IMG/VR virus record: IMGVR_UViG_3300046369_000448
Span: 1-24,844 of that record
DNA: 24,844 bases
Reading direction: 5' to 3' (one strand)
DNA from: a virus
Lineage: Duplodnaviria; Caudoviricetes
The notes below the pieces were generated by a model. That model saw only the letters and a program-made list of their open reading frames with translations. It was not told the origin of the DNA and ran no database searches. Of this stretch, positions 1 to 24,844 are shown piece by piece (within the stretch, counting starts at the first letter, position 1; every line of letters starts with the position of its first letter). The position numbers and the translations under genes were made by a program.

Positions 1-153
1 TTCGTAGTGATCAGGGACATCTTCATCCATCTGTCGTTGGACTTCGTCCCATACATCTGCTTGAGCCACGCCATGTTTGCGAATGAATACCTCTCGGCTG
101 CACCACACGGCGTCTTCTTGCATTTCCAAAACCCAGTTGCCAATCTTGCTCAT
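1..153 (-). CDS. Phage hypothetical protein, runs off the left edge (MSKIGNWVLEMQEDAVWCSREVFIRKHG...)
   Basis: Read by hand: ATG at 153, 2 nt after the stop of 155..445, with GGAG upstream; open to position 1. Not in the ORF track. Confidence 0.75.
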   Translation of the reverse strand, partial: MSKIGNWVLEMQEDAVWCSREVFIRKHGVAQADVWDEVQRQMDEDVPDHYE

Positions 154-154
154 C

Positions 155-445
155 TTATACTCCAATCGCCAAAGGGGTTACCATTGACGCTGTGACTTTC
201 CAGCGTGTTCTAGATTGACTGTCTTCGACTACCAATGTCTTGGTGTTGACTTTGATCACTTTGCCTGTGACAGTTTGACCTCCACGGCCGTTAAATGAAA
301 CAACATCACCTACTCGTACCTTACGAGTGACCGAACGTGCAAGAGCTGTTCGTTTGAGTTTGATCGCTTCGATTGCTTCGTTCAGCTCATCGTTTGACTG
401 TAGGTTGTAAATTGCTTCAACGGCTTTTGTTACGGTGTTTGACAT
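155..445 (-). CDS. Early hypothetical protein, C-terminal SH3/KOW-like barrel
   Basis: GAGGAG RBS behind promoter repeat 1; pattern VRVGDVVSF...VTGKVIKVNTKTLVV. Confidence 0.75.
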   Translation of the reverse strand: MSNTVTKAVEAIYNLQSNDELNEAIEAIKLKRTALARSVTRKVRVGDVVSFNGRGGQTVTGKVIKVNTKTLVVEDSQSRTRWKVTASMVTPLAIGV

Positions 446-461
446 TTTAATGCTCCTCTAA

Positions 462-515
462 TGTCTATCTACTCTACTATAATAACATCTATTCCTAGAG
501 TGTCAACTGAAATGG
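462..515 (-). promoter_or_regulatory. Early promoter repeat 1
   Basis: Minus strand TTGACA (501-506), 16 nt, TATTAT (479-484) with extended TG; conserved leader leading to the RBS. Confidence 0.85.
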
Positions 516-1013
516 TTAGACCGCTTCCTCTTCTTCTTCCTCTTCATACCCTTCCAGCTGTTCGTCTAGTGCGAACTCATCTACAAGGTATTCGGGGATA
601 TTGTCTCGGATGTTCTTGCTGGTGAACTCATCATACTCATAGTGATCATCAGCGCCTTCGGAGTCCCAACAGCCTACGAAGCACATGCCTGACTCTTCAT
701 ACATCAATTGAATATAGCATGAGTCCCAGTCATCTGCAAGAGCTTGGAAAGCGTCAATAGGTGGCGACCAAGCTGATTGGAACCATCCTTCAATGGTCGA
801 AGTGCCATCGCCGTTGTCTGTATATTCAAGACCCTCTGTGCTTACATCCCATTTGGTTCCCCATGCTTCAACAGCCGTGCCAAAGTCCCATTCACCTATG
901 GGCTTGATTGCTTCCAGCAAGCCTTCACCATCTGATTCAATGACCTCTTTGAGTTCTACCAATGTATCAGTTGAACCAGTGATGATTAAATTGTTTGAGC
1001 ACCAATTAGGCAT
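516..1013 (-). CDS. YubB/DUF1281-like ferredoxin-fold protein
   Basis: MPNWC start, WGTKW and FQSAWSPP motifs, acidic tail. Confidence 0.8.
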   Translation of the reverse strand: MPNWCSNNLIITGSTDTLVELKEVIESDGEGLLEAIKPIGEWDFGTAVEAWGTKWDVSTEGLEYTDNGDGTSTIEGWFQSAWSPPIDAFQALADDWDSCYIQLMYEESGMCFVGCWDSEGADDHYEYDEFTSKNIRDNIPEYLVDEFALDEQLEGYEEEEEEEAV

Positions 1014-1183
1014 TATACATTCTCCTCAGTTGAAAAATCGAAACGATCAGGATATTCATTTGCACGAAGCATATCTTTGACATCGTCCATGTTCATATAC
1101 TTGAGCGCCGCGACCAACATCTGCTGGGCGTCAAAGCCGTTGTCTTCTACCAATTCTATTGCGTAATCTCTGTAGTCAATCAT
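1013..1183 (-). CDS. 56-aa hypothetical protein (MIDYRDYAIELVEDNGFDAQQMLVAALKYMNMDDVKDML...)
   Basis: Hand-translated; AGAGGG RBS behind repeat 2; TAATG overlap with 516..1013. Confidence 0.8.
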   Translation of the reverse strand: MIDYRDYAIELVEDNGFDAQQMLVAALKYMNMDDVKDMLRANEYPDRFDFSTEENV

Positions 1184-1190
1184 GTCATTG

Positions 1191-1255
1191 CCCTCTGTTT
1201 GCTTAACTTACTCTACTATAATAACACCTTTGCCTTAGATGTCAACCTCTTTTGG
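1191..1255 (-). promoter_or_regulatory. Early promoter repeat 2
   Basis: TTGACA (1240-1245), 16 nt, TATTAT (1218-1223), then AGAGGG RBS. Confidence 0.85.
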
Positions 1256-1723
1256 TTAAGACGCTGTGTCTTTCTCTAGAACAGTTTCAACAAAATCAAA
1301 GATAGGATAACCTGCTTGGTCGTTGTTGCCTACACGATTGACCAACCACTGCTCGCCGTTCCAGACATAGGCATATTCTTCGCCACAAGTCTCGACCATG
1401 TCTTGCAAGTCATCAAATGTCATAGGAGCAACCCGAGCCCAATCCTCACCACGGTCTCGATTATAGGCAAGAGTCCAATTTGGTGTTAGTGCAAGTTCTG
1501 GCTCGTCGTAGTTGCGATCGAAAGGATGTTTTTGTCCAATTTCTTCGCGGAGCGATGAAATCGATCCTAAGTCGATCAACGATTGGATCTTTGCTTGATC
1601 TGTATAATTTTCGTTGAGCATTGCACCATTATAGGAAGGGTAACCATCCCAGTGACAATAGATTGTCCGGAATTTACCTTCTTCTGTTTTCATTGCGATT
1701 GTTGAACGAGTTGCCATTTGCAT
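1256..1723 (-). CDS. Conserved phage hypothetical protein (YCHWDGYP type)
   Basis: ATRSTI..IYCHWDGYP..G motif, YNRDRGE, EEYAYVW; may start at 1717. Confidence 0.85.
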   Translation of the reverse strand: MQMATRSTIAMKTEEGKFRTIYCHWDGYPSYNGAMLNENYTDQAKIQSLIDLGSISSLREEIGQKHPFDRNYDEPELALTPNWTLAYNRDRGEDWARVAPMTFDDLQDMVETCGEEYAYVWNGEQWLVNRVGNNDQAGYPIFDFVETVLEKDTAS

Positions 1724-1725
1724 AT

Positions 1726-1791
1726 TCCCTCTGCAAGTTTCTATCTACTCATACATAATAACACCTTTGCCTTAGATGTCAACCTCTTTTG
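1726..1791 (-). promoter_or_regulatory. Early promoter repeat 3
   Basis: TTGACA (1777-1782), 16 nt, TATTAT (1755-1760); 1755-1791 is identical to 1218-1254. Confidence 0.85.
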
Positions 1792-2074
1792 AGAAGGTTT
1801 CTAGGAATTTTAATTTGGCCATAATCCCTGACACATCTTCGGGCAAAAGACCAGGAATGACGTCATCTGTAGTGTCGTCCTCATCCTCTGGTATCCCGTG
1901 GATGCCTGGAAGTTGGACAAAATCGTCACCTTCGAAGATCGCGACTTCATAGAGTGTCTTCCGTTCTTCTAGTATCACGCTGAGTTCATACCGTCCGAAC
2001 TGTTGGACTGCCTGGAAGTGGTTCGGCCTTACTTCTCTAAATACAAGATCCTTAAATGACATTAGAATACTCAT
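1772..2074 (-). CDS. Hypothetical acidic early protein
   Basis: In-operon ORF; its 3' end lies inside promoter repeat 3. Confidence 0.7.
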   Translation of the reverse strand: MSILMSFKDLVFREVRPNHFQAVQQFGRYELSVILEERKTLYEVAIFEGDDFVQLPGIHGIPEDEDDTTDDVIPGLLPEDVSGIMAKLKFLETFSKEVDI

Positions 2075-2339
2075 TATGTTTTTTGGTGTACCATTTCTCT
2101 TTTACAGGCAAACCAAACTCGTCTTCGTCTACGCAGACAACCACACGAGTCTTCATCACCTGAGCATAACGATAGCCTCGATCGCCACATATGCCTTCGC
2201 CACCAACCCATACCTTGTGTGGGAAGTCTTCATTCAATCCATTAAGTGGATCGTCATTCAAAGAATATTCAAACCAATTGCCTGTGTCTTTCTCTTGGAA
2301 AGCACCAATTGGATCTTTGGTGTAGGTGTAGTATGCCAT
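2052..2339 (-). CDS. Hypothetical early protein
   Basis: GGGAGAGG RBS, in-operon. Confidence 0.75.
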   Translation of the reverse strand: MAYYTYTKDPIGAFQEKDTGNWFEYSLNDDPLNGLNEDFPHKVWVGGEGICGDRGYRYAQVMKTRVVVCVDEDEFGLPVKEKWYTKKHNEYSNVI

Positions 2340-2456
2340 CTAGCCTCTCCCTTTGAGCAGAGCGTGGATCAATTTTGCTTCTTTGCCTTTGATGCGAGGA
2401 TCTTTCTTAATCTCTTGCTCAACGGCTTTCTCATTGTATTTAGGATCCTGTGACAA
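2340..2456 (-). CDS. 38-aa basic peptide (MSQDPKYNEKAVEQEIKKDPRIKGKEAKLIHALLKGRG), TTG start
   Basis: Hand-translated; GAAGGAG RBS; stop abuts the next ATG and fills the gap. Confidence 0.6.
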   Translation of the reverse strand: MSQDPKYNEKAVEQEIKKDPRIKGKEAKLIHALLKGRG

Positions 2457-2814
2457 GGTCAAAAACTCCTTCACCTATCGCTTCTAAGTCTTCGATGAAA
2501 ATATGGTGATCTGGATCACCGTCGCTGTTCTTAGCATTGCGAATGGCAGCATCACATGCCTGCCAAATGTCTGCCCAGCGTTTACCAATAACTTGGACTT
2601 CTGTATTATAGCCCCAAGCCTCGCAACGATTGCGAATTGTCATTGGTAATTTGAATGGATGCTCGTTCTCCATTCGAATGCCGTCTTCTAGCATTGACCA
2701 AACAGTTCTAAAACCACAGGAATCGCCATAGGCACTGAAGTAATCCATTTCGTCAATGAGAGCCTCATGAGCCAATGTTTCAGCGTCTACGTCTTCAAAC
2801 CAAATATTTTGCAT
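2440..2814 (-). CDS. Hypothetical early protein
   Basis: ATG at 2814 follows GGAGGG RBS behind repeat 4. Confidence 0.75.
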   Translation of the reverse strand: MQNIWFEDVDAETLAHEALIDEMDYFSAYGDSCGFRTVWSMLEDGIRMENEHPFKLPMTIRNRCEAWGYNTEVQVIGKRWADIWQACDAAIRNAKNSDGDPDHHIFIEDLEAIGEGVFDLVTGS

Positions 2815-2816
2815 GG

Positions 2817-2885
2817 AGCCCTCCAATTGCGTTTCTATTACTTATATATAATAACACCTTTGCCGTAGATGTCAACCACTTTTGG
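2817..2885 (-). promoter_or_regulatory. Early promoter repeat 4
   Basis: TTGACA (2870-2875), 16 nt, TATTAT (2848-2853); two mismatches to the repeat 2/3 core. Confidence 0.85.
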
Positions 2886-2889
2886 TAAC

Positions 2890-3021
2890 TTAATTCAACA
2901 TCCTCATACAGGTCAAGATAGAATTTTCTCCTAGGCAGTCGTTCCATTGATGAACGATAAGAGCAATCGCAAAACCGATAAGGACAATGCCTAGGCCGAG
3001 CTGAACAACGAGTTTTGTCAT
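2890..3021 (-). CDS. 43-aa single-TM peptide (MTKLVVQLGLGIVLIGFAIALIVHQWNDCLGENSILTCMRMLN)
   Basis: Hand-translated; ATGA overlap with 3018..3404. Confidence 0.7.
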   Translation of the reverse strand: MTKLVVQLGLGIVLIGFAIALIVHQWNDCLGENSILTCMRMLN

Positions 3022-3404
3022 ATTAAGAAGTCTTCCTTCAATCGATCTAACATTCGAAGAGCTTCTGTACGAGCTTGATCAATAGCTTCGTCAACCATGT
3101 CGTCTATATGACCCTCGCCATCGTTCTTTAGCCACGTCTCGGGTGACTCGCTTACAATAGATCCTAGATATGTTTCACCCATTACCTTGTCGTCATATTT
3201 GACTTGGACTCTGCAGATCATGTGCTGCCAAACGCCTGACTCTAGATTCTCAATCAATTCAGGGTAGTAATCTGCGTCTGTATCAAACAACAGATCCAAT
3301 TGGGTGTCATCAGGTGCGAACCCAATCTCTACAATGAACTGATCCTTGTCGAACTGTTCTTCGACAATAAAATTATTATTCTTTTCAAAAAAGGTATGTG
3401 TCAT
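3018..3404 (-). CDS. Hypothetical acidic early protein
   Basis: TAATG coupling to the upstream ORF. Confidence 0.75.
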   Translation of the reverse strand: MTHTFFEKNNNFIVEEQFDKDQFIVEIGFAPDDTQLDLLFDTDADYYPELIENLESGVWQHMICRVQVKYDDKVMGETYLGSIVSESPETWLKNDGEGHIDDMVDEAIDQARTEALRMLDRLKEDFLI

Positions 3405-3697
3405 TATACTAGTTCCTCTTCGGTAAAGTTCGCATCATCATCGCTGAAGTCTTCTACAAACTCTTCTACTTCACGGCCTTCTGCGAACAGCATCAACTCT
3501 GTTGCCAACATTCGTGCTTGATGCCGTGTCAATTGCAATGAGTTGAAGAACTGGTCGCTTACATCTTTTGACTGACCTTTGGGTTTACGCTGAGTGACCT
3601 GTATGCAAGTCATTCTGTTCTCACCACCCCAGAAGCGAGTCTGAGTCAATTCGTTTTGGAATGTGCAGTCTGGTACGTTTCTAAGTTCTGTGGACAT
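3404..3697 (-). CDS. Hypothetical early protein
   Basis: AGAGGGG RBS behind repeat 5. Confidence 0.75.
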   Translation of the reverse strand: MSTELRNVPDCTFQNELTQTRFWGGENRMTCIQVTQRKPKGQSKDVSDQFFNSLQLTRHQARMLATELMLFAEGREVEEFVEDFSDDDANFTEEELV

Positions 3698-3704
3698 TGT
3701 CTAA

Positions 3705-3768
3705 CCCCTCTAGTGTCTGCCTACTCATACATAATAACATCTCTCAAGTAGATGTCAACCTCTTTTGG
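3705..3768 (-). promoter_or_regulatory. Early promoter repeat 5
   Basis: TTGACA (3753-3758), 16 nt, TATTAT (3731-3736); internal dyad TGACATCT-N7-AGATGTTA. Confidence 0.85.
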
Positions 3769-3770
3769 TG

Positions 3771-4346
3771 TTATTGCGTTTCTAAAAGACCGTATCCGAG
3801 CTTGGTCATCAACGTGTCTGCTAGGTTAGGATAACGAGTGACAATGTCCTCGACGAACTTATCTTGTTCTTTTGCGTTCATACGAGCCACGCTCTCTGCG
3901 GCGTCACTGATCGTTGCCTGCTTAGGTAGTTTAACTGCCTTAGGCTTACGAGCGACCTTCTTAGGCTTAGGCTTAGAGCAAGTATAAGAGTCGCTCCAGC
4001 TACCTACTGAAATACTATAGTAGAAGGCAGTGTGGAAATAATCTGTCATTGAATCTGAATCATCAAACCACGCACGACCCCCTGGAACTGAAGCTGGCGC
4101 AGTGTGGATGATCTCTAGCATTTTTTCGAACATCTTTTGATGACGTCCTGTGCGATTCAAATGGTATTGATTGATTTGAGCGTGTCCTCGCTCATCTGTA
4201 ATGTCACTGAAGTCTACAGTGCCTGCCTTAATAATAATGTCTACGGATGAATGATGTTGCTTGCGAACGCCGAACTTTAACTGTGGAAAAGCCTCTTTTA
4301 ATTGCTGACGAATTGCACGAACCTCTGGAGTGGAAATATAAGCCAT
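3771..4346 (-). CDS. LPD29-like (large polyvalent protein-associated domain) protein with K/P-rich linker
   Basis: IRQQLKEAFPQLKFGVR and FDDSDSMTDYF motifs. Confidence 0.7.
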   Translation of the reverse strand: MAYISTPEVRAIRQQLKEAFPQLKFGVRKQHHSSVDIIIKAGTVDFSDITDERGHAQINQYHLNRTGRHQKMFEKMLEIIHTAPASVPGGRAWFDDSDSMTDYFHTAFYYSISVGSWSDSYTCSKPKPKKVARKPKAVKLPKQATISDAAESVARMNAKEQDKFVEDIVTRYPNLADTLMTKLGYGLLETQ

Positions 4347-4352
4347 TTTGTA

Positions 4353-4421
4353 ACCCTCTGTCTTTGTTTCTACTTACTCATACATAATAACATCTATCGC
4401 TAGGATGTCAACCTTTTTTGG
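4353..4421 (-). promoter_or_regulatory. Early promoter repeat 6
   Basis: TTGACA (4406-4411), 16 nt, TATTAT (4384-4389), AGAGGG RBS; the upstream TGA stop lies within the -35. Confidence 0.85.
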
Positions 4422-4596
4422 CAGGTTTCTTTGGTGGAGTTGCCTTTTTCTTCCTGCCCCTGCCCCACATGGTCATTGTCGCCATTAGTTCAGGATCTGT
4501 TTCTGTCATTGGTGGACAGACAGTAATTTCATTTCCTTTAGCAAGCCATTCGTCAATAAGGCTCTGTTCAGATGATGTCGTTGGTTCTTTAGGCAT
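4408..4596 (-). CDS. Small hypothetical protein (IDEWLAKGNEITVCPP) with basic tail
   Basis: TAATG coupling to the upstream ORF. Confidence 0.75.
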   Translation of the reverse strand: MPKEPTTSSEQSLIDEWLAKGNEITVCPPMTETDPELMATMTMWGRGRKKKATPPKKPAKKG

Positions 4597-4808
4597 TAAT
4601 CAATTTCCTCAATGGTTATCATATAATTTTTTCCGTTGATGTCAGTCACGCCCATTGTCTTTTTTGTAGACATAAAATAACCTTTGGTTGGGTGCAGGTC
4701 CATGTTGACTGGACCTGTCGCTTTCATCATTGTATCGTTGTCGCTAATCTCGCGATCTAAGAGTGTTTTCACACGACTTGCAATGTAATCACAATATACC
4801 AACATCAC
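4596..4808 (-). CDS. Hypothetical protein
   Basis: Overlaps both neighbours in-operon. Confidence 0.7.
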   Translation of the reverse strand: MMLVYCDYIASRVKTLLDREISDNDTMMKATGPVNMDLHPTKGYFMSTKKTMGVTDINGKNYMITIEEID

Positions 4809-5161
4809 ATGCTCCAGTAGGCTTCTGACCTAGGTGACATGTAATTCGGAACGTTCACACCTTCAACAAGTGGCGAGTCCTTATCCTCATCAAAGATGCT
4901 ATATGTAGTCCGCTTCTTTTCAATTGTTTTGTGGAAGTATCCTGCTTCTGCTATAGCATAACGGAACTGAGGATTGTTATCCTGACACTCAGCTGAACCT
5001 GGATAGTTCAAATCCTCCTGCCACCATTTGGTCCAGCGTGTGAGTGCTGCCTTGGCAGCTGCCATAGTCTTATAGCTCTTTCTATGATCTGGACGAACTT
5101 CACGTCGTACAGTGTAAGGACCCATTATTAAAGTAGATGATTTTTCGTAGATGTAAAACAT
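4805..5161 (-). CDS. Hypothetical protein ending SPRSEAYWSM
   Basis: GGAGG RBS, TAATG coupling. Confidence 0.75.
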   Translation of the reverse strand: MFYIYEKSSTLIMGPYTVRREVRPDHRKSYKTMAAAKAALTRWTKWWQEDLNYPGSAECQDNNPQFRYAIAEAGYFHKTIEKKRTTYSIFDEDKDSPLVEGVNVPNYMSPRSEAYWSM

Positions 5162-5436
5162 TATATCGCCTCCGGATAGTATTCGCCTAAGTAATTTTCT
5201 ACGCTAGGATCTAGCTTCAACAGCTCTGCTGCCACTTTATTTAGATTCCGCAATTTCTTCATTGCCTGCGCCTGTGATATTTCGCCATCGCAATGTAAAT
5301 TCTCTGGAGACAAGTCACTGTCAATCCGTTGTGCGATTTGGATACGGTCCATATCGTTTGATAAGTCTAAAGCACGGCTGCCGAATATTGCACTCCAGCC
5401 GTTGATTTGTTCTACATATGTTTTTAGATTTTTCAT
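5161..5436 (-). CDS. Conserved phage hypothetical protein (LSPENLHCDGE motif)
   Basis: Start moved to ATG 5436 behind AGAGGG RBS and repeat 7. Confidence 0.75.
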   Translation of the reverse strand: MKNLKTYVEQINGWSAIFGSRALDLSNDMDRIQIAQRIDSDLSPENLHCDGEISQAQAMKKLRNLNKVAAELLKLDPSVENYLGEYYPEAI

Positions 5437-5440
5437 GTTG

Positions 5441-5507
5441 CCCTCTGTTTTATTTAATCTACTTATATAGTATAGTCTCACTCGTCACATAAGTCAACCT
5501 TTTTTGG
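5441..5507 (-). promoter_or_regulatory. Early promoter repeat 7 (divergent copy)
   Basis: CCAAAAAAGGTTGACT (-35 at 5492-5497), 17 nt, TATACT (5469-5474), AGAGGG RBS. Confidence 0.75.
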
Positions 5508-5639
5508 ATGCTTAATTCGATGATTCTTAATTTTATTTTTGATTGACTTTGGTCTAAATGCCCCGTTGGGATCTCGAACCTGTTCTGCAAGCCAGTTTCT
5601 AGGTTTAGGTGCTTGGGGACGTCTTACGTTCTTTGCCAT
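5478..5639 (-). CDS. Small very basic protein (MAKNVRRPQAPKPRNWLAEQV...)
   Basis: ATG 5639 behind GGAGA RBS and repeat 8. Confidence 0.7.
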   Translation of the reverse strand: MAKNVRRPQAPKPRNWLAEQVRDPNGAFRPKSIKNKIKNHRIKHPKKVDLCDE

Positions 5640-5645
5640 GTCGAT

Positions 5646-5702
5646 TCTCCGTTGCCTATGCTTTATTATAACATCGTCTTTTCTAGTGTCAACCTTTTTT
5701 GG
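5646..5702 (-). promoter_or_regulatory. Early promoter repeat 8, back-to-back with a plus-strand late motif (TAAATA 5708-5713)
   Basis: TTGACA (5687-5692), 16 nt, TATAAT (5665-5670) with extended TG. Confidence 0.85.
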
Positions 5703-5752
5703 TAAAATAAATAGTATGATGACTTCGGTCACTCACCTAAAGGAGAATTCCA

Positions 5753-5965
5753 ATGACATTGAGAAATATCAGCCTAAACCTAGAATTAGGCCAAACTATT
5801 CTGGTGGGCCAAAAGAATGAGCCAGCCACTATCACAAAGATAGAATTTCATGAGAAAACAGGAGAAGTGAATATAAACACGACCAAAGGCCCTCGTAAGG
5901 CCTTGACTTTTAGACTGAGTGAAGGCAATACTGCCTTAGAAAACCCTGCAGACAAGTATAGGTGA
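5753..5965 (+). CDS. Hypothetical protein
   Basis: AAGGAG RBS; upstream TAAATA and a TGAC-TTCG-GTCA hairpin (5720-5731). Confidence 0.75.
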   Translation: MTLRNISLNLELGQTILVGQKNEPATITKIEFHEKTGEVNINTTKGPRKALTFRLSEGNTALENPADKYR

Positions 5966-5975
5966 TAAATACAAT

Positions 5976-6221
5976 ATGAAGGTAGACGATATATTATTAA
6001 CAGAATCAGATGTAGAGGAATGGCAAGCGTCAAAAGAACTCTGCCGTAGTTCTAAACCAAATTCAGCTTTAGGTGCATCAGCTTTGGCTTCTTGCAAAAG
6101 TCAAGGCATGAGAACACGTTCTGGAAAGAAATCACACAAGGTTGGCAAAAAGAGAATTACGGTAGGTGGTAAAAAAATCAAGGGTAAAGCCCATGGCGGA
6201 CCACTACCAGCCTATGACTAA
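5976..6221 (+). CDS. Basic two-Cys protein, putative internal head protein
   Basis: TAAATA 4 nt before the ATG; N-terminus MKVDDILLTE; K/R/G-rich body. Confidence 0.7.
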   Translation: MKVDDILLTESDVEEWQASKELCRSSKPNSALGASALASCKSQGMRTRSGKKSHKVGKKRITVGGKKIKGKAHGGPLPAYD

Positions 6222-6777
6222 TACACTAGGTCGCAAAGGCCAAATTCTTGTCGCTCATCCAAATCTAAGAGATAGAATGTTCACAAGGTCAGTGGTACTT
6301 ATCGTTGAGGATAGCGAATCAGGTACCATTGGCTTAGTGGTAAACAAACCTTCAGACTTCTCGGTTAATAAGTTCTTTGCACTAAAAGGCCATGAGACTA
6401 ATTACAGTCCTAAGGATATGGTACGGTGTGCAGGCCCAGTAAACCCACAAGCTATTACGATGATACATGATGATGACTGGTATAGCTCGAATACCTATGT
6501 GCTACAGCGGGGCCTAGCAGTCAGTAGTGATGAGTTCATGCTCGAAAAAATGATGACAGGAAACGAGCCAAGATATTGGCGGATGTACACTGGCATGGCT
6601 GGATGGGCTCCAGGTCAATTGGATGCAGAAATAAATGGTACATTTCCTTATCAAAGTTACAATGGATGGTTGACATATCCAGGTGACCGTGCTACAATAT
6701 TTAGATACGATGAGGAGCAACAATGGGAAAAAGCATTAGAACAATGCACGATGCAAGCAATAGACAGCTGGTTCTAA
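6214..6777 (+). CDS. YqgE/AlgH (DUF179) family protein
   Basis: GQILVAHP..D.MF.RSVVLI..GTIGLVVNKP, GPV and G.AGWAPGQLDAEI motifs; start uncertain. Confidence 0.85.
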   Translation: MTNTLGRKGQILVAHPNLRDRMFTRSVVLIVEDSESGTIGLVVNKPSDFSVNKFFALKGHETNYSPKDMVRCAGPVNPQAITMIHDDDWYSSNTYVLQRGLAVSSDEFMLEKMMTGNEPRYWRMYTGMAGWAPGQLDAEINGTFPYQSYNGWLTYPGDRATIFRYDEEQQWEKALEQCTMQAIDSWF

Positions 6778-6893
6778 AAACCATGCAAATGGAATTAAAG
6801 AAGATGAAGGAACATTCAAAGGAATGGCATAGACTTACTATGCAGATAAATGAAATGGTAGCTGAAAACTACCTAAGGTATATTACCAAATAA
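6723..6893 (+). CDS. 56-aa hypothetical protein (MGKSIRTMHDASNRQLVLKTMQMELKK...)
   Basis: Hand-translated; GAGGAG RBS; fills the gap before 6907. Confidence 0.55.
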   Translation: MGKSIRTMHDASNRQLVLKTMQMELKKMKEHSKEWHRLTMQINEMVAENYLRYITK

Positions 6894-6906
6894 CTCGGAG
6901 AGAAAA

Positions 6907-7287
6907 ATGATTAATAGGTTTATCACAATTTTGCTCTTAGTGATAGGCCTAACAGCGGGGCCTGCACTACTAGCACAAGAGCAACAACCACCACAGCAAA
7001 AAGGCAAGCAATTTTTCACAGTACAATCCTGTGACGATCCTTTTACAATGACTGACCTTATTATTAACAAATATGGTGAACAACCTTTGTTTAGAGGACA
7101 GGGTTTACAGTTTCATCGTAATGGCCAGGCGTTTGCAAGTGACATGATGTATTTCGTTAACCAAGACTCAGGTACATGGAGTTTGATTTCATTGTATCCA
7201 GATGGAACAGCTTGTATGGTAGCAAACGGAAGAAACTTTGCACCATATAGCGGACCTACCATACCAACTAAGAAGGATGGAACATGA
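6907..7287 (+). CDS. Exported hypothetical protein with signal peptide and two Cys
   Basis: GGAGAG RBS; hydrophobic N-terminus ending ALLA-Q. Confidence 0.75.
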   Translation: MINRFITILLLVIGLTAGPALLAQEQQPPQQKGKQFFTVQSCDDPFTMTDLIINKYGEQPLFRGQGLQFHRNGQAFASDMMYFVNQDSGTWSLISLYPDGTACMVANGRNFAPYSGPTIPTKKDGT

Positions 7288-7517
7288 AGTGGTTTATTAT
7301 AGTTTTGTTCTATACTATACACGGTGACATTTATGTTTTTACCGATCCTACATTTGATACAAGAGAAGAATGTATAGCAGCAGTGAAAGATCCACAAAAT
7401 GTTCCTGCTTATAGTCAAAAACTTGTGTTAGAATATGGTAGACTTTTACCAATTCAGGCTATAAACTGTGTAGATGAAACAGTCGTTAACAAATTGATGA
7501 GTCAAGGGAGCGCATAA
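7284..7517 (+). CDS. Small hypothetical protein, hydrophobic N-terminus, two Cys
   Basis: ATGA coupling. Confidence 0.7.
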   Translation: MKWFIIVLFYTIHGDIYVFTDPTFDTREECIAAVKDPQNVPAYSQKLVLEYGRLLPIQAINCVDETVVNKLMSQGSA

Positions 7518-7708
7518 TGTGGGCATTGGTTTTTATATACTTCTATGATGCAACTCCTTACATCGAACCTGTTACAGTACATAAAAGCATGGTAGAATGT
7601 TTCTATGCACGTGAAGCACTTAGTGATGAAGTAGGCAAAGGCGGCGGCTATTTCAAAGCAGGACAGCAAGCACTTTGCATTAATCTTAGCGAAGACACTA
7701 GTACATAA
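7517..7708 (+). CDS. Small hypothetical protein, similar layout to 7284..7517
   Basis: TAATG coupling; W-hydrophobic N-terminus, EC and C-terminal C. Confidence 0.7.
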   Translation: MWALVFIYFYDATPYIEPVTVHKSMVECFYAREALSDEVGKGGGYFKAGQQALCINLSEDTST

Positions 7709-7734
7709 ATATTTCTATACACGAGGAACACAAC

Positions 7735-8244
7735 GTGAGTCAAGTATTATTACTCAACGCAGACGCACAGCCAGTATCATATCTACCATTATCCGCTATA
7801 CAGTGGAAAGAAGCCATTACATATCTTTGGCTCGACAAAGTTACAGTATTAGAATGGTACGATGATTGGGTTGTGAGTAGCACAAGTTGGGAAACTAGAG
7901 TGCCTGCGGTTATGATGCTAAAAAATATGCAGCGGCGACGGCAACGGCCTAGATTCTCTAAAGTAAACCTATACATCCGCGACTTATACACATGCCAATA
8001 CTGTAACACTCCCTACACAAAAAACAATCTAACACTTGATCACGTAACTCCTATATCCAAAGGCGGAAAAACTTCTTGGACAAACATTGTTGCAGCTTGT
8101 CAATCATGCAACACCATTAAAGGTAACAAAACGCATATGAAACCTAAGAAAGTCCCATATGCGCCTGATTACTACGAGCTTGTCAATAAGAGAAAACAAC
8201 TAGATTTTAATATTGCCCATCCTAGCTGGACAGGCTATATCTAA
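7735..8244 (+). CDS. HNH endonuclease (McrA-like)
   Basis: RD.YTCQYC...LTLDHVTP.SKGG..SWTNIVAACQSCN..KGN; GTG start with GAGG RBS. Confidence 0.9.
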   Translation: MSQVLLLNADAQPVSYLPLSAIQWKEAITYLWLDKVTVLEWYDDWVVSSTSWETRVPAVMMLKNMQRRRQRPRFSKVNLYIRDLYTCQYCNTPYTKNNLTLDHVTPISKGGKTSWTNIVAACQSCNTIKGNKTHMKPKKVPYAPDYYELVNKRKQLDFNIAHPSWTGYI

Positions 8245-8254
8245 CAGCGGGGCC

Positions 8255-8674
8255 TTACTTAAACCAGCCTACCTTTTCTCCAGCATCTAATCTACGTGTA
8301 TGCTCTTCAACTGTTCCTGGATACCTCCACGCCCATATTGCAACTAATGCCATAAAGCCTCCGCTCCATATTGCAGCATTGATATTATAGGTTGTGAACC
8401 ATAGGAATGCAAGTGAAGAACTCATTACAATCACCATTGCATATTTGCCTTTTGTTGGAAATACTCTCTTTTGTGTCCAGTTTGTAAGGAACGGGCCAAA
8501 GTATTTGTGATTGTATATCCAGTCGTGCATCTTTTTACTACTTTTTGCAAAACAATAAGCAGCAAACACTAAGAATATACTGAACGGTATTCCCGGAACA
8601 ATTACACCAACATATGCCATACCGAGACTCATAAAGCCTAAGCAGAGCCATATATACTTTTTAATTTTATTCAT
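8255..8674 (-). CDS. ybaN: YbaN/DUF454 family inner-membrane protein
   Basis: G..G...PGIP...[11 protein letters not shown]...HDWI.NHKYFGP.L.NW. Confidence 0.85.
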
Positions 8675-9863
8675 AAATTACCTTTCGTAGTGCATCAACT
8701 AGCTGATGCATCATCGCATCTGTATGTAAAGGAGTAGGCGCAATGCGTAAACGTTCTTCTCCAACTGCAACCGTCGGATAGTTGATCGGTTGAATGTATA
8801 TACCAAACTCATTTAATAATGTGTCGCTCATAGTTTTGCATCGTTTGGCATCACGAACCATTACAGGCACGATGTGAGTGCAAGCAACATCAAGAACTTC
8901 TATGTCCACCTCGGATAACATTGCTTTTAGTTTATCTGCACGTTCTTGATGTTGCACTCTAAGGTCGTTATGATCCTTAAGATATTTAATAGAAGCAAGA
9001 GCACCTGCACAAAGTACAGGGCTCATGCTTGTAGTAAAGATGAATCCACTCGCAACAGATCTGATTGCATCAACTACGATGCTATCTGCGGAAATGTATC
9101 CTCCTTGTACTCCATAGGCCTTACCTAAGGTGCCGTTTACTATATCGACTCTATCTTGAATACCTAGCTTTTCAAGGTAGCCTGCTCCATGGTTCCCATA
9201 CAATCCTACCGCATGGACTTCATCGATATAGGTCATTGCGCCGTAGGCGTCTGCTAAATCACAGATCGAAGTTACCAGAGACACATCGCCATCCATGCTA
9301 TACACGGACTCAAAGACTATGCAAGGCGTAAGTCCTTTGGCGGAGACTTGACTCAGTTTCTCCTCTAGATCGCTCATGTCATTGTGCTGCCATATGATCT
9401 TGTCAGCACCACTGTGTCGGATACCCTGTATTAGGCTTGCATGATTATTTGAATCACTCAAAAACACAATGTTGGGAATGATTTTGCTTAGAGCTACTAG
9501 TGACCATTCATTGGCAACATAAGCTGAAGTAAAAAGGAGAGCAGCTCCTTTGCTATGCAGTCGGGCCAGCTCACTCTCTAATGCTACATGATAGTGACTT
9601 GTGCCGCCAATGTTTCTTGTTCCGCCTGAACCACTTCCTGTTTGATCCAGTGCAGTATGCATCGCATCTATCACTACCTTATGCTGACCCATACCTAGAT
9701 AGTCGTTACTACACCAGTTCACAATATTCTTTATATTGTAAGGACCGTACCAGATAGCTTCAGGAAAATCTCCACGCTCTCTTACTATATCATTAAACAC
9801 TCTGTACTTGCCAGATTGTTTTAATTCGTCTATTGTGTTTTCAAATGGTGTTAGATCTATCAT
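8667..9863 (-). CDS. hemA: 5-aminolevulinate synthase (Shemin/C4 pathway)
   Basis: [51 protein letters not shown] (PLP lysine), [12 protein letters not shown]; upstream minus-strand TAAATA (9888-9893). Confidence 0.95.
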
Positions 9864-10006
9864 TATATACCGTTTTAATCAGTAAAATATTTATCAAAAG
9901 CTAGGTTAAGTATTCAGTTATTGGTTCTATACGCATTTTATTAAGTGTTCATATGGATTTAAATACTGAGCTATCTTTATGATAGTTAAAAGAAGGGAGG
10001 AATATC

Positions 10007-10240
10007 ATGGATATTCTAAACAAAGTAAAAGCGTGGGCAGGCGCACTAGCAGAAGTTGGTGTTAGTCTGGCAGCTTTAGTGATCATTATGGAAGTTCTAG
10101 GGTTAGGCAATATGCCGTTTATGCCTGAAGGACTATCAGTAGTTGAAAACGTATCAGCAATGATTGCGAGCTTAGGTTCGCAGGGCGTTATGGGCTTGAT
10201 CGCAGTATGGGTACTATGGGCCATTTGGAACCGTAAGTAA
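10007..10240 (+). CDS. Small two-TM membrane protein
   Basis: GGGAGG RBS, own terminator, two hydrophobic segments. Confidence 0.8.
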   Translation: MDILNKVKAWAGALAEVGVSLAALVIIMEVLGLGNMPFMPEGLSVVENVSAMIASLGSQGVMGLIAVWVLWAIWNRK

Positions 10241-10246
10241 GCATAT

Positions 10247-10278
10247 GGGGGAAGAAGTCTGATCAACTTCTTCCTTTA
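10247..10278 (+). terminator. Probable intrinsic terminator
   Basis: GGAAGAAGT-N7-ACTTCTTCC followed by TTT. Confidence 0.6.
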
Positions 10279-10311
10279 TCTACAACGATAAATATACTGT
10301 AGGAGAAAATA

Positions 10312-10539
10312 ATGAGAGCGCAAGATATTATAAGAGCTGTACTTGAACTTATAGATCAAGATGAACAAAAAGATACTGAACTTGAAGTTCAGTATCAAGA
10401 TGATGAACCAACAAGTAGATTTAAACAAATTGTGGCTATGCTAAGTAATCCTACCAGTCCAGAAGCAATGGAGCCTAACGGAAGTCTAAACGGTCCAAAG
10501 CATCCTGCAGATATTAGAGTAAAAGACCCAGGAGTATAA
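10312..10539 (+). CDS. Hypothetical late protein
   Basis: TAAATA 10289-10294, AGGAG RBS; ends GPKHPADIR. Confidence 0.75.
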   Translation: MRAQDIIRAVLELIDQDEQKDTELEVQYQDDEPTSRFKQIVAMLSNPTSPEAMEPNGSLNGPKHPADIRVKDPGV

Positions 10540-10540
10540 A

Positions 10541-10768
10541 ATGGCAGCTAACGGAATATCAACACTAGCAAACAAAAAACTTAGACAAGAAGCAAAACTT
10601 GCACAAGCTAACGCAGATAGAGCAGCTCGCAATGTAGTTGAGCCAGGACGTTATGCAGATGTCACAGCAGACATTAATCAACTACCTACCAAGTATGACA
10701 CAGACAACAGTCTAATAGACAATGCTAACACAGGCGGCCTCAAACAAGGCAGACCTTGGGCAACATAA
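10541..10768 (+). CDS. Phage hypothetical protein (MAANGISTL...LPTKY...GGL.QGRPW)
   Basis: GGAG RBS, in-operon. Confidence 0.75.
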   Translation: MAANGISTLANKKLRQEAKLAQANADRAARNVVEPGRYADVTADINQLPTKYDTDNSLIDNANTGGLKQGRPWAT

Positions 10769-10769
10769 T

Positions 10770-11627
10770 ATGCCTAATCTAAATCCAAACTCAACCAACT
10801 ACGTACACACTTCACAGCCAAACACCAACAGTTTGGAAATGGCAATGGACTACAACAGTGTAGGGCAACCTGTTATTAGAACTGTAGGTGGAGACATCTA
10901 CAACAGTATCAATCTACCAGCAGGCTTTGGACAGATACACAAGTTTGGTGCTGTTCCTGCTATGAGTCAAAACACCAACGGAACTATATGGGACGAAGAC
11001 GATACCATTTACCCATGGGCAATTATTGACTCAAACGGTGTGCTGACTGTGAGTGTGGTAGCACCCAACAACGAAGCCACAGCACGAACAACACACGATG
11101 GCGACACAGTAGAAATACAAGGGCTGGACAGCAACTACGATCTACAAACAGAAACAGTTACTATATCAGGATCAAGTGCTACAACTACCAACAGTTTCAA
11201 GCGAGTGTTTAGAGCACGGTATTCTTGCACTGATAACTTTGAACCAAACTCAGAGCGCATCTTAATCAAGTCAGGCACAACTATAGTAGCAAAAGTTCTA
11301 GAAGGTGTTGGCCAAACTATGATGAGCGTCTACACTATTCCAGCAGGCTTCACAGGCTACTTGATGCGTCTTGATGTTACAGCACAGGGCACCGCAACAG
11401 GCAGTTTCAAACTGTTTGCTCGTCCAGACGGTGTAGGCACGTTCCAAATAAAACACGTTGCAGAAGTAAACGGTGTGGGCGGACCATACCAATTGGAATA
11501 TCCTATTCCACAATCATTTACAGAGAAGACAGACATTGATGCACGTATGCACACGTTCTCAAACAACGGACGTTATACTTGTACATTTGATATCCTATTA
11601 GTAGATAATACAGCAGGCACTCCATAA
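10770..11627 (+). CDS. Putative virion structural, beta-rich protein
   Basis: Start moved to ATG 10770; T/G/S/N-rich; HKFG..TIW..YPW..GLD.NY..QTETV pattern; in a late operon. Confidence 0.65.
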   Translation: MPNLNPNSTNYVHTSQPNTNSLEMAMDYNSVGQPVIRTVGGDIYNSINLPAGFGQIHKFGAVPAMSQNTNGTIWDEDDTIYPWAIIDSNGVLTVSVVAPNNEATARTTHDGDTVEIQGLDSNYDLQTETVTISGSSATTTNSFKRVFRARYSCTDNFEPNSERILIKSGTTIVAKVLEGVGQTMMSVYTIPAGFTGYLMRLDVTAQGTATGSFKLFARPDGVGTFQIKHVAEVNGVGGPYQLEYPIPQSFTEKTDIDARMHTFSNNGRYTCTFDILLVDNTAGTP

Positions 11628-11663
11628 AAGATTAACCCCCACGCTATTTCTAACGCAGGGGCT
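11626..11663 (-). terminator. Hairpin terminator between convergent genes
   Basis: Minus strand CCCCTGCGTTA-GAAA-TAGCGTGGGGG followed by TTAATCTTTT. Confidence 0.6.
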
Positions 11664-11715
11664 GCTTGTTTATACTTTTTCTAAGGACTATGTCCCGATC
11701 TAATTATTGTTATTA

Positions 11716-12033
11716 TTATTTACTAGGCTTGCCGTTTACGAACTCGTAAAACTTTTCAGCTGCTTCTAATACAGCATCAGCACCTGGTACTTCAGGCATT
11801 GTTACTGTAGTTACTACTTCGTCACCGTCTTTAGTAACAGTAGTCTCGAACTGCCCTAATTTTGCGTGATAGTCGTTCCAAATATTGTTTTGTGCCATCT
11901 CTAGCACTTTGGTACGAATTTCATATCCATTCTTGTTTGTATTAACTTTTGGCATTGCCTGCTTGAACATGTCTGCAATCTCTTGCGTTTGCTTCAAGAT
12001 AGTTTCGCCGTATGTTGTTTCCACTTTTGACAT
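11716..12033 (-). CDS. Phage hypothetical protein (KNGYEIRTKVLEMA...AEKFYEFV)
   Basis: Own promoter, CA-rich leader, AAGGAG RBS, terminator. Confidence 0.8.
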   Translation of the reverse strand: MSKVETTYGETILKQTQEIADMFKQAMPKVNTNKNGYEIRTKVLEMAQNNIWNDYHAKLGQFETTVTKDGDEVVTTVTMPEVPGADAVLEAAEKFYEFVNGKPSK

Positions 12034-12061
12034 TATATTCTCCTTGTGTGTCTGTGTGTAG

Positions 12062-12097
12062 TGTTACAATTGTAACATGGTATTTAGTGTTTGTCAA
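12062..12097 (-). promoter_or_regulatory. Sigma70-type promoter with nested TAAATA and a 16-bp palindrome
   Basis: TTGACA (12092-12097), 17 nt, TACAAT (12069-12074); TAAATA 12081-12086; TGTTACAATTGTAACA 12062-12077. Confidence 0.7.
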
Positions 12098-12315
12098 CCG
12101 CCTGGGACAAAATCTTTTGGACGATACCACACTTTTTGATCGTGTAGCCGTCCTAGCAGTTCTTGTATCTCATGCATTTCGTCTTTCAACTTTTCAGATA
12201 CATCGCCTTGAGCAATGGCCATTCCTCTACGGCCGGCCTTTGCTCTTAATGCTTGTTCGATAACCTCAATGTCTCTTACTGATAATTCAAAGTTATTATT
12301 TGGTTTATTACTCAT
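12094..12315 (-). CDS. Hypothetical protein resembling small Rhodobacteraceae proteins (FELSVRDIEVIE.AL...ELLGRLHDQKVWYRP)
   Basis: Start moved to ATG 12315 (ATGA coupling); family resemblance from memory. Confidence 0.7.
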   Translation of the reverse strand: MSNKPNNNFELSVRDIEVIEQALRAKAGRRGMAIAQGDVSEKLKDEMHEIQELLGRLHDQKVWYRPKDFVPGG

Positions 12316-12392
12316 CGGTCTTCCATTAAACAGGCAAATGTTATCATACCAGCTATCCATCCGTATACAACGATAAAATAGAGTGCTGTCAT
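12312..12392 (-). CDS. 26-aa single-TM peptide (MTALYFIVVYGWIAGMITFACLMEDR)
   Basis: Hand-translated; ATGA overlaps at both ends. Confidence 0.6.
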   Translation of the reverse strand: MTALYFIVVYGWIAGMITFACLMEDR

Positions 12393-12586
12393 TGTTTTCT
12401 ATCCTTTAGAATACTTTCCATTGTGTCTGTTGCTGTGGTTGTGAAGAAGCGTGGAGCAAAAGCATGAACTACAAGTGCAGGCACTAATAGCTGAAGTTTT
12501 ACAGCTACTTTTAGTGCCTTAATCATATGTTCAGGTGCAGATTCTCCTACTGTTTCTAAATGTGCTTTACATTGATTACTAAACAT
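12389..12586 (-). CDS. DUF6356-like small membrane-associated protein
   Basis: HLETVGES..EHM..A...VHAFAP.FFTTTAT; AGGAG RBS. Confidence 0.7.
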   Translation of the reverse strand: MFSNQCKAHLETVGESAPEHMIKALKVAVKLQLLVPALVVHAFAPRFFTTTATDTMESILKDRKQ

Positions 12587-12595
12587 TATATTCTC

Positions 12596-12820
12596 CTATG
12601 GACATTTAAAGTTTTTACATCCGCTTACATTTTGAGGATCATATACACTTCCGTCATATTGTGACCCTGTTTTGTTTTTGCCTGTTTCTACGCCAAAGTT
12701 ACAACTTGCTACTGCAAGAAAAAAGGCTAATGATCCCCACACGGTAATTTTTGTCCAACGCATAAACCCTGCAAAGGAACGTTCAGCTTCTGCTTGTGCT
12801 TCTGGTCTTGGATCTGTCAT
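12596..12820 (-). CDS. aa3-type cytochrome c oxidase subunit IV (CtaH)-like protein with C-terminal extension
   Basis: EAERSFAGFMRWTK followed by one TM helix, like the CtaH pattern E.T..GF.R..K; ATG 12820 with GAGG RBS. Confidence 0.55.
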   Translation of the reverse strand: MTDPRPEAQAEAERSFAGFMRWTKITVWGSLAFFLAVASCNFGVETGKNKTGSQYDGSVYDPQNVSGCKNFKCP

Positions 12821-13221
12821 GTTCTGTTTCCTCGCAGAGCAAAATACATTCCGCCTACCCAAAGTAGTACATGAAGATTGTCATACCATAAGACGTCCCA
12901 GAAACTTTCAGGTTCGCCTGTCCATATAACACCTGTCATAATACTTGCAATAGTAATGCCACTAAAACGTGTGATGATATCACCAAACTCTTTTGTTCGT
13001 TTGATATAGTCTGCTAAACCGCCAATTAATAATCCTCCAGCGGCTCCAAGTTCTCCTATTACAACAAAGGACCACACCAGTAGGGTTAATTCTACTGGCG
13101 AGTCTTCAATGTTGATTGGCCACTTGTTCAAACCTTGCTGTAGGAATATAACAATTAATGGAATACGTAGTAGCCAATGAGTCATACAAAACTCAGGTAT
13201 TTTATTAACCAAACTTTTCAT
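12817..13221 (-). CDS. DoxX-family membrane protein
   Basis: LLR..L..IF.QQGL.KW...GEL..GGLL.GG pattern, about four TM segments. Confidence 0.7.
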   Translation of the reverse strand: MKSLVNKIPEFCMTHWLLRIPLIVIFLQQGLNKWPINIEDSPVELTLLVWSFVVIGELGAAGGLLIGGLADYIKRTKEFGDIITRFSGITIASIMTGVIWTGEPESFWDVLWYDNLHVLLWVGGMYFALRGNRT

Positions 13222-13508
13222 TCCAAATGATCCTCAGCACCATATGCTTCTTGCCAATACTCATGTGTTTGATATGCTGCCGTAACATAGCCTGCCGCAA
13301 ACGCAAATAGAACCAATGCTGTAATCTTAAGATTCTTTTTCAGTCCGCCTTTGCCTTTGCTGCGTTTGTATGCTCGCCACATCCACCAAAAGCCGCCAAT
13401 GGTAAGCACTGTGCTGAGTGCAATAATCCAAGGGTTGCTTGCTAGTTGTGCTCCTGTTGCACCAAATATAAGCAATAGAAGTCCGTTAATGTAACATGCT
13501 GGACACAT
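13218..13508 (-). CDS. Membrane protein with N-terminal MCPAC (CxxC)
   Basis: TAATG and ATGA coupling; 2-3 hydrophobic segments. Confidence 0.75.
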   Translation of the reverse strand: MCPACYINGLLLLIFGATGAQLASNPWIIALSTVLTIGGFWWMWRAYKRSKGKGGLKKNLKITALVLFAFAAGYVTAAYQTHEYWQEAYGAEDHLE

Positions 13509-13933
13509 TATAGATCAGCCAATAACTCTTTTAGTTTCTTCTTTGATTTGCCACGTACTTTTGCACCTTTAATTGCATCAACACCTTCTTGTGTCAACTC
13601 ACCTACAACAACAATAGCAATCATGCCCATGCTTTTGTGTGGAGTACACTGATACAAGTATACACCTGGTGTATCAAATGTGATTGTAACTTCTTTTGAC
13701 AGTTTTGATTTCTTAGGTGCGTCCCATCCATCTGGACCAGCAATGAATTCTACATTGTGACCTTTTGATGTTGGTAGCCATGTGATTGAATCTCCTACTT
13801 CGATAGTTGAGATATCTTCACTATAAACCATCTTAGCGCCGTCATCACGCTTGTTCAGCATGTCAACGGATATGTCAGCTGCAAATGCAGGTGCTGCTAA
13901 AAACAGAGCAGCGGCTGTGACTAGATTTCGCAT
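13508..13933 (-). CDS. Pseudoazurin (type-1 blue copper protein) with signal peptide
   Basis: Signal peptide ending AFA-A; GHNV and Y.CTPH..MGM copper ligands; start at ATG 13933 behind AAGGA RBS. Confidence 0.9.
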   Translation of the reverse strand: MRNLVTAAALFLAAPAFAADISVDMLNKRDDGAKMVYSEDISTIEVGDSITWLPTSKGHNVEFIAGPDGWDAPKKSKLSKEVTITFDTPGVYLYQCTPHKSMGMIAIVVVGELTQEGVDAIKGAKVRGKSKKKLKELLADL

Positions 13934-13968
13934 ATTGTTTTCCTTTGTCTGTAAATATGTGTGTAATA

Positions 13969-14005
13969 TATATAGCATGACTTAACCTGTTTGTCAAGTC
14001 ATGCT
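13969..14005 (-). promoter_or_regulatory. Sigma70-type promoter of the pseudoazurin operon with an operator-like inverted repeat
   Basis: TTGACA (13992-13997), 17 nt, TATATA (13969-13974) with extended TG; AGCATGACTT-N12-AAGTCATGCT. Confidence 0.65.
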
Positions 14006-14034
14006 GAGTGTGTAATATTGTAGCAGTTACAATA

Positions 14035-14169
14035 TTATGATGTTGGATACATGTTATGTTTGTATTCTGAAATACGCTGTGCTTCTTTAAACATACCTTT
14101 GCTACGCAATTCACGAATTGCCATGCAGTATGAACGATATTCCATTGCTTTCAAAAATCTCTTAAACAT
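14035..14169 (-). CDS. 44-aa protein (MFKRFLKAMEYRSYCMAIRELRSKGMFKEAQRISEYKHNMYPTS), paralog of 14162..14356
   Basis: Hand-translated; AGGAG RBS; shared A..EL...G..KEA motif. Confidence 0.75.
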   Translation of the reverse strand: MFKRFLKAMEYRSYCMAIRELRSKGMFKEAQRISEYKHNMYPTS

Positions 14170-14356
14170 CTTTATCTCCTAGCATCAATGCTTTGGCTTC
14201 TTTGTGAAAGCCTTGGCGTGATAGTTCAGCTGCTGCTCTTGCTCTGCCTGCTGATTCTCCAAATGCCCAAACACCCATTGCAAATGCAACTAGATATTTG
14301 CTAAGTGTTTTGATAAACTTTGGTGTTGATACGGGTGTTTCGCCTACTGCTTCCAT
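14162..14356 (-). CDS. Small protein (GRARAAAELSRQGFHKEAKALML), possibly DUF1127-related
   Basis: TAATG coupling to the DUF1127 gene; start at 14356. Confidence 0.75.
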   Translation of the reverse strand: MEAVGETPVSTPKFIKTLSKYLVAFAMGVWAFGESAGRARAAAELSRQGFHKEAKALMLGDKDV

Positions 14357-14616
14357 TATACCCAACCTCTCAAGTTACGGTTGATTTCTACAAGTTCACC
14401 GTATGCTGATTTTGGATATGACTGGTGTGCTATAAACTTGATATCGCCTCGTGAAAGACCAATGTCGTTTAGTTCATGGGTTGTAAGTCTTGAAAGCTCA
14501 TTGATAGTGTGTTTGATGTTTCTGCGTCTTTTGATTTCGGCACCTAGTCTTTTGAAAAAGTTAGCGATGCCGTGAAGTCCAACTGTTTCGAATGTGTTTG
14601 CTACTAAAGTAGTCAT
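14356..14616 (-). CDS. DUF1127 (YjiS-like) protein
   Basis: RRR...TINELSRLTTHELNDIGLSRGDI signature; ATG 14616 behind AAGGA RBS. Confidence 0.9.
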   Translation of the reverse strand: MTTLVANTFETVGLHGIANFFKRLGAEIKRRRNIKHTINELSRLTTHELNDIGLSRGDIKFIAHQSYPKSAYGELVEINRNLRGWV

Positions 14617-14786
14617 GTTATTTTCCTTTGTATATATGTGTGTGTGATTTCTAAGGTTCGTCACGTACCCCGGTCTCTTCCGGCGTCACCTTTGTATGGC
14701 ATAGGACATGCCCTTCATCATTTTTATAGAGCTGAAGACGCTCTAGTAGTTTGAAATAGGACAGTCTGACTGCCCTATCTCGCTTT
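14617..14786 (-). ncRNA. Structured ~170-nt 5' leader, candidate cis-regulatory RNA
   Basis: Follows TATAAATA (14787-14794); four hairpins at 14753-14781, 14727-14745, 14698-14712 and 14653-14692. Confidence 0.6.
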
Positions 14787-14875
14787 TATTTATAGTAATG
14801 TAACACTGTTATGCACGAAAATCAACCGTTTTAGTCAACATCTATGTGCATTGCCGTTATGCGTTAACCGCAACT

Positions 14876-15052
14876 CTACACTATGTTTCGACGATCGATA
14901 GGATCACCACGTAGCATACATTCCATTACGTATGCTCTATCATGTTCTTGAAACTCTGTCTTAACATAGTTTTCAAGATTTCTCATTCTCATGTCTCTTG
15001 GTAGTCTGACCGCAGTCATTACACTACCAAGCAAGTTTGCTATAGTTGTCAT
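14876..15052 (-). CDS. 58-aa hypothetical protein (LENYVKTEF)
   Basis: GGAGA RBS, ATG at 15052. Confidence 0.7.
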   Translation of the reverse strand: MTTIANLLGSVMTAVRLPRDMRMRNLENYVKTEFQEHDRAYVMECMLRGDPIDRRNIV

Positions 15053-15153
15053 TGTTTTCTCCAATATGTAATGCTGTCTTATATGGCGGACGCCCGTTGT
15101 CTTTTCAACGTGTCAGGTCGAAGGTGTGAATCACTTCTCTTTTCTGGCCGTTT
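15053..15153 (-). ncRNA. Structured 5' leader sharing a hairpin motif with 14617-14786
   Basis: Follows TAAATA (15154-15159); UGACA-CGUUG-AAAAGA-CAACG-GGCGUC. Confidence 0.5.
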
Positions 15154-15167
15154 TATTTATCTATAGG

Positions 15168-15208
15168 TTGACAAATGATAATTAAAATTGTAACATATAA
15201 TAGTTACA
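15168..15208 (+). promoter_or_regulatory. Sigma70-type promoter of the transporter gene with TGTAAC-N8-GTTACA dyad
   Basis: TTGACA (15168-15173), 17 nt, TAACAT; dyad arms 15189-15194 and 15203-15208. Confidence 0.55.
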
Positions 15209-15251
15209 TTTGTGAGCGACGGGGTAAAGCCGTCAAGCAAAGGAGAAAGAA

Positions 15252-16223
15252 ATGGACGCACTCACCTTATGGAGCCTACTTGGCTTCTTATTAGCTGCCT
15301 ATGCAGTTATAGCAAACGATTCAGTACAGACTCTCGGTACATGGATGGCATCAAACAATGAGAGATTCAACTATAAAGTATTATGGGCAGCAGCAAGTGC
15401 AGTATTACTTGCAACACTATGGTATGGTTGGAGTGTAAATGGTGGAGACATCAGTTACGGCAGATTAAACAAAATCCCATGGCAAGAGGTACAATGGTAT
15501 CACGCAGCCGCACCTGCTATTCTTGTAGCACTTACAAGGATGGGCGTACCAGTTAGCACAAGTTTCTTAGTGCTGTCAGTATTTGCTAGTACCTTTGTAC
15601 TAGAGAAGATGCTTATGAAATCAATCATGGGCTATGGTGTTGCAGCCGCATTTGCATATGCAGTATGGTTTGCAATACACAAGTACTTCGGTAGATGGTA
15701 TGATGAAACTGAAAAGGTTGCTGAAAAGAACAAGAAGTTTTGGCGTGTAGCACAATGGGTAGCAACAGGCGGCTTGTGGTGGACTTGGTTGTCACATGAC
15801 ATGGCAAACATTGCAGTGTTCCTTCCACGTGAAGTTCCGCTGGACCTAATGTTCCTAGTCAGCGCAGTGTTCGTAGGCGGCTTGTTCTTTATGTTTAGAG
15901 AACGAGGCGGCAAGATACAACAGATTGTACTAGAAAAACACAACACAAGATATGTGCGTAGTGCAACGTTGATTGACTTGTTCTACTGGCTATGCTTATA
16001 CTTCTTTAAAGAGCTCAACGATATTCCAATGTCAACAACATGGGTGTTCGTAGGCTTGTTAGCAGGACGTGAGTTGGCTATGGCAACCTACTTTGGCAAG
16101 AAGAAAACCAAATCAGTGTTTCCACTAGTGGCAAAAGACTTTGGTAAGATGATGGTAGGACTAGGCGCAAGTGTCGCACTTGTTCTAATGATCCATTATA
16201 TTATTGTACCAAACGGACTATAA
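15252..16223 (+). CDS. PiT/PHO4-like multi-pass transporter (putative phosphate or anion permease)
   Basis: Duplicated PiT-type signatures ANDSVQTLGT/HDMANIA and GVPVSTS/IPMSTT; about ten TM segments. Confidence 0.7.
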   Translation: MDALTLWSLLGFLLAAYAVIANDSVQTLGTWMASNNERFNYKVLWAAASAVLLATLWYGWSVNGGDISYGRLNKIPWQEVQWYHAAAPAILVALTRMGVPVSTSFLVLSVFASTFVLEKMLMKSIMGYGVAAAFAYAVWFAIHKYFGRWYDETEKVAEKNKKFWRVAQWVATGGLWWTWLSHDMANIAVFLPREVPLDLMFLVSAVFVGGLFFMFRERGGKIQQIVLEKHNTRYVRSATLIDLFYWLCLYFFKELNDIPMSTTWVFVGLLAGRELAMATYFGKKKTKSVFPLVAKDFGKMMVGLGASVALVLMIHYIIVPNGL

Positions 16224-16229
16224 TATTTG

Positions 16230-16264
16230 GAAAGGCTGTGTTTTATAATGCAGCCTTTTCTCTT
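16230..16264 (+). terminator. Intrinsic terminator
   Basis: AAGGCTGTGT...ATGCAGCCTT followed by TTCTCTT. Confidence 0.65.
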
Positions 16265-16290
16265 GACTAAATTATCAACGATGCTATAAT
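16263..16290 (+). promoter_or_regulatory. Sigma70-type promoter, probably giving a leaderless mRNA
   Basis: TTGACT, 16 nt, TATAAT with extended TG; 6 nt to ATG 16297; no SD. Confidence 0.7.
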
Positions 16291-16296
16291 TACAGT

Positions 16297-17049
16297 ATGA
16301 AGATAGGAATAGCAGGTTACGGATTTGTAGGTAAAGCACACGAAGGTGCTTTGAAAGATTATCATGACTTAATTATATATGATCCTGCACTTGGACACTA
16401 CGGTGATCTAAGACATGCAGATGCAATTATTGTTTGTGTTAGTACGCCTCAAGGTTCACACGGCGGATGTCATATGGATAATGTGTATGATGTTGTCAAC
16501 AACAATTCTAATGTACCAATATTAATAAAAAGTACAATTAGTATCGAAGGATGGGACATGTTGAAACATGTATTTCCTTTTACAAGTATAACATTTTCTC
16601 CGGAGTTCTTAAGAGCAGCATCAGCACTAGAAGACTTTCAAAACACCGACACAATATTATTAGGCGGTGGTAACACAGGCTTTTGGGCTGATATCTTTAT
16701 TACAGCAATGGGTAAAATTAATGTTAACATAGCAAATCCAAAAGAACTTATTGTAACAAAGTATGCTCGCAATAGTTTCTTGGCACTCAAGGTTGCATAC
16801 TTCAATCAAATAAATGACCTGTGTAAGGATGCAGGTGTTGACTATGAGCAAGTAAGAATGTATACTACACTAGACAATAGGATAGGTGAAAGCCATACTA
16901 CAATAACAGATGAACGTGGGTTTGGCGGACATTGCTTTCCTAAAGACACAGGTGCATTTATTGTGTCAGGAAAAAAGTACGGCGAACATCTATCAATATT
17001 AGAAGAAGCAATAAAATATAACCATCGGGTCAGAAAGGATGACACTTGA
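16297..17049 (+). CDS. UDP-glucose/GDP-mannose dehydrogenase family protein, short form without the C-terminal domain
   Basis: G.GFVG Rossmann motif, CVSTP, IKST, PEFLR, K...[18 protein letters not shown]. Confidence 0.9.
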
Positions 17050-17984
17050 AAATGAAGATTATCACAGGAAACGCTAATCCTAAATTAGCAAACGAGATTG
17101 CTGAACATTGTTTTAGCGACCTTGTTCCAGCCAAAGTCACTACCTTTGCAGATGGTGAAACAAGCGTAGAGTTCCAAGAAAATATACGAGGAGAAGATGT
17201 TTTTATTATCCAAAGCACAGCAACTCCTGTTAATGATAGTCTTATGGAATTAATGATTATGATTGATGCTGCCAAGCGCAGCAGTGCAAAACGTATAACC
17301 GCAGTAATACCTTATTTTGGATATGCACGACAAGATCGTAAAAGTGCAAGTCGTACTCCTATCACAGCAAAACTTGTTGCAAATTTAATTACAACATCAG
17401 GTGCTGATAGAATACTTACTATGGATTTACATGCCGGACAGATACAAGGTTTCTTTGACATCCCTGTGGATGATTTAACAAGCCGTGTAGTCTTTGCTAA
17501 AGACATCAAACGTAATGTAGGTACAGATGATGGCACTGTGTTTGTATCACCTGATGCAGGCGGTGCTGTTAGAGCCCGTAAGTTTGCAGACATGTTTGGT
17601 GGTGACATTGCTATTGTAGACAAACGTAGGCCTGAAGCAGGCAAGAGTGAAGTAATGGCCCTAATTGGTGATGTTAAAGGAAAACATGCTATCCTAGTAG
17701 ATGACATTGTTGACTCAGGTGGAACACTCTGTAGTGCAGCCAAAGCAATTATGGACGCAGGTGCATTGTCAGTTCGTGCATACATTACACACGGTGTATT
17801 GTCAGGAGAAGCATGTCAAAAAGTTGAGAAGAGTGTACTAGAAGAACTAGTAATCACTGACAGCATTGCAGATCGTTGTCCTAGGAACTGCAAAAAGACA
17901 CGACAGGTTAGTGTCGCGCCTTTGTTTGGTGAAGCAATTCGTCGTGTAACTAACGAAGAAAGTGTTAGCTCTTTATTTGTGTAA
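17046..17984 (+). CDS. prs: Ribose-phosphate pyrophosphokinase (PRPP synthetase)
   Basis: [47 protein letters not shown]; start TTG 17046 or ATG 17052. Confidence 0.95.
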
Positions 17985-18726
17985 TGTGTTTGATGTATTC
18001 AGTCATTGAATGATCACCAAAGCTATCTATCTTACCTTTCTTTAGACCCATCCATATACCACGCCATCTATCTTTGATCATTTGCCATCCAGTAGGTTTT
18101 CTATACTTACCATAGGCATTAAGATAATGCTGGGTACCATGATGAACGTAGCCCATAAGAGCAAGAGGAACAGTAGTGACAATATCATTATTGTTCTTCC
18201 AACGATGATGTACAACATTAAGACTATTGCAATACTTTTTCCAACCTACACGTGGTGAACCAAATGTATACAGCTCAACTGGATCGTTTAATTCTATATC
18301 GTGCATACAACGGCTTGCCATAATAGTTGCCATAGCCGCACCCAAGCTATGTCCGCAGAACCATAATGTTTTACCTAAGTTTGCTTTACGGGCAATGTCT
18401 TCAGATATCATTGGCCATAGTTCGTCAACTTCTGCTTTGAATCCTCTGTGTACTCTACTAACAGTTTCTGCCATTACTGGCATTGCCTTTAGGTCTGCAC
18501 TTATATCATTGAACTCAGTTGGCTGTGTTCCGCGACATGCAATTACTAAATCGTGTTTGTTCATAAAACGATATGCTTGAGCACCGTCTCTTTCATAAAA
18601 TTCTGTTGTTGTAAATCCTAATTTTTTTGCTTGCTTTGTAGCATCTTTGATGTTACTATATGCTATACTAGCCAAATTTGCAAATAATAAGGATCGTTCT
18701 TTGAAATTCATTTTTTCTATTGACAT
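17965..18726 (-). CDS. Class-3 lipase (alpha/beta hydrolase)
   Basis: [31 protein letters not shown]; ATG 18726 behind GGGAGG. Confidence 0.9.
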
Positions 18727-18749
18727 AAGTGCCCTCCCCTTTACTAAAC

Positions 18750-18775
18750 TATTTATAAACACGCAACGCTAAATA
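18750..18775. promoter_or_regulatory. Divergent T4-like late promoters
   Basis: TATAAATA on minus (18750-18757) and CTAAATA on plus (18769-18775). Confidence 0.7.
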
Positions 18776-18795
18776 CAATATGGAGTTGTAATACA

Positions 18796-19044
18796 ATGAA
18801 AAAACAAACACGAAGTATTTTGCAAGAGTTAAGCAACTTAGGTTCTAATGATAATGATTTTTTAATTGAGTCTAGTGCAAACAATATAATAGAAAGTGCT
18901 ATTAATCTTATGAATAGGATTAATAGAAACTATGATCCTGTGACAGCTAGTGAACTTGAACGTAGATTTATTAACTCCATCAAGTCAGGCGATCCACGTA
19001 AATTTAAACGCGGTATCAGTAAAGTTATTGAGAGCAAAAAATGA
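18796..19044 (+). CDS. Phage hypothetical protein (KQTRSILQEL...ELERRFINSIKSGDPRKF)
   Basis: GGAG RBS, late promoter. Confidence 0.8.
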   Translation: MKKQTRSILQELSNLGSNDNDFLIESSANNIIESAINLMNRINRNYDPVTASELERRFINSIKSGDPRKFKRGISKVIESKK

Positions 19045-19859
19045 TTTTAAAAGAAGGCGGCAACGTATTTAAAACTGAACCTGACAAGAAACTTATTGCA
19101 TCAAGAATCGCAACAGTTGATGTAAAGCCTACTATTGATTGGCTTAATTCTACATTTGGATTTAAGTTTACTCCAAAGGAATTTTTAGGAACTACTGGTA
19201 CAAAAACACATCCAGACGGAACATTCGAAAAGAACTCATCTGGTGACCTAGATCTTAATACTGATACTAGAGAGTTACCTAAGGAAGAAATAATTGCAAA
19301 ACTTAGTGCGTGGTGTCAAAAGCAAGGCATCCCTGATTTAGAGATTATGAACAAGGGCAGAACATTTGAAGCAGGTTGGGTAAAAGATGCTGGGTTGCAG
19401 GTACACTTCCGCACACCTATAAAGGGTGATCCTAAAAACGGTTTTGTTCAAACAGATTTTATGCTTACAGACAATCCAGATTTACAACGTGGAGCCAAGC
19501 GTGGTGGCAGTGAAAACTTTACTGGTGCTGATAGAGCTGTACTACTTTCTAGTCTTGCTAGAGGTAGAGGATATAAGTTTAGTCCAACCAAAGGTATAGT
19601 TGATCCTAACAATGGCGATGCAGTAGTTGCCAACAACTGGGACGAGATTGCTGAGATACTATTAGGCAAAGGTGCTAAAGAACCAGACACCCATAGTGTT
19701 GAAAGTATGCTTGCAAAACTAAAAGGCGATCCTAACTACGATACACTAGTTGGTCCATTTAGAGATAATATGGAAAAGGTAGGCAAAACATTACCTGAAG
19801 CAGTAGTTGAAACACTTGCTGACAAACATTTAAGTAGGCTAAAGGAATTATTACCGTGA
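19041..19859 (+). CDS. Putative Pol-beta-superfamily nucleotidyltransferase
   Basis: LGTTG.K...SSGDLDL and distal FVQTDFM (three-Asp arrangement); N-terminus MILKE-GGNVF. Confidence 0.6.
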   Translation: MILKEGGNVFKTEPDKKLIASRIATVDVKPTIDWLNSTFGFKFTPKEFLGTTGTKTHPDGTFEKNSSGDLDLNTDTRELPKEEIIAKLSAWCQKQGIPDLEIMNKGRTFEAGWVKDAGLQVHFRTPIKGDPKNGFVQTDFMLTDNPDLQRGAKRGGSENFTGADRAVLLSSLARGRGYKFSPTKGIVDPNNGDAVVANNWDEIAEILLGKGAKEPDTHSVESMLAKLKGDPNYDTLVGPFRDNMEKVGKTLPEAVVETLADKHLSRLKELLP

Positions 19860-21007
19860 GGTTTAGAGAGTTTAGATTATTTGAATCAAAAGAAATATTA
19901 ACTGAAGGTGCTCGCATCGACCATGCAGAAGACATTGTTTTCTGGGAAGGTAGTAGAGGAGCTCTTCGTGCATTGGCTGCATTAGAAAGCCTTGAGCAAG
20001 GAGGACACAAAGATGTCACACTCAAATGGGACGGCTCCCCCGCAATCATATTTGGTCGCGATGAAACCGGAGAGTTTATACTTACAGACAAATCTGGATT
20101 CACAGCAAAAGGGTACGATGGCAAGCCAAAAAGCGGGAAGGACCTTGCGAACATGCTCGGCGCCCGAAAGACCCGTAAAGGGCAGGAGATTGACAGTAAA
20201 CAAGCGGCCTTCATGAGTAATATGGAAAGCATATTTGATTATTATGAAAAGGCAACGCCTGCTACATTTAGAGGTTTCTTCAAAGGAGACCTGTTATACT
20301 ATCAAAGACCGCAACTAAAAAATGATAAGTTCATGTTTACTCCTAACATAGTTTCATACTTTGTAGATTCTAAAAGCGAACTTGGAATGAAAATAGGATT
20401 AAGCACAACTGGTGTTGTAGTGCATCGCTACATAGACTTAAACGGAAACGAATCACAAGTAACACAAGAGCAACTAGATGTTATGCAAGGAAGAGATGTC
20501 CTTGTTGTGCCGCCTGTGTATACACAAAAGCCTGTCGCAGTTGATAATAAAAACATTGCACAACTAGAAACAATGGTTAAACAACACGCAGGCAAAATAG
20601 ATGAATTATTAAATAAAGATGAACTTCGCCAAAAGCAGTTGACAAACCTATCGGATATACTGTATACTTATGTTAATAAGAAAGTAGACAGTTCACTAGC
20701 TAATCTAGGTGCAGACTTTTCGCAATGGATTACAACAACGAAGCTAAGTAAAAAGAAGCAGGACAATGTCCTTTCACACATCGCAGAACATCCTATTGCG
20801 TTTGACAGTTTATGGAAAGTAGTAAGTGGTATCATTAAAATTAAAGATGCTATTATTAATCAACTTGACTCGCATGAGGCAGAAGTAACACAAAAGATAG
20901 GTACACAGAGCGGTGGCGAAGGCTACGTAATGAAACATAAGAATGGGGATATCAAACTAGTACCCCGTGAAGTATTCAGTAAAGCAAACAGAGCAAAACA
21001 ACGCTAA
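19856..21007 (+). CDS. DUF6267-like protein with RNA/DNA ligase-type motifs
   Basis: TLKWDGSP (KxDG, motif I), FKGDLLY (motif III-like), GEGYV (motif IV), IKLV (motif V). Confidence 0.65.
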   Translation: MRFREFRLFESKEILTEGARIDHAEDIVFWEGSRGALRALAALESLEQGGHKDVTLKWDGSPAIIFGRDETGEFILTDKSGFTAKGYDGKPKSGKDLANMLGARKTRKGQEIDSKQAAFMSNMESIFDYYEKATPATFRGFFKGDLLYYQRPQLKNDKFMFTPNIVSYFVDSKSELGMKIGLSTTGVVVHRYIDLNGNESQVTQEQLDVMQGRDVLVVPPVYTQKPVAVDNKNIAQLETMVKQHAGKIDELLNKDELRQKQLTNLSDILYTYVNKKVDSSLANLGADFSQWITTTKLSKKKQDNVLSHIAEHPIAFDSLWKVVSGIIKIKDAIINQLDSHEAEVTQKIGTQSGGEGYVMKHKNGDIKLVPREVFSKANRAKQR

Positions 21008-21017
21008 GGAGAAGCAA

Positions 21018-21410
21018 ATGAGAGCTAAAGAATTTATCAAAGAAGCAGACATTCCACAGAACTTTGATCTTACGCCAGAGCAGCGTAAGGCAGCACAAAT
21101 GGGTTGGACTTTAAAAGACAGGGCAGCAAAAGTAAACGACGACAGATTGTCTGTTGCTATGGCACGAGTAGGTGACGAACTTACAGACTGGAAGAAAGGT
21201 GCCTATGGTGCTAAGACTCTTGAAGAACTGGCAAAGAAGTCAATGGTTCCACTAGAGTTGGTGAAAAAACTTATTAAGTTTGCATCAGAGCAAAAAAGTA
21301 CAATGCCTGACAAATCAACTGTACAGCCAGATAAAGATGACGACAGTGAATTTGCTGCACCAAGCGACCGCGATGTTGATCGTGATGCAAAAGATTTTGC
21401 AAGAGGATAA
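21018..21410 (+). CDS. Hypothetical late protein, putative head-internal
   Basis: AAGGAG RBS, ATG 21018, N-terminus MRAKEFIKE. Confidence 0.75.
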   Translation: MRAKEFIKEADIPQNFDLTPEQRKAAQMGWTLKDRAAKVNDDRLSVAMARVGDELTDWKKGAYGAKTLEELAKKSMVPLELVKKLIKFASEQKSTMPDKSTVQPDKDDDSEFAAPSDRDVDRDAKDFARG

Positions 21411-21415
21411 TATCT

Positions 21416-22363
21416 TTGGAACGTTATACTGCATCACAGTGGGCAGAGATAGAAGGCGGACATGAAGTAACTCCTGAGAAGGAAGAAGGCTTTTCTTTCT
21501 TAAAGGAACTGCAAGAAGGTCGTATGACTAGAGATGCAAACGATGCCCGTAAACTTACCTATACAGATTGTAAACGTAATTTGTATCTGACTATGATGTG
21601 TTTGGAACTTCTAAGGCAATTTCCTACATATGCTGAAAATGCAATGCAATATGCAAGACGTAGTTCAGGGTATAGACAATACAGTAAGTTTCGTCCTGCT
21701 TCTACTGATATGTATAACTTTATGTATTTTGTAAATGGCGATGAAGCAGCAATTAGTGCGTTAAAAGATCCACAGGCAGCAGCCCGTGAACGTGCTAGTA
21801 CAAATGTTCCTACTCGTCAAATACATTATTACATTAAAACATTAGGTGCTGGTCAACCTCCTAGCAATGTTATGCAAACATTCACTGCTATGGAAAGAGC
21901 ATTTAATATAACTGATTCTAGTTACAAAGCAACACGTAGACGCATTGTAAACTTTGCAGAATTAAATGGTATGGATAAAAAAGTAGCAGTTACAACGCTT
22001 CTCTTAGCTGCTCGTACTCATTTAAGAGCAAGTGATATTATAGATGATCTTAGCAAAGCGGTTGCAAAGTATAACTTAGAAACAACAACAGTACGTGATA
22101 ATAATCCTACTGTTAGTGATCCTGATATCGGCTTTGACGATAGAGACTTATTGCTGTATAGATATATTGTAGGTAATAAGAATCTAGCGCAAACAAGATT
22201 GTTCTTAAAGAAAGCACAGAACGGTGAAAGTGTTCCTAGTACAGCAGTAAAAGCATATCAGCCTGCTGTAAAAATGCTTAACGATATAGTTCAAGCAGGG
22301 CCTGGATTTGTACAACAATTAAGATTATTGCACAGCAGATCTAAGAAATATACAAAGAAGTAA
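21416..22363 (+). CDS. Hypothetical late protein
   Basis: 315-aa ORF, TTG start with AGAGGA RBS. Confidence 0.8.
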   Translation: MERYTASQWAEIEGGHEVTPEKEEGFSFLKELQEGRMTRDANDARKLTYTDCKRNLYLTMMCLELLRQFPTYAENAMQYARRSSGYRQYSKFRPASTDMYNFMYFVNGDEAAISALKDPQAAARERASTNVPTRQIHYYIKTLGAGQPPSNVMQTFTAMERAFNITDSSYKATRRRIVNFAELNGMDKKVAVTTLLLAARTHLRASDIIDDLSKAVAKYNLETTTVRDNNPTVSDPDIGFDDRDLLLYRYIVGNKNLAQTRLFLKKAQNGESVPSTAVKAYQPAVKMLNDIVQAGPGFVQQLRLLHSRSKKYTKK

Positions 22364-22475
22364 TTTTTTCCATCGTTTTATGCTAATATCAAGCGTTTTT
22401 CTATTATAGAACTAAATACAAAGTAAGAAACTCCACAGAGTGTGGAGAGACCATTTAAGATATAGGAGAAATAAA

Positions 22476-22787
22476 ATGGCTGGAATCGGATTCGGAACTA
22501 ACTACGATGTTAAACTAGGCAACGGACTAGGTGCAAACACACAAATCGTAAAATTTGCAAAAACTGACATCACACAAGCAGAGCTAGATACTGCTGCTCA
22601 AGAGCTAATGCTAACACACACAATCGCAGGTGTAGGTACAGCAGACGGCTCAGCATTTGCAACAGGAACAACTGACGTAGTATATTTTGCTGTGCAAGGA
22701 CCAGTATTAGCTGCTGACGCATCAAACGCACTAGGCGTAACAGGTGCTGCTACAACTATCGAAGCAACATTTAACGCTGCAAAGTAA
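22476..22787 (+). CDS. Small A/G/T-rich protein, probable abundant virion (decoration-like) protein
   Basis: Own TAAATA (22413-22418), AGGAG RBS, own terminator; ATG 22476. Confidence 0.7.
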   Translation: MAGIGFGTNYDVKLGNGLGANTQIVKFAKTDITQAELDTAAQELMLTHTIAGVGTADGSAFATGTTDVVYFAVQGPVLAADASNALGVTGAATTIEATFNAAK

Positions 22788-22809
22788 TTAGTTTACTAAT
22801 TAATAGAAG

Positions 22810-22840
22810 AAGGAGCCACTTTTACAGTGGCTCTTTTTTT
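22810..22840 (+). terminator. Intrinsic terminator
   Basis: GAGCCACT-TTTAC-AGTGGCTC-TTTTTTT. Confidence 0.9.
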
Positions 22841-22857
22841 ATGGCCGTAAATACTGC

Positions 22858-23244
22858 ATGGATAGTTTTACCATTTACACCCTTGTGGACGTTACAGAAA
22901 CCAATGCTCGCAGGGGCGAAAGCACACTTGCTCATAATCAACAGGCTAACTTTATGAGTGTTTACCAAACTATAGGACTTAGATCTAATCCTACAAATTT
23001 TAAAGTAGAAAAGATTAAAGATAATAAAAAGTTTGGTTCAACTTTTAAAAACGTAAATCATTATTGGAAAATGACTTTTGATATTGAACAATCAGATAGC
23101 CTTACACTTGAAATGTTATTAGATGACTTTGAACTTGTTCCTTTTATAAGTGGACTAGAAGAGTGTGTGACATTTAAAGAATGTATCTTTTTTACAAAAC
23201 ATAAAGGAAAAACTAACATTATATTCGAGAAGAATGATAAATAG
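22858..23244 (+). CDS. Phage hypothetical protein (YTLVDVTET...QQANF...Q.IGLRSNP)
   Basis: TAAATA 4 nt before the ATG. Confidence 0.75.
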   Translation: MDSFTIYTLVDVTETNARRGESTLAHNQQANFMSVYQTIGLRSNPTNFKVEKIKDNKKFGSTFKNVNHYWKMTFDIEQSDSLTLEMLLDDFELVPFISGLEECVTFKECIFFTKHKGKTNIIFEKNDK

Positions 23245-23305
23245 TTATACAAGGCAAAACCATAGGCATTTAGGGCAACTACGAGTTTACTAAACGGAGA
23301 ATTAA

Positions 23306-23536
23306 ATGGCAACTGCCTTAGAACGAGAAAATCTCGAAGCACATGTAGATCTATGCGAACAACGCTATATAGCGTTGGAAGGTCGTATCGTTAAAGTTGA
23401 AGAAAAACTAGACGGCATTGCTGAACAAATGGCATCAGGCCAACAAAGCCTCGTTAAAGTTATTATTGGTGCAGCTGGCACAATAGTAGCAGGATTATTA
23501 TCCACTATCATCGTTATACTGATGAACCTTTCCTAA
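23306..23536 (+). CDS. Coiled-coil protein with C-terminal TM (XhlA/holin-like layout)
   Basis: LEAHVDLCEQRY, heptad region, hydrophobic C-terminus; TAAATA 23238-23243, GGAG RBS. Confidence 0.7.
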   Translation: MATALERENLEAHVDLCEQRYIALEGRIVKVEEKLDGIAEQMASGQQSLVKVIIGAAGTIVAGLLSTIIVILMNLS

Positions 23537-23540
23537 AAAA

Positions 23541-23548
23541 TATAAATA
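23541..23548 (+). promoter_or_regulatory. T4 gp55-type late promoter
   Basis: Exact TATAAATA, 4 nt before ATG 23553. Confidence 0.8.
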
Positions 23549-23552
23549 CTGT

Positions 23553-23831
23553 ATGTTGTTAAGAGAACTAATAACTGAAAGACAAGTCTGGGCACGTTCT
23601 GGAAAGAAAGTGGTACGCAAGTATCGCTGTAGTTCGGGCAGTCGAAAGGGAAGAACTGTTGCTAGTGCAGCACAATGTTTCAAAGCACCAGACCCAAAAA
23701 AGAGAGCAATATTTAAAAGAACAAAAGCAAGACTAGGATCTAGAATTGCTAGAAAAGCCAAGAGAACAAAGCGTATCAATGTAGCAAGTAAGAGAGTACA
23801 GGCATTGAATAAAGCAGGGCGTAAGAGATGA
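23553..23831 (+). CDS. Highly basic two-Cys protein (paralog A)
   Basis: MLLRELITE followed by QVWARSGKKVVRKYRCSSGSRKGRTVASAAQC. Confidence 0.8.
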   Translation: MLLRELITERQVWARSGKKVVRKYRCSSGSRKGRTVASAAQCFKAPDPKKRAIFKRTKARLGSRIARKAKRTKRINVASKRVQALNKAGRKR

Positions 23832-24112
23832 ACTTAGGTGAGATAATAAGAGAATCTGTCACACAAATTTGGAGTCGTAAAGGCGGCAAGAGTGTTCGTA
23901 AGTATCGTTGCACAAGTGGAACGAGAAAAGGACGTATTGTCGCAAATCCAAGTACGTGTACAAAACCTAAGAACTTAAAAAAAGCAGCAAGTCTTAAAAG
24001 AACAAAAGCCATGAAAGGCAGTAGTTTAAAGATCAAATCTGCAAGAACAAAAAGAGCCAACCCGGCAGCTAAAAAGTTGCGCAGGGTAAACCTAAAACCA
24101 AGGAAGATGTAG
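23828..24112 (+). CDS. Highly basic two-Cys protein (paralog B)
   Basis: MNLGEIIRE followed by QIWSRKGGKSVRKYRCTSGTRKGRIVANPSTC; ATGA coupling. Confidence 0.8.
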   Translation: MNLGEIIRESVTQIWSRKGGKSVRKYRCTSGTRKGRIVANPSTCTKPKNLKKAASLKRTKAMKGSSLKIKSARTKRANPAAKKLRRVNLKPRKM

Positions 24113-24113
24113 C

Positions 24114-24353
24114 ATGAAGATTATTGAATTATTAGCAGAGCAAAATATGCAACTGCAAGTTTTGGACGATAACGATGACGAAACAACACTTCAAGATCCT
24201 GCTACAAAAATAAAAACCGTAGTCCCCAAAGACCCTAAAAAACCTGGGATGATTTCAAAAGACCAAACCGGTAAGTTAAGTTTGAATACTAAAACTACAG
24301 GACCAGTTGACAGAGGAATCAAACCAGGAGATGTGGTACAGGTACAGAGATGA
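24114..24353 (+). CDS. Hypothetical late protein
   Basis: N-terminus MKIIELLAE; in-operon. Confidence 0.75.
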   Translation: MKIIELLAEQNMQLQVLDDNDDETTLQDPATKIKTVVPKDPKKPGMISKDQTGKLSLNTKTTGPVDRGIKPGDVVQVQR

Positions 24354-24568
24354 AGTATGGTGATCTCACAGTTAGAACTATTCTAACAAATGAAGAAGCA
24401 GAGGTGTTGGATAAAACATTCGGCGCAAAGCCTATGCACATCTTTACAGAACGTGAGCAAACCATAATTCAAAACCTCATACGCAAGGACATGGTAACTA
24501 AAGTAACACATAAAGGTGTATGTATGGTTGTAGGTTATGGACAGTCAAAAGATCAAGAAAGAGTTTGA
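24350..24568 (+). CDS. Small hypothetical protein, possibly HTH-like (TEREQTIIQNLIRKD)
   Basis: ATGA coupling. Confidence 0.7.
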   Translation: MKYGDLTVRTILTNEEAEVLDKTFGAKPMHIFTEREQTIIQNLIRKDMVTKVTHKGVCMVVGYGQSKDQERV

Positions 24569-24844
24569 AGAAATAATACTATCTGGATTGGCAAAGACAC
24601 CTTTGCCATATGTTCAGCACGACAGTATTAGAATAGGTAAAGTAGTTATTACTCCGAAGTCTGATGGCTATAGTGTTTATAATCTTACTACCAAACAACG
24701 ATTAGGAAAAACTCTTAGCAAACGCGGCGCTCTTGCTCTAGCAAAAGTTTGCAGCAGCCGATGTACTTCTGAACAAGTCCAGAGTATACTAGACTTAGAC
24801 AGAGGATATAATAAGTACGAAGCGGACTGTGTATTTTATTTGCA
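24537..24844 (+). CDS. Hypothetical protein, runs off the right edge (MDSQKIKKEFEEIILSG...)
   Basis: Hand-translated; open to the end of the window. Confidence 0.7.
   Translation, partial: MDSQKIKKEFEEIILSGLAKTPLPYVQHDSIRIGKVVITPKSDGYSVYNLTTKQRLGKTLSKRGALALAKVCSSRCTSEQVQSILDLDRGYNKYEADCVFYL

Follow-up and report, generated by a model that had tools for sequence, protein, structure and literature searches.

The window, by which we mean the whole stretch of 24,844 nucleotides that was analysed, comes from a virus record and carries on its minus strand a gene of 86 aa (14356..14616) whose product belongs to DUF1127, as had been supposed from the sequence (PF06568, E 4.7e-12; 85 relatives). It is followed on the same strand by two small overlapping ORFs of 61 and 44 aa (14035..14347) that belong to no Pfam family, and 3′ of these small genes stands a terminator-like hairpin (13974-14005). 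This hairpin also holds a TTGACA just before the pseudoazurin gene, a terminator-promoter overlap. The window further encodes a 5-aminolevulinate synthase (8667-9863, minus strand, above the NCBIfam cut-off) and a pseudoazurin-like protein (13508-13933, minus strand, just under the NCBIfam cut-off), a pair of genes that we take to indicate an alphaproteobacterial host. A PRPP synthetase is encoded at 17046-17984 on the plus strand.

The DUF1127 gene is preceded by a structured leader. The leader is modular, being composed of a 5′ hairpin, a pseudoknot (pseudoknot 1), hairpin H3 with a weaker, possible second pseudoknot, one to four hairpins with an RRARGA loop, and a hairpin with a CC loop before the ribosome binding site. 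A second leader of the same family, with an RRARGA hairpin and an H3-like module, lies at 15053..15148 (minus strand) before a 58-aa ORF (14876-15052); a model made from other leaders matches it at 15074-15115 with a rough E of 0.033, and a pattern scan agrees. This second leader has a different 5′ module and stem changes in its relatives, where the loop and tail of its H3-like module also appear, by eye, to covary.

Contigs from RNA libraries of one seawater study cover the leader, and a contig of run X4 (14555-14759) bridges leader and gene. In run X2 the leader contig has a depth of 80.7, the upstream contig 8.7 and the gene piece 86.9, and in run X4 the upstream and leader depths are alike (25 and 27), but the four runs represent one study, contig depths cannot rank the parts, and contigs show neither ends nor levels. 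The stretch 15171-15774 has no cover in the same four runs. Four small-share runs hold mostly genes of relatives and nothing on release of the leader.

Folding of the leader

A preliminary description made from the sequence had drawn four hairpins in the minus-strand RNA, and all four are present: H1 at 14781-14753, H2 at 14745-14727, H3 at 14712-14698 and H4 at 14692-14653. Pair probabilities are 0.998 for H1, 0.97 for H2, 0.95 for H3 and 0.997 for the inner hairpin of H4, with 0.12 for the outer helix of H4. The 211-nt region folds at −51.3 kcal/mol, with a z score of −2.75 against shuffled sequences (3/200). When H1 is left out the z score is −1.22 (23/200), so that much of the fold signal is that of H1, and since the fold without H1 is not significant, folding energy is insufficient by itself to carry the claim of structure. 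Comparison of homologs gives strong support to pseudoknot 1, H2, H3 and the inner hairpin of H4. Rfam 15 gave no match at gathering scores over the whole window, and the three matches obtained between 13900 and 15300 when E values up to 10 were admitted are all at chance level. The suggestion of a functional structured leader outside the known families is thus upheld, both by the comparisons of pseudoknot and start site given below and by the absence of an Rfam match: the leader is a conserved folded RNA, and its family is real and uncatalogued in Rfam.

A leader family in marine phages

Viral contigs were searched by pattern and by protein, which yielded at least 128 leader sequences falling into at least 106 clusters at 95% identity; a hairpin rule dropped 9 of 171 anchor contexts among the matches listed, all of them belonging to the family but having cut ends or divergent loops or flanks, and 11 of the 17 loci found by an initial degenerate pattern were unrelated. 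The distinct leaders, at least 106 in number, come from uncultured marine phages with T4-type capsids. A T4-type gp23 capsid was found in four of the five large records that carry leader relatives, two of the five being complete at 328 and 343 kb. The leader is present once in each of three large relatives and twice in the window. In 185,579 prokaryote genomes, one strict pattern gave a single match, on a contig that is phage-like by eye; diverged host versions may exist. Cultured phages yielded neither a leader match nor the KTEY family, our label for a small unannotated protein family that also had no usable match in the ESM Atlas, and in phage Phosso inspection by eye showed no leader module ahead of the DUF1127 relative. 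A jumbo relative carries a QueD-like gene (L353:17592-18038) and a QueC-like gene (L357:11990-12574), neither linked to the leader.

What stands 3′ of the 106 leaders, among the matches listed and with gene classes assigned by our own rules, is a KTEY gene in 59, a DUF1127 gene in 29, a DUF3563-like gene in 6, another gene in 4 and none nearby in 8. A ribosome site and start codon follow closely behind 98 of the 106; six of 130 contexts have no close ribosome site and start, the gene there lying about 95-110 nt further on, and no leader without a downstream small gene was seen (all among the matches listed). Seen from the side of the gene, 53 distinct DUF1127 upstream regions carry this leader in 16 cases, a different short, conserved leader in 11 and neither in 26. 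The different short leader (of the type GAGUAAAA-hairpin-ACUC) is found about 60 nt before the DUF1127 start in L016, L020, L063 and others. The nearest DUF1127 relatives, at 81-90% identity, are without the leader studied here, which is therefore dispensable for the DUF1127 gene. Two complete leader-bearing genomes gave no DUF1127 match, and because of this, and because 59 of the leaders stand before a gene of another small-protein family as against 29 before a DUF1127 gene, self-regulation by the phage DUF1127 protein is not general. In three contigs (L050, L051, L073) the opposite strand upstream of the leader has GATTACA direct repeats at 11-bp spacing, facing a divergent gene. We take these spaced repeats to resemble a Pho box.

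Promoter and 5′ hairpin

The hexamer TAAATA lies 5′ of 101 of the 106 leaders, and in 90 of those 101 a G stands six bases after it (both among the matches listed), as against 175 of 795 occurrences of TAAATA at any place in three genomes. Transcription from T4 late promoters starts about 6 nt downstream of the motif. Both features are present in the window, where TATAAATA at 14787..14794 (minus strand), the T4 late promoter consensus (PMC2984593, partial text), forms by motif and by comparison of leaders a T4-late-type promoter whose predicted +1, G14781, is about 6 nt downstream. This predicted start lies upstream of every hairpin and is itself the first base of H1, so that the objection that transcription might begin below the hairpins does not apply, as far as the prediction goes. 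In a relative that is 87% complete, no gp55 sigma factor was recognised among 67 ORFs selected by size, and two relatives had no TAAATA in the 400 nt upstream of gene 23. A tentative sigma70-like promoter, TTGATT-17 nt-TACATT, was picked out by eye at 14797..14825 (minus strand); a consensus promoter scan did not list it, and TA...T occurs at this place in 40 of 101 leaders among the matches listed.

Farther upstream, at 14848..14862 (minus strand), a GCAT-N7-ATGC box read from the sequence is a candidate site for a host LysR-type activator similar to LsrB/VtlR. One small-protein target of VtlR, atu1667, is presumably a DUF1127 gene. Among the matches listed, 44 of 101 leader promoters have GCAT-led boxes, clustered at about −49, −59 and −70 from TAAATA. 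The LsrB/VtlR motif is given as GCAT-N3-TG-N3-T and, in the abcR1 promoter, spans −61 to −49 (PMC8844928, PMC7486931, partial texts); the GCAT, the last T and the phasing of our boxes fit it, the TG is mostly absent, and the window box has one mismatch to the motif in its published form.

H1 (14753..14781, minus strand) is the 5′-terminal hairpin, and its core at 14757-14777 is an operator-like palindrome, TAGKRCAG-N5-CTGYMCTA. With up to two mismatches the palindrome occurs in 31 of 101 leaders, always with a spacer of 5, in 18 of them upstream of the promoter and in 13 at +13 to +15 (all among the matches listed), against a background of 2 in 509 windows; the consensus was drawn by eye from the same sequences, with the spacer free from 2 to 9 and the position unfixed. 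Full RNA pairing is possible in only two of the palindrome-carrying leaders among the matches listed. Judged by its sequence, H1 is mainly a DNA operator-like palindrome that in this leader doubles as a 5′ hairpin. A weaker copy of the palindrome, with three mismatches, lies inside an ORF at 12865-12885 (plus strand) and is probably there by chance. In 58 of the 69 leaders with room for one, a hairpin stands at most 4 nt from +1, the sequences of these hairpins being unrelated; in 52 of the 69 the fold is better than that of mononucleotide shuffles at p 0.05 (all among the matches listed).

The sequence UGUCCUAU does occur twice on the minus strand, at 14763-14756 and 14708-14701, as had been noted. 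The further idea that the second copy offers the 5′ arm of H1 an alternative partner is not supported: the pairing probability is 0.0 here and at most 0.025 in 12 homologs that contain both parts. That pairing would be about 16 kcal/mol worse here, and among the matches listed H1 is transcribed in only 9 of the 19 leaders with the H3 copy.

Pseudoknots, hairpins and the last loop

Pseudoknot 1 (14713..14745, minus strand) consists of the H2 stem, whose loop UUCA pairs with UGAA at 14717-14714, and an A-rich linker. It is present in 74 of the 106 leaders and missing from 32 (among the matches listed). Within the 74, the outer pair of the stem reads G-C 44 times and A-U 30 times, loop-tail pair 4 is C-G in 42, U-A in 31 and A-U in one, and loop-tail pair 1 is A-U in 62, G.A in 11 and A.C in one (all among the matches listed), much of the set coming from a pattern that restricts the tabulated stem and loop bases. 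A metagenome pattern in which two loop-tail pairs were free gave C-G 72, U-A 9 and A-U 5 at one of them and U-A in all 86 at the other (n=86, among the matches listed); these 86 were kept from 94 distinct contexts because a hairpin follows directly behind, and the eight that were dropped comprise two apparent variants and six apparent chance matches. The swap between A-U and G.A, always on both sides together, is seen in 11 of 74 and 10 of 86 (among the matches listed). The covariation score of pseudoknot 1 is 0.224, against 0.127 in shuffles (0/500). A rough tree drawn from the remaining sequence of 69 leaders gives minimum counts of 12, 7 and 8 changes for three pairs, the two partners changing together almost every time; these counts would be raised by any swapping of entire modules. 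Sequence comparison thus indicates a pseudoknot with compensating base changes, in which four pairs are conserved. Of the original proposal, the H-type pseudoknot at H2 stands and its length of six pairs does not: the fifth pair forms in only 28 of 74 leaders, 46 lacking it, and is lacking again in 85 of 86 (among the matches listed), and a sixth would consume the first G of H3. The loop starts with G and ends with CA or CG in all tabulated rows, its bases being partly fixed by the pattern, and in the window it reads G...CA. A short ORF inside the leader was also considered and rejected; it needs a 3-nt insertion found in 4 of 74 leaders among the matches listed.

The next module (14688..14712, minus strand) holds the H3 hairpin and a possible pseudoknot 2, in which the H3 loop CCU would reach across a 6-nt A-rich linker to pair with AGG (14691-14689). 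The H3 stem is 100% paired, with three covarying pairs. The loop-tail helix is 64% paired, and its end pair is C-G in 28 and U-A in 11 of 40 among the matches listed.

The inner hairpin of H4 (14668..14688, minus strand) is an RRARGA-loop module with a UGACG flank, a 4-bp stem and the loop AAGAGA, and it is the most constant unit of the family, with a G-C closing pair. Leaders have one to four such hairpins, 172 in the 106 leaders among the matches listed, with loops that are mostly GAAAGA, AAAAGA, AAGAGA, GAGAGA or CAAAGA. An extra C-G flank pair is found in 165 of the 172 (among the matches listed), and the stems, which were selected for pairing, show covariation. The H4 of the preliminary description therefore holds in its inner hairpin (probability 0.997, with stem covariation). 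Its outer helix is no family feature, being possible in 22 of 106 leaders among the matches listed and confined to one lineage. Iron-responsive elements have a CAGWGH loop, a C1-G5 pair and an unpaired C five bases before the loop. A C stands at the right distance here, but among the matches listed CAGAGA occurs in 1 of 172 loops and 21 loops start with C, and this identification was rejected.

The last hairpin (14644..14664, minus strand) exposes an ACCUU loop with two possible partners, the upstream AAGGU or the AAGG of the Shine-Dalgarno sequence, and its probability is 0.53 against 0.12 for the outer helix of H4. Behind it, at 14617..14643, folding leaves a CA-rich unstructured linker with the Shine-Dalgarno sequence AAGGA at 14628-14624. 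Of 98 leaders, 97 have a CC motif, which 82 of them carry in a local loop; its distance to the start codon is mostly 29-46 nt. At least four pairs could form between the last loop and the Shine-Dalgarno region in 82 of 97 leaders (all among the matches listed). A leader's own Shine-Dalgarno region gives 4.63 pairs and swapped ones 4.71, with 486 of 500 swaps as good, and there is no covariation. In the lineage of the window, pairings among the AGGU, H3 loop, last loop and ribosome site exclude one another and may form a switch, whose bases are invariant in this lineage and so give no covariation. By eye, five of six long leaders keep the purine partner behind the last loop where it is no longer a ribosome site. 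Leaders L241, L243, L346, L134 and L349 have hairpins inserted before the gene, and there the kept purine partner can pair with the downstream strand.

Comparison with known systems

The CcsR or cuckoo RNAs (CIN1 loci, CcaF1), which RNase E releases and which act in trans, resemble the leader in having several hairpins, a DUF1127 neighbour, pyrimidine-rich loops and, in Sinorhizobium, a place in a 5′ UTR (PMC8034643, partial text). The DUF1127 neighbour is found in the window too, and 29 of 106 leaders directly precede such a gene among the matches listed. However, the leader has no CCUCCUCCC in its hairpin loops, it has pseudoknots and RRARGA hairpins, and it is phage-borne and lies mostly before non-DUF1127 genes. 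A phage parallel is found in T4, where the translational operator of gene 32 is a pseudoknot (PMC10690425, partial text). Both are phage 5′ leaders in which an H-type pseudoknot is combined with unstructured RNA ahead of the ribosome site; unlike the operator, the leader does not precede gene 32 and has several modules. Since the leader heads different small genes, simple self-regulation of the gene 32 type does not fit.

Comparable small-pseudoknot types are found among riboswitches such as NAD+-II, SAM-II or SAM/SAH. As in preQ1-I, the leader has a small H-type pseudoknot with an A-rich L3 and a last module that could cover the Shine-Dalgarno sequence, but the UC/AC specificity motif before the P1 3′ strand and the U in L1, as set out in the available part of PMC11625349, are both absent, some 90 nt separate pseudoknot 1 from the ribosome site, and no queuosine synthesis or transport genes lie downstream. 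Like the PeSL cassettes of RB49 and phi1, the leaders are exchangeable regulatory units, those cassettes lying in variable regions of T4-type phages; unlike PeSLs, which are multi-copy and join promoter and terminator, the leader is transcribed and has one or two copies (PMC2839356, partial text).

The closest published candidate is DNAVirus_2114 of Fremin et al. 2023, a 77-nt element in 57 marine viral sequences, 28 of them within 25 bp of DUF1127 genes, for which the accessible text gives one covarying pair and no function (PMC10690425). Either the 3′ part of this leader or the different short leader of the 11 DUF1127 upstream regions may correspond to it, the comparison being by description only. 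A literature search, with subscription papers outside its scope, gave no description of the leader motif, and no motif was obtained from PMC11975290. The leader family is conserved and uncatalogued, and it may overlap DNAVirus_2114, a published but unvalidated candidate, as far as the description in the accessible text allows comparison.

Possible functions

Our preferred reading, which we hold tentatively and at a probability of roughly 0.45, is that the 5′ leader of this phage small-protein operon likely shields the message and, with an RNA-binding protein docked on it, likely adjusts translation. Transcription would start at G14781 from the T4-late-type promoter, and possibly also from the overlapping host promoter, and a repressor may bind the H1 palindrome in DNA. 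In the RNA, the blunt 5′ hairpin would shield the transcript against 5′-end-dependent decay, and the pseudoknots and repeated RRARGA hairpins could be a protein-docking platform whose affinity is tuned by copy number. Fixed loop bases on a variable stem, in one to four copies, are typical of protein-binding sites. Pairing of the last CCU loop with the upstream AGGU would leave the ribosome site free, and pairing with the Shine-Dalgarno sequence would block it. In favour of the preferred reading are the constant place before a small-protein gene, the coincidence of start and 5′ hairpin, the covariation of pseudoknot 1, the pairs open to the last loop in the Shine-Dalgarno region and the contig that bridges leader and gene; against it count the swapped Shine-Dalgarno regions that pair as well, the AGGU alternative that 22 of 106 leaders possess (among the matches listed) and the close DUF1127 relatives that do without the leader. 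A host DUF1127 protein could be the binding partner of the leader; CcaF1 binds RNA, and other DUF1127 members bind PhoR (PMC8034643, PMC12501420, partial texts).

It is rather unlikely that the leader is cleaved off and then works as a trans-acting small RNA or sponge, a UUCCUC-type loop being directed at host ribosome sites or the RNA titrating a host RNA-binding protein. The CcsR RNAs of S. meliloti do appear to derive from a DUF1127 5′ UTR (PMC8034643, partial text), and such a role would suit the protected 5′ end, the last hairpin followed by an A/C-rich single strand, the CC loop that is conserved yet not tuned to its own Shine-Dalgarno sequence, and an upstream box like that of a regulator of small RNAs; against this, CCUCCUCCC loops are absent, intramolecular partners exist for two of the three pyrimidine loops, a downstream small gene is always present among the matches listed, and one contig runs continuously from leader into gene. 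The preliminary description had called the leader riboswitch-like, of which the structured leader stands and the riboswitch function is doubtful, given that modules are optional and shuffled, the downstream genes are non-metabolic and the preQ1-I features are lacking. We consider it unlikely that a metabolite or ion, bound by pseudoknot 1 or by the RRARGA module, moves the CCU loop on and off the Shine-Dalgarno sequence, and equally unlikely that there is a phage-specific riboswitch class of interchangeable parts, in which tandem small pseudoknots and RRARGA hairpins would sense a host metabolite or stress signal and turn a CCU loop onto the ribosome site, letting jumbo phages match host-like regulatory microproteins such as PhoR-binding DUF1127 to the condition of the infected cell. 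An H-type pseudoknot with A-rich linker and fixed bases does recall preQ1-I aptamers (PMC11625349, partial text), the two-sided swap from A-U to G.A points to tertiary contacts, the pairings of this lineage are mutually exclusive, and the purine partner is retained, by eye, in five of six long leaders, but 32 of 106 leaders have no pseudoknot 1 (among the matches listed), modules vary in order as well as in number, downstream genes serve no metabolic role, Rfam has no match and the ribosome site shows no covariation.

A purely passive stabiliser, in which the 5′ hairpin and stacked pseudoknots merely block nucleases and so allow abundant and prolonged synthesis of the small proteins, would account for the finding that 58 of 69 leaders begin with a blunt hairpin whose sequence varies (among the matches listed) and agrees with the unpaired 5′ bases that B. 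subtilis RppH requires (PMC3997798, partial text); it leaves the fixed loop bases, the repeated RRARGA hairpins and the invariant CC loop unexplained, and we regard it as distinctly unlikely. Still further down, and highly improbable for the leader as a whole, is a cassette that works at the level of DNA, controlling a promoter and shuffling genes in the manner of the PeSLs of T4-type phages. H1 acts operator-like and leaders are swapped between genes, as this would have it, but the covariation of the pseudoknot is a signature of RNA, there are only one or two copies per genome, and the leader has no internal U-tail terminator; for H2 to H4 the idea is already unlikely.

The family is a phage-restricted RNA that joins a covarying pseudoknot to a plug-and-play grammar of modules, and the modules are short and can be tested in ligand or protein screens. 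The small proteins it would control have host relatives that bind RNA and the phosphate sensor PhoR (PMC8034643, PMC12501420, partial texts). Layered control of a single cassette is suggested by the host-type activator box, the operator, the two promoter types and the RNA leader, and the significance would be greatest if a ligand or a role in trans proved true.

Beside the leaders, at about 15200-15251 on the plus strand, the window holds a conserved hairpin with a GGUAAAG loop 5′ of the gene for a 323-aa membrane protein, and the same hairpin also stands 5′ of a porin-like gene in another contig (L008).
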